Notes: a model not told the origin generated them from the sequence alone. Positions 1 to 64,000 are shown, numbered from the stretch's first letter. The stretch: 64,000 bases of DNA from Heteronotia binoei (GCF_032191835.1 NC_083236.1:24986001-25050000), one strand, 5' to 3'. Made by a program: numbers and translations.

Positions 1-223
1 TGTCCTTGGGTAGAAATGCTGCTTGTGTGAATTGATACTATGTGAATTGATACTGTCACACTGGGAGCAGGACTGTTTGGGTGCCTGCTGTGATTTTGTC
101 TGGGCTGCCCCCAGCAAATGGCAATTAGTTGTCGGAGTTAGGACTAAGGTTGCCAACCTCCAGGTGGTGGTTGGAAATCTCTTGCTATTGCAACTAATCA
201 CCAAGCAACGTACTTTAGATCAG

Positions 224-504
224 GTGCAAGCACCAGTCTTTTCCGACTCTGGAGTGATGTTGCTTTCACAACATTGTCATGGCAGACTTTTTACGGGGTG
301 GTTTGCCATTGCCTTCCCCAGTCATCTACACTTTCCCCCCAGCAAGCTGCGGACTCATTTTACCAACCTTGGAAGGATGGAAGGCTGAGTCAACCTCTAG
401 CTGGCTATCTGAAAACCCAGCTTCCACTGGGGATCCAACTCAGGTTGTGAGCAGAGCTTAGGACTGCAGTACTGCAGCTTTACCACTCTGTGCCACGGGG
501 CTCT
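224..504 (-). mobile_element. tRNA-headed SINE with RTE/BovB-type tail (Squam2/MetaSINE-like; family name uncertain)
   Basis: Minus strand: tRNA-like head AGAGCCCCGTGGCACAGAGTGGTAAAG, central GTTGACTCAGCCTTCCATCCTTCC block, tail GGCAATGGCAAACCACC; near-identical copies at 2461 and 41036. Confidence 0.8.
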
Positions 505-2115
505 TAGAGAAAACAGACCCTATGGTATACCATAGATAAGAGAAGTTCAAGAGAGATATCACATCTGCCTGTGCTCCCCAAACTTCTCCCTCCCTAGGCA
601 TTACACCCAGATGTCCAGGAATTTCCCAAGCCGGAGTTGGTAACCCTAGATGCAAGCTTCTTTTACACAGCAGATTACATAGTTGTGTAACTTCCCCTAT
701 CCTTTAAGCACCCTGACAATCCACACGAAGCACTCTCGTAGATGATAATGATGATTTAATGACATGTTATATATAATATAATATAATAATTTTTTATTTC
801 TATCCCGCCCTCCCCGCCGGTACAATGTTATCAGTGTAGAGGGCTCCCTCCTTCAGCAAGCCAAAAACCTTGCCAGAACAGTACCAGGAGAGAGAACAGT
901 CCAATCCATGCTGCCAGCGTAGCATAGGAAGTGACATCATAATGTCAGTGACTTCTGGCATTGCTCTCATATTTGGTAAAAAAACTCTATGGTAAAACCA
1001 GGTTCTACCATAGAGTTTTTGCCAAATACCAGAGGGACACCCAGAAGTCTCACGTGTGATATTTCCTGTGCAATGCTGGCAGCATGGCCTGGACCTTTCT
1101 GTTTCTACTTGTATGTGGCCATGTTACTATGTGCTTGGTACAACAAGGAGCCTTCATCACCTTTCCTTCATGCAGAGCAAGATAATGCCATTAAGCAGAC
1201 TCAGAAAATGTCTGGACAGCAATTGCACAGATTATTCAGAATGTCGTTCTGAAAAAGAAAGGGCAGAAGTTGCCTGGGATGGCACGGCTGTGATTTACAG
1301 CATAATCCTAAACAAAGGTATGCACATCTAAGCCCATTTGCTTCAACGGATGCAGCAATCTAAAGCATTGCTTAGGATTGCACTGGGGGTCTCAGGTAGC
1401 TACCCTTTAATGGGAACTGTTCAGGGAGGGAGGCTCTTTATCCCTCTTATAAAATTCTAGTGCACAGCAGGTGTGGAAATGGAAATGCAATTTCCCAGCT
1501 AGGCACGTTTCCAACATTTTATGTGCTAAATCTAGGAAAAACAACTGGAACTAAGCTAATGGTTGACAGCCATGGAATAACTCAAAAGCAAAGAAACATT
1601 TCCTCCAAGAGGTCTGTGCTAAAAGCAGCAAGCTACACTACCCCTCCCCCAATATCTGCTAGTGTTCCTAAGTATGCTGAATTACTTTGTAGTGATGGAG
1701 AAAGCACATAAGCACAAACTTTCTGGAACTTTTTATGCATACCTGTGTCGCTTTCTTTTTTTAAAAAAAGGAAACTCATCTGAAGGAAGTGTACAGCTGT
1801 AACTTTTTCTGATTGATGGAAGAGGTGTGAGAACCCCATTACTATTCTCACTCTATATGCATGTTTCTCCTATCCTCCAGTAATTGGTGATCAAGGCTCT
1901 TTAGATTCAGGCAAGCATCAAACCGTATCAGGAAGAACCTGTTCCCTCCATCCCTGGAAGAAAAAAATATATCACTTTCACCTAGCGGTTAGAAATACCT
2001 ATTGGTTAGTGTCCATGCTACTACCATAGTCAACTAACACACTTCATCCAAAGAGAAGTTCTAGATTTACTGGGGAGGGAAGGCTATATCCATTTTATAA
2101 GATAAGAATACATTT

Positions 2116-2275
2116 ATTTTATTTATTTATTTATTTATGATTTGTATCCCGCCCTTCCCACAAGTGGCTCAGGGCGGCTCCCAACAATTAATCAGACATA
2201 AAATTAAACAAATATTTGAATATATAAACAATTAAAACATTTAGAACAGTTAAAACCTTAAAACCATTACATATA
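2116..2275 (-). mobile_element. L2 LINE 3' end (solo tail)
   Basis: (TTTA)n followed by GATTTGTATCCCGCCCTTCCCACAAGTGGCTCAGGGCGGCTCCC, matching the L2 tails at 4946 and ~23800. Confidence 0.75.
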
Positions 2276-2460
2276 ACAAATATGAAGCAAATTTATTCAA
2301 GCTATATCCTCCCTTCTCTAAGGCAATTTACAAAAAATCCAGAATACAACAGCAGTACAACAAAATGGAACAGCCCCACCCACCTCACAGGGTGTCTATT
2401 GTGGGGGGAGAAGATATAGGAGATCGTAAGCCGCTTTGAGTCTCTGATTCAGAGAGAGGA

Positions 2461-2735
2461 AAGGAAAGATCCCCTGTGCAAGCACCAGTCGTTTCCAACT
2501 CTGGGGTGACGTTGCTTTCACAACGTTTTCACGGCAGACTTAACGGGGTGGTTTGCCATTGCCTTCCCCAGTCATCTACACTTTCCCCTAGCAAGCCGGG
2601 TACTCATTTTACCGACTCGGAAGGATGGAAGGCTGAGTCAACCTTGAGCCGGCTACCTGAAAATGCAGCTTCCACCAGGGATCGAACTCAGGTTGTGAGC
2701 AGAGCTTAGGACTGCAGTACTGCAGCTTTAACACT
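2461..2735 (-). mobile_element. tRNA/RTE-tail SINE, head truncated
   Basis: Same family as 224-504. Confidence 0.8.
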
Positions 2736-3103
2736 GGAACAAGCCTAGTGGGAAACTGGTCCCTGTCTCTGGGTGACCTCTGTGGTGGTGGTGAAGAGTT
2801 TGCAAGCCTGCCTATTTCCTCTTCCTTCTCCGCTTCACACTTGGCAGAAAAAGTCACCCACCTATGGGTCAGCACTCATTGACTGACTGAGGGCCCGATG
2901 CTGAGCATGCTGATTTGAGAGTAAGCCTGCATTAAATTCCTCCTGAACCTTTGGGAGCCACACAATATGCATGAAAGAACCACATATGGCTCCCAAGTCA
3001 CAGTCTGGCCACAACTGCCATACACTCTTATGGGAACCAGATAAAAGATTGCCCTTCTTATCTCTATAAGGAACAAATTCCAAGGGGCATGAACTGCAGT
3101 TGA

Positions 3104-3537
3104 TAGGGATGCCAGCCTCCAGGTGGGACATGGGGATCCCCTGGAATTACAGATTATTTCCAGAATAGAGAGATCAGTGGGCAGGTGGACTCTTACAGAG
3201 AGAGAGGTGGCCTTCAGCTATGTGGATCCCTTGCCTTGAACACCTTTATAAGCCCAGAACAGCACCTTGAATTCAACCTGGTAAAGATCAAAAGCAGCTG
3301 CATTTGCACTAGTTGAAGCTTCCTAATTATCCTTAAGGGCAGTCATTATTTCCAGAATAGAGAGATCAGTTCTCCTGGAGAACAAGGATGGAGGGTGGAC
3401 TCTATGGCACTGTACCTTACTGAGGTCCTAGTCTTCTCCAGGCTTCACCCTCAAATCTCCAGGAGCTTCCCAACCTGGATCTGCTAACTCTATCCTTCCT
3501 TTCTCTGTTGGTGGCCAGGAGGGACCTGGCAACCCTA
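3104..3537. mobile_element. Short non-autonomous DNA element with TAGGGTTGCC-type termini (hAT-like), interrupted by a templated insertion
   Basis: TAGGGATGCC...GGCAACCCTA ends; many related copies in the window (approx. 13320, 16000, 17810, 23200, 24700, 32550, 41460). Confidence 0.6.
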
Positions 3538-3559
3538 GCCTGGTAGCAGGGTGGCACTA

Positions 3560-3830
3560 AGTAACACAGGTTGCTCATTTGATCTTAATGGGCAGGTGGA
3601 CTCTTACAGAGAGAGAGGTGGCCTTCAGCTATGTGGATCCCTTGCCTTGAACACCTTTATAAGCCCAGAACAGCACCTTGAATTCAACCTGGTAAAGATC
3701 AAAAGCAGCTGCATTTGCACTAGTTGAAGCTTCCTAATTATCCTTAAGGGCAGTCATACATACAATCACATTGCAGTTATCACAGAGATTAGTAGCATAT
3801 GGATCAATATGACACAGTCAGCTCTTTCAA
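3560..3830 (-). mobile_element. Old L2 RT fragment
   Basis: Degenerate minus-strand similarity to the L2 C-terminal block (LDYCN...LQLVQNAAA...FKVLV...). Confidence 0.55.
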
Positions 3831-3899
3831 GATGTGCAAAAATTTAAAAAGGTGCTTCTGGACACAATAACAATCTGTTTAGTCCCTTAATTAAACCCC

Positions 3900-4945
3900 T
3901 TGATGTGCAGGGTCCCTCAGGAGCAATCCTCTTTCCAATGTTGTTTAACTTCTGTATGTGCCACCTTATCCAGCTGATGAGGAGTTTCAGGCTGGGTTGT
4001 CATCAGTATGCAGATGACATCCTGCTGAATCTGTTGATGGCCAGATGACCATGGTTGGATGGTTGAAGGAACGTCAGTTGAGACTGAATCCATCAAAGAC
4101 GGAGGTTCTGAAGCTAGGTAGGGGAATTCAGGGTTGGAGTTTAAACTCCCAGCTCTTGATGGTGTACCTTTAACAATGGTGCTGACCATCAAGAGCTTGG
4201 GTGTGCTTCTGAATGCTTCCTTACCAATGGAGGCCCAGATCACAAATATTGTCAGACTGGTGTATCTCCAGTTGCACCAGGTCAGGCCACTGACCTCCTT
4301 CTTGTCTCAACCTGATCCAAGCCAGAGTAATCCACACAATGGTCACCACCTCCAGGTTAGACTACTGTAACTCACTCTATGCAGGGCTACCCTTAATACT
4401 GACCCAGAAATTACAACTGGTCCAGAGTGCAGCAGCCTGGGTCCTTACTGGAACCCCACTGACAGTGCACATTCAGCCAGTGCTTCACCAACTGCACTGG
4501 CTCAAGGTTGAATACCAGATCAGGGTCAAGGTTTTGGCACTAACCTTCAAGGACCTAAATTATCTGGGACCAATGTACCTACAGGACTGCCTCTCCTGGT
4601 ATACCCCCAGAAGAACATTACGCTCTAGAGAGAAGAACTTCCTGGTGATCCCTGGCCCAAAAGATATCCGGATGTCCTCAACCAGAGCCACAGCCTTTTC
4701 TGCCCTGGTGGAACTCTCTGCCTAATGACATCTGCAGAACTTAGTACAATTCCATAGGGCCTGTAAAATAGAGACGATTGAGGACAACAACGGTTTGTCC
4801 TCGAGCCTGGCCTCCTCCATCCCTTTCTCTCCCCTCAGGGGAAATGTACTAGATTTGGTTTTAAACACCATTTGAAATAGTTATATTTTTGTGATGTTTT
4901 GCCTGTTTTAATTTGATTATAAATGTATTTATGTATTTGTTGAAA
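3900..4945 (+). mobile_element. L2 LINE fragment (RT to 3' UTR), decayed
   Basis: Degenerate PQG...LFN and HQYADD motifs, then VKSLGV-like and [16 protein letters not shown]...LHWL blocks (ORFs 4134-4370, 4339-4725). Confidence 0.85.
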
Positions 4946-5700
4946 TTTTATTTATTTATTTATTTATGATTTGTATCCCGCCCTTCCCACAAGTGGCTCA
5001 GGGCGGCTCCCAACAGTTAGTTTAACAAAAATTAAACAGATATTTAAATATATAAGCAATAAAAACATATAAAACTGTTAAAACCATAAAACCATTGAAC
5101 ATTACAGAAATATGTATCACAAGTCTGGCAAGCTACATTTAGTTTCACATCTCAGCTAGGTGTAGGCTAGCCAGAAGAGGGTTGTCTTACAGGCCCTGCG
5201 GAACTGAACAAGGTCCCGCAGGGCCCTCACCTCCTCCGGCAGCTGATTCCACCATGTAGGGGCCATAACAGAGAAGGCCCTGTCCCTGGTGGATTTTAGG
5301 CAGGCTTCTTTTGGCCCAGGGATAGCGAGAAGATTTTGGGTTCCCGGTCTCAGTACTCTCTGGGGAACGTGTGGGGAGAGACGGTCCTTCAGGTAGGCAG
5401 GTCCCAGGCCATATAGGGCTTTAAAGGTAATAACCAGCACCTTGTACCGAACTCAGTATATCACTGGAAGCCAGTGCAGAGTCCGAAGACCCGGCCGAAT
5501 ATGTCCCCATCTTGGGAGGCCCAATAACAGCCGGGCCGCAGCATTCTGCACCAGCTGCAATTTCCGAGTTCGGGACAGGGGCAGCCCCATGTAGAGGGCA
5601 TTGCAGTAGTCCAACCTCGAAGTGACCGTTCGAGGTGGATCACTGTTGCTAGGTCGTCGCGATCCAGGAAGGGGGCCAACTGTTCAGTTCCCTGAGTCCT
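4946..5700 (-). mobile_element. L2 LINE, 5'-truncated, younger
   Basis: ORF 5156-5440 (FKALYGLGPAYLKDRL...WNQLPEEVR) plus (TAAA)n tail; lies tail-to-tail with the plus-strand L2. Confidence 0.9.
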
Positions 5701-6428
5701 GCTTGCAGGGGTAGGGCAGTTCTGGGAATTGCTGAAGGACAGAGAAAGCAGGTCCTGATGGCTTTCTTTAAAAGATGTAAAACTGGGTATAGGGGTATCA
5801 CTTCTGTGATCCAGGACAAGTCTGAAGTCCAGCTGACAAAGGTCAAGGGAAGAGGTTTCATTCAGATAATCCTGGATTTGCTCTGCTACAACTGGCTCAA
5901 TTATCCTGTTCTCCAAAGGAAAACTTAATGCATGTTTAAAGTTGGCCATCTCCCAATTATCCAAAGTTGTTTTCTTATTTTAAAGCCGAGGATAATCCAT
6001 CTTCAGATGATGAGGCATTAATTGTTTTAACCAACCATCCTCCAAATTCCCATTGTCTCATTTTTACAAGCCACAATGGGCAAAGATCCAATTTGCAAGT
6101 GGTGGCCTTTACAGCCCACAGTACCTTGTCTACTATAGACAGGGCAATTAATCCACAGTGATCCACAGAAAGCTGACAAGCGGATGCCTCACACAGCTCT
6201 GATAATATCCTCTACATTTTCAGTGAAGTTTGCTTGACCAAATTTAAGTGATTTTATGAACACAGGAATACATAAAACCAAGCCACTGAAGGCGTACCTA
6301 TTGTGGACTCAGACCTCTGTTTTAGCAGTCCACGAACCACATGGAAAAATTCAGTTGGATGCAATTCAGAATTGAAGTGGTGGCAGAAAATAAATATTTG
6401 TCATCATGTGGCTAGCTAATCTCTATAG

Positions 6429-6771
6429 CAGGGGTCCTCAACCTTTTTAAATAGGGGGCCAGTTCACTGTCCCTCAGACTGTTGGAGGGCCGGACTGCCG
6501 TTACTGTACAAGGCCGCGGGCCGTCAGTTCTCCGTCTTCTGCATCTCTCTCCCTTCCCCACACCACACACCCTGGCCTGGGAACTCACCTCACCTCGGTA
6601 TCACCTCACACTCTGTCTCCGCCGCCTCAGCCCAGTGCCGGAAGTGTGCGTTGCTAACGCAAGTTTAGGTCGAACGTCACTTCCGGTCTGATTTTGCCAT
6701 AACCCGGCAGGCCGCATAAATGTCCTCAGCGGGCCGCATCTGGCCCGTGGGCCGTAGGTTGAGGACCCCTG
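6429..6771. mobile_element. Non-autonomous hAT (Charlie/Buster-like) MITE, copy 1
   Basis: TIR CAGGGGTCCTCAACCT/AGGTTGAGGACCCCTG; perfect 8-bp TSD CTCTATAG (6421-6428, 6772-6779). Confidence 0.93.
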
Positions 6772-6799
6772 CTCTATAGTATGTCTTGTGATGTCACAG

Positions 6800-7070
6800 T
6801 GACCAATTTCCCACTCACCTCATGCTGCTGTCACATTCCTCTTCTCAGCTTCCTTCTGATTTCACACTATGTGCCCCGGGGATGCAACTAGCTTCGGCTT
6901 TTTTGCGCTGCAAACAGAAACTGGTTTTAAGAAGGTTTCTGTTTTCCGTGCGAAAACGCCGATGCTAGCTGCAGCCCCAGGGCAAATAGTGTGAAATCGG
7001 AAGGAAGCCCCACTGAGAAGAGGAATGTGAGATCGGCATAAGGTGAGTGAGAAATCAGCCAGTGAGTTTT
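6800..7070. mobile_element. Old palindromic MITE (PIF/Harbinger-like)
   Basis: Imperfect ~270-bp hairpin with a centre resembling 16636-16921. Confidence 0.6.
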
Positions 7071-7429
7071 CCTTCCACTCAGGTTCCATGATGTGAGCCA
7101 CCAAGGAACAATCCAATCAGTGCCTAACAAGGGCACTCATAGTTTTCAAACCATCCCACAGAATATTCCAAAATACTAGAGGCTTCATAAATCTGCATGG
7201 GTAGGGGTTACCAACTCCAACTCTGATCTGGGGAATGCCACGAACTCCACCCACTAAATATTCAATATCCTCCAGGGGAACTGATTTTGGTAGTCCGGAG
7301 ATCAGTGGTAATACCAGTAGAACTCCAGAACCTAGAAGATGGCAACTACATCAAGGGTAGACCATCCTACCTGCTCTCTACCTGTATGGGGACATCCACA
7401 TGCTTACAACAGGTAAAGATCTGTCAATG

Positions 7430-7620
7430 TTGGGGGGGGGGGTGTAGCAGGAACTCCTTTGCATATTAGGCTATACCCCTTCCCCGATGTAGCCAATCCT
7501 CATGGAGCTTACAATAGGCTCTGTAAGACGAGTCCTGTAAACTCTTGGAGGATTGGCTACATCAGGTGCAGGGGGGTGTAGCCTAATATGCAAAGGAGTT
7601 CCTGCTACAACCCCCCCCCG
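7430..7620. mobile_element. Palindromic hAT-like MITE (GTAGCAGGAACTCCTTTGCATATTAGG family)
   Basis: Inverted arms; same family as 19348, 39833 and 60623, but with G/C runs at the ends instead of T/A runs. Confidence 0.75.
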
Positions 7621-7666
7621 TGTCCATGACATTGATTTAATTTAAGTAGCCGCCACCCAGTCACTG

Positions 7667-7870
7667 TTCTGACCTGGATGGCCCAGGTTAGCTTGAATCT
7701 TGTCACATCTTGGAAGCTAAACAGGATCAGCCCCTGCTTAGTACTCGGACGGGAGATTACCAAGGAAGTCCAGGGTTGCTATGCAGAGGCAGGCAATGGC
7801 AAACCATCTCTGTTCATCACCTTGAAAACCCTATGATGTTGCCACACATCAGCTATGACTTATAGCATTG
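7667..7870 (+). mobile_element. 5S rRNA-derived SINE with RTE/BovB-type tail
   Basis: 5S-like GGAAGCTAA.CAGG...TTAGTACT.GGA.GGGAGA, then GGCAATGGCAAACC tail. Confidence 0.8.
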
Positions 7871-8017
7871 TCCACCCCCGCCAGGTCACCAATGTCTTTG
7901 TTACTGCAGAAAATGAAATCTAATGCACACACTTTTTCATGCATGCAGTTAATCTCAATGCAGGACAGCTCAATCATCCTGGCAGTCAAATATCCTGCTT
8001 TGGGAGGATAACCATGT

Positions 8018-8115
8018 TGGTCTGCAGTAGAAGAGCTAAATCCAAGTCCATTAGCACCCTAAAGACCAGGTAGGTTTTCAGGGTTTGAGAGTCAAAGAGC
8101 CTCTGTCAGATACAA
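8018..8115 (-). mobile_element. Penelope-like element terminal fragment, decayed
   Basis: GTTGGTCTG...AGTCC..TAGCACC.TAAAGACC, the reverse complement of the PLE terminal motif. Confidence 0.55.
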
Positions 8116-9689
8116 ATAGGAACAGCGATCCAGAAGTGCTTATATCTCAAGTGTTATAAATCCAAGGAATTCAAGCAGAAAACACAAGACTAGAACAGAC
8201 AGGAAGCCCACTGGGCAGCTAGGCTAATGGGGCAGCAACTAGATCCTTAATCTGTCCCTGGGTCCCAGCACAAGAAACTTACTAGCAAGGCCCCCCTGTC
8301 ATCTACAAAAGGAGATAGATTTATGTGGGGTTATGGCTGCTCCCCATCCATGTGCTCCCCACCTAGTTAAAAGTAAATCACAAATCTCAAGCAGTCAGGT
8401 CCGATCTATTTTCTCTTCCACCTTCAAACATATACTATCTCTTCCACTATTGAAATACAGATTGTATCTTCCACAATCTGAACCTGACTGCAAGATTTTT
8501 GGGACAGACGTGTCTTTTTTTGCTTACGCTACTCTTTTAAGCGCCATCAAATCAGCAATTCAGGTAATACATGACAATAACCATGTTCAAGGTCTAATAT
8601 TCCAAGCCAAGTGGGGCTCTTTCACATGTGCTTCAGAAACACTTAGCCTGTCATTCCTCCCCAGACTCCCATCTGTGGTTCCACTGCTTTTCTTGAGCGC
8701 AGCCAATATGCCAAGTGCCTGGGAAAGCTGTCAGACACTTTGAGGGTAGACCCTTCCCCCTCCTCTACACACACATTTGGCTTGCTTGGCCATGTTGGAA
8801 TGTCACACCTGGTGTGGTGGGGGTCTGTCAGAGGAAAGGAAGAGATCATGCAAGTCCATGGGAGACATTCCATGCAGCTCTGTAGCCTGATCTCTCTCAT
8901 ACATCTCAACAACCGGTTTCAAAGTATTTGCACAAGAACCGCATTTTCATCTGCATCCACTCTGCAGGCTCTGAAGAGCAACTTGGATTCTTGAGAGCCT
9001 TTGGTTGTCAAGAGCCTCTAAATCTTCTGCATGCTCCCTACACAGCGTTTGCTTTCCTTCAATTTTATATTTTACCTTTGATAACAGCTGAAAGCTCACC
9101 AGATTATAAATATTTTTTTCTTAGCAAAGATTCCCACCATCTTGGACCGAAAGCTCTCAACAGCAACAGCTGCTCCTGTGAGATTTTGGTAACTGGATAA
9201 TTCACCCCTTCCACATTTGGCTCCCCGCCAAGCTCTTCCAAGGACGTACGTTTCAGTTTGGTTATGGAGGATTCTGGTTTTGAACCTGCGACCCTGTTGC
9301 TGAAATCTGACGAGGGCTGAATCGAGACTGTTTTGTTAGGCCCACTGTGTTTCTTAACGTGTGAATTTGGCTGAGCCCCCAGATCATGGGGAGGAGGGAG
9401 AGAGGGTCAAGCCTTATCAACACATAACACAGCAAGCCACTTCAAATGTCCTTGTCAATTTCCCATCTCCCACTGACAATGCTCTTCCCTACTCTTCTTG
9501 ACAGACCACCTACCAATTTTGCAATTTCAAGGCTCTGGCAAATGGTAGCAGGCAGTTACACACACAGAGCCCAAAGTGAACGGTCCACCTCTGCCTTTTC
9601 TTCCATCAGCATCATTGAGCCTATTAAGTTTCATGTCCTCCCCCGCTAAAAAAAAAGGGGGGGGGGAGAATTTAAGTTTTGAATGACTG

Positions 9690-10340
9690 GACAAAGCGCA
9701 GTTTAGGGATGATTCTTTCCCTCTACAAGGAAAGGTGAAAGTGCATGGGATTTCTCGGTTAGGAAAAAACAAAGATGGGGAACTTAACATAAGTTTATAA
9801 AATGTAGAAAATGAGTAATGTGACTCTTCTAGAAACATTAGAATTCAGGGTCACCCAATTAAACTGGCTGGCAGTAAATACAAGGAAGATAAAAGTGGAA
9901 ATGTAAAATTTTCGGAGTCATGAGGGACGGAGGGAGAAAGGAAGGAAGGAAGATAAAGTCTAGCTTCCCCCACCCTTGGCTTTAAAGGTATTTTTTCACA
10001 GTGAAATTGTGGACTTCCTTTCTGAAGTCACTGCCATGATGATAGCTATTGCTTAGAAAACAGACAAATTCACAAATGATAATTTCCGGCTCTTCAGAGG
10101 TCTAACTATCTCCATTTAGCGATCATAGCCAATAACCATGGGTGGATCTGATAGCTATTAAACCTGACAGAAAGTAGACTGGATAGCTGGATGCTAGAAA
10201 CATTCATAGACAAAAGTTATGAGGGCAAGCTTCAGGTCCTGTTCATGATCATCCCAGGAACTGCCGGGTGGCCCCTATTAGAAACAGGGTCCTGGACCAG
10301 AAGATGCCTTCAGTCTGATCCATCAGGACTTTTCTAGGGA
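9690..10340 (+). mobile_element. Old CR1 LINE 3' fragment
   Basis: Degenerate RGHP.KL.G...DK motif near 9850 and a CR1-like 3' UTR ending GTCTGATCC. Confidence 0.5.
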
Positions 10341-11904
10341 TACAGAAATGGTTTTCAAGGCTCAGACATTTCATTTCAAGTTTCTGCAAATTTTGTAATG
10401 GTGCAGCTCAACTTGGCAAGTTGAATATAGCAATTTTTTACACGTTGGTTTCAGCTTTTAGTTCTTACCACAAACTACCATTCAATACTGGCCTCTAGTG
10501 CAGTGACTGGTTTTAGCTGGAATAGTCCAAAAAGCGATGGGGAAAAGCAAATGAAATGTTTCATTTGACCCATCCCAAAGATACTCTTTTCATCAACATT
10601 TCCAATATTTCACACAGAAAAATAACACTTAGCATATATAGCACAAGTTTTCAAAGCACATATATTATCTTGTTACTAATGTTACAACACTGGTTATATT
10701 ACAGAAGAGGTACACAGGCTTGTCTAGACATTCTTCTCCCTCTTCCATGGTGCACAAACGCTACTGAATTCAATGGCTCTTCTTAGAAAGTGTGCACAGG
10801 ATTGCTGTGTTAACTTCTGGAGAGCCAGGATGGGGCTCAAACTTGGAAGAGCCTTTGTGCAGATGTGTGAATACTTGCAGCTTTTAATAAGCAGTTGCAT
10901 TATTTCCCTAGTGTTTAAGCAGGGACAGTTCCTAGGGAATTAGCACAGCTGGAACATCTGCATCTGGGAATTTCCCTTCACGGGGGGGGGGTTCCTCTGT
11001 GTTTAAAAGGCAGACAACAAAGCAAAGCAGAAACAGAAGGACAAATGAATTTTTTTTCCTGAAGCGAGTTGTTCTGGCTGCTCTGAGTATGGATAAATTG
11101 TGATCTTTGTGAATCATCCACAGACATGTGCAATTTTCCTCAAGTGTGTTTTACTCAAAACCTGCACCCAAGTCCAAGCTTGCAAATTTCCTTCAATTGA
11201 TGCTAACTGTGGAACCATCAGTTTGCCCTCCAAACTTCCACTGCATTCAGGGTCTATTCTGCAGGCCTCCACTCTGAGCCAAAGACTTGCATTGGGTGGA
11301 AACAAAGAAGCCACAGGGCAACACTGCCAACCAGCACTATTTAAAAAACATCTGCTCCATGATAAAAAGCAAACTGCATTCTGACACTGAACCAAATCCA
11401 GAAGACATTGTCCCTAACGTCTGGTGAGGGACTTTGCCAACAGGTTTTTGGGAAATCCAGCAATTTCACATCAATCATATCACACCTTTCATGTGGCTTA
11501 CTGAGATTCCCAAACTCCAAAAGTTTGGTGAGGCATGTCAGTATTATAACATGTTGCTTTTTTTCGTGTTCTCACCAACTTGTGAACAGACCTTTAGCTG
11601 CAATTTTAAGAAGTGTTAGTTCTTCTAAGCCCATTGAGTTCAATGGACTTGGAAAGGTTTAACTGTACCCTAGGACTGCACTGTGAGAAGGAAAACCTGG
11701 GAAGGGCCTATACACAAAGGAACAAGCTAGATCCCCTCCATCTGAGTGGAATCCCCAACAACGTCCCACAGTGTCCTTCCATACAAGTGAATAGTTCTGT
11801 TCCAATACACAGAACTTGGAAACGCTATTCAGATGACACCAAAACCTACCATCATGTTCCCTTCTCCAGACAGGAATTCTATGACAGAAAGGGATGCATC
11901 TGCC

Positions 11905-12112
11905 TCTAGTGTGGCACAGTGGTTAGAGTGTCAAATTAGGATCTGGGAGACCCAGGTTTGAATCCCCACTCTGCTAAGGGTAGCCTTGGACCAGTCACAC
12001 ACTCTCAGCCTAACCTACCTCACAGGGTTGTTGTGGGGAGAGGGAAACAATATAAGCTACTTTACATCCCCATTCAGGAGAATAATAGGGTATAAATGAA
12101 GTAAATAAATAA
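11905..12112 (+). mobile_element. MIR/Ther1-related SINE (Squam3-like, older)
   Basis: tRNA head TGGCACAGTGGTTAGAG...GTTTGAATCCCC; CTCAGCCTAACCTACCTCACAGGGTTGTTGTG core; (TAAA)n tail. Confidence 0.75.
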
Positions 12113-15100
12113 AGAGAGGCAGAACCCCACAACAACATTTTGCACCCACCCCATTTCCATATGTAAGATTTTCAGCCATAAGATCAGGCTTTTCATCAAT
12201 GCACTAAAAATGTAGTTTCACCCTGAGCCCTTTGGATAGGGCAGCATAAATTTATTTCAAAACAATACATTCCAAAATTGGAGCTTGCCTTGTCCATTGC
12301 CACTGTGCAGAACTAATGCCAAGTTGAGACCATGACCCCAAGATCTTTCCCCCCGCTATATACTTGCAGACAATGCAGACTGGTTCAATTTCTCAGTATT
12401 TCTCCTGTGATCTACATCCCACCACAATTTTAATCATTATCCTACAGTCACGGTATAATGAGTAAAGTAACAAAACTGCGACAAATACTAAAAATGCTAT
12501 AATTAGCATCAGAAGCCAAAAGGTTTTGAAGAAAGAAACTGCCTTTAACAAAAAAATCCTAAATGCTGTGTACAAATCAAGATTCTGATGCTTTGCATGT
12601 CACAACAAACAGGCTTTGCCAGTTGCACCCTGTTATTTTGTTTAAAATGGTGTTTCACTCCAAGGAGCCTTCTGTGGCATTACAACCAAAGTGATCTGAG
12701 GACTGCAATCAAAGCCTTGAAAATCAAAATAATAAACTCAGTCTGCAAGAGAGAGAGAGAGGAAAAATAGTAAAGACAGAAAAAGAAATGTGGGGGAGGG
12801 GAAGGGAATTGCATTGATTCAAAACATATGGGAACAAATGAGAAGGAATTAAAAAAACGCAGAACAAAAATAAAGACGAAGAAATGGGAACAAGTAAACA
12901 ATAAGGGAAGGAAAACAAAACAAAATATTAAGACTAACCGGAATTTACATCGGGAAGGAAACTGTCAGCAAATGAGATGGCACTCATAGATGAAAAAATA
13001 CAACTCTTCAGATTTAATACTTATTAAAAGCCATATATGTACATACTTTTAACAATGTTGAAGGTCCTTAAGAAACAGTCACATTGGTTGAATGTAATCA
13101 AGCTTTTTGTTGCCAAAAAAGGAAAGACGGGTTCCCTTTGGACAGCCCCAAAAGCTATGCTGGTAGGATTGCTAGCCAAGCATTGGCAACTGACAGGAGG
13201 CAGGGACGATGCAAATCTCTAGTGCAGGGGTCCCCAACCATTTTGACTCTGTGTACAGCTTTGGAATTCCGACACAGTGTGGCTAGTGCAGCCACAAAAT
13301 GGCTGCTGCAAGAGGAGGAGCTAGGGATGCCAGCCTCCAGGCACCACAAACTGCATCAAAATTTGTAATTCTGGATCCCCCAGAATTACAAGTCATCTCC
13401 AGGCTATCACTTCCCTTGGAGAAAATGGATGCTTTTGAGGGTATACTGTATGGCATTGTATCCCACCAAGGTCCCTGTCCTCCTCAGGCTTCATCTCCAA
13501 ATCTCCAGGAGTTTCCCAACCTGGCTCTGCAACCCTACCACCAAGATCCCTATATACTGGGCACCACAAACCCTGCATGGACAAAAGCCACAAGGGACAG
13601 AGGGGAAATGGGCCAGATTGAGTGAAAAAAATGGCTGGATCCAAATCCATCTCTGCCCTGCATCAGTTAAAGGTCTCATTACCTACTTTTCCATGTTCCT
13701 ATAGAGAAAGTCACTGTGCTCCACTGAATGGAAGAGTTTTTTATTCCATACTACAATGAACAAAAATGGTGGCCCCCGGGGTGGTGGGGGTGGTGGAACG
13801 CAATGGCTCAAACTCACAGTTTTTTAAATGAAGTAATGAAAACCACAAAACCAAACTTTTCTGGTAATCAGCGCACTGGATCATTGCTTAAAACATTTTC
13901 AGTAAACGTTTTATCTTTCTTGGTTTTGTTTGCTCCTCTCATGGCTGCGGTCTACGAAGGAAATAAAAAGGAAACCCAATCAGGAGAAATTCCTGAGGTT
14001 TTCCTTGACACCTAACAAGTTTCAGCTGCTGGGACAACTTTGGCATAATCAAGATCTCCCTGACTTTAGTTATCCCTTCCTCTAGAGCTAGGATTGCCTC
14101 TGACTTCAATTAACCCAGCAATAACAGATTCTCATTATAAAGGTCAGTTTAGGAATGGATTTTTTTTTTACAGCCAGCATTTATTGCTTCTTCTGGCCTG
14201 AATTATTCCTCCTAATTTCCTACCTAATTTAAAGTGCATAAAACACATGAGTAAGAGGATCATTCTTCTTTATCTACATCTGTCAGGAATTGCATTTTTA
14301 CTCTTCAGTTGCTGCAAGAAGTTCAAGACAGTGCATTTAAGATATTCTCTGGTTACCAACCTCCAGGTGAGTCTGCAGATCTCCCAAAATTACAGCTGGC
14401 CTCCAGACTTCTCAGTTGCCTGAGAGGAAATAGTGGCTCTGGAGAGTGGACTCTATGATATCACACACACACCCCACTGAGGACCCTCTCCTCCTCAAAC
14501 AACACTGTCCCCAGGCTTCACCTCCCCAAATCTCTAGGAGTTTCCCAAGTCAGCACTGGCAACCTCAAGAAGATGATTTGGGAGAGAAATCTTTGCAAGG
14601 AGATTTCCACCTAGTCAAAACAGCATTTAACTGATTAATGTCCTATTGCACTTAATGCATTAATTGTTTGAATTGAGTTAATTTGAAAACTTCTTAAAGG
14701 GGTCTTTTTGTAAGAAGTGGGTGGGTTCCAGCTTCAGTGGTAGAGCACCTGCTTGGCATGCAGAAGGACCCATGTTCAGTCCCCGGGTCTCCAGTTAAAA
14801 CAAGGTTGCCACCTCTGAGTTAAGAGATTTTGGGGGTGGAGCCTGAGAAGGGCAGGGTTTGGAAAGGACAGGAATATGGTAGATTCCAAAAGCCTACTTT
14901 GCTAGATTTTGCCCATGTAAGTGAACGTGTATTGAAACAATTCTACATCTTCTTTTATTGGACCCTATTCTTGAAAATAAGACAGGATTGCTTGATTATA
15001 TTAAGGTCCAATATATTTTGAAATACGTTTTCCTGGCATAACTGAGAAAGATGCTTCATTTCTTCAATGTGCCATAAAGATCCCTCAAGACAAGGCACAG

Positions 15101-16635
15101 TGAGAATTATATTTAAATTTTAACTGAATAACTCTTTCTTTCTCATCTTATTCTGACAATGATGCACTTTGACTTAGCTTACTCGATATGCCATTAAAGG
15201 TTTGACTGATTGATTAGTTCAATGGAGTATAATGCCATAGAGTCCACATTCCAGAGCAGCCATTTTCTCCAAGTAAGGCGATCTCTGTCACCTGGAAATC
15301 AGTTGTAATCCCAGGAAATCACCAGCTACCACCTGGGGGTTGGCAACACTATGTTAAAAGGATCAGGTAGAAAATGAAATAAAAGACCTCAACCTGAGAT
15401 CCTGGAAAGCTGCTACCAGTCAGATGAGTCAATATTGACCTTGATAGACCAATGGTATTTAGGGATGGGCACAAATTGAATTTTTGTGGTTTGGCTCGTG
15501 GCTGAACCATGAACCGAACCACAAACCAACAGTTCAGTTCACAAACTGAACTGGTTCATATCAGTTCATATCAGTTCATGAACCATTTAAACATTAAACC
15601 CTTGCTTTCTGATCACTGGGAAAAGCTCCCCACCACTCAGCTGTTTTTTGTGAAGAGCAGAAACCAGCGGTTTAGATGGCTGATACCATTTAAGCCCCTA
15701 TTTTCTGCTCTCTGCAACCACCAGAAACTGCATCAAAATTTGTTATGAACTTTCATTCGTAAGCTGGTTTGTACCTATCAATGGTATAGACAGCTCCATG
15801 TGTTCAAGAGAAACTGCATTGTTTGATAAAGTGAGAACGTACAATCAGTAGATAGCACTGACTTTAAAAAAATGGCCACCGTTCCTATTTTCTTTTTTAT
15901 GATAATGTCAGGACCAAATGGAACAAAAAATGGTGCCATTAAATCTCAGCCCCTTCAAGTAAAGTGTGCTCCCTTTTTGCTATACAGTTGTTAAGTCTGG
16001 GCTGGGAAATTCCTGGAAGTTTTTTTTTGGGTGGGGGGGCTGTGGAGGATGGAGGCCAAGGAAGGGAGGGCTCTCTGCAGGAATGTGAGGCCACAGAGTC
16101 TGTCTCCAAACTGCCATTTCTTCTAGGGTAACAGATCTCCAGAGTTTGGAAGTCAGTTGCAATTCTAGGGGCACTCCAGGCCCCACTTGGAGAGTGGCAA
16201 CTTTAGCTATAGTGGTCACATGTTTTTGCTGTTGTCTTTCCATGTGATAACACTCCCCAAACTCTTAAACTTCTAAGGAACACTTTAAAAAAAATAAAAA
16301 TTGAAGCTACCCTTATGCTTGAAAAGATTTCCTTTTAGCACGTCCAATGGTAAGATCTTCTTACTCACAGTAGAGCCCATCCCTAGTTTTATGGTTCTGG
16401 ACCTGTCTCCCAAATGTAAGGCAGAAAAGCCCAAATCCTCATGTGAGGGAAGAGCATTGTATTCAGCACCAGGAGAGATCAGTTATTCAATCACACTCAA
16501 CCCAAAAAGACACCAGAGATTGCAATCCAGCCAGCAGGAGGAAGGCAAGACCAGAACAGCAACTCATTCAAAGAGGGAGGAGGCAACCCTCTTATTTAGA
16601 TAGTAACTTTGGGCTGACAGGACTTCCTCCTCATT

Positions 16636-16921
16636 GGGCGTTTTCGCACTGACCTTAATCAGCAGCGACGCCCCTCTTCACCATGCAGGATCGGCGCGGA
16701 TTTCGCACTAGTTGCCGCGGAGCACCCGGAAGAGCCGGAAAGTCCCGCGGCTTTTGCGGCGCAAATGGAAACTGGTTTTGGGCGGTTTCCGTTTGTGCTG
16801 CAAAAGCCGCGGGACTTTCTGGCTCTTCCGGGTGCTCCGCGGCAATTAGTGCGAAATCCGCGCTGATCCTGCGCGGTGAAGAGGGGCATCGCTGCTGATT
16901 AAGGTCAGTGCGAAAACAGCC
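16636..16921. mobile_element. Palindromic MITE (PIF/Harbinger-like)
   Basis: Near-perfect 286-bp inverted repeat, ends GGGCGTTTTCGCAC/GTGCGAAAACAGCC; CpG-rich; TSD not preserved. Confidence 0.8.
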
Positions 16922-19347
16922 AGAAAGTAAGCTAGAATTTTACTGGCCTAGCTAGAATCTCACATTCCTGGTCTGTTGCCAAGAAGAGAGGTATATAAAA
17001 CCAGAATGAAAAATATGTAATATATTTTTCATTCAGCTTCATGTCCTTACAGTTACTTTCTTAAAGAGATCATATGTGAGAATCACTCTTCATATTTCTG
17101 AAAGCATTGTGTGTAGCTTCCTCTTTTTAAAAATCTAAACAGAAAACCAAAAAAACTCTCCCCTTAGCAGACAGGACTTTGGTTTGTCATTTACTGGCAC
17201 CTAGAGAGAGAGAGAGAGAGAGCCTAAAGTACAAGCAGTTTTAGACGCCTTTATCATTTATCTAGAAAACTGCATGTTTAGTATCAACTAGCTTAGATAA
17301 GTTCTGATCAATCAGTTAAAATAGCTCTAGGTTGACAATCTCTTGGTGATGTAAAAACATCAGCAATGAATATAAGAATCAGTAGAAAACCTTCAGTATA
17401 GGATACCAAGAATCCTATCAGAATAGTGGGCACTGATGGATTCTGTAATGAAATAGTGTTATAACTCTGCCAGTCCCTTTCAGCAAAATGTCTTCAGGCA
17501 TAATCTAACCAAAGTTGGTTTTGCCCCACTGCTTATATATAACATCATGGTAAACTAGTGTAACTGCCCTGAGATGTGATAATAACGAACATTGGTCCTG
17601 CGTTGTGTGAAAAATTAATCATCTTAGTTTTATGTTTGACATTTGGAACATACTTAAATTTACCACAAAGGACTACCGTGTGAGGGAAGTTAGCATAATT
17701 TTTTTAAAGCTCTAGATTGTGAAGGAGTGTGAACTCTTTTTTGCCTCAGAAGTTCCTTGCTCTTGGCAAACAGAAGACAAGGTGTGACACAAAACAGCTC
17801 CTTCCTAGGGTTGCCAGCTTCACCTTGGGAAGGTTCTGGGGATTTGAGGGTGGTGCCTGGGGAGGGCAGAGCTTGGTGAGTGAAGGGAGCTCAGCAGGGA
17901 TGTGATGGCTTAACTCCTGCCTCTAAAGTTGCCATTGTCAACAGAGGAACTGATCTCTGTAGTCTGGAGTTCAGCTGGAATTCCAGAAGAACTCCAGGCC
18001 TTGCTAGGCAATTGCCAACCCTAGCAGCCTTTGAGGGAAAAAAATTATGCACCTTTCTACCCAATCAGGGTTTACAAGGCTGGGAACAGAAAGCAGGGGT
18101 TTAAAGAGACATGGGGTCCCTTTAAAACCCCGCTTTCTGCTCAAACCACCACAAACTGCTTTAAAAGTTCATGATGGGAGACCCACCACAAACTTCAGTT
18201 CAGAAACCACAAACAGGGCAAAATTTGTGACAAATTTTGCTTCATGGTTTGGTTCCTGCTCATCCCTAACTCTGACATGGGATTTCTTCAGTTCAGCCCA
18301 GCAAGGCAATTCTTCAGCCTATCAGAAACACCACACTGGTTTATATTACAGTAATCAAATCAGGTTGGACTAGCCTGCAATTACTTTGGAATCCTGGCTG
18401 GGATCAGGAGTCAGGAACTGCACTGCCGACATTCTCCATCCCTGCTCTTACTACTGGAGCAAATCTTAAGTCATCTAATTTTTCCACATTAGTGGTTTGC
18501 CACTCATCTTAATTTGTTAATTACCAAGTGGGAAGATGGAGTTGATTAACCGAGGTTTCCCCACATCTCTCGCTGTTCTGTTATGACTGGGAGTGTATGC
18601 AAGAAAACAAAATTCAATAAAACACAGTAAAACATTGTGTTCCTTTGGTACTTTGAGAAGTGGCAGCCCTGGATTTACTCAGGGCCACTTTTATGGCTGA
18701 AGGGCTGGGAGTTGGCAAAAGGAGAAAGATTCCCTTGGCTTTGTGGTGATGGTGAGCGGCCTTGGCAATTGGCTCCAGTAGCACCACAGGCAGCCAGTCA
18801 GGCATTTGGCCTGGTCACAGGGGGGTGGGGCTTTCAGGCAGACCTGGAGGCCAAAGTCTTCACTCTGCCCCTCCTTCCTTAAAGAAGCTGCAGCTGGGAC
18901 CTCTAGCTGATTGGCTCCAGCTTCCTCACCCGCTCTCCATTGGTCTCACCCCTTTGTGACATTTGTTGTAGAAATTCTGACATGCTCTTTTCACTGCTCT
19001 TCTTGAATAAATAGGCCATTTGGCTGGATCCAGTGTTGGGGGAAGGTTGTCCCTGTGTGCATACCTCCTCTAGTCTGGGAGCCCCATAATGGCTCATGGG
19101 TGTGGCCATTCAGCGATATGTCACCTAGGTCTCACCCACATATAGCAAGAGAACTATGCAGTGACTTGCATCCTTGCAGGTTCTCAGGACTTGCCATCTG
19201 GCAGAGGTGGGCTGGGTGAGTGGTTGGTGCCATTGATTAACAGGCAAGTCCATTGCTACACCAATATCCCTGTGATTCTTTCCAGTAAAAGCTGTGGACT
19301 CTCTCCAGTTATGTGTTCGGCTTTGTTATTTCTCTTTGGATCCTCGC

Positions 19348-19569
19348 CAGGGCTATTTTTATGGCAGGAATTTATTTGCATATTAGGCCACACCCCCTCA
19401 TATGTATCCAATCTCCCAAGAGCTTACAGTGCTCTTATTACAGGGCTCTTATTACAGGGCTCTTATTACAGGGCTTATTACAGGGCTCTTGGAGGACTGG
19501 CTACACCAGGGGTGTGTGGCCTAAAATGCAAAGGAGTTCCTGCTCCAAAAAAAAAAAAAAAATGCCCTG
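19348..19569. mobile_element. hAT-like MITE with internal 14-bp tandem repeat
   Basis: CAGGGC...GCCCTG ends; TSD ATCCTCGC/GTCCTTGC (6/8); about four copies of TATTACAGGGCTCT at 19436-19490. Confidence 0.8.
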
Positions 19570-21759
19570 GTCCTTGCTCCCTATCTTGCCCCTAGGATCA
19601 CAAGTAGTGTGCTTTCTTGAGACATGTAGTATCTATCTCTCATCAGAGACCTGGAATAAAATTGGAGTTCCTTAGAGACTTTGGGGTTCCTCAGAACCTT
19701 ATCAGATGATCCTCAGTGTTCCCAGGAATAATGGAAGAGATTTCAAGGATGACAGCTTACTGACCAGTGCCAATCTGCCCCTACAGTTTTCAGGCTCAAG
19801 AGAGAACTGGGTGGGTTTGAGGCCACATTCTCCAACTGCTTGCATGAACTCACATTTAAGCTACCAACTAACCCTATGCAGCAACTTGCATGAAGAGAAT
19901 ATGCACCCAAATCTCTCCCCAGAACCCTCTTGAAGTATGCAGAGTGTCCATAGCAGATGTGCGGACAAGCAGATGTGGAAAGTATTCTCGGAAGTCTGAA
20001 AACCAGAGTCACTGGGCAAAATCCAGAAACAAATTCAACGAAGCCTGGATTCCGTTGAAGTCAATTATGACTGCAGCAATCATTTAAGCATTGAACTTTG
20101 CAGCTGCATGCACACTTGCTTAGGACAAACCCTGCTGAATTCAGGTTTAGCTGATGCTAAAAGATGCAAACCTGTGCCAACGATGTACTACAGGGTGCGG
20201 GGATCCCCTGATGGAATGCTCCTCCCTACAAAAGAATTCCCTGCAGGTAGAAAGCCAGATGTCAGGGAGAAGAATTTTAACCTAGCTTTCTTTCCGACAA
20301 AGCATTAAAGTCATGTAAATCCCCAGCTGCTATCTGAAAAGTACAGCCTGGACTTCAGTGAGACTTAACTTGCAAGCAGAAGTGTGTGTTACTGAACTAC
20401 ATGTCTTGAGAGGGAGGCAGGGCCTGTGCACTAATTATGCCTTACATTCATACTCTTTGGGAAAGAGCCTCAGCATCATGACGCAAGATAAACAGTCTGC
20501 TGGTTAATGCTGCCTGGCCCAGCCCTATATTTTTAAAGGAATTCACCAATGCAGCTGATACACGGAAGTGTTATTAGCTCCTATTGGGGCTGTTTACAAG
20601 ATGAAAAAACCACAGAAAGTTATTAGCAACAGCTGCTGTTATGTATGGGAGGGCCATTCCATGATCAAATATTTTCACACACCACAGGTGGTAAAGGGAC
20701 ATGAATGGGAAATGCTCACAGCCAAGAGGGCTTACCCACCACCAACATTATTTCAGCACCAGTATTATTAGCTCCTGTAACTCTAGAGTACGTATTACCA
20801 TATGTGGCATTAGAAATAAATTCCTTGTTGAGTGTTTACATGGTCGAAAGCAACAAATAATATGGGCACAGCAGCATTCATGCTGTGTTTGTGTGTGGGG
20901 GGGAGAAACCTGCACCAAGAACTGCAATCTGTATGGATTACGGACATTTGTACAATTGCTTTTTTTTTTTTTTATGTGTGGACCACAGAAGTCCCACAAC
21001 TGGAAATCATATTCCACAATTCCTTTGCCTGCTGAGGTTTCTATAAGGATTCTCCATACACTTCATAAGATACATTTTCAGATGTATCTTAACAATCGTG
21101 GGGGCTAGAAGCTTCCTTTCTTAAGTGAAGACTGAGATTCTCTGGAAGCCAGATTCTTCATTCCCCCCACAAAGCCATAAACTCCCAGTTTCCCTACCAC
21201 AGCCCTGACTAGAGGTGCATTCTTGCCACTGCAGATGTCTGACCCAGCATATGGATTCTGTATAAGAGCAGGAAATCTTTAAAGACCTGAAACTCCATGG
21301 CTGGTTACAGGCAGCCAGTTTAAGCCACCTCAGGGACACCCCATGACCAGACCAAAAAAGTGTGTTGAAATGCAACATCTGGATCCCACCCCACTCCCCC
21401 CTTACCCATCATTCCACAGCCTCAAAAAGCTACCACATACAAAAAGGTAACAAAATGGCAGGAAATTGGCAAGGCACTTCCAGGGCTCCTTTCCTGGCTG
21501 TCTGAACAACCGGGGAGCACCCGGGAAGCAGCGTTCAACTGCATGAGTGGTATACCTGCTCCTCCAGGGTGTGTGCAGCCATCCCTGTTCTCGTCAGGGC
21601 CCATGCACCATCTGATCACCCTGTCTGTTAGCTTACTTCCAGGATGGGAGGCTGCTGCCCCAAGCTGGCATGAGTGATAGCACAGTCTCATCCTCATTTA
21701 TCTGGACATTTGTTCTATGTGTGTTCAAGCTTGGCTTGGGACTGTAGAACTTAGAATTG

Positions 21760-22582
21760 TAGAACCTGGAACCAGAGAGGATTGTGAGGAACTCCAAAGA
21801 GATCTGTTGAGGCTGGGTGCGTGGGCATCAACGTGGCAGATGAGGTTCAATGTGGCCAAGTGCAAAGTAATGCACATTGGGGCCAAGAATCCCAGCTACA
21901 AATACAAGTTGATGGGGTGTGAACTGACAGAGACTGACCAAGAGAGAGATCTTGGGGTCGTGGTAGATAACTCACTGAAAATGTCAAGACAGTGTGCGTT
22001 TGCAATAAAAAAGGCCAACGCCATGCTGGGAATTATTAGGAAGGGAATTGGAAACAAATCAGCCAGTATCATAATGCCCCTGTATAAATCGATGGTGCGG
22101 TTTCATTTGGAATACTGTGTGCAATTCTGGTCACTGAACCTCAAAAAGGATATTATAGCACTGGAAAAAGTCCAGAAAAGGGCAACTAGAATGATTAAAG
22201 GTTTGGAACACTTTCCCTATGAAGAAAGGTTAAAACGCTTGGGGCTCTTTAGCTTGGAGAAACGTCGACTGTGGAGTAACATGATAGAGGTTTACAAGAT
22301 TATGCATGGGATGGAGAAGGTAGAGAAAGAAGTATTTTTCTCCCTTTCTCACAATACAAGAACTTGTGGGCATTCAATGAAATTGCTGAGCAGTCGGGTT
22401 AGGACAGATAAAAGGAGGTACTTCTTCACCAAAAGGGTGATTAACATGTGGAATTCACTGCCACAGGAGGTGGTAGCAGCTACAAGCATAGCCAGCTTCA
22501 AGAGGAGATTAGATAAAAATATGGAGCAGAGGTCCATCAGTGGCTATTAGCCACAGTGTGTATATATATGTGTATATATATG

Positions 22583-22621
<39 letters not shown>

Positions 22622-22682
22622 TGGCCACTGTGTGACACAGGGCCATTGGCCTGATCCAACATCGTTTCTCTTATGTTCTTAT
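21760..22682 (+). mobile_element. CR1 LINE, 5'-truncated (ORF2 C-terminus and 3' UTR)
   Basis: ORF 21717-22550: WQMRFNVAKCKVMH, ERDLGV, RFHLEYCVQFW, YEERLKRLGLFSLEKRRL; tail CTTATGTTCTTAT. Confidence 0.95.
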
Positions 22683-22769
22683 CTTGCGCCTTATATCTGA
22701 CAGTCTTAAAGATGACAGGGATGGCACCTTCAAGATATTCATATGTGCACTACAGAACTAATGTGGAAT

Positions 22770-22990
22770 AATAGTTCAAGAGTCAGACTAGTATCTGGGA
22801 GACCTAGGTTCAAATCCACACTCTGCCATGGAAGCTTCTCTGGGTGATCTTGGGCCACTCACGCACTCTAAGTCAAACCTAACTCACAGGGTTGTTAATA
22901 TAAAATGGAGGCAAGGAGAACAATGTAAGTTGCTTTGAGTCCCCATTACGGAGAACGGCAGGCTTGTAAATGAAGTAAGTAAATAAATAT
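22770..22990 (+). mobile_element. MIR/Squam3-like SINE
   Basis: B-box GTTCAAATCC, CTAACTCACAGGGTTGTT core, TAAA tail. Confidence 0.7.
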
Positions 22991-23436
22991 AATGTGTTCT
23001 GACTCAGACTCTTTAGGATGCATGTATACAATGCACAATAAATTTGGAGCACCGTCTTCATCTATTCTCATTTCTAGCAAGGCGCATCTGGAGGAAGTGT
23101 ATATCAGGCAAGAGAATCAAGGAGCTGAATCAGTTGGATTTGGGCCTTGGACCATAACTAGGGTGGCCATGTCCCCCCAGCAACTGGCCAGGGAAGGAAT
23201 GATAGGGTTTCCAGATCCAGTTTGGGAAACCACTGCTGGAAATTTTTGGGGCAGAGCCTGGAAAGAACAGGGACCTAAGTACAGTACAATGCCATATAGA
23301 ATCTACTCTCCAAAGCACCCGTTTTCTCCAAGGAAACTGATATCTGTGGTCTGGAGATGAGTTGTAATTCCAGTGGATCCCCAGGTCCCACCTGGAGGCT
23401 GGCGTCCCTGACAAATAATACAGAGAGCACTGAGGT

Positions 23437-23870
23437 CAGGAACACAAAATCTCCTCTCTATCCCCGGGCCAAAAGAAGCCCGCCTGAAAGTCACTCGAGA
23501 TAGGGCTTTCTCCGTTATGGCCCCCACTTGGTGGAATCAGCTGCCGGAAGAGGTGAGGGCCCTGTGGGACTTGGCTCAATTCCGCAGGGCCTGTAAGACG
23601 ACCCTCTTCCGGCTAGCTTACACCTAGCCGGGATGGAACCTGACGTAACTGGCCTGCCATCTGTTTATATAAAATGATATGTTATTGGTTTTAAGCTGCA
23701 TTGTTTTTATGAATTGAAATGTATTGGTTTTAATGTTTAAATGTGAAGTATTTAATTGTTTATATTTAAATTGTTAAATTGTTATTGTTGGAAGCCGCCC
23801 TGAGCCACTCGTGGGAAGGGCGGGATACAAATCCCGAATAAATAAATAAATAAATAAATAAAATAAAAAT
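23437..23870 (+). mobile_element. L2 LINE 3' fragment
   Basis: Encodes IPGPKEARLK.TRDRAFSVMAPTWWNQLPEEVR; (AATA)n tail; same subfamily as 4946-5700. Confidence 0.9.
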
Positions 23871-26256
23871 AAGGCCAGCCCACTTTTTAGCATTGTCCCT
23901 TATCTCTCCTCTTCCCCAGTGGTCTTACCCTCTCCTATTTACCCAACTTCGCCCTTCATCCACAGTCACTGAGAACTATGTCCTTACTGTTTGAAACCCA
24001 GCTTATCCTCTCAGCTCCTGAAAAAACCATTATTAACCATTCCTGGCTACAGAACTCCCCACCATACACATATAATTGTTCTCCACAGAAACCTCTAGCC
24101 TTTCATTTTGTACCACAGGGCTGAGAATCATGCAAGTGTGTCCATGTGCAGCAAGAACGAAAGAGTTCTACGAATGCCAGATGTTTTCTATCACAAGAAA
24201 GGACCCTTACTCCAGACCACACTGCAGCTCATTGAAAATAATTGGACACACATTCCCATAGCATCCACTCTGTGCCTGAAGTTCCAGGAGTAATTCCCAT
24301 TACCATGTTTGACACAATTAAGTGATTGCTTGTTTTCCCAACTCACATTCTTGTATATCCAGAGTCACGGATGTTCCCCCATTTCCATGAGCTCCACAGA
24401 ATAGCCCCAGCATCTCCCAAGTTAGTTCATAGAGCCATATGAGACAGAGTGACCAAGAGCCTTGAGCAAAGGAAGTTCTCAAATCAAATCTCCACCCTGC
24501 AGTGAACTCACACACCCACAGTGCTTTCCTCTTCCCCAGTGGCCAACCCTTTCAAATGTTCAACCTCAAATCCTTCCCTGCCTCTGGAGATTTAGAACTC
24601 CTAATATTTGCATCTCATACAGTTTGCTTGAGAGCTGCTATTGTACGCACAGGATAAGATCCAAAAGGACATGCTCCATCACAGGCAAAGGACCACCTAC
24701 TGTTACCAACTCGGGTTGGGAAATTCTTGGATATCTTTGGAAGCAATCTGGGGAGGGCGGGGTTTGGAAAAGGGATGGACCTCAGCAGGGTATGATACCT
24801 TAGATCCCACCTTTCAAAGCAGCCATTTTCTCCAGGGGAAGGGATTTCTGCAGTCTGGATATGAGCTGTAAATCTGGGAAAACTAAGTCCCACCTAGAGG
24901 TTGGCAGCCCTAGACACCACACAACCTAGTAACATTCTCAATTTTGTATCTAAGATCAGGGGACCCCATAGCAGTTCTCCATCTCCTCATTCAGATCAAG
25001 ATTGTCTAACCCATTGCCCCCCCCCTCAAAATCTTAGAACCCCACCAGACACGCTCAGAACACCATAAAGTCGTTATGCTACTATTATGGCTCTTTTTTA
25101 CTTCTCCACAATTGTCGTTCCTCACACTATATTTATTTGCTTATTTGTTTTTACTCCAGTCATTCCTTCAAGGAACTCATGGCAGTAGATACATCACACT
25201 CCCCTCCTCCATCTTATGCTCACAATAACTCTGTGAGATAGGTTAGGCCAAAAGTGTGTGACTAAGTCAAGGTCGCCCAGCAAAGTTCATGAAGGAGGAG
25301 GAGTTGGTTTTACATGCCACTCTTCCCTGCACCACCTGAATGACTCTGGGAATAGCTCACCATCACCTTCCCTCCCTCTCCCTACAACAGGCATCCTGTG
25401 AGGTAGGTGGGGTTGAGAGAGCTCTAACAGAACTGTGACTGTGGAGGAGCTTCATGTGGAGGAGAAGCAGGGAATCAAACCCAATTTTCCAGATTAGAGT
25501 TCACAACTCTTAACCACTGTCCCCAAACTGGCTCTCATGGTGGAGTAGGGATGGGCATCTGGATCTTCCAGATTCCAGCCCAACACTTCAATCAATGTGC
25601 CAAGCTAGTTCTTTGCACTTGCAAATCTGGATGGCAACAAACAGGATTTTTATGCACAATCATACCCCAACATGGCCATCATCACTTAAGGAGAAACAAA
25701 TAAATAAGAATAAAGCCTCCATTAACTTGCCTTGAATTCAGCAGGAGCTCACAGGAGTGCAGCTCCTGAACCTTTCTGAGGGTTCCCCCTCCTCCTCCCC
25801 ACCTACTTTGTCCACTGAATAGTAGGTGCGGCTGCATAACAATCCCTGGATTAGGAGAGCAGGCAGCCAGCTAGCCACCAGGGGTTTTGTCACACCCCAA
25901 ACAGCCATTGTTAACCCCTGGAGAAGCCCCTGGCATCCTTTTCTCCATTTCTTATGTGATTTTGAGCAGTGGGTGGCTTGCTGGCCTTTTGACTGGGGGG
26001 GGGGTCGGCTTTGCTCACCCGAAGCTCTCTTTTCTAGCTTCGGGTTCCTTTTGGATGGTGGGGGGGCAGCATATGCTAATGAGTTATGTTAATGAGCTCC
26101 ACCACCTATTTTTCTACAAAACCACCCCTGCATACAAGTGTGTTCCCTGCTTAATTCTCAGATATATACAGTACAGGAAGACACAGGACATCCTGAATTA
26201 AGCCAACAGAAGCATTCTACCTCACAGATTTCCCTTCGCCAGACCAGGGCTGGCAC

Positions 26257-26651
26257 CAACATTCCCTCTAAGCTAAGTTAGTGTGAGGTAGCTCACAGAT
26301 TTTTAGCCTCCAGCTCACACATTTTTATCTTAGCTCAAGAAGGATGACCCCAAAGCACAATAATTTATACAGTATAATTTCACAGATTTAATGCCAGTAG
26401 CTCACAACTTTAATACCAGTTGCCAGGGGTCATTTTGTAGAAAAATAGGTGGTGGAGCTCATCCAGGGATTGTTACGCAGCTGCACATTCTATTCAATGG
26501 ACAAGGAGGTGGAACTCCCAGGAGGAGGTGGAACTCTCAGAAAGGTTCAGGAGCTGCACTCCTGTGAGCTCCCACTGAATCTGAGGCCTGCCAGTTGCTC
26601 ATAAAGTAGAACTTTTGCTCACAAGACTCTGCAAGCTTAGAGGGAACATTG
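26257..26651. mobile_element. hAT-like MITE (outer element)
   Basis: TIR CAACATTCCCTCTAAGCT/AGCTTAGAGGGAACATTG; perfect 8-bp TSD GCTGGCAC. Confidence 0.88.
26424..26590. mobile_element. hAT-like MITE nested in 26257-26651
   Basis: CAGGGG...GGCCTG ends; perfect TSD CCAGTTGC; related copies at ~25730-26130 and 59854-60021. Confidence 0.88.
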
Positions 26652-27334
26652 GCTGGCACTACCATTAGGCAGACTGAGATAGCTCCAGGTGGGCAGCTGA
26701 GTTGGTCTGAAGCAGTAGAAATTTGCTCCACAGACTGAGATAGCTAAGACATTTTATAGCCTATTAAAAATGGCAAAATCTGAGTGACAATTAATAATGT
26801 CACCTACTATACACTGTGGAGTAAAGAATTCCATGTTCTAACCCAGTCTGGGTGAGTTAACAGTTTGGGAAATTCCAGTATGGGAAATTCCTGGATATTT
26901 AGGGGAGAAGCCTGGGTAGGGTTGGGTACAATGCCTTAGAGTCCACCCTCCAAAACAGTCATTTTCTCTAGGGGAACCGATTTTTGGAGTTCAGTTGTAG
27001 TTCCAGAGATCTCTGGCCCCACCTGGATGTTGGGAACCCTAACAGGCTGGCTGTGGATCTGATGACGTCCTGTTTCAAACATGCTAGCCTTTTGAAGTGA
27101 GACTGGTATATAAGACCTTGGAGAACCTCTGCCAGTCAAGAGTAGACAGTATTGATCTGAATGGACTGATTCTCTAGAAGGAAGCTTGGGAGATAACAAT
27201 GTTTATCTTTCTCATTTCTGCTACTTTTGTTTGTTTGTTTTAAAAAACCCTGCAAAAAATCTGGGTCTCCATGTCATTGGAGATTGTAATACCTGGACAG
27301 GAAAATCCAGAAAGATTACAGGAGTGCAATAGAG

Positions 27335-27560
27335 CCAGTATGGCATAGTGGTTACAGCGTTAGGACAAGGGACTGGGCAACCCAGGTTCAAATCCCCACG
27401 CTGCCATGGAAGCTCAGTGGGTGACCATGGGCCAGGCTCACACACTCAGCCTAACCTACTTCACAGGGTTGTTGTGAAAATAAAATGGAAAAGAATGACG
27501 TAATGCCTTGGGTCCCCATTGGAGAGAATGCCTTGGGTCCACACTGGAGAGAAAGGTGTG
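27335..27560 (+). mobile_element. MIR/Squam3-like SINE
   Basis: GAGCCAGTATGGCATAGTGGTTA head, GTTCAAATCCCC B-box, MIR-like core. Confidence 0.7.
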
Positions 27561-30500
27561 TATCAATCAATCAATGTTCAGTGATTCAGCTTGGGCTCCC
27601 GGTTTTCTTGGTGGCCATTCCTGTGCTTTGAAACCAGCTTCCTGAGGAAATAAGAAAGGCCTCTCAACTGTACAGAAGTCTGGAGGGTCTGTAAAGTGAA
27701 GCTTTCCGAATGTGCTTTGAGTAGAGGTTATGGTCTGCTTCTTTTTACTTGTGTTTCTGTGAATTGAGACATTGGTTGGTCTTAAGGAATGTCAGCTGCT
27801 TTGAGAAAATCAGGAAACAAATATGATAGAACAAGACTGCCAGCTCTGGGTTGGGAAATACTTGGAGATTTTGGGGGGTGGGGCCTGAGAAGGGTGGGGA
27901 ACAGGGAGGGGAAGGACTCTTCAGTGCTATAATGCCACTTCCACAGTAGCCATTTGGGAGATAACAGTGTTTGTCTTTCTCATTTCTGCTACTTTTATTT
28001 TTTTAACTGTAAAATCTGAATCCATGTGTCATTGTCTAGCTAGCTAGCAAGCTAGCTGGACAGAAAGAAGGATGATGATGATGGTGATGATGATGGATTA
28101 GATTAGATTGATGGACAGACAGACAGACTGATTAAAATATGTGTTGCTCCAAGAATAGGACATTGGCTTTTTGTTTTGTTTTTGAATTTTAGTCTCAGGC
28201 TGGATCCACATCCTGCCAGATATGGTGTTCTAGCTTTGCTATCATAATCACTCACCTCCTGCTGGTTTTGTAAACATGCAGGAAAATCCAGGATGTAAAT
28301 GGTTATTTACACCGACATCCAGTGATGAGTAGATTCAGCCTCTTTGATACCTGGATATTTTACATACATTCAAATTCTGCTTAATTTCTTTCAGCGACTT
28401 TATCACCAAAAGCCACCTCAAGCATCTGATTGGGTCAAAAGGGCACAGAGCATGTGACTTTTTTAAAAAACTAACCAGCTCAATAGTTGGAAATTATGAA
28501 TATACTTAGGGGAATTGTACATGACAATAATTGAAACATGCTAGTTGGAGATGTGGGCAATAGGGTAACTGGGGGCACAACTATGCTTGTCCGAGAGGCT
28601 TACAGCCAGACCAAAGCTAAGAAGGTTGAGTTATTTCCAGCTATGGCACGAAGCTTAAATCTGAGGCAGTGGAGAAGGAGGAGGAGGACAGGGAGCCGGT
28701 GGAGGAATTCAAAGAGCGAGAACGACATGACCATAGCCGGAGGCAAGAAAAATGATCTCAGTTTACAACAGCATTTGTCTGGACGGAAGGGGAGGCAATG
28801 TGGGTGCATGGAAGCTGTTAGAGTAATAAGAGGCAGCTTTCAGACAAACGCTACACCAGACGCAACTTCTCTCCTGCTGCACGGCACTCACCCACTCCAC
28901 GTTCAGAGGACGGGCAGCAATAAAACATTAAGAAACAATAAAACAGCAATGGTGTTTCAAGGCAGGGAGAGTGGTTGGGGGGTATGCCACAAGCCTCATC
29001 AGCCCCAGTCTTAACAATACATGGCATTCTCTAGGCGCAGGGTGGGGGGGCGAGGAGACACCCAATAGTACACAGTTTAATTTATAGATGGCAATAAACT
29101 GGGACCAGTTACAAACAATGGGGCCTTAATAATTAGAACAACAAGATAGAAAGATCAAGGAAGGTTAAAAAAATATGGGCAACATTTGAACCAGTTCGGG
29201 CTGGAAAATTCCAAGAACATACATCTGGGGGGAATTAATGTGAAACACAAGTATTAAATAAGCAGGAGAAATCTGGGATTCGGTGCAGAAAGAAAGAGAG
29301 AGCTGGGGCAGGATTCTGGAAAAGGAATATCGGAAATACATTTGCAAGGTGAAAGTGGCAGGATAAAGGAATTGAGGCCCAAAGTACACATTTCATTAAA
29401 TATGCAGCTGTTGCAAAAGTGGAAGCCTTTATGTCTAGCTCTTCCCTCCCCCTCGACCACGAGCAGAACTTATCCATGTGCTGACATCACTTTGCCACCT
29501 ACCTTCAATGTCAGCAGCAGGTGATAAAAGAGTAGGCCAAGGAAACCCAAAAGCTGTGATAAGTGCTCCTGATGATATTCTACTACATATTATTTAGGGC
29601 AGACGAAGCTAAGATTCAGGGCGACCAAAATTTGCAAGTCCTTCCTAAGTCCTACCTAATGGTTCTCAGTCCATTAACGGTTTGTCCCTTAATGGGCTCA
29701 ATCCATATGAGAACTCTCTCTTGCGCTTATCCTGAAGTCACTGCCCTCTTATGCTACTCTTATGCTACTCCCATTCATTTCAATGGAGGTTCCTCAGGAG
29801 ACCTCTTCAGCAGGATTGTACCTGATAAAACTTTGGGTGAGAAGAAAACAGAGAGGGGCAATTTTGAATGTTATCCTTAAATACCAAGCTTAACACATTT
29901 AGACAAATGGGAAAGGATTTCTTAGCAAAAGCAGACAGGGAGACGATGAGAGTGAGAGGAATGACTTATAAGGAAAAACTAAATGTGTACTGAATCACTT
30001 GGCCAAAAAATGCCTAAACATGGTTAATGAAGAAGGAGAATGTTTAGGAAGCCACAAATGCCAAACCAGAACAGGAGTCATTTTCTGCTATACTAAGGAT
30101 AACATGCAAGCTTCAAGAGGAAAATGGTAGTAAAAAAAGCCAACATAGCTGTTAACAAAATGGGATTTCTTTTGACATGAGATGGAAGATCTCACCACTG
30201 AAAACTTATATAATTGCTGACAAAATTCCTATTCCAAAATAAGGAGCATATTTAGAAATACCCATGTATGCACTCTTCTATCAAAGGTGCTAACTCCAAG
30301 CGCATATCGTGTTCTACTGGTCTAATACCTTTTTATCCTGCCCTTCTTCGTGTTATCCCTATAACAGCCTTGTGGAACAGATCAGGCTGAAAGGAGAGAC
30401 TGGTCCTAGGTCACCCAGTGAACTTCATTGTTGAGTGCAGATTCTTTCAAGGCTCCATTTTAGTTCACATTTCTCTCCTCCCTCCATTTTGACATAGCAC

Positions 30501-33451
30501 CAGCTTCCTTTTTTTAGCCATTTCTACTCTGAAAGACCTAGAGCTTGCAGAAGGCCAGTTATCAGGCTATTGGACAGTTAAGCAAGGCTTCTCAAGCGAT
30601 CAATTAATATATTGTTAGCCATGAAAGAATCCTGCCACATTAACATTTCTCAGAAACAAATCAGTGTAATTGGCTGTAGTGTAATTTCCAGTGCTTGAAT
30701 TGGCCACAGTTCAATGAGGAAAGCACCTCTCCTTGTTTGAAGCCCTCTCATCTTTTACCTTCTTTTTGGGGGGGGGGGGAGGGGTATTCTCAGGACCCCA
30801 GAATGATTTCCTCCTCCACTTTGGCCAATCAGATGGTACTTCTGAATGCCAACTTTCTTTCCTCCCTCATTTCCAACTCTGGAAAGAAAAATGGGTTGTT
30901 CTTTATGCAAGGTTCTTCTTCTATAACAGGAACTAGACTCTTCCCCAACCTGTGCTCAGTCTTGCAGCCATGGAGCAACCCATCAAACACATGTATGTAT
31001 CTTTGCTGCTCTTCCCATTTGGATTATTTGCTGCCTGACCACTGAAATACCTGTCCTGGGTCCAGATGAGAGGCTCTGACATTGCCTCTGATTGCAACCA
31101 TGCCCATAACTTCCAATTGAACTCCATTTTCTTTCTCTACATTCCTGGGATTTTTCATCAAACATAAACCTCCAAATTCATCTTGAATTTCTGCTACAGT
31201 AACTGATGGAAATAGGTGCTTAGACAACATGTTGCATGACATCATTGTTGCTTTTGGCTCTAAAAAGTTACCTCGAAATTTCTTGTTTCTCTACAGCAGA
31301 AATGTCCAGATTCACCTCTGTATTTCACTTCAGGATAAATTTGCTGACACAACCCAGAGCCCATAGAAAAAGTCTAAGCAGATACAGAGAAGCTAGGTGA
31401 GATGCTGGTAATGTTTTCAGTTCAACTTTCAACAGTATTCTCATTGTAGGCTAATACCACCTGCAAAATCTGTTAAGGTAATAAGACCCATTCTCCTCTA
31501 TTTTGCATAAGACTGGTCGCCACCCCCCAGAATTTGTCACATAGCCAGTGGATTTTGGCTCCATTTGGCTTTTGCATCTTTGCTGCTGGCCCTACAGATC
31601 AGCCACTTTGACGCTTTCCTTAGTTAATCAATTACAGTCAATCTCCAACATCACTAGTGTAAGGATTACTATATTTTTCCATTGCTCTAAACCTCTTAAG
31701 GGACTGGGTGGTCCATTTGGCATGGAAAAGAACTCTGTTCAATTGTTGGTTGTTTATATTTTCAACTGAACAGCCTCCATTTTCTCCTTCTTTTCTGGAA
31801 TGCCAAAGGTGCTCTCTGATACCAGCCCCACCCCATGGCCATTTAAGTCGGCCAAACAACCTACACAGGATGCTGATAAAGGAGCCTTCAGAGCATGGAC
31901 TGAACTTTTTTCTCCCTTTTTTTACATCCAGCCTGATAAGGAGTTCTGGAGGGCCCAAAAATTTGTGCACTGTTTCTTTTTATTTTGTTTGGTCTTCATG
32001 AAAGGTATTACACATCTTTTATAGAAAGAGTTACAAGATATGAAGGCACTCATCATTTGCATATCATTCCATTCACTATCTCTAGCCAAAAGTGTTTTGA
32101 AGTTACTAGAAGCTCTAAACAAAACCTGCCAAACCTGTTTGATCGTTGCCAGTAGCAGGAAGAGTGAGAGCTATGACTCATTCCACCTTCAGATCTTGGT
32201 ATCTCTAGTCTAAGAAAACAAAGGTTGATAGTAACTGAGAGTATATTCCCAAAACATTGTCAATCCCAAATCTAAACAGCAATAAAACCTTGCTAATTTC
32301 CCAGGTTCAATTAATGCTGTTGCATCATCAATCCTTACTGATGAAGGATTAGATGCCCAATGAAGGTTGGCCTAGATGCTGAACTCATAAATGTCAACAC
32401 CCAGACACACCCAACTGCTGCCACGAACTGGAGAGCAAGGAGAAGGGGTTACTAGGTAGGCCACAAAAGTGTATAAGAAAGCTGGGGGTGAGGGGTGAAA
32501 CAGGAAGGCAAAGGAATCTAAGATCTATGGGAAGACTCCTTTGAAAATAGGGTTACCAACTCTGGGCGGGGAAAGACCTGGAGATTTGGGAGATGGCAGT
32601 CTGGGAAGGGTTTGGGGAGGGGAGGGAACTTCAATGCCATAGAGTCCACCTTCCAAAGTAGCCATTTTCTCCAGGTGAACTGGCAATCAGCTGTAATTCC
32701 AGGAGATCTCCAGCTACCACCTGGAAATTGGCAACTCTATTTGAAAAGGAAAGGGCTCCAGAAAAGGGTAGCAGAAAGGAGAAGAGGAAAATCCTCACAT
32801 GGCCAGTGGAGGTATATTGCCGAGGCAGAAGAGAGTTGGAATGTGCTGGATATTGAAATAACCAAGCAAATAGCAAGGTTGACTTACTAGCCAAACCATA
32901 ATTTGTGGTTGCCTTGACTCCTCCCTTGGCCTCTGCAGATGTCAGAAAACTTGTGAGAAGAAAGGCGGAGAAAGCAGAGTGTCTCTCATGCTGCTTCTGC
33001 CAGCTCCAAGGCTCAGCACTATAACAGGAACCGTTCCTTTCCCCCAGCACACACACACTCACACTCACATATACCTCTTGATTAAAAAAAATGGGTTTGG
33101 TCACCACAGTTGTACACAAAAACACACATTAACCCCCCTTTCTTGGAACCATACTCATCTGTGGCTTGCAGAAATTATTCCAAAAATTGTTTCTTTGGAT
33201 TAAGAAACAACCTAGCCTTTTCAACCCATGTTGAAAAGTTCAGATTATAGTCCCGTGTGCTGTTTTGTCATAGACCCACTAAACTGTGTACCAATTTGCA
33301 CTTTTTCATCTAAATCAAAATGCTGCTTTGCAAATGGAGAGAAAAATTATTGGAAGGGTTACACATAAGGGTGGGGGGAGGAATTAAGAGACAGTCCAGA
33401 ATAACAGTAATAATAATTCACATTTTTAAACTAAATATATATTTTAAAAAC

Positions 33452-33938
33452 TTGACCTGGATGGTGCAGGTTAGAGCCAGTTTGGTGTAGTGGTTTAGTG
33501 TGCAGACTCTTATCTGGGAGAACCGGGTTTGATTCCCCACTCCTCCACTTGCACCTGCTAACATGGCCTTGGGTCAGCCATAGCTCTGGCTGGAGTTGTC
33601 CTTGAAAGGGCAGCTGCTGTGAGAGCCCTCTCCAGCCCCACCCACCTCACAGGGTGTCTGTTGTGGGGGAGGAAGGTAAAGGAGATTGTGAGCCGCTCTG
33701 AGGCTCTTCGGAGTGAAGGGCAGGATATAAATCCAATATCTTCTTCTTCTTCTGATCTCATCAGATCTTGGAAGCTAGGCAGGGTCAGCCCTGGTTAGCA
33801 CTTGGATGGGAGACCACCAAGGAAGTCCAAGGTTGCTATGCAGAGGCAGGCAATGGCAAACCACCTCTGTTCATCACTTGCCTTGAAAACCCCATAAGGG
33901 GGTCACCATAAATGAGTTGCAACTTGACAGCACTTTAC
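33452..33938 (+). mobile_element. 5S-derived SINE interrupted by a Squam3-like SINE
   Basis: CTTGACCTGGATGG..CAGGTT [insert] TGATCTCATCAGATCTTGGAAGCTAGGCAGGGTC...GGCAATGGCAAACC. Confidence 0.8.
33474..33752 (+). mobile_element. Young Squam3-like SINE (gecko-type)
   Basis: AGAGCCAGTTTGGTGTAGTGGTT head to (TCT)n tail; closely similar to 60093-60367. Confidence 0.85.
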
Positions 33939-34032
33939 AGAGAAACAGTTTCAAATTCTACCTCAGCATCTCCAATTAAGAGTATCAGGTAGGAGGTAAT
34001 GTGAAAAACTTCTACCCGAGATCCTAAAAGTC

Positions 34033-34125
34033 ATAGGATCATAGAAGAATCATAGAGTTGGAAGGGATCTCCAGGGTCATCTAGTCCAACCCCCTGCACA
34101 ATGCAGGAAATTCACAAATACCACC
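34033..34125 (-). mobile_element. CR1 3' terminus
   Basis: TCATAG(A/G)ATCATAGAGTTGGAAGGGA, the reverse complement of a typical CR1 tail. Confidence 0.75.
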
Positions 34126-34169
34126 TCCTAAGGTCCTTTAATGTCCAATTGAATCATGTCCCTCAACCT

Positions 34170-34375
34170 AGGTGACCCAGGTTAATTCAAGCTGGTCAGA
34201 TCTCAGAAACTAAGCAGGGTTGGTCCTGGTTAGTATTTAGATGGGAGACCACCAAGGAAGTCCAGGGTCACAATGCAAAGGCAAGCAGTGGCAAACAACC
34301 TCTGTTCATCTCTGGCCTTGAAAACCCTATGGGATACCATAAGTTAGGGGTGACTGATAGCACTTTTCACCACAC
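34170..34375 (+). mobile_element. 5S-derived SINE
   Basis: Same family as 7667 and 33452. Confidence 0.75.
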
Positions 34376-34978
34376 ACCTAAAACACTATGTCCACATTCC
34401 ATATGTACTACATATGTATCCGGTATGACTCTGGATCAGGTTGATTATCCTCATATCACTGCTGGAGGGGGCTATCTTGCCTACAGGGATTAAATTGTCA
34501 GGGTTCCCTATCCTTCCTCATGTTTCACTGTTATGCACCACTCTTAGAAGTACTTTCCGTTGGGCTGCTGTTGAAGACAATCCAGAAACTGCAGCTGGTT
34601 CAGAATGTTGCAGCCCAATTATTGTCAGGGATAAGCTGACAGGAACACATCTGGCCTATTTTGAAATAGCTACATTGGCTGCCAGTTTGTTTCCAAGCGT
34701 AATTCAAGGTGCTAGTTATAACCTTTAACACCTTCTATGGCCTAGGACCCACATAACTGAAGGACCATCTCTTCTCATATGTCCCCATGTGCCAGCTGCA
34801 ATACTCAGGTTGACTCCTGCTACTTCTAGCTGTAAGCTAGGGTAGCCTTCCTGGTCTCAGCCAAAGCCCATACCATTTTTACCATAGGCCCACTCAAGCG
34901 AAAGCTGCTCCTTGAGGACATGAGGGGACTGCTCTCTCTAGCTAGAGTCACTGTAAGGCCTGCCAGGGCTTTTAATGA

Positions 34979-35980
34979 GGTAAGGTAAGGTAAAATTTTA
35001 TTTGTATCCTGCCCTCCCCCGCCAAAGCGGGCTCAGGTATAGGTAAGGTAAGGTAAAGGTAAAATTTTATTTGTATCCCGCCCTTCCCCGCCGAAGCAGG
35101 CTCAGGGCGGCTAACAACATTTAAAAGTGAACAATACAATAATAAGACATTAAAATCACATTAAAACCAATCAATAATTAATTAAAACATTTCTAAATCT
35201 AACACTATTAAGTCTGGCAGTAAACATTATTGTTTGACGCTATGTCTGTCAGATGGTGTAGTGGTGGTGGATCCCTAGACCAGACCATTTTGGCGTTTCC
35301 TTTGCTGTGCACCCATAATTCAGTCATTGATAAACGCCTGTTTAAAGAGGGTAGTCTTGCAGGCCCTGCGGAACTGGTCTAAGTTCCGCAGGGCCCATAC
35401 TTCCTCTGGGAGCTGATTCCAGAGGTGTGGGGCCGCGGCGGAAAAGGCCCGGGTGCGGGTGTTTTGAAGTTTAACTTCTTTTGGCCCAGGGATAGTCAGT
35501 CTGTTTTTTCCTACTGACCTCAGTGCTCTCTGGGGCTCATATGGGGAGAGACGGTCCCTCAGGTAAGTCGGTCCTTGGCCATATAGGGCTTTAAAGGTAA
35601 TGACCAGCACTTTGTACTGGATCCGGTATACAATCGGCAGCCAGTGCAGTCCGCGCAACCCCGGCCGTATATGCTCCCATCTTGGGAGACCAAGTAGCAG
35701 CCTGGCCGCCGCATTCTGCACTAGCTGTAACTTCCGGGTCCGGCACAGAGGCAGCCCCATGTAGAGAGCGTTACAGTAGTCCAGTCTTGAGGTGACCGTC
35801 GCATGGATCACCATTGCTAGGTCCTGACGCTCTAGGAAAGGAGCCAACTGCCTCGCCCGCCTCAGATGGAAAAATGCTGACTTGGCAGTGGCTGTTATCT
35901 GGGCCTCCATTGATAGTGAAGGCTCCAGTAAAACACCCAGGCTCTTTACCCGCTGCGCCGGTAGATTGGAGCTACCTTTT
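34979..35980 (-). mobile_element. L2 LINE, 5'-truncated, young
   Basis: Uninterrupted ORF 35320-35910 (MEAQI...[15 protein letters not shown]...LHWLP...); (TTACC)n tail, duplicated. Confidence 0.92.
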
Positions 35981-36324
35981 TCGGGGGGGGGGGAGGGGGG
36001 AGAGCCGGGGGAGGTTATTCAAGGTTTTATTTTATAGTATATTTTAATTTTTGACTTGAAAGCCATTTGCAGCCATAAGGAAAGAAGGGGTATATATATT
36101 TAAATAAATCAATACAATGGAGAAATGGGGCAGGCATTTTTTCAGAGCTTTTTTTTTTTTCCTAAAGAAATTTGAAGGAGGGACTATTAAAAAAAAAACC
36201 CTTATGAAATATTTTTTCAAATAAAAAAAAAATGCTTTTCAAGACCAGCTTCCAAATTATTGTATTAGCTGACCTTCTTCGAAATGCTGTTAACTGTAAT
36301 AACTATTGTAAAGTAATAATCATT

Positions 36325-36510
36325 AAATGCTGCCAAGTTGCAAGCGATGTATGGCGACCCCTCATGGGGTTTTCAGGGCAAGAGACATTCCCCTGGTTGG
36401 GGTCACTGCCTTCCTCTGCATAGCAACCCTGGGCTTCCTTGATGGTCTCCCATCTAATTACTAACCATGGCTGACCCTGCTTAGCTTCCAAATTGTGAGA
36501 AGCTCAGGCT
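36325..36510 (-). mobile_element. 5S-derived SINE
   Basis: Reverse complement of the family at 33452. Confidence 0.7.
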
Positions 36511-36523
36511 CCCTGGTCTAGAC

Positions 36524-36840
36524 CAGGGGTCCTCAAATGCTGAGGACGTTTATGCGGCCCGCCGGGTTATGGCAAAATCAGACCGGAAGTGACGTTCGAC
36601 CTAAACTCGCGTTAGCAACGCACGCTTCCGGCACTGGGCTGAGGCGGCGGAGACAGAGTGTGAGGTGATACCGAGGTGAGGTGAGTTCCCAGGCCGGGGT
36701 GTGTGGTGTGGGGAAGGGAGAGAGATGCAGAAGACGGAGAACTGACGACCCGCGGCCTTGTACAGTAACGGCAGTCCAGCCCTCCAACAGTCTGAGGGAC
36801 AGTGAACTGGCTCCCTATTTAAAAAGTTTGAGGACCCCTG
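36524..36840. mobile_element. hAT MITE, copy 2 (opposite orientation to 6429-6771)
   Basis: CAGGGGTCCTCAAA/TTTGAGGACCCCTG; perfect TSD GTCTAGAC; internal deletion of about 27 bp near the left end. Confidence 0.93.
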
Positions 36841-39779
36841 GTCTAGACTATTCAGGTTGTTGTCACAATGATTATATATTTATTACCTAGTGTACCAACT
36901 GTACAATGACATTTTCTGGCCAACAGATCTGAGCTACTTTGCATTCAGATGAGGTGCATGTTCTATAATCACTGTGGGAAATTTTATGTATTATGTTTTA
37001 TCACTCACACGTCTTGTGAGGGGCATTGGCTTCACAGCAATTTATAGCTGCCAAGCAAAATCATGATGGCCACTCTTCTGTAGCCTCTTTCTAACCGGCT
37101 TTACAGCCTTGTAGGGTTCAGGGGTGTCTACATCCCTGGCATTGGGAGCTTATCCGTTGTGCCCCTTTCTGCCCCCATTTGGAGCTTGCATGGCCTCAGC
37201 CCCAGAGAAGCATGAGGCCTTGCAACGTGGGTCCCTCCTCATCTCTGCCAGGTCTCTCCTGCACACTATGGAGACAGCCCAGCCACCACATCCCTGGCCT
37301 GCTTCAAAGCCCATTTTGAGGTCAACGGAGCAGACAACACATGCCCAGACAGCTCCTCAAGTCTCACAAGAGCTAGCAGTCCTGCAAGTCTTCAGAGAAA
37401 CTCTAGACTGCATCTAAAGCACCAACATCTGGCAGCAGTAGCTGCATCGGGGCCTTAAAGGGCCCCAACTGTATCACCTCTGTTGTGGCAATCTGTCTTC
37501 TGCCATTGTCAGGCTTCTCTTTGGCATCACAGGGGTAAGGCTGCCAGGACAGACTCAAGAAATATCTGGGAACTTTGGGGGTGGAGCCAGGAGCAAGGCT
37601 GTGACAAGCACGACTGAACTTCAAAGGGAGTTCTGGCAATCACTTTTAAAGGAACCACACACCTTTTAAATGCCTTCCCTCCATTTGGAATATTGAAGCA
37701 TAGAGGCACCTTGTTTGGGGGCTCATAGAATTGGACCCCCTGATCCAACCTTTTTGAAATTTGGGGGTTGTTTGGAGGAGAGCCACAGGATGCTATGCTG
37801 AAAAAAACAGACCCCCCCCCCAGTCTTATGGATCAATTCTCCATTTACCCTGTGGGAATCAGTTTTCATAGGGTAAAATGGAGTGCCCAGCAGACAGTTC
37901 CCTCCCCCCCCCTGCCACTTTCTGATGACCCTGAAGCGGGGGGAGCGCCTCCAAACCAGAGGATCCCCTGTCCCCAACTGGAGATTGGCAACCCTACATA
38001 TAGGGTTTCTGGGCAACAAGTAAATCCAGGAGCAGTTCTAGGAATGATAGCAGGCCCCTTCCCAGAAAGTCAAAATGTGGGAACCATATTGTGAGTCAGG
38101 AGTAGGAGAGATAACATTACCTTCTCAGCCAGTGGTCACTGATGCTTATTCTTAAAGAAAAAATCTTGCAAATTCTCAGAGGACAAGTATCAGCATCTGT
38201 TTGTCATTTATATGGGGAAAGCCATCACCTCCATAGCTGTTTTTGCCAACAAGGAAAACATTACTGAACTTTGACAGGCCTCGGGTTAAACCTCAGAGAT
38301 TCATTCCACCTTTGAAGGTGCCTTCCCCTGATGAAGACACTCGGAACATCTTGTGTTGGAGAAAGTTTCTGCTCTAAAAAGGATCTGTGGAAAGGAACTC
38401 TTGGTTTGATCTACCAAGGCAATTCTTAGTTCTTACATCATAATTTTGTCTCCCTGTTTAAACAGTAACTGGAAAATAGACTTACATCACAGCCAATTTA
38501 TCTCACATCTTCCTCATGTCAAATAGCAGCTCATATTCCCATCTGACCATCTGTTCCTTCTCTTCTACCGGCATTTGTTTAACACTACGGAAAAATGCTC
38601 TGTAGAAATTATCAACCTTTGGTAACTGCAGGTCTAGGTCAATTCCACTGTGGGCCACTGTAGCCCTCATCACATGATCATTACCCACGAGAACAAACTA
38701 GATGCAGAAGAACAACCCATTTCTGTGTACTACTACACCTTCTTCAAAACCACAGAGACAGCAGCAGCTTCCATATCCTCTTAGTAACCTCTCATATTTG
38801 TGTCATGAGTAATCCTACCACATATGGCTCTTTACAGTTAGAGCTGCCACCTGAAGAACTTCAAAATAAGGAACACGTTCTAAGGTTGTAAGAAAAGAAC
38901 CTTGAATGTGTTTCAGGAAATAGGGAACTATTATCGGAAATAAGAGTTGAAGGAACACCAAGCCTATTTATAATCCATATATAATCTGTATATTCCCCCC
39001 AGCATATACGATCCAATGGAAATTCTCCTGGCTAACCACTTTGAAAGCAGGGGCTGCTTGATTTTAACGTACAAATTATATTTATTTTTTAAAATTATAT
39101 ACCGCTCTGCCTTCTTTACAGGATTTAAGGTGGCTCATGAGTTAATAAAAATACACCAATAATAAAAGCAACTCCTTTGACTTCTACACAACAAAGACCC
39201 TTTTAAAACTCTCTCTCTCTCATCACATCACAGAATAGATTATCATAAAGCGTGCTAAATGGGGCAGCCCTTGAAGATAACATAGAAACTACAGCTGGTT
39301 CAAAATGTGGCACTGGGATTGTTGACGGGAGCATGGTGTTACATGCACAAGTCTTATCCTTCAATCTTTACATTGGCTTCCATGTTCACACTAAAAGTGC
39401 TGGTCTTAACCTTCAAAGGCCTTCACAACCCAAGACTTTCCCATGTATAAACCACCCCAATCAGTTCCTTCCCCTTGCAGGTTGCGTGTGTATGTGACGA
39501 TCAGCTAAGCCTCTAGCAGGAAATCATCAGTCCATGGCAAGAGTTTCAACTCACTTTCTCCTACTAAATAACCGGAAACTTGACTGTTGATGCAGAATAT
39601 GATCCCTCTCGTGAGTGAGCCCTCTAATAACCTGGAGAAGTCTAATGGTTGCATTGGTGGCTAAGGAGTCCTGAACAAAGAGGATGAACCACAGGCAAAA
39701 AGGTCACCCAGTTAGCTTTACAGCTGAGCAAGGATTTGAATCCAGATTTCTGCCAGCCAAGTCGGACCCGCTAGCCATG

Positions 39780-40213
39780 ACATCTCCCATGTTCTCAGAT
39801 GAGCAAAGATTGAGTCCAGTAGCACCTTTAGACAGGGGGTTTTTTTAAGAAAAAGCCCAGTAGGAACTTGTTTGAATATTAAGTCATACCCCCTGATGTC
39901 ACCATTGTTTCTCACGATGTTTTCTACAAAAAAAGCCCAGCAGGAACTCATTTGCATGTTAGGCCACACCCCCTGATGCCAAGCCAGTCAGAATTACATT
40001 CCCGTGCATTCCTGCTCAAAAAAAAGCCCTGCCTTTAGAACCAACAAAGTTTAACTTTAAGCTTTCATGTGCATGCACACTTATTCACTATCTGAAGAAG
40101 TGTGGATGCACATGAAAGCTTCTACTCAGAATTAAAAATGTGTTGGTCTTAAAGGTGTCACTGAGCTCAAACTTTGTTCTGTTGCTTCAGAACAACACAG
40201 CTACCCACCTGAA
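39780..40213. mobile_element. Inverted pair of Penelope-like termini with hammerhead motif, interrupted by a hAT MITE
   Basis: Plus arm CTGAAGAAGTGTGGATGCACATGAAAGCTT...GTTGGTCTTAAAGGTGTCACTG; mirrored minus arm to the left. Confidence 0.8.
39833..40031. mobile_element. hAT-like MITE inserted into a PLE terminus
   Basis: CAGGGG(T)n...(A)nGCCCTG; perfect TSD CCTTTAGA. Confidence 0.88.
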
Positions 40214-40271
40214 CCTATGGTTCTCAGACAGATACAGTAATCCAGACATTAGGATTAATAAAGAACAATAA

Positions 40272-40470
40272 TTGTGTGCTGTCAAGTCACAGGTGACTCA
40301 TGACAACCCCAGGACCATGGGGTTTTTAAGGCAAGACATGAGCAGTAGCAGTTTATCATTGCCTTTCTCTGCATAGCAACCCAGCTCTTCCTTGGTAGTC
40401 TCCCATCCAGTAGTAACCATGACTGACCCTGCTTAGCTTTTAAACTGATAAAATATGGTTAGTTTGGGCT
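40272..40470 (-). mobile_element. 5S-derived SINE
   Basis: Reverse complement of the 5S-SINE family. Confidence 0.7.
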
Positions 40471-41035
40471 ATTAGGCAGCTTGACAATAGGATTAGGGGA
40501 AAGGAAGTGTGATCTGCTTCACTGTGATTTAAACTTTACTCCTTGCTTTATTCTCCAGAGTACTGCAATTCTTGCACAGAAATTGACCCTTATGTCCTTT
40601 CTGGCTATCTAATCATAAACACTACTGACAAAATGTCCTGCCCTTAGAAAACTAGCAGTACGTCAGGAAGAAGTATTATGGGTTAGCCTTTCTCACGCAT
40701 ACACCAGCTTTCTAGATGCAAAGTGGTGTTTTATATTTTAACATGGAGGAGGATTCAATCACATGATTTCCCCCAACTCTTAAGTGCTTTATCTGAATGC
40801 AAAGATTTAGCTCAACGTTCTTTTAGGACTACTGAAACCACACTATTCACAAAGCAGTAAAGAAATTTTGTAGATACGGTATTTGTATGATTCTTTATAC
40901 ACACTTATATGTTACCAAAGAACTTAAAATGCAAATTAATATGTAAAAGCTGATATGTCCATAGAAGCTCCAAGAATTAAGTTATGTCTTCTTTAGCAAC
41001 CCTGCAGTATTCCACGTGCTTTTGGAATAACAGGG

Positions 41036-41320
41036 TAAAGGTAAAGGTAGTCCCCTGTACAAGCACCAGTCATTTCCGACTCTTGGGTGACGTCGCATCA
41101 CATTTTCATGGCAGACTTTCTATGGGGTGGTTTGCCATTGCCTTCCCCAATCATTTACACTTTCCCCCCAGCAAGCTGGGTACTCATTTTACCGACCTTG
41201 GAAGGATGGAAGGCTGAGTCAACCTTGAGCAGGCTACCTGAACCCAACTTCCGCTGGGATCAAACTCAGGTTGTGAGCAGAGCTTGGACTGCAGTACTGA
41301 ACGTTATCACTCTACACCAC
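41036..41320 (-). mobile_element. tRNA/RTE-tail SINE
   Basis: AAAGGTAAAGGT tail and body as in 224-504. Confidence 0.8.
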
Positions 41321-42663
41321 AGAACTGCTACATTACCATTAATGCATAAATAAATATACATAGGCAATGATGTGAGAGGCAGGGTGCAATTGTTATACTA
41401 CATCAATTCGCGTCATCTTGCATATTCATAACCTTACATATTGACTCAACTACCATGGTTAACAGCTCCGGGTTGGGAAATACCTGGAGATTTGGGGGGC
41501 TGGGTTTGCGGAAAGGAGGGGCTTCAATGAAGTCTAATGCCACAGAGTCCACCTTCTAAAGCAGCCATTTTCTCCAAGCGAACTGATCTCTGTCCCCTGG
41601 AGGTAACTTGTAATCCCAGGAGATCCCCCAGCTACCACCTGGAGATTGGTAACCCTGAGAACTACAGCCAAACTGAAATACATTTTTAATCCTTTTTTGT
41701 ACTGAAACAACTGAGATCATTCACTTATTTGTCTGTTTTACCCATTCTGTGTTCAGAATAATTCACAGGTGTGCACTGGTGTAATTTAGATCAGGATCTT
41801 GGTGCTGTGAAGCAGGAGTCGTCTCTTCACCTCCCCCCCCCCCACACACACAATTTTCTCAGCCTGAAACACCCTGGGAAGCTATTTGCCTAGTTGGAGA
41901 AATGTACATAAAAAACCCTCCCCACATGCTGCACTCCATATTGGAACATCCGGCACCTAAGAATTAAGTGATAAGCACAGAAATCCTAGACCAGAACTTG
42001 TCAACAGGATTCATGGCGGACCTCTATACGACACCATGATGGGAACATGGATACTCTGTAATGTGTGAATCGACCCCTACTTGCATCTAGTGATGTCATC
42101 ACAGTAGCAAATTGAACATGTCACTAAGTCTTGCAAAGAACACCTCATCATCCCTGGTTTGGTGGGACTGGCCCTCTGAACAATCCCAAACCAAGGAAGT
42201 CACATTAGCCAAGAAAAGGGAATCCAAAAGACATGAGTGAGAGAAACAATGGCAGCCAACAGAAGGCAATAGAAGGTGAATATTCACAAAGTACTTTTTA
42301 AATAAATATGCTCCATTGAAATTGCTACTTGATCCCTGAAAAGCAAAAATGGAGAAATAGACAGTGGTGAAACTGCCACCTCAGCACAGCTTTGAACGTC
42401 CCTTCACTCGCACACCCACACAAATTTAATAATTGGGAATCTGCCAAGGTACTGTTTTCGAATCAGATTGCTTATATAAACACCAGGGTTCCTTTCAGAA
42501 AATTCCTTTGCAGTTTTCAGTTCATCGCCATGGTCCAGACATCACACATTGCTTCCTTCCAAACTGTGGACAGAACCAAACCCTGATCCCTTACAGAGTT
42601 ATATATACAATACAAGCCTATATAATCCAAGTAAAGAAATCCTCCAGTTTCTTAGCATAGCTG

Positions 42664-42830
42664 GATTAAGGTGGACAACCTTGTTGGTCTGAAGCAACAG
42701 AAAAAAGTGGGGGTCCAGTGGCACATTAAGACCAACAAAGTTTTATTCACTAAAGCTCACACTTTGAATAAAACTTCATTGGCCTTAAAGGTTCCACTGG
42801 ACTCCCACTTTGTTCTATTAGCACAGCTAC
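42664..42830. mobile_element. Inverted pair of Penelope-like terminal fragments
   Basis: GGTCCAGTGGCACATTAAGACCAACAAAGTTTTATTCA mirrored by TGAATAAAACTTCATTGGCCTTAAAGGTTCCACTGGACTCC. Confidence 0.75.
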
Positions 42831-42972
42831 TGATTGCTTGAGCTTGTCTTTCTTGATAAGCGCTACTAATGTGCGTTGATATGAAAGTTCCGTTTGTAAC
42901 ATCTGCTCTGTGAGTCATTCCCATATTCAAGGGTTGAGCATGCATGTCTGAACCATCTCGCTTTGTCACTTT

Positions 42973-43259
42973 GGGTGTTTTCGCACTCACGTTTTACTGG
43001 CGCCACGACCCTCCTGACGCCGGCGAATCTGCATGGATTTCGCAACAGAAGCGCCGGCGCTCCCAGAAGCGCCGGCGCTTTCCGTCGCTAAGCCAGCGCA
43101 AACGTTTTCCTGCATCTTTGCGATTTCCGTTTGCGCTGGCTTAGCGACGGAAGTAGCCAGCGCTTCTGGGAGCGCCGGAGCTTCTGTTGCGAAATCCATG
43201 CAGATTCGCCGGCGTCAGGATGGTCGTGGCGCCAGTAAAACGTGAGTGTGAAAACGGCC
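42973..43259. mobile_element. Palindromic PIF/Harbinger-type MITE, copy 1
   Basis: 287-bp near-perfect hairpin; flanked by TTT on both sides. Confidence 0.88.
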
Positions 43260-44594
43260 TTTCAGTACTTCTTTGCTACTTCCCTCCCTTCACCAGCCAA
43301 GCCAGCCCATTCTACAGCCTCAATCCTGAAACCACCGAGTCATTAGCCATTGTTGATCGTATGAAGGTGCTAGAACTGAAATGAGAGGAGTTCACAGTTC
43401 AGATACTGCCCCTGTAGAGTGGCCATTGTGACAAAAAGCTACAACTGTCTATTATCACATACACCAGCAGTAGGGGGTGAATCCTGCTTTATGATGGTCA
43501 AGAACCCAATAAGAAACCTGGATGGTATGACACTGCAGGACTGTGGTCCCCACTAAAGCTCGGAGCAAACAAGTGTTGCTCTGTTTGTCTATCCCAGGTT
43601 CCTTCCATGTTCACCCTACATATGCAAGTGAGTCGGCTCAGTTTCAATGAGATGCCAGCCTCATGAATATATTTTCTTATACGCCCAGCATCACTTTATA
43701 GACTTGACCACAGGTATGTTTATTTTCATTTTCTACAATAAATGAGCTTGCCTTTTGAAATCCCTTTTTGCACTCGTAAAGCAGGTATTCCAGCTCTCCA
43801 AAGTTTCAAACAGCATACTGGTCCACACAAAATCCAAATCCGTTGGGTCATTTTAATCTATAGTCTTTCCAGAGATGCTTTTTGAGATATGAATGACTAG
43901 AAATGTAAATCATCTTCTGATCAATTTGCATACTTTCACTGCAGGATCAAATCTCTTTTTATACAGGTTCAACTGTCACAGCTTCTCTCAATAAGGGCCG
44001 ACTGGTGAAGGAGCTTAAATTGTTGTTTTGTATTCTTAGCACTCTCCTTCCATCTACAAAGCTACAGTTCCCTGTGGACAAAGAAAATGAGTCTGGTCCT
44101 CACTTAAGTCTCAGGAGCATAGAAATGTCCGCTGTGTAATTGCACGATAGATTCTATTAAAAATGAGGCTTCCCCTCCATCATTTGTCTTCCCGCCCCAT
44201 CCTTCCTACCCCTTCTTCTTCATTCCCACCCACAAAGCCCCTCCTGAAAATTCCAAACTTCTCATCCTCCCCCTTACAGTCCCTCCATTCTACCCTCCCA
44301 CAAGACCTCTCCCTTTCCTTCCCTCTGCCTACACCAACCTTTTCTCAGCATCAACTGCTCCCCTCTATCGCTTTACCTGCTCTTCCACTCAAACCTTTTG
44401 GTCCCCTTCTGGCTTCATGAACACATCATCCCGTCCACTGTTCCCTTCCACAGGGGTCTCCTGGCTTCTAATGCAACAACAACAAAATCCACTCTCTTAG
44501 AAATGCTTCAATCCTCCTCCATCTCCATCCCAACTTGAATTCCCACGGGCAATGTTGGATGCCTTGTTTTGAAAGATACTGGAGGCTCCAAGCC

Positions 44595-44720
44595 ACATCC
44601 TCTCACTGGTCTGCAGTAGATTTAAGTCCAGTAGCACCTTAGAAACCAACAAGGTTTTGGGGGCATATAAACTTTGGTGATTCAAAGCTCCCTTCGTTAT
44701 ATATGAGTAGGAACAGAGAT
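44595..44720 (-). mobile_element. Penelope-like terminal fragment, decayed
   Basis: AAGTCCAGTAGCACCTTAGAAACCAAC motif with a decayed hammerhead-like segment. Confidence 0.55.
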
Positions 44721-45879
44721 CTCTGAGTCTTTATACCCCCGTCAGAAGGTAGGAGGAGTGTTGTAAAAAGGAACTTAGGATGCAGAGGTAAACTTTATAT
44801 TGCAAATGCCCTTACTCCAGATACACAGGGCTGTCTGTGGAAAAAGAAAAGCAATTCTCTGCATGTTCACAGATGCTCTCTTTTATCACTGCTTCACACC
44901 TTCTGAAACATGCTTAACTTATGCCTCCCCAGCTTGTCACATGTGCTGCTGAGGAAGTTCCTTTTTGCTCAAGAGCTTATACAGACATGCACAAGCACAC
45001 ACTCTGAACTGTCCCACAAGCTCTGTGAATGCACAGCCACCACATGCTGGGATGAGTTTGTATTTTTTTTCAAGGGCCAGGAATATGGATTCAATCCGCT
45101 CCACCCCTATCTTCAACCCACAGTCTCCTGGGTCTAGCATCCCTCCCACCTTAACCACACCAGTTTTGGAAGGGGATATCCCTGGCCCTTGTCCCAAGAT
45201 GCATGTGTGCAATCATCTCAGAGTTGCCACTGAGCATGTACAGAGTGCATGTTCTTCATTACTGAGCAACTTGCTACATGGCCCCAAACAATTACACTGA
45301 ACAACGGGGTGTCCTTTGTGCTGCAAACGGATCCAAGTCCCTTTGCCCCTTCAGTGTCCCTTGATAACGCTTAGTGGGAATGCACTAGGAACACTTTGTC
45401 TGGTGAAAGCTTTATGGTCGTTTTCCCAGACCTTCTGCCAGGGTTGTATTTCTGGGCCACACCTGCCCACCTCCCCGTTACTTCCCTGGCACGTCTACCA
45501 GAACCATCCCAGTGACCTGCTTTGGGGCTTCAAAACAAGCCACTAAAAGGCAAACACCAAAGAAAGCGCTATGGAACAACCCCGGGAAGCAGATCCAGTT
45601 CAGATAGGCCTTCGAAATAAGTGGTGATGCTTCCTTGGGCCGAACCACTTCAGGCTGAAGGGGAGGGGGCATTTTGAATGCTCTCCAAGGGGGGGGGGGG
45701 GCGGTAAACAAATCCCTGCTATTAAAAAAAAAACGGGGGGGGGGAGGATTCAACCTAGCCTTGACATGCCATTTTTTTATGCGCAGAAAGCTATTTTCCC
45801 TACGAAAGGATATTCAAACAAGCGCACCCACCCACTCACCTGCAGCCTGAACTGGCAAAGTCCTGGGCGAAGCCTTATT

Positions 45880-47860
45880 GTTTGTCTAGTTGGTCGTCTG
45901 CACTGGAGCGCTCTCTAAGGAATATGCGGGGGATCGGGGCCTTGGCCCACTGAGGTGTGTTTACCTATTACAAAGAACCCCCCCCCCCCAATTTTCTTGC
46001 GCGCAGATAGTTTCCCAGTCCCAACTGGCGCGCGTGTGCATGTGTTTGGGGGTTGCACATCCAGCCTCTAACCCCCCCTCCCCCTCCCCGTTGCAAAGCG
46101 ACGTCCGGAGCTTTCCTCCCGCATGTAGCCCGCCCGCGACGGGTTCCACGCGCTGACTGCTGCCTCTCGAAATAACTGCGCCACAAACAAAACAGTCACC
46201 CAAAAAGGCGGCTGGGCCAGCGCTCCATTCAAACCCAAATGCCGTGTGTGTGGGGGGGGGGGCACCTCGGGCTATTTCCAGCGCGAGACCAACGCGGACC
46301 CCTTTCCCTCGTTTTATTTTCACCACGGATTAAGGACGGGAGCGAAAAAGTATCCGAACCATTCCAAGATTCTTCCCTCCTCCCCCTCCTCGGTGCGCGA
46401 CCCCCACCCCCTTCCCGCTCGCCCGGTCTTAAGTAGGAGCGATTCGGTGTCTCCAAAAAGAAGGGCGGAACTGCAGGGTAGACGGACGCCCCCTCTCCCG
46501 CTTAACTTCTTCCGTGCATGTCTGCTTTTACAACGGGACTTTCCAAGGCTTGCTTTTACGCACGAGGAGGACCTCGCTAGACTTGAGCAAACGGAGCCCT
46601 GCTCTCCGCACAACGTGGAAGAGACTTCCCGCCCCCCCCCCGCCCAACTTCCACGCCTGCCTGTGCAAACAAACCACCTTTGCAAACCTTCCGAGGTCTC
46701 GTTACACGTGCAAAAGAATGCCTTTGATCTCCCGATCGCGCCACAGAATTTATGAAAGGAGAGTGGGGGGGAGGGGGCAGGTTAGAAGGAGGAAGAGCGC
46801 AGCACGAAAATATTGGGGGGGGGGGGGCTGTTTTTGTCTTTGCAACGGTTCTTACAAACTTTGTTCGGAAGCGCGCTCACCTGGGGTGGTCTAGGGGAAT
46901 CGAAGCACTACGCGCGTTAAGAAGACTGCTGGAGCTGGATTCCCCCCCCCCTCTAATTTTGCAAGACTTTTTATTAAGAGCCCTTTTTGCCGGATCCAAC
47001 CAAAGAATCGGCCGGCCCGTGGCTCCCGCGGAGCCGCCTCTTGCTTCGGTTTGCCTCCCAAGACCTGAAAGGGCACCGAAGCAAAGAAGAGATCCAGAAG
47101 CCCCGCAAGCGCGGAAACAGCCTGCGAGGCGACCGGCAAGCTGTGCACAAGCGACGAAGGCTCGGACGAAGCAGGAGGATGCTTCCTCCAATCCCCACGC
47201 CGCCGCCGCCGCCGCTCCTTCCCACTTTGCGATCCTCGAAGAAGCACTGACCCGAACAGGGCTTCCTCCTGAGTAAACCCGCTGGGGATCGCGCGGCACA
47301 GCCGCATCCTGGGGATTTTCCCCTGCCGCCCAAGAAAATCGCAACAAGGGGAGGGAGAGGAAAAGCCGACTGCGGATAATAATGATTATTATTTGTTCGT
47401 CCTTGTCCCTTGCTTACCGTGGTAGAAACGACCATGGCATCCGTGTGAACGTTTGCAGGGAAGTCGACATGAAGAGAGAGAGGTGGATGGATATAATCTG
47501 GTCATTCAAAAAAGAAGAAGAAGAAGAAAAGAGGTCCACAGATGTCTTGTGCAGAAACTTGCTGGGCTCTGCTGCGGGTGAGGAGTCTTTAAAACTCTGA
47601 GTCCCGCGAACACGAATCTGCTCGATTATAACAAACCAGCAGCCAGATGGCTCGCCGCATTAACCCCTGCCGCGCCGGCCGCGCTCTCCTGCGCCGCGGC
47701 TCTTGGCCGCGGTCAAACCCGGGCTGAGAAAAAACAGATTGACAAGCCCGGAGACGGCCCGGGGTGTTTTTTGTTTTATTTTATCTGCAGGCTTTCCTCT
47801 TCATACTCCCCCCCCCCCTCCTTATACGTACGTGTTTTATATGCATCCAATTTAGCTCCC
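45880..47860. promoter_or_regulatory. CpG island / probable promoter
   Basis: Abrupt rise in GC and CpG content with no recognisable repeats, (GCC)n tract and G-runs, in a CpG-depleted background. Confidence 0.85.
47418..47620 (-). other. Probable first exon of an unidentified gene (5' end approximate)
   Basis: Minus strand reads GCCATGGTCGTTTCTACCACG|GTAAGC: strong Kozak ATG (47435), MVVSTT, then a consensus donor at 47417. Two other upstream ATGs lie in the other frames. Confidence 0.5.
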
Positions 47861-48623
47861 CCCCACCTCCCGCAACTTAAAAAAAAAAAAAACTAGTGAC
47901 CGAGAACAGCATCTGTCCAAAAATAAAAATCGGATGGAATTCCTTGCTGATCCCGGGTGTTTACTGCAAAATCGCCAGTCCCCACGGAGTTCAAGGGGAT
48001 GCTTGCAGACCCAGCCAAAGCGTGTTTATTCAAAAAGTAGACCCCAACTGGAGCCTTGCTCCCTAGGAACTTTGCTTAGAATTGCAGCCATAAATTGTTA
48101 CCATCCCTTCTCAACTTCCAGCTGGGAAGAGGACAATAAAATAGAATCAACAGCAGCACATCTTCCCCTTCTTAAATCTACACCCAGGAAAGGTGACAGC
48201 AAATGGTTAATTTCTGTTCACACATTTAAAGGCACTCAAAACAAAGGAGGAGCCAGGAGAAAACTGTAACTCTGCTTGCTTTAAAAACTTTTTTTTAAAT
48301 ATATATTTTAAAATCAGGTTTGAACCCAGCAGTGCTTGATTGGGTCCCTTTTGCTATCAAATCAGAATCCTACCCGCCAATCAGGTTTCCAAGAGTGGGC
48401 ATGAGAATTTGATTTGTAGGTGATCCCATTAAGAAAAGAAAGAAAAAAAAAGGAGGGGGGGGGTTCAAACCTAAATTCCTCTGCAGCAACCAGCAGCAAC
48501 CGGTTCTCAACCTTTTTTTTTTTCAAAACTTTTATCTTGCTGGCTCACCCAGAAGCAAGGCGATAATTTTAGCTGCATGCCTCCTTAATTCTCCCTCTAA
48601 ATTTATATGCTTAAATCATTGCT

Positions 48624-48659
48624 TGTGTGTGTGTGTGCGCGCGTGCACGCGCACATGTG
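48624..48659. repeat. Alternating purine-pyrimidine (TG/CG) tract
   Basis: TGTGTGTGTGTGTGCGCGCGTGCACGCGCACATGTG. Confidence 0.85.
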
Positions 48660-50884
48660 GGTGCTTCCCCCCTTCACACACCTGATTCTAACAATGCAGC
48701 AAGCAAGCCAGAACCAAAAACCCTGAGGTCACAGAGGACGGTTTGTTCTGTACAACCTTTCCCACCCAGAAAGCTGATGGCAGGGGGAAAAAAATCATTT
48801 GTTGTGCATCTTCACAGGATGGTGTGTCCTAGTGAACTTCTTTCAACAGGCTGTGGTGATCTGCCTGCAGTTTAGTTCAGAAGCTTCACTCCAGGCAGGG
48901 ATTAACTTTTGGCTTGTGATCGCTTTGACATCTATCAAGATGGCACTATAATTAACACAATCTTCTCTTGTCTAAAGAAACCGCTTTCTAGTTCCATCAA
49001 CCCGTCTTGCCTGCCCCTTTTTATAATTTCAGTGCATTTAATCAAAAACAAAACGCTTTAAAATAATTGGCTCCAGTTGTTACCCACACCGACCCTGTGA
49101 GGTTGGTTCTTCATTCATTTGATCAGTGGGGAAAGGGGATGAAGGAGAACCATTTCCTAATGGCCACCCAATCAGTCCATGGCAGATATGATCAAACCCT
49201 GTAGAAACTAAAACACGTTAAATTCATATGGGTGTGAAATCATCTCCACATCCAGGATGAAAAGTATCTTTGTTTCCTCCCTCGTTTTTGCCTTCTCATA
49301 TATACACATGTGTGCGTTTATAACGATCAATGTCAGAAACCGATAAATATTGACATTCACTGGTAAGAGTTCAATAGGCCTGCCTGGAGATATCTGAACA
49401 TTTTGTTTCGGAATAAATAATTATGGTTTACATCTTTAGCAGTCAATTGGTGAAAAATGTGGGTTCCCATTTGGGTAGTACATGAAGACTCTCAAGTTTT
49501 CTGGCACTTCCCTCTGGATCCCTTAAAATCTTATGAATTTCCAGTAAATGAGAACATTCTCCACATTTCTGACATGTACTGCAATGTATACACATATTCA
49601 TGCACACACATACATTCCTACAGTTCATATCTCACATGTATGCATATTCCATAGTATGTTAATCAAGACTACATCTAGCACATGTTATCATTAAAGTGTT
49701 AAAAATTACCCTCTATTTTATAGACATTGTACCTGCCTCATCATCATTTTCTGTTCCCCGAGTTGGCTTTTACATCTGAGTGCCGTGGGATTCTTTCTTC
49801 ACAGGCGCCTCAAATTAAAATATATATATCTATTCTTCTATAGGTTTCTGCTTGTCTTCCAATCCTCAAGGAAGTTCATCCTTTCAGCACTTTGCAGTTT
49901 CCATCCAGAATGCAATATAGTTTTGTAAAGAAAAGAAGTCTCAGCTTGGAACAATATGTTAAGCAATGCTTCCAGCCCTCCACCCCTTGCAGAGAAGTCG
50001 CAAGAATTAGCAGCAGATCTTTTTCTGAGAAGCAAAGGAGGCTGTTCCTGCAGCAGCCAAGGGGTTAATCATTTGGCACCGGCTCCTAACTCAAGAAGCT
50101 GTGGATTGCCAGCTCAGTCCGCAGTTCAAGCAAAAGGACTAAGCAAAAGCTCCCCAGTCCATTTCCAGACCAGGGCCTGGTTACCTCTGGCCCTTTGCAT
50201 TCTTCCCTACTGGAGATGTCCTTGCCATTCCCCACTTGAGCTTGTGGCCGCCTGCAATCAACATGCCTTGTAATTTGAGCTGCATCACCTAATCTTGCCA
50301 AATGTATGTGCTTGGAGGGGGGGGGGGGGGGGGAGGAAGGGTTGTTTTTACAACTTTGCAAAACGGAAACAAGTTGAATGCGCCCAGTTTACCCAATTGT
50401 GAATGAAAAGTCTCTGCTTGCTCCTTTAATAAGAAACCCATCTCCTCCCCCCGCCCCCAACCCTGGGGTTTACCTTCCTAAACCCTTCTCTTTATAGCAG
50501 CAATAGATCTTCCCCATGCTTTGAGGACTGCACTTGGAACTATTTCTGGGTGTGCTAAAGAAATACCTTGAACACAAACTTCCATTTTAATAGCAGGGAG
50601 CAGTAGGCTCGTTTCTTGCCTACTGCTAGCCAAGGGGTTAATCCTTTGGCACCAGCTCTTAACTCAGGAAGCTGTGGATTGCAAGCTCAGTCCGCAGTTC
50701 AAGAGACTGCATCACTAGAGACAGAGTGAAAGTTTTAGCCTAGCGGTGATGATCGCAATTAAAACTTCTAATTTGGGGGGGGGGGGGGGTTGCCTAGTGG
50801 TAGTGGAGAAAGCTAAACATCTGCAATTGGAGAGACTGTTGTGAGACCCAGCCATTTCTGTCTGGCAACATCACGGTGAACAGA

Positions 50885-51241
50885 TGAACACACACCAAGC
50901 TGCCTTATACTGACTCAGACCCTTGGTCCATTAAGGTCAATATTGCCCACTCAGAGAATTTCACATAGTGTCATTTTTGTTCTGGTATGAAATTTTATAT
51001 TTGATGAATTCTGTATTTATTGTCTGGATTATTACCTATTCTGTGACTATTGATATGCCAATAAAGGTAGATGATGGTGATGACGATGATACTCAGATTG
51101 GCAGCGGCTCTCCAGGGTCTTAGGCTGAGGTATTTCACGTCACCTCCTACCTGATCTTTTTAAGCAGGAGATACTGGGGATTGAACCTGAGACCTTCTGC
51201 ATGCCAAGCAGATGCCCTGCCACGGAGCCACAGTCCTTCCC
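50885..51241 (-). mobile_element. tRNA-derived SINE carrying a 135-bp insertion
   Basis: Reverse complement of the family at 60776; insert 50956-51090 flanked by ACTCAGA. Confidence 0.75.
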
Positions 51242-51913
51242 TACCTCCTCACTAAAAAAAAGAGTCACACAGCACATCTAGGTAACCTCAACAAGTGCGG
51301 GATCAGAAAATGAGGGTTTAGGAGAAACACTTTGGTGTGTTTCGAATTACGTTATGGAAATCATATCACAGTATGGCAGCATTCTAGACTGCAACCCAAA
51401 GCTCCACCAGTTTGGTCTTTTGCTTCAACAAAAGGAGAGAATGGGCTTTTCTCTCATCTCAGGAGTCGTTTAGCCTTCCCAATAGCACCGCTTTGTGGTT
51501 GAAATATTGCATAGAAATGGAAAGGTGGGAAACACGCTGGTTGTTGTGGAAAGCTCTGTGGTGGTGGTGGTGGTTGTGTCCCTGCTGTGTGTATAAATTC
51601 AGCAAGTCTGTTGTGTTTCCATGGTGGCTGGAACACAGAGACAATGGGCACAGCACACAACGCCTCCGTGGAAATGTGCAATGAAGCGTTTCATCAAAGC
51701 GCCAGTTTAGAACGATGAAGAAGGGGTGGAAAACAAGGAGTTGGTTTTCTTTCCCCCCATGCTGGATTAATTGTGTCATGATTTGTGACTAATCAGATTA
51801 CATTTTGGGAGGGGGGGATGTGGCCCTGCAGGGAGGTTGCTTTTCTTTTCCGTCACTGCTTTTGGTTTTTGAGGAATGCCTCTGGAAGCCGGTCAAAGAA
51901 ACAAATACTGTTA

Positions 51914-52200
51914 GGCCGTTTTCCCACTCACGTTTTACTGGCGCCACGACCATCCTGACGCCGGCGAATCTGCCTGGATTTCGCATCAGAAGCTCCGGCG
52001 CTCCCAGAAGCGCCGGCTACTTCCGTCGCTAAGCCAGCGCAAACGGAAATCGCAAAGATGCAGGAAAACGTTTGCGCTGGCTTAGCGACGGAAAGCGCCG
52101 GCGCTTCTGGGAGCGCCGGCGCTTCTGTTGCGAAATCCAGGCAGATTCGCCGGCGTCAGGAGGGTCGTGGCGCCAGTAAAACGTGAGTGGGAAAACGGCC
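51914..52200. mobile_element. Palindromic PIF/Harbinger-type MITE, copy 2
   Basis: GGCCGTTTTCCCAC/GTGGGAAAACGGCC; TTA TSD on both sides; nearly identical to 42973-43259 in reverse orientation. Confidence 0.92.
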
Positions 52201-52400
52201 TTAGTCTTTAAGGTGCCACTGGGCTTTTGTTTTGTTTTGCAAAGAAACAAGAACTGTCAGAAGCTTTCAGCAATCTCCAAAAGCTCAACATGTGAAAAAT
52301 GACGCCCTTTGTGCATGAGCTTGGAGAAACATCAGTTTCCATTGTGTTAAAAGTCAAGGGAGAGGGATCAAGAGCAAGATCGGAACTGATTCATCTAGGT

Positions 52401-52903
52401 CAGGGATGTCAAACATGTGGCCCAGGGGCTGAATCAGGCCCCTGGAGGGCTCCTATCAGGCCCCTGAGCAACTGGCTCTTGTCTGGTTCCTTCTCCCTCT
52501 CTCTTGCTTCCTTCTGCATAACGGCTTGGTTTGCAAGGCTTGTTGAATCGCACAGGAGCTACAGAGCAAAACCTCGATTTTCTCCATTGGTTGAGGCTCC
52601 TCCCCCTCCTGGTTCCCTGGGGAGGGAGGGAAAGAGCCAGAGCTTCCTTTGCCCAGTTCCCTGGATCCCATGGGAGAGATATAAAGAAAGCACCTTTAAG
52701 ACCAACAAGTGCTAAATGTTTTAAGCATGTTTTAGTTTAAGGAGTTTTTTTAGTCATGTTTGTCTGTGTCCTTTAAAGAGTTTATATCTCTGCTACTTAA
52801 TTTTAAATAGGTACACACATGGCCTGACCCGACACGGCCCAGCCCAACAAGGTCTCATTTATGTTAGATCTGGCCCTCATAACAAATGAGTTCAACACCC
52901 CTG
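52401..52903. mobile_element. Non-autonomous hAT (Charlie-like)
   Basis: CAGGGATGTCAAAC/GTTCAACACCCCTG; TSD ATCTAGGT/ATCTAGAC. Confidence 0.8.
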
Positions 52904-53769
52904 ATCTAGACGGAATCTCAAATACTTTTCTGTACACTGACTCAAGGCTTCATTTCTAGACCCAGAGAAGCCAGGCTCTGGAAGTGCTGCCCACTGACCT
53001 CGGAACTCTTCCCGCCAGTCCCAGGAGCGGAGGCTCTTTGGAACTGCACTTTGTTCCTGCCGAAGAGCACTTGCATCTAACTGACTATCTTCCAGCGTTC
53101 AGGCCTGATACTCAAAATGATACATATTGGTACTAATACATTCCATGTACGGAGAGTCCTTTAGGAGCAGACTGCCCCTTTAATTTTTGGGGAAGGTTTC
53201 AAGGTGGGTTGCTGCAGCGAGCCTGGAGAAAGCCAAGCTATGATGGAGGAGTGCAAGCCATGCCAGAACAGCTACTGGGACACGGCTGGTGACAGTGGAC
53301 AGTGGCAGGTGAACATACACCTTTCATGGTCAGTGCCACCAGGGGGGCCATTGGACTTGACATGTTCCAGGGTTTCTTTGATTTCCTTATCTGCCTCTCT
53401 CTGAATCTGCATTCAGATTTCATGACAAATTCATACTCTGAACCATTTGTCAGTGTCGGGCACAATCCTAGCGGGTTTGCCATGTTTGCCTTCTCTTTTA
53501 GCTCCTCCCATTCTCCTCCTCATCAGAGCTTGTTTGAACATTTCCTGCTTTGATGATGATCCAACCAATTGCAGCTGGCCAAGTTTCTTGCATTTGGACA
53601 TGATGACAATTTCCAGCAATGTGGAGACACTTTTGTTTAATGAGTTCGTTGTGATGTATGAATGCAGCTGGACTACCCGAAGGAGCCTTCTCCTTCTGCT
53701 CTCTGTGTCTTAACTGTGTCTCAGTTTGTGAGGCCGCAGTCTGTTTACAACATCTATACTTATTGCAAC

Positions 53770-54127
53770 CAGTAATGTGGTGGAAAATTTCCCCAAACGG
53801 AAGATTTTCTGATGCTTTATTGGCCTGTGGGAAAATGTCCACTCCTCATACGTAACTATAGTCTGCTCATCAATAATGCTGAGGGCCGTTCTGCTCCAGA
53901 TCAGTCATGTTGGACGGGCAAAATGTGAAAAATGGACAAACACCGGTGCTTACACACGGTCCAGGGTTGTACCATGGTGTATTTGCCTTCTGTTGACAGC
54001 CTGATTTAAATGTTGCTAACGTTATTTAAATATTTGAACTGATTATTTAAATATGGATCTGAAATTTTTCTGGAAGACTTTCCAAAAAATTTCCAGTCCA
54101 AATTTCCACAGAAAACCTGCATCACTG
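53770..54127. mobile_element. Old hAT-like element
   Basis: CAGTAATG...CATCACTG ends; TSD ATTGCAAC/ATTGTAAC (7/8). Confidence 0.6.
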
Positions 54128-56002
54128 ATTGTAACAAAGCACTGTAGAATCTGCTGCTAAATTCCAACCATCCTAACATAAAGAATAGTGATAGGAGGTG
54201 CTGGCCCAGTGGTAGAAATATCTACACACTGTCCAATGATGTGCAGACGCTGCCCAAGTGCCTTTGGACATGGATACACATGAATCTGCCTTATTCAGAG
54301 TCAGACCTTTGCTCTGGCTAGGTCAGTATTGTCTACTTTTGACTTGCAGCAGGTCTCCGAGATGTCAGGCTGAGGCCTTTCACATTTCCACAGAACTAGT
54401 CCTGTGCAACTACTAACTAGTCCTTTTAGCTGGAGATGCCAGGGACTGAACCTGGGACCTTCTGCATCCAAAAGTTCCATTTTGTTCTGATCTATCCTGG
54501 CAACCTTTGTCTATTGTATGGTTTAGAGATAATGTTTGGATTGACTCACAACTGAAGCACATAGTAAGGACAGAAACATCAGAGGTTCACACAAACGAAA
54601 AAGTCAGCCAATCCTTCTGTTCTCCGCATCTCATCTGTTACTGATCTGTTAATTGTGTCTATCTAGTCCAAATTATTCCACATCATGAATACAGTCTTTC
54701 CACCCTTATCAGGGCCCTGAGAAAGTCGTCTTCTGTTCTCATGTTTTGAGCGTGTCCTACACCTCATGCCTGATGGTCCACTAGTTTGTTGTCCAGCCGA
54801 ATGGTGACCAAAATAGCAACTGAAGTTAGTATTCTATGAAGGAGGGAAAGGATTATGAGATTTGTACAGTGCCACAAGGTTTGTAATACAACAGGCACAA
54901 GACGATCTTACATTGCTCGCATATGTCAGAGCCCAGCACATGACTCATGCACATTTGTAGCACAGGACACCAGAAAGTTACATTGGTCCTAAGATGCTAT
55001 TACACAGATGTCTGTTTGAACATATTTTTTTCCAAAACAGTTAGTTGAGGATTTTCCTTTTCCCATCAACAGAAAATAATGTGTCTTTTCCTTCTTGATT
55101 CTGAAACGCATTGTAGCAAAGTAGTCCCAGCTGTTAGCTACGTTATTTGGAGATGTAAGTTCGAATTCTGCTCTTCTTACACAATCTCTTACTTCCAATC
55201 TATTGTGAATGTAAACTGTCGCTTAAATAGGGATCTGACCCAAACCACATCGTCTGTAAACATCATAAAAGTTGCAAACTCGCACAGGATTACTTCTGAC
55301 ATTCAACATTGGTTGGAAATTTTTCTGATCTTATGATACGAATGATCTCTGATTGGATATTCCACATATGACACTCTGATTTTCCATTGGTGTGACACTC
55401 TGCCCCCTCATTGGGTAACTGAATTGCTTGATGTGGCGTAATTTACCCTAGAAAACAGGCCACCCCACCTGTCAGGTTAGAGAAGGAGGAGAGGAAAAAA
55501 GGGTCCAGAGAGAAGCAGGGTTGAGAGAAAAAAAGAAGGAAAGCCATCCCTCCTACCCTCACCCCCCCTTCCTCTCAAGAGAAATCTCCCTCCAGAGGCC
55601 TTGCATTTCCTCTGACTGAGCCTACCCTGCAAGATCTAGGTATTGTATCACCTTCCCACATCCTGCTTATTCAGCTTATTCAGCTAACCTCTTGTATTCC
55701 TCTGGTATGCTTGGAATTGTTTGATTGAGATGTAACTATTTGAAACCCTATGCCATAATAAAATCCATTATTAACCAAAGGATTTTCAGTGGTCTATCTC
55801 CGTAGACATAGACAAAGATCCTGCTCACCTCACTTCTCGTAGACCTACCATTTTGAGCTAAGAAATTTTAATATTCCCCAATAAAATGTTATTTGAGGTG
55901 TAACAATCTGACCTTCATTTCCCCAGGCTGCAGGATGTACAGTAAGGAGAGAACAAAATAGGAGTCAATTGCACCTTTAAGACCAACTTAGTTTTATTCA
56001 GA

Positions 56003-56040
56003 ACGTAAGCTTTCATGTGCATGCCCACTTCTTCAGACGA
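56003..56040 (-). ncRNA. Minimal hammerhead ribozyme motif (3' repeat copy, partly decayed)
   Basis: RNA reads CGU CUGAAGA A GUGGGCAUGCACAU GAAA GCUU ACG; stem II has a G-A mismatch and a closing G-U pair. Confidence 0.6.
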
Positions 56041-56658
56041 GGAATGAGGTACAGTAAGCAGAGCCACATATAGCTGGTGGGGTTTGGAATGCCAAGTGGT
56101 ACAAAGTTAAAAACCAATAGCCGAATAGTAAAATTAACAAATTCAGAAAACCTTTGATCTGGGTTGCATTAGCATGGGAAACCATAAAACAGTAACATGT
56201 CAGAATGTGAGAGTGCCTGTTAATTATTCTATTGCTAATAAACCTGGGTCAAAAAGAAGGCATTTCTTTCCCAGAAGTTTTTCCTGTCCAACTAATGTAC
56301 CTTTTAACATGTAACATAAATATATACATCATTCTAGTTTGCCCTTAGGAAAAAATACGTTAAAATATAGTGGAAGATGGGTTTAGTATATGTAATGAAA
56401 TAAAAAGCCAATATCCCTTGTTTGAGTATGTCACTACAAAAGCATTATTCTGATACACTATTCTTAAAGAGAAATACATTGGAATACTGTGGATATATCG
56501 CCATACTTGGTGAAAGTGGGTTTAGCATATGTAATAATATAAAAAACCAAAACAACATCTCTGTTCAGTCCTGGGGAGGTGTTTGTTCCAAGTTTCATAA
56601 TAGCTTGTAATTCAGCAATTCCCCTCTCCATTCTGTTCTTGAAGTTCTGAGAGTGAGT

Positions 56659-59325
56659 TTAGCATCTGTAATGAGATAAAAAACCAGTATCCCTGTTCAG
56701 TCCTGGGGAGGTGTTTGTTCCAAGTTTCATAATAATTTGTAATTCAGCAATTTCTCTCTCCATTCTGTTCTTGAAGTTCCTTTGCAGTAAAACAGCTACT
56801 TTGAGGTCACCCACTGAATGCTTTGGAAGGTTAAAGTGTTCCCCCACAGGTTTTTCAGTTCTGTAATTCCTGATGTCAGATTTGTGTCCATTTATCCTTT
56901 GGCGGAGGGTTTGTCCTGTTTGCCCTATGTAGAGAACCGAAGGGCATTGTTGGCATTTAATGGCATATATAATGTTGGAAGATGAGCAAGTGAATGAGCC
57001 AGAGATGGTGTAGTTAATGCTGTTAGGTCCAGTGATTGTGTTGTCTGGGTGAATGTGGCAGCAAAGTTGGCACTTGGGTTTATTGCAAGCTCTGGTACCA
57101 GTGTTCATGCTCAGATGAGATGTTGTATTGTTATGGGTGAGGTGTTGTTTGAGATTAGGGGGCTGTCTGTGTACAAGAAAAGGTTTACCCCCCAGTACTT
57201 TTGAAAGAGAGCTGTCACTATTCAATAGAGGTTGTAAGTTGTTGATGATATGTTGAACTGTTTTCAGTTGAGAGTTGTGTGTGACCACTAGTGGTGTTCT
57301 GTTATTGTCTTTTTTGGGTTTGTCTTGTAACAGGTTTTCTCTGGGTATCATTCTGGCTTTGTTAATCTGTTTCCTGATTTCATCAGGTGGGTACATTAGT
57401 TCCAAAAAGGTTTGTTGTAGATCCCTCAGGTGAGAATCTCTGTCAGCAGTATTGGAGCAAATGCGGCTGTAGCGTAGAACCTGGCTGTATACAATGGATC
57501 GTTTGGGATGGTAGCTGGAGGCATGCAGGTATGTTTGTCGGTCAATAGGTTTCCGGTATAAGGTATTGTATTTTAACAGTGGTGTCCAGAAAAAATATTT
57601 CTTGCTTAGACTGGTTCATTGTCAGGTTGATGTTGGGGTGGAAGTCATTGAATGCCTGGTGAAATGTATCCAGGGCTTCTTTACCATGTGTCCAGACCAT
57701 AGAAATGTCATCAATGTAACGCAGGTATAAGGTAGGTAGGAGTGGGTGGGAGTTTAGGAAGCGTTGCTCCAAGTCAGCCATGAAGATGTTAGGATATTGT
57801 GGGGCCATGTGGGTGCCCATGGCTGTACTATTGATCTGTAGGAAAAGTTCATTGCCAAATCTGAAGTGGTTGTGGGTGAGAACAAAATGGCACAGTTTAA
57901 TGGCAAAGTCAGCTGTGTTTTCATCAGAGATTATATTACTTACAGCTTGCAATCCATTTTGGTGTGGGATGTTGGTATATAAAGATTCCACATCCGTAGT
58001 GGCTAAGATAGTGTTCTCTGGAAGGTTGTTCAAAGATTGTATTTTCCTCAGAAAATCTGTAGTATCATGAACATAACTGGGAGTACTGGTGGCATAGGGT
58101 CTTCGAATAGAGTCCATATATCCAGATACCCCCTCAGTGATGGTGCCTATCCCTGACACAATGGGATGTCCCAGGTTGCCTGGTTTGTGTATTTTGGGTA
58201 GAAGATAAAAAGTACCTGGTTGAGGTTCCTGTGATGTGTCTAACAGGATATGTTCCTGAATACTCAGTGGTAATTCCTTTGTAATCTTGTTTAGTTCTTT
58301 TTTATATTCCTGTGTGGGGTCTGAGTCCAGTGGTTTGTAAAATGAAGTATTTGAGAGTTGTCTTTGAGCCTCCTTGATGTAGTCTGATGTGTTCATATGA
58401 TGACAATAGCTCCTCCTTTGTCTACCTCTTTAATTGTAATATCCATATTGTTCCTGAGACTGTCTATGGCCTTCCTTTCAGCATGGTTGAGATTCTGCTG
58501 TGCGTGGTGTTGTTTGTTGATCACATAAGTTTGGACTCTCTGGCAAAAGCACTCAATGTAGTGATCCAGTGTCGCATTGCGACCTTTGGGTGGAGTCCAT
58601 GTGAAGGGTTTTTTTTTTCTTGTAATGTTGTTTTGTTGGTATGAAGTGGCAAGTATCCTGTTCATTGTTGGGTTGTAGGGATGGTGAATGTTCTCCAGTG
58701 GAGTGTGTGATGATATGTTGTGAAGATGTGGCATGTTCTTCCTTGTTCTGTTCATGTGTATGTTGGAAATATTCCTTTAGGCAAAGACGGCAGAAAAAGG
58801 TTCCCAGGTTCCCACAGAGCTGAATCTTCTGTGTGGATTTAGTGAAAGAACTGACTCTTCTGAAGGGCTGAATCTGTGTTGTGACAGGTTAACAATATTC
58901 TTGGAGGAGTCCTTAGAGTTGCATTTAGCAGTCTGCAGAATAGAGAGTTCTCTGTTTTTTCGTTGTTTCAGTAGTTCCAGTTGGGCGTGGTAGATGGCTT
59001 GTCTTTTTTTGTGGAAATTTTGCCAGGTAGGTTGATTCCCTGTTGAAATGTCCAGTTCAGAGAGTTTGTCCTTGATTAGCTTCTGTTTGTGGTACAGAAC
59101 ACTAATTAGATGTTTCACTAGTTTCCTAGAAAATGTGAGGCATAACTTTTCAGCATAGTTTGTAGGATAAATGGCTTGTAGAGGATTTTTAATTCTCAGA
59201 ACCTTAGATATAATGTCCAGGTGTTTGCATTTCATAAGAAAGGAAATATCAGTCTGTACCTGTGCAAGTTTCTTTGTAAGATTGATGGAGTTCCATTCCA
59301 TGCTGCTTAATGTGGTGCATTTCAT
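56659..59325 (-). pseudogene. Frameshifted PLE ORF: N-terminal domain, reverse transcriptase, Cys-rich linker, GIY-YIG endonuclease
   Basis: Pieces 58777-59325, 58393-58755, 57542-58396 (DKGG, YLLPKIHK, DVESLYTNIP, TAMG, LRYIDD) and 56659-57405 (CNKPKCQLC..H, NIIYAIKC..C...YIGQTG, GLNRD). Confidence 0.92.
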
Positions 59326-59421
59326 GTAGATAGATCCAAATAGGCAGCTGTGGTGGTCTGAAGTAGTAGAACTAAATAGCAGTCAATTGCCCCTTTAAGA
59401 CCAACTTAGTTTTATTCAGAA

Positions 59422-59458
59422 CATAAGCTTTCGTGCGCACGCACACTTCTTCAGACGA
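59422..59458 (-). ncRNA. Minimal hammerhead ribozyme motif (5' repeat copy)
   Basis: RNA reads CGU CUGAAGA A GUGUGCGUGCGCAC GAAA GCUU AUG: core CUGAnGA and GAAA, paired stem II, palindromic AGCU in place of stem III, 3-bp stem I. Confidence 0.7.
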
Positions 59459-59853
59459 GGAATGAGGTACAATAAGCAGAGCCACATATAGCTGGTGGGG
59501 TTTGGAATGCCAAGTGGTAAAAAGTTAAAAACCAATAGCAGAATAGTAGAATTAACAAATTCAGAAAACCTTTGATCTGGGTTGCATTAGCATGGGAAAC
59601 CATAAAACAGTAACATGTCAGAATGTGAGAGTGCCTGTTAATTATTCTATCAGACAGGTGTCATCAGGCCAGAACTGCTAGCTAGTATTTGAGCCAAACA
59701 TAATCATCCTGATTGGCATTTCCATACACATAATTTCCACTTCTCACTAAACGATGTACCTTCTTTATAGCTTTGAAAAAGTTTTTCTGAAAAGCATAGA
59801 CCTCGTGTATGTATGAGATGTTTTCCACTGTGCCCGTGCCTGGTAAGTATGAG

Positions 59854-60021
59854 CAGGGGATATTTTGTTGAAAAATAGGTGGTGGAGCTCATCCAGGGAT
59901 GTTATGCAGCTGCACCTACTATTCAATGGACAAGGAGGTGGAATTCTCAGAAGGAGGAGGTGGAACTCTCAGAAGGTTCAGGAGCTGCGCTCCTGTGAGC
60001 TCCCACTGAATCTGAGGCCTG
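59854..60021. mobile_element. hAT-like MITE
   Basis: Same family as 26424-26590; TSD AGTATGAG/GGTACGAG. Confidence 0.8.
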
Positions 60022-60092
60022 GGTACGAGCAAAGGTATTGCTTGCAGCTGCTGTGAGGCAGGCAGGCCCAACTGGCCACCTGCCCTGACAAG

Positions 60093-60367
60093 GAGAGAGC
60101 CAGTTTGGTGTAGTGGTTAAGTGTGCGGACTCTTATCTGGGAGAACTGGGTCTGATTCCCCACTCCTCCACTTGCACCTACTGGAATGGCCTTGGGTCAG
60201 CCATAGCTCTGGCAGAGGTTGTCCTTGAACGGGCAGCTGCTGTAAGAGCTCTCTCAGCCCCACCCACCTCACAGGGTGTGGGGGAAAGAGATAAAGGAGA
60301 TTGTGAGCCACTCAGACTCTGAGATTCAGAGTGGAGGGCAGGGTATAAATCCAATATCATCATCATC
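60093..60367 (+). mobile_element. Squam3-like SINE
   Basis: GGAGAGAGCCAGTTTGGTGTAGTGGTTAAG head; (ATC)n tail. Confidence 0.85.
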
Positions 60368-60622
60368 AAAAATTGCACATGTTGCCAACTAGACAAAACT
60401 TCAGCGACTGGGGGAGGAAAGAGACAGAGCTGGTTTCCACCCATTGCAGTGGTAAGCAGTATGCCTCCTTATATAGACTGAGTGGAGACTAAAGTGGCAG
60501 TCTTGTCTATGAGGGCAAAGAGGAAGCACATCCACACCCTGAAGAGCCAAAGGAAAGATCATCGATGATAATACATCAGTCCTCCTCTAATTATTTTTTA
60601 TACTTATATTAAATATCCTAAC

Positions 60623-61019
60623 CAGGGCTTTTTTTGTAGCAAGAACTCCTTTGCATATTAAACCACACCTCCCTGAGATAGCCAATCCTCCTGGAGCTTA
60701 CAGTAGGCCCTATACTAAAAGCCCTGTAAGCTCTTGGAAGATTGACTACATCAGGGGGGGGTATAGTCTAATATGGGGAGGGACGGTGGCTCAGTGGTAG
60801 AGCATCTGCTTGGGAAGCAGAAGGTCCCAGGTTCAATCCCCGGCATCTCCAAAAAAGGGTCCAGGCAAATAGGTGTGAAAACCTCAGCTTGAGACCTTGG
60901 AGAGCCGCTGCCAGTCTGAGAAGACAATACTGACTTTGATGGACCAAGTGTCTGATTCAGTATAAGACAGCTTCATATGTTCAATATGCAAAGGAGTTCC
61001 TGCTACAAAAAAAGCCGTG
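60623..61019. mobile_element. Palindromic hAT-like MITE interrupted by a SINE
   Basis: TSD ATCCTAAC/ACCCTAAC. Confidence 0.85.
60776..60982 (+). mobile_element. Young tRNA-derived SINE
   Basis: A-box TGGCTCAGTGG, B-box GTTCAATCC, CATATGTTC tail; AATATG duplicated on both sides. Confidence 0.88.
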
Positions 61020-61549
61020 ACCCTAACCAATCTCATAGGGGTGTTGTGAGAATAATATGGTGGAGGGGAGAACAATATGCCTTGCCATTAGATCCTTGGA
61101 AGGAAGGTGGGATAAAAATATACCCAATAAATAAATAAGTAACATGCAAGCAAATGAGATCGAGGAGCTGCAACTGTTAGAGCCCTGCCTGGGGAAAAAA
61201 GGACAATCACAAAAATTCTTCCAAGAAAATTCCTCATTGTGTAACTGGCAAATCTGCTTCTGGCTCACGAATTTGCAAGACTACATGTAGGCAGGAATCG
61301 TCTTACTAAGTAAAGCATCTGGAAGGGATGATGTGGCTTGTTTGTTTCAGCAGTGTGCATAGGATATTATGTGTTTATAAATCATCCTCCAAATATGGCA
61401 GTTTGGGCAAAAGTGCAATCACTTAGTGCCTGGGGCTGAAAGCTGTTCAAGGCTTGGTTTAACACACAAAAGCACGGTATGCACAAGTACAACCAGTTGC
61501 TTTAGAAACAAATGCTGAGGTCCTATACCTTCAGGCAGCAGCTTTCCTT

Positions 61550-61750
61550 TTGTCTTGTTTCTGCCATGAAGTTGCATCAAGATGGCAACCTCGGAGGGTT
61601 TTCAAGGCAAGAGGCATTCTAAAGTGGTTTGTCATTGCCTGCCCTTGTGTAGCAACCCTGGACTTCCTTGGTGGTCTCCCATTCCTTGGTGGTCTCCCAG
61701 TGCTGACCCTGCTTAGTTTGCAAGACCTGATGACACTGGGCTAGCCTGGG
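61550..61750 (-). mobile_element. 5S-derived SINE
   Basis: Reverse complement of the family; small internal duplication CCTTGGTGGTCTCCC. Confidence 0.7.
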
Positions 61751-63204
61751 CTCTGCTTACAGGGTTAATATCCATGTCTTGGGTTTACAGGGTTAATATC
61801 CATTTCTTGGATTTTTAGATAAGAGTGAGTTAACTTGGTTCCAAAATGACCCTTGCAATTTAGACAGTTTGTATTATTTTAGAGACAGAAAGAAATCCAT
61901 GGTCATGCCAGTGTATCAATGAGAGCAGGAGACAACATCCGCTTAGAGAACCAGGCACATATTGCTCCCCAAAACCTCATCCACCACAAGTGGTGCCACT
62001 GTCCTGGAAGGCCAATGGAAGAATTTGTTTGGCAGGTAAAAATTTGTGATGGTTCGTGGTTTGGGAACCAAACCACGAAATGAACTGCATTTCCCAGTTT
62101 GCGCCCATCCTTGTTCAGCATTGATATGGAAAAGTGTGGAAAAACTTCTGAATTCTGAAAAATGTTTAAATTCCTCTGCCAAATTGCAATCTGTTTTGAA
62201 TCCCTACCCAAACTGAAAGAGAGCGATATGGAATTTAGAGCGTTGGATTAGGATCTTCCAAGGAAACCTGCAGGGTGATCTTCAGCTAAATTATTCTGTC
62301 TCTTTCTCTCAGCGCCAACCTACCAAACATTATTTTTGTGTGAGGGTAAAGATGTTGCGAACTGCTTTGAGTCTCCACAGAGAAAAAAGTGAGGTATAAA
62401 TCTATCTAAATTAAGTTAAATTAAATTAAAATGGTGCCTGCCCACCCCCCACCCCCCCTGCTGGAGCTGCATATGGAAACATGATTGAAAAGAAATTTTG
62501 AATTCTTAGATATGATCCAAATATAGTGTTTGCAGCAGGCAAGCAATCTCTTTCAAATGTCTCATTATATCAGAAGCAGCTCAATAAATGACACCTTGCT
62601 AATAAGATAAAAGGACAGGGCAACATTCCTTAATGAATTAGACCCTGGCTTTATACTCTGCACTGAGTTCTTTGGAGGGATGTAAGAGGTTGCAGATGGG
62701 ATTAATGTTTAAAAAGTGAGGGGGGAAATGGCTGCCCAGTTGCACTTTCTTTTGGCACAGCACAAAAAGAACTGAATCGGCAATGTTGTACTTTCAAGAC
62801 ATTATTACTTGCACGTTAGTAAACAGTCCCCAAAGTTACAGCCACTTACCGCACACAGTTTTCTTCCTGTAAACACAAAGGCATCTGGGATGTAACACAA
62901 CCCACAATTTTATTGATTTCCCCACCACCACTGTGGAAAAATTTGGCCCTGGCTGCATTTTGTTTTGGTGAATGCACAGAAGAAGATCAACAATTCCCCA
63001 CCACAACCACCTTTCAGGACATCATCATCTGCAAATTCATAGACATACGTCCCCAAAGTACCATCAGTTGCCATTGGAAACAGAAAAAAAGCTGTGGTAG
63101 ACTATCCCAATCGCTCATTAATTTTACAGTTTTCAGTGCTTAAGACTTAAGCAATGAAAGAATGAACAGGGAATTTTCTTACACTGGGATAAGAAAAGTT
63201 GCAT

Positions 63205-63575
63205 ATACTGTTATTATTGTGAATGAATTGGCACAGTCAGGTATTGACTTGTAGATGGTGTTCTGCAGTTTGAGGTCTAGCCAAGTTCTTAGGGATTGCA
63301 GATATATCTTTGCAGGATTTTTGCTGTCCCAACTAACACTGTAACAAGTAACACTGAAGCTGAGCTGGTGTTATTTGTCCAGTGACTAAAACATCCAGGT
63401 GTTTCTTGAGACTTCTAGGAACTGCTTCAAGGGCTTCGGTGACAATTGGTGTGATGCTAACCTTCTTCTCCCAGAGATGTTCTAACTCTGCTACATTTGT
63501 GATATCAGGGGTGTTACACTCCAGGTATTCGTAAGTGGAAGTCCGAAAGAATCTTTATATCATCATTCTCCATGT
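63205..63575 (-). mobile_element. R4/Dong-clade LINE 3' fragment (restriction-like endonuclease C-terminus)
   Basis: Degenerate translation ENDDIKILSDF, NTPDIT, LWEKKVSITPIV..AL.AVP..LKKHL, VGTAKILQRYI, then a TAA-type tail. Confidence 0.7.
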
Positions 63576-63639
63576 TTGTGCCCCATTTGTGCTCCCATGA
63601 ATTTCTGTCTGATGATAAACCATACTTCTTGCAAAGATT

Positions 63640-63860
63640 CCAGTGCAACATAGCTGCAACTCTATTTTGGGGGGGTGGATGGATGGGAAGTCCTCACCTG
63701 CAGGCAGAAGACAGCAACAGAAGGGGACAAACAAATATCCCTGGGCAGAGAGATCCAGAGTTTTTGGTGGCACTTCTGAGAAGGTTGTCTCCCAGGTTGC
63801 CAGCTGCCTAATCTCAGAAGGTGGGGGCACCCAAAGCAGGCCTTCTGAAGATGACTGCAA
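63640..63860 (-). mobile_element. Old L2 3' fragment
   Basis: Degenerate FS..PP.LW.SLPR...F...VKT-like block on the minus strand. Confidence 0.5.
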
Positions 63861-64000
63861 TGGTTGGGTAGGTTCAAAAGTAAAGTATTAAAGATACCAT
63901 AGCCAAGTCCTTCTTTCTGTCTGGGCGCCCTTGCTAAATCTTTCTCGGATCTTATTGTGGATATTCCAGCTCTATATTACTCCATCCCACCCCCCTCTGT

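What the first reader, a model, noticed from the sequence alone, without database searches (positions are those of the whole stretch)
55963..59650. Neptune-type Penelope element with a hammerhead ribozyme core in each terminal repeat
Seen: both direct repeats carry, on the coding strand, CUGAAGA-A-[stem II]-GAAA-GCUU with a 3-bp stem I (59458-59422 and 56040-56003). The 5' copy lies about 100 nt upstream of the first ATG. Established: PLE terminal repeats encode minimal type I hammerheads whose short palindromic stem III (here AGCU) is thought to work as a dimer, and an extra nucleotide between A9 and G10.1 is tolerated in a natural viroid hammerhead. Inference: a transcript spanning both repeats would supply the two halves in cis and excise a unit-length RNA. 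The combination of RT, GIY-YIG, paired ribozymes and ORF-less satellites is the most system-like thing in the window. The class is known; this family may be undescribed. This copy is dead (several frameshifts), and the repeat differences cluster in stem II.
Basis: partly seen in the sequence, partly recalled or inferred. Interest (0 to 1): 0.7.

Follow-up and report, generated by a model that had tools for sequence, protein, structure and literature searches.

The report
Dead Penelope retrotransposon with hammerhead repeats
This is a broken, near full-length copy of a Penelope-like jumping gene in a lizard or gecko genome, with the small hammerhead-ribozyme motif this class is already known to carry in each end repeat, so it is real but ordinary.

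Summary
[quoted passage not shown] Each repeat carries CUGAAGA-A-[helix II]-GAAA-GCU-U on the coding strand.

Every feature of the motif was published for Penelope-like elements (PLEs) by Cervera and de la Peña in 2014:
- the extra base between A9 and G10.1;
- G10.1-C11.1;
- palindromic 15.2/16.2;
- a short helix I.

The ORF is broken at four places. A CX4CxxC linker before the endonuclease fits the Neptune or Nematis type; no RT tree was made.

The differences clustered in helix II are real (4 of 12, p = 0.0015). Three of the four sit at CpG sites, so they look like decay, not selection.

Another species' DNA keeps only the roughly 32-nt ribozyme, and its flanks appear to restore helix I by compensatory change.

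Nothing supports excision of a unit-length RNA. No read ends pile up at the predicted cut, and the insertion spans both cut sites. Rfam hammerhead models do not score the motif.

The "satellites" are truncated fold-back insertions of related subfamilies. This scan already holds over 100 PLE-hammerhead notes, at least eight from other parts of this genome.

The parts
59368..59650 (-). 5' pseudo-LTR (pLTR), 283 nt
   Evidence: Direct repeat family D1, 96% identity to the 3' copy; 12 differences listed.
59422..59457 (-). 5' minimal hammerhead motif: helix I CGU/AUG, core CUGAAGA, extra A, helix II GUGUG-CGUG-CGCAC, GAAA, GCU, U17. Predicted cut between 59425 and 59424. All core positions intact, with G10.1-C11.1.
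   Evidence: Features match the min-HHR description in PMC4209133. No Rfam hammerhead hit.
59326..59367 (-). Start of the internal region after the 5' pLTR, with the AC-rich stretch (CAGACCACCACAGCUG). It corresponds to the ~40-nt 'tail' present at one end of other copies in the window.
   Evidence: Alignment A2. Tail and internal RT initiation are described in PMC8557442 and PMC11167929. The role here is inferred.
56659..59325 (-). Decayed single ORF (N-terminal region, RT, linker, GIY-YIG EN). The frame breaks at about 58880-58825, in the A-run near 58625-58612, at 58396, and at 57565-57568, where about 7 codons are also missing.
   Evidence: Translation, motif frames, tblastn of homologues. 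Part of the reads from other copies (4 of 13 and 23 of 51 in the two RNA runs) differ in length at 58395.
57542..58396 (-). Reverse transcriptase core. The DKG motif is just upstream at 58422-58411; YIDD is at 57718-57707.
   Evidence: Pfam RVT_1 E = 2.2e-13. Best relatives: Podarcis lilfordi 78%, Eublepharis macularius 71%.
56659..57405 (-). RT thumb/linker and GIY-YIG endonuclease, apparently unbroken. CX4CxxC linker at 57087-57061; GIY..CxxC at 56973-56944; YIG at 56934-56914.
   Evidence: Pfam GIY-YIG E = 4.8e-6. In alignment A1 the first linker cysteine (C107) and the two cysteines between GIY and YIG (C151, C154) are invariant, C112 is nearly so, and Y147 and I160 are invariant.
56372..56779 (-). 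Three tandem copies of a ~135-nt unit covering the last ~45 codons of the ORF and the start of the 3' UTR.
   Evidence: Repeat families D2 and D3; self-BLAST.
55950..56232 (-). 3' pseudo-LTR, 283 nt. It ends without the AC-rich tail. No target-site duplication of 6 nt or more was found.
56004..56039 (-). 3' minimal hammerhead motif with the core intact. Helix II is degraded (G.U at 10.1-11.1, G/A mismatch at 10.4-11.4). Predicted cut between 56007 and 56006.
40032..40218 (+). Fold-back mini-insertion of a related PLE subfamily (74-80% alike). Its right arm carries a hammerhead motif at 40092-40121 and the tail. The arms join 1-5 nt 5' of the core.
42677..42820 (.). Fold-back mini-insertion of a related PLE subfamily, joined downstream of the ribozyme core, with the tail on the left arm only.
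26677..26720 (-). Short fragment matching the AC-rich tail region only.

Best explanation
This is one old, dead, near full-length insertion of a canonical endonuclease-bearing Penelope-like retrotransposon. By its EN linker it is of Neptune type. The layout is pLTR-ORF-pLTR on the minus strand.

The two pLTRs most likely exist because the copy was reverse-transcribed from a more-than-unit-length RNA, such as a tandem or read-through transcript. The GIY-YIG endonuclease nicks the target, and the RT starts inside the RNA near the AC-rich 'tail' just downstream of a pLTR. That produces one full unit plus a second pLTR. This part is inferred from published PLE work.

Each pLTR carries the class's minimal type I hammerhead. 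Helix III cannot close in a monomer, because A15.1 and U16.1 would enclose only 2 nt. Cleavage would therefore need a second copy pairing through the AGCU palindrome, or help from the element's protein.

The motif is under selection in the wider family: another species keeps only the ribozyme, with changed but still pairing helix I flanks. Its role in the life cycle is not settled. My best guess is slow, assisted trimming of multi-unit transcripts, not an obligatory step of insertion.

In this locus the 5' ribozyme still has an intact core and helix II. The 3' one has lost helix II pairs to CpG decay.
For: - Repeats and coordinates.
- RT and GIY-YIG domains.
- DKG motif, the CxxC cysteines between GIY and YIG, and the CX4CxxC linker conserved across 15 relatives.
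- Four frame breaks.
- Motif features identical to the published PLE min-HHR, including the extra nucleotide between 9 and 10.1, G10.1-C11.1 and palindromic 15.2-16.2.
- pLTR, tail and inverted 5'-truncated copies as the typical PLE architecture, all seen in this window.
- Organism E DNA contigs (X7) align at 88% or better only over 56006-56037 and 59423-59455. The loose-end consensus of their flanks reads GUAU..AUAC for helix I against CGU..ACG or AUG here. That is one compensatory pair, one one-sided change and one gained pair.
- A more abundant subfamily in the same species keeps CUGAGGA-A-GUGUGC-[7-nt loop]-GCACAU-GAAAGCUU.
- Read depth rises 10- to 15-fold toward the 3' end, as expected for 5'-truncated retrocopies.
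- No read ends at the cut site. The same was reported for the Anolis Poseidon element, whose hammerhead is protein-assisted and dispensable for insertion in vitro.
Against: - No Rfam hammerhead model scores the motif, even on a 71-nt stretch at E up to 10.
- Helix I has only 3 bp, and the predicted energies are weak (-8.3 kcal/mol for 64 nt).
- The cofold optimum for the 5'+3' pair (and 3'+3') joins two copies through helix II and helix I strands; none of the three cofolds shows the canonical AGCU/AGCU helix III.
- No double compensatory change in helix II was seen among the four copies in the window; there are only one-sided changes and one broken pair.
- The helix I covariation rests on noisy loose-end consensus sequences (agreement 0.42-0.69).
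- No target-site duplication was found.
- Neptune placement rests on one motif, not on a tree.
- Cleavage was not and could not be tested.
Confidence: 0.88

Rival explanations
1. The two hammerheads in a transcript spanning both pLTRs pair in cis through the AGCU palindrome, cut, and release a unit-length RNA (possibly circularised). That RNA is the obligatory transposition intermediate.
For: This is the model proposed for PLE min-HHRs. The palindromic 15.1-16.1 AGCU is present in both copies. The motif is conserved across subfamilies and species. Rolling reverse transcription of a circle could also give pLTR-ORF-pLTR copies.
Against: No pile-up of read starts or ends at 56007/56006 or 59425/59424, at depths of about 25-65 (5' site) and 120-360 (3' site) reads per run. 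The insertion contains 226 nt upstream of the 5' cut site and 57 nt downstream of the 3' cut site, so a linear cleaved unit was not its template. Hammerhead-dead mutants of the Anolis Poseidon element insert normally in vitro, and unprocessed RNA is the main substrate. Naiad PLEs thrive without hammerheads. Reported in vitro activity of min-HHR dimers is low.
Confidence: 0.2
2. The hammerhead-like box is a passenger or has a non-cleaving job, such as a protein-binding or RT-positioning hairpin or part of the pLTR promoter. Its likeness to a ribozyme core is retained for that reason.
For: The role of HHRs in EN+ PLEs is called unclear, and they may 'simply parasitize PLEs'. Functions other than self-cleavage were not ruled out by the discoverers. 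Helix I and III are very short here. Rfam models fail.
Against: All 11 invariant core positions plus A15.1-U16.1 and a non-G at position 17 are kept in three independently decaying copies, and in another species where the flanks have diverged. C3/G8 mutants of the Anolis element lose RNA cleavage, and the double mutant regains it.
Confidence: 0.15
3. The element belongs to the Penelope/Poseidon clade (or another EN+ clade), not to Neptune.
For: No RT tree with labelled references was made. Neptune itself is paraphyletic and weakly supported in published trees. The best-studied lizard PLE is a Poseidon.
Against: The CX2-5CxxC linker, stated to be absent from Penelope/Poseidon and present in Neptune and Nematis, is present here and conserved in relatives. 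DKG, not DKA or DKT, argues against Naiad and Hydra. The CCHH-type cysteines between GIY and YIG also argue against Hydra, and the C-terminal EN argues against Naiad and Chlamys.
Confidence: 0.15
4. The motif is a chance match to a loose descriptor.
For: The descriptor is short. Pattern scans of public metagenome and viral contigs returned only chance matches inside microbial coding DNA.
Against: There are 3 hits against 0.04 expected in the window. All lie at the homologous place in PLE 3' or pLTR sequence, on the coding strand, with a pairing helix II and every published min-HHR trait.
Confidence: 0.01

Closest known systems
Minimal hammerhead ribozymes of metazoan Penelope-like elements (Cervera and de la Peña 2014, PMC4209133)
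   Same: CUGANGA and GAAA boxes; one unpaired nucleotide between A9 and G10.1; G10.1-C11.1; palindromic 15.2/16.2 with no loop 3; short helix I; presence in both pLTRs on the coding strand; many dispersed single copies from truncated elements. Already reported for Neptune elements of fishes and for reptiles (turtle, snakes).
   Different: Helix I has 3 bp here (4-5 bp in the Schistosoma families, 2 bp in D. virilis). Helix II has 5 bp with a tetraloop, against the 6-8 bp stressed in the paper. A gecko or lizard family was not among the examples named there.
Neptune clade of EN+ PLEs (Arkhipova 2006; Craig et al. 2021, PMC8557442)
   Same: [quoted passage not shown] CX2-5CxxC Zn-finger-like linker upstream of the EN. 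pLTRs, a tail, and inverted 5'-truncated copies.
   Different: Clade membership by RT phylogeny was not tested. No (TA)n target preference is visible at this insertion.
PAc, the Poseidon element of Anolis carolinensis (PMC11167929)
   Same: A squamate PLE with pLTR-ORF-pLTR layout, a hammerhead near the ORF start, RT initiation in an AC-rich region that gives the 'tail', and no RNA-seq read ends at the ribozyme cut site.
   Different: PAc is Penelope/Poseidon type, the clade that Craig et al. state lacks the CX2-5CxxC linker. Its ORF begins inside helix II and the cut site lies 26 nt after the start codon. Here the whole motif lies about 100 nt upstream of the first ATG.
Non-LTR retrozymes of animals (PMC7229834; bioRxiv 10.64898/2026.07.22.740005)
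   Same: Hammerhead-bearing non-autonomous repeats related to PLE pLTRs.
   Different: Retrozymes are tandem arrays of short hammerhead units that give circular RNAs. The short copies in this window are single fold-back, 5'-truncated insertions, not tandem arrays.

Membership tests
PLE minimal hammerhead (min-HHR) | Conserved core boxes C3-U4-G5-A6-N7-G8-A9 and G12-A13-A14, A15.1-U16.1, and a non-G at position 17 | tested here: met
   CUGAAGA and GAAA, then A-GC-U, then U17 in both pLTR copies and in the 40092 copy.
PLE minimal hammerhead (min-HHR) | [quoted passage not shown] | tested here: met
   An extra A at 59447 and at 56029. The feature is stated in PMC4209133.
PLE minimal hammerhead (min-HHR) | G10.1-C11.1 closing a helix II of at least 4 bp | tested here: met
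   The 5' copy has G-C and 5 bp plus a 4-nt loop. The 3' copy has decayed to G.U plus one mismatch, and the 40092 copy has G.U with 5 bp.
PLE minimal hammerhead (min-HHR) | Palindromic 15.2/16.2 without loop 3 (dimer-type helix III) | tested here: met
   A-G-C-U is self-complementary. As a monomer it would enclose only 2 nt, so it cannot close (inference from hairpin geometry).
PLE minimal hammerhead (min-HHR) | Covariation in helices across family copies | tested here: inconclusive
   Helix II shows only one-sided changes among 4 copies in the window. Helix I shows an apparent compensatory change in another species' copies, taken from noisy loose-end consensus sequences.
PLE minimal hammerhead (min-HHR) | Site-specific self-cleavage | not testable with these tools
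   No pile-up of RNA read ends at the predicted site. This is weak negative evidence only, since most reads come from dead copies inside other transcripts.
Rfam hammerhead families (Hammerhead_1, _3, _II, HH9, HH10) | Match to the covariance model at or near the gathering score | tested here: not met
   No hammerhead hit at the gathering threshold on the whole window, nor at E up to 10 on 401-nt and 71-nt stretches. My inference is that these models expect a closed helix III and a longer helix I.
Canonical EN+ Penelope-like element | [quoted passage not shown] | tested here: met
   Pfam RVT_1 and GIY-YIG. IIYAIKCQQC..LYIGQTG, with invariant C151 and C154 in alignment A1.
Canonical EN+ Penelope-like element | pLTRs from partial tandem structure, a 30-40-nt tail at one end, and inverted 5'-truncated copies | tested here: met
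   283-nt pLTRs. The tail is present in the 40092, 42749-left and 26720 copies and absent at the 3' end of the main copy. Fold-backs are shown.
Neptune clade | CX2-5CxxC Zn-finger-like linker between RT and EN | tested here: met
   CNKPKCQLC at 57087-57061. The first cysteine (C107) is invariant and the second (C112) nearly invariant in relatives from lizards, turtles, sharks and a crinoid; the third is not conserved in the shark and eukprot rows. The criterion comes from PMC8557442 and is shared with Nematis.
Neptune clade | Placement of the RT within Neptune in a phylogeny with labelled references | not tested
   No labelled Neptune, Poseidon or Nematis sequences were available through the tools. 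Database relatives carry no clade names.

The most novel reading that the evidence does not exclude
This may be an undescribed squamate Neptune-type family whose ribozyme pairs with a second copy through two self-complementary helices at once: the near-palindromic helix II and AGCU. The same hairpin would act at the cDNA level as the preferred turning point that creates the very common fold-back mini-insertions. That would link the ribozyme hairpin mechanistically to the inverted-repeat insertion architecture.
Probability: 0.07. Interest if true: 0.5.

Novelty: new member of a known kind. Interest (0 to 1): 0.15.

Why it matters
It matters little beyond annotation. The locus is a clean, near full-length example of the autonomous element type behind the very many short hammerhead-bearing Penelope fragments that this scan keeps flagging in this genome. 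That lets those fragments be read as ordinary truncated or fold-back copies.

It also gives two small cautions for people who scan vertebrate genomes for ribozymes:
- The C11.1-G12 step and CpG-rich helix II of a hammerhead decay fast in methylated genomes, so clustered differences in helix II are not evidence of selection.
- Rfam models miss this minimal class.

The open question in the field is what PLE hammerheads do. This locus does not answer it.

Tried and rejected
- Rfam at the gathering threshold and at E up to 10 on 401-nt and 71-nt stretches gave no hammerhead hit.
- Pattern scans of metagenome and viral contigs for the family's hammerhead gave 7 loci, all chance matches inside microbial coding DNA with no helix II.
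- Earlier-findings look-ups by place, by sequence and by several word sets returned nothing for this locus or for full-length copies.
- A search for a target-site duplication found nothing of 6 nt or more.
- ViennaRNA folding of monomers and dimers gave weak energies. The dimer optima pair the two copies mainly through helix II (plus helix I strands in two of three cofolds); the canonical AGCU/AGCU helix III does not form, so thermodynamic folding neither supports nor excludes the double-hammerhead.
- Pfam names for PF26215 and PF28514, listed for relatives, are not in the local Pfam copy.
- I considered and rejected a retrozyme or satellite reading of the short copies, because they are single fold-back insertions.
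- I considered and rejected selection as the cause of the helix II differences, because 3 of 4 are CpG transitions.
- I did not use the big representative protein search. The family scans left nothing open.

Full report
**What is there**

Reading the minus strand from 59650 to 55950 shows a 3,701-nt unit bounded by two 283-nt direct repeats, 59650-59368 and 56232-55950. They differ at 12 positions, giving 96% identity.

Between them lies one decayed reading frame. Pfam finds a reverse transcriptase (RVT_1, E = 2.2e-13) in 58396-57542 and a GIY-YIG nuclease (E = 4.8e-6) in 57405-56659. The translation shows the landmarks of Penelope-like elements (PLEs):
- DKGG at 58422-58411;
- YIDD at 57718-57707;
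- a CX4CxxC linker, CNKPKCQLC, at 57087-57061;
- GIY..CxxC..YIG at 56973-56914, with the cysteines invariant in an alignment of 15 relatives.

Alignment of database relatives to the DNA shows the frame switching four times:
- near 58880-58825;
- in an A-run near 58625-58612;
- at 58396;
- at 57565-57568, where about seven codons are also missing.

The last 248 codons look unbroken.

**The hammerhead motif**

The pattern CTGANGA..GAAAGCTT occurs three times in the window against 0.04 expected. It is found once in each repeat on the coding strand and once at 40092-40121.

The exact parts are given. In the 5' repeat they are:
- helix I, CGU (59457-59455) pairing with AUG (59424-59422);
- core CUGAAGA (59454-59448);
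- one extra A (59447);
- helix II, GUGUG-CGUG-CGCAC (59446-59433);
- GAAA (59432-59429);
- GCU (59428-59426);
- U17 (59425).

The 3' repeat has the same layout at 56039-56004. The predicted cuts fall between 59425 and 59424 and between 56007 and 56006. The first ATG (59325) is 99 nt after the 5' cut.

A15.1-G-C-U16.1 would enclose only two bases, so helix III cannot close within one molecule. The AGCU palindrome could pair with a second copy.

A simple descriptor that requires at least 4 bp in helix II accepts the 5' copy and the 40092 copy. The 3' copy passes only at 3 bp.

No Rfam hammerhead model scores any copy, even on a 71-nt stretch at E up to 10. The motif lies outside the curated canonical families.

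**Comparison with what is published**

Cervera and de la Peña (PMC4209133) described exactly this. They found minimal type I hammerheads in both pLTRs of all PLEs they examined. [quoted passage not shown] They named Neptune elements of fishes and reported similar motifs in reptiles (turtle and snakes).

Craig et al. (PMC8557442) give three points that bear on this locus:
- the CX2-5CxxC linker is present in Neptune and Nematis and absent in Penelope/Poseidon;
- canonical hammerheads are universal in the C-terminal EN+ clades;
- typical insertions are partial tandems (pLTRs), often with an inverted 5'-truncated copy and a 30-40-nt tail at one end.

All of this is seen in the window. "Neptune-type" passes the one diagnostic I could test. 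I could not make an RT tree because no labelled references were reachable.

**The helix II differences**

Four of the 12 pLTR differences fall in the 14-nt helix II (p = 0.0015). Three of those four are CpG-to-TpG or CpG-to-CpA transitions relative to the 5' copy, at 59440, 59436 and 59433. A fifth difference, in helix I (59423), is the same kind of change in the other direction.

The simplest reading is CpG decay. A CpG-rich hairpin, together with the unavoidable C11.1-G12 CpG, decays quickly in a methylated genome. The 3' ribozyme lost G10.1-C11.1 (now G.U) and gained a G/A mismatch, while the 5' copy kept the older CpG form.

**Other copies in the window**

- 40032-40218 is a fold-back. Its arms (40059-40087 and 40093-40121) join 1-5 nt 5' of the ribozyme core, and its right arm carries the AC-rich tail.
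- 42677-42820 is a fold-back joined downstream of the core, with the tail only on the left arm.
- 26677-26720 is a tail-only scrap.

These are standard truncated PLE insertions, not tandem retrozymes.

The main copy's 3' end (about 55950) stops just before the AC-rich stretch that follows the 5' pLTR (59367-59330). No target-site duplication of 6 nt or more is visible.

**Evidence from sequencing runs**

Two raw RNA runs of the same species label lay 1,681 and 4,923 reads on the element. Most are 90-95% alike and few reach 99%. They fall equally on both orientations, and nearly half run on into unlike sequence. They therefore come mainly from other, often truncated copies inside other transcripts.

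Depth rises 10- to 15-fold toward the 3' pLTR. No pile-up of read starts or ends is listed at either predicted cut site.

Loose-end consensus sequences show a more abundant subfamily in the same species with CUGAGGA-A-GUGUGC-[7-nt loop]-GCACAU-GAAAGCUU. The core and helix II are kept while the loop differs.

DNA contigs of another organism (X7) match at 88% or better only across 56006-56037 and 59423-59455, which is the ribozyme itself, plus the 3' half of the ORF. The consensus of their unlike flanks gives helix I as GUAU/AUAC, against CGU/ACG or CGU/AUG here. That amounts to one compensatory pair, one one-sided change and one extra pair.

This is the best sign of selection on the fold. It rests on noisy consensus sequences (agreement 0.42-0.69).

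**How it most likely works**

Shown here: the anatomy, the domains, the breaks, the motif, and its conservation beyond the flanks.

Inferred from published work: the endonuclease nicks the target and the RT copies a more-than-unit-length RNA, starting internally near the AC-rich tail. This yields pLTR-ORF-pLTR (PMC11167929; PMC8557442).

This insertion contains 226 nt upstream of the 5' cut site and 57 nt downstream of the 3' cut site. Its template was therefore not a linear, ribozyme-trimmed unit. A circularised unit copied more than once round is not excluded.

For the Anolis Poseidon element:
- the hammerhead is protein-assisted;
- core mutants abolish RNA cleavage but not insertion in vitro;
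- RNA-seq shows no ends at the cut site.

That matches what I see here. I favour slow, assisted trimming of tandem transcripts, or an accessory role.

**Relatives**

The closest annotated protein fragments are 78% identical (Podarcis lilfordi) and 71% (Eublepharis macularius) in the RT. In the EN part they are 60-72% identical (lizards and turtles). More distant kin occur in crocodilians, amphibians, sharks, echinoderms, molluscs, ticks and corals.

Nothing at 90% or more was found. The search only sees proteins of 0.55-1.75 times the query length, so this says nothing about full-length or unannotated copies. Whether the family is already in Repbase or Dfam could not be tested.

**Limits**

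A proper covariation test on many copies was not possible.
- Public metagenome and viral scans gave only chance hits.
- I built no consensus and no mended frame of the element.

**Verdict**

This is a real, correctly recognised, but ordinary feature. It is a dead near full-length PLE copy with the class's published minimal hammerheads. The scan's index holds 113 notes on PLE hammerheads, and all eight it showed come from other parts of this genome.

Noticed in passing
window 56372-56779 (-): Three tandem copies of a ~135-nt unit repeat the last ~45 codons of the PLE ORF and the start of its 3' UTR. Read depth dips over the middle copy, so the triplication is probably private to this copy or a small subfamily.
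   Followed up: partly
window 60779-60851 (+): A tRNA-Pro(GGG)-like sequence (Rfam tRNA 51.6 bits; also called by ARAGORN) with acceptor-stem mismatches and an encoded CCA end. It is more likely a tRNA-derived SINE head or a tRNA retrocopy than a working gene.
   Followed up: partly
window 40059-40121 (+): The two arms of the fold-back mini-insertion meet 1-5 nt 5' of the hammerhead core, so the inverted copy starts almost exactly at the ribozyme's 5' edge.
   Followed up: partly
window 59423-59455 and 56006-56037 (reads of run X7): In another organism's DNA only the ~32-nt ribozyme is kept at 88% or better while both flanks are unlike. The upstream two thirds of the pLTR (56154-56280, 59456-59700) has almost no depth there.
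   Followed up: partly
window 39820-40030 (+): Just upstream of the fold-back insertion lie three similar ~60-nt units of the form AAAAAGCCC(A/T)G(C/T)AGGAAC..CCCCCTGATG. This is a short tandem or SINE-like repeat that I did not study.
   Followed up: no
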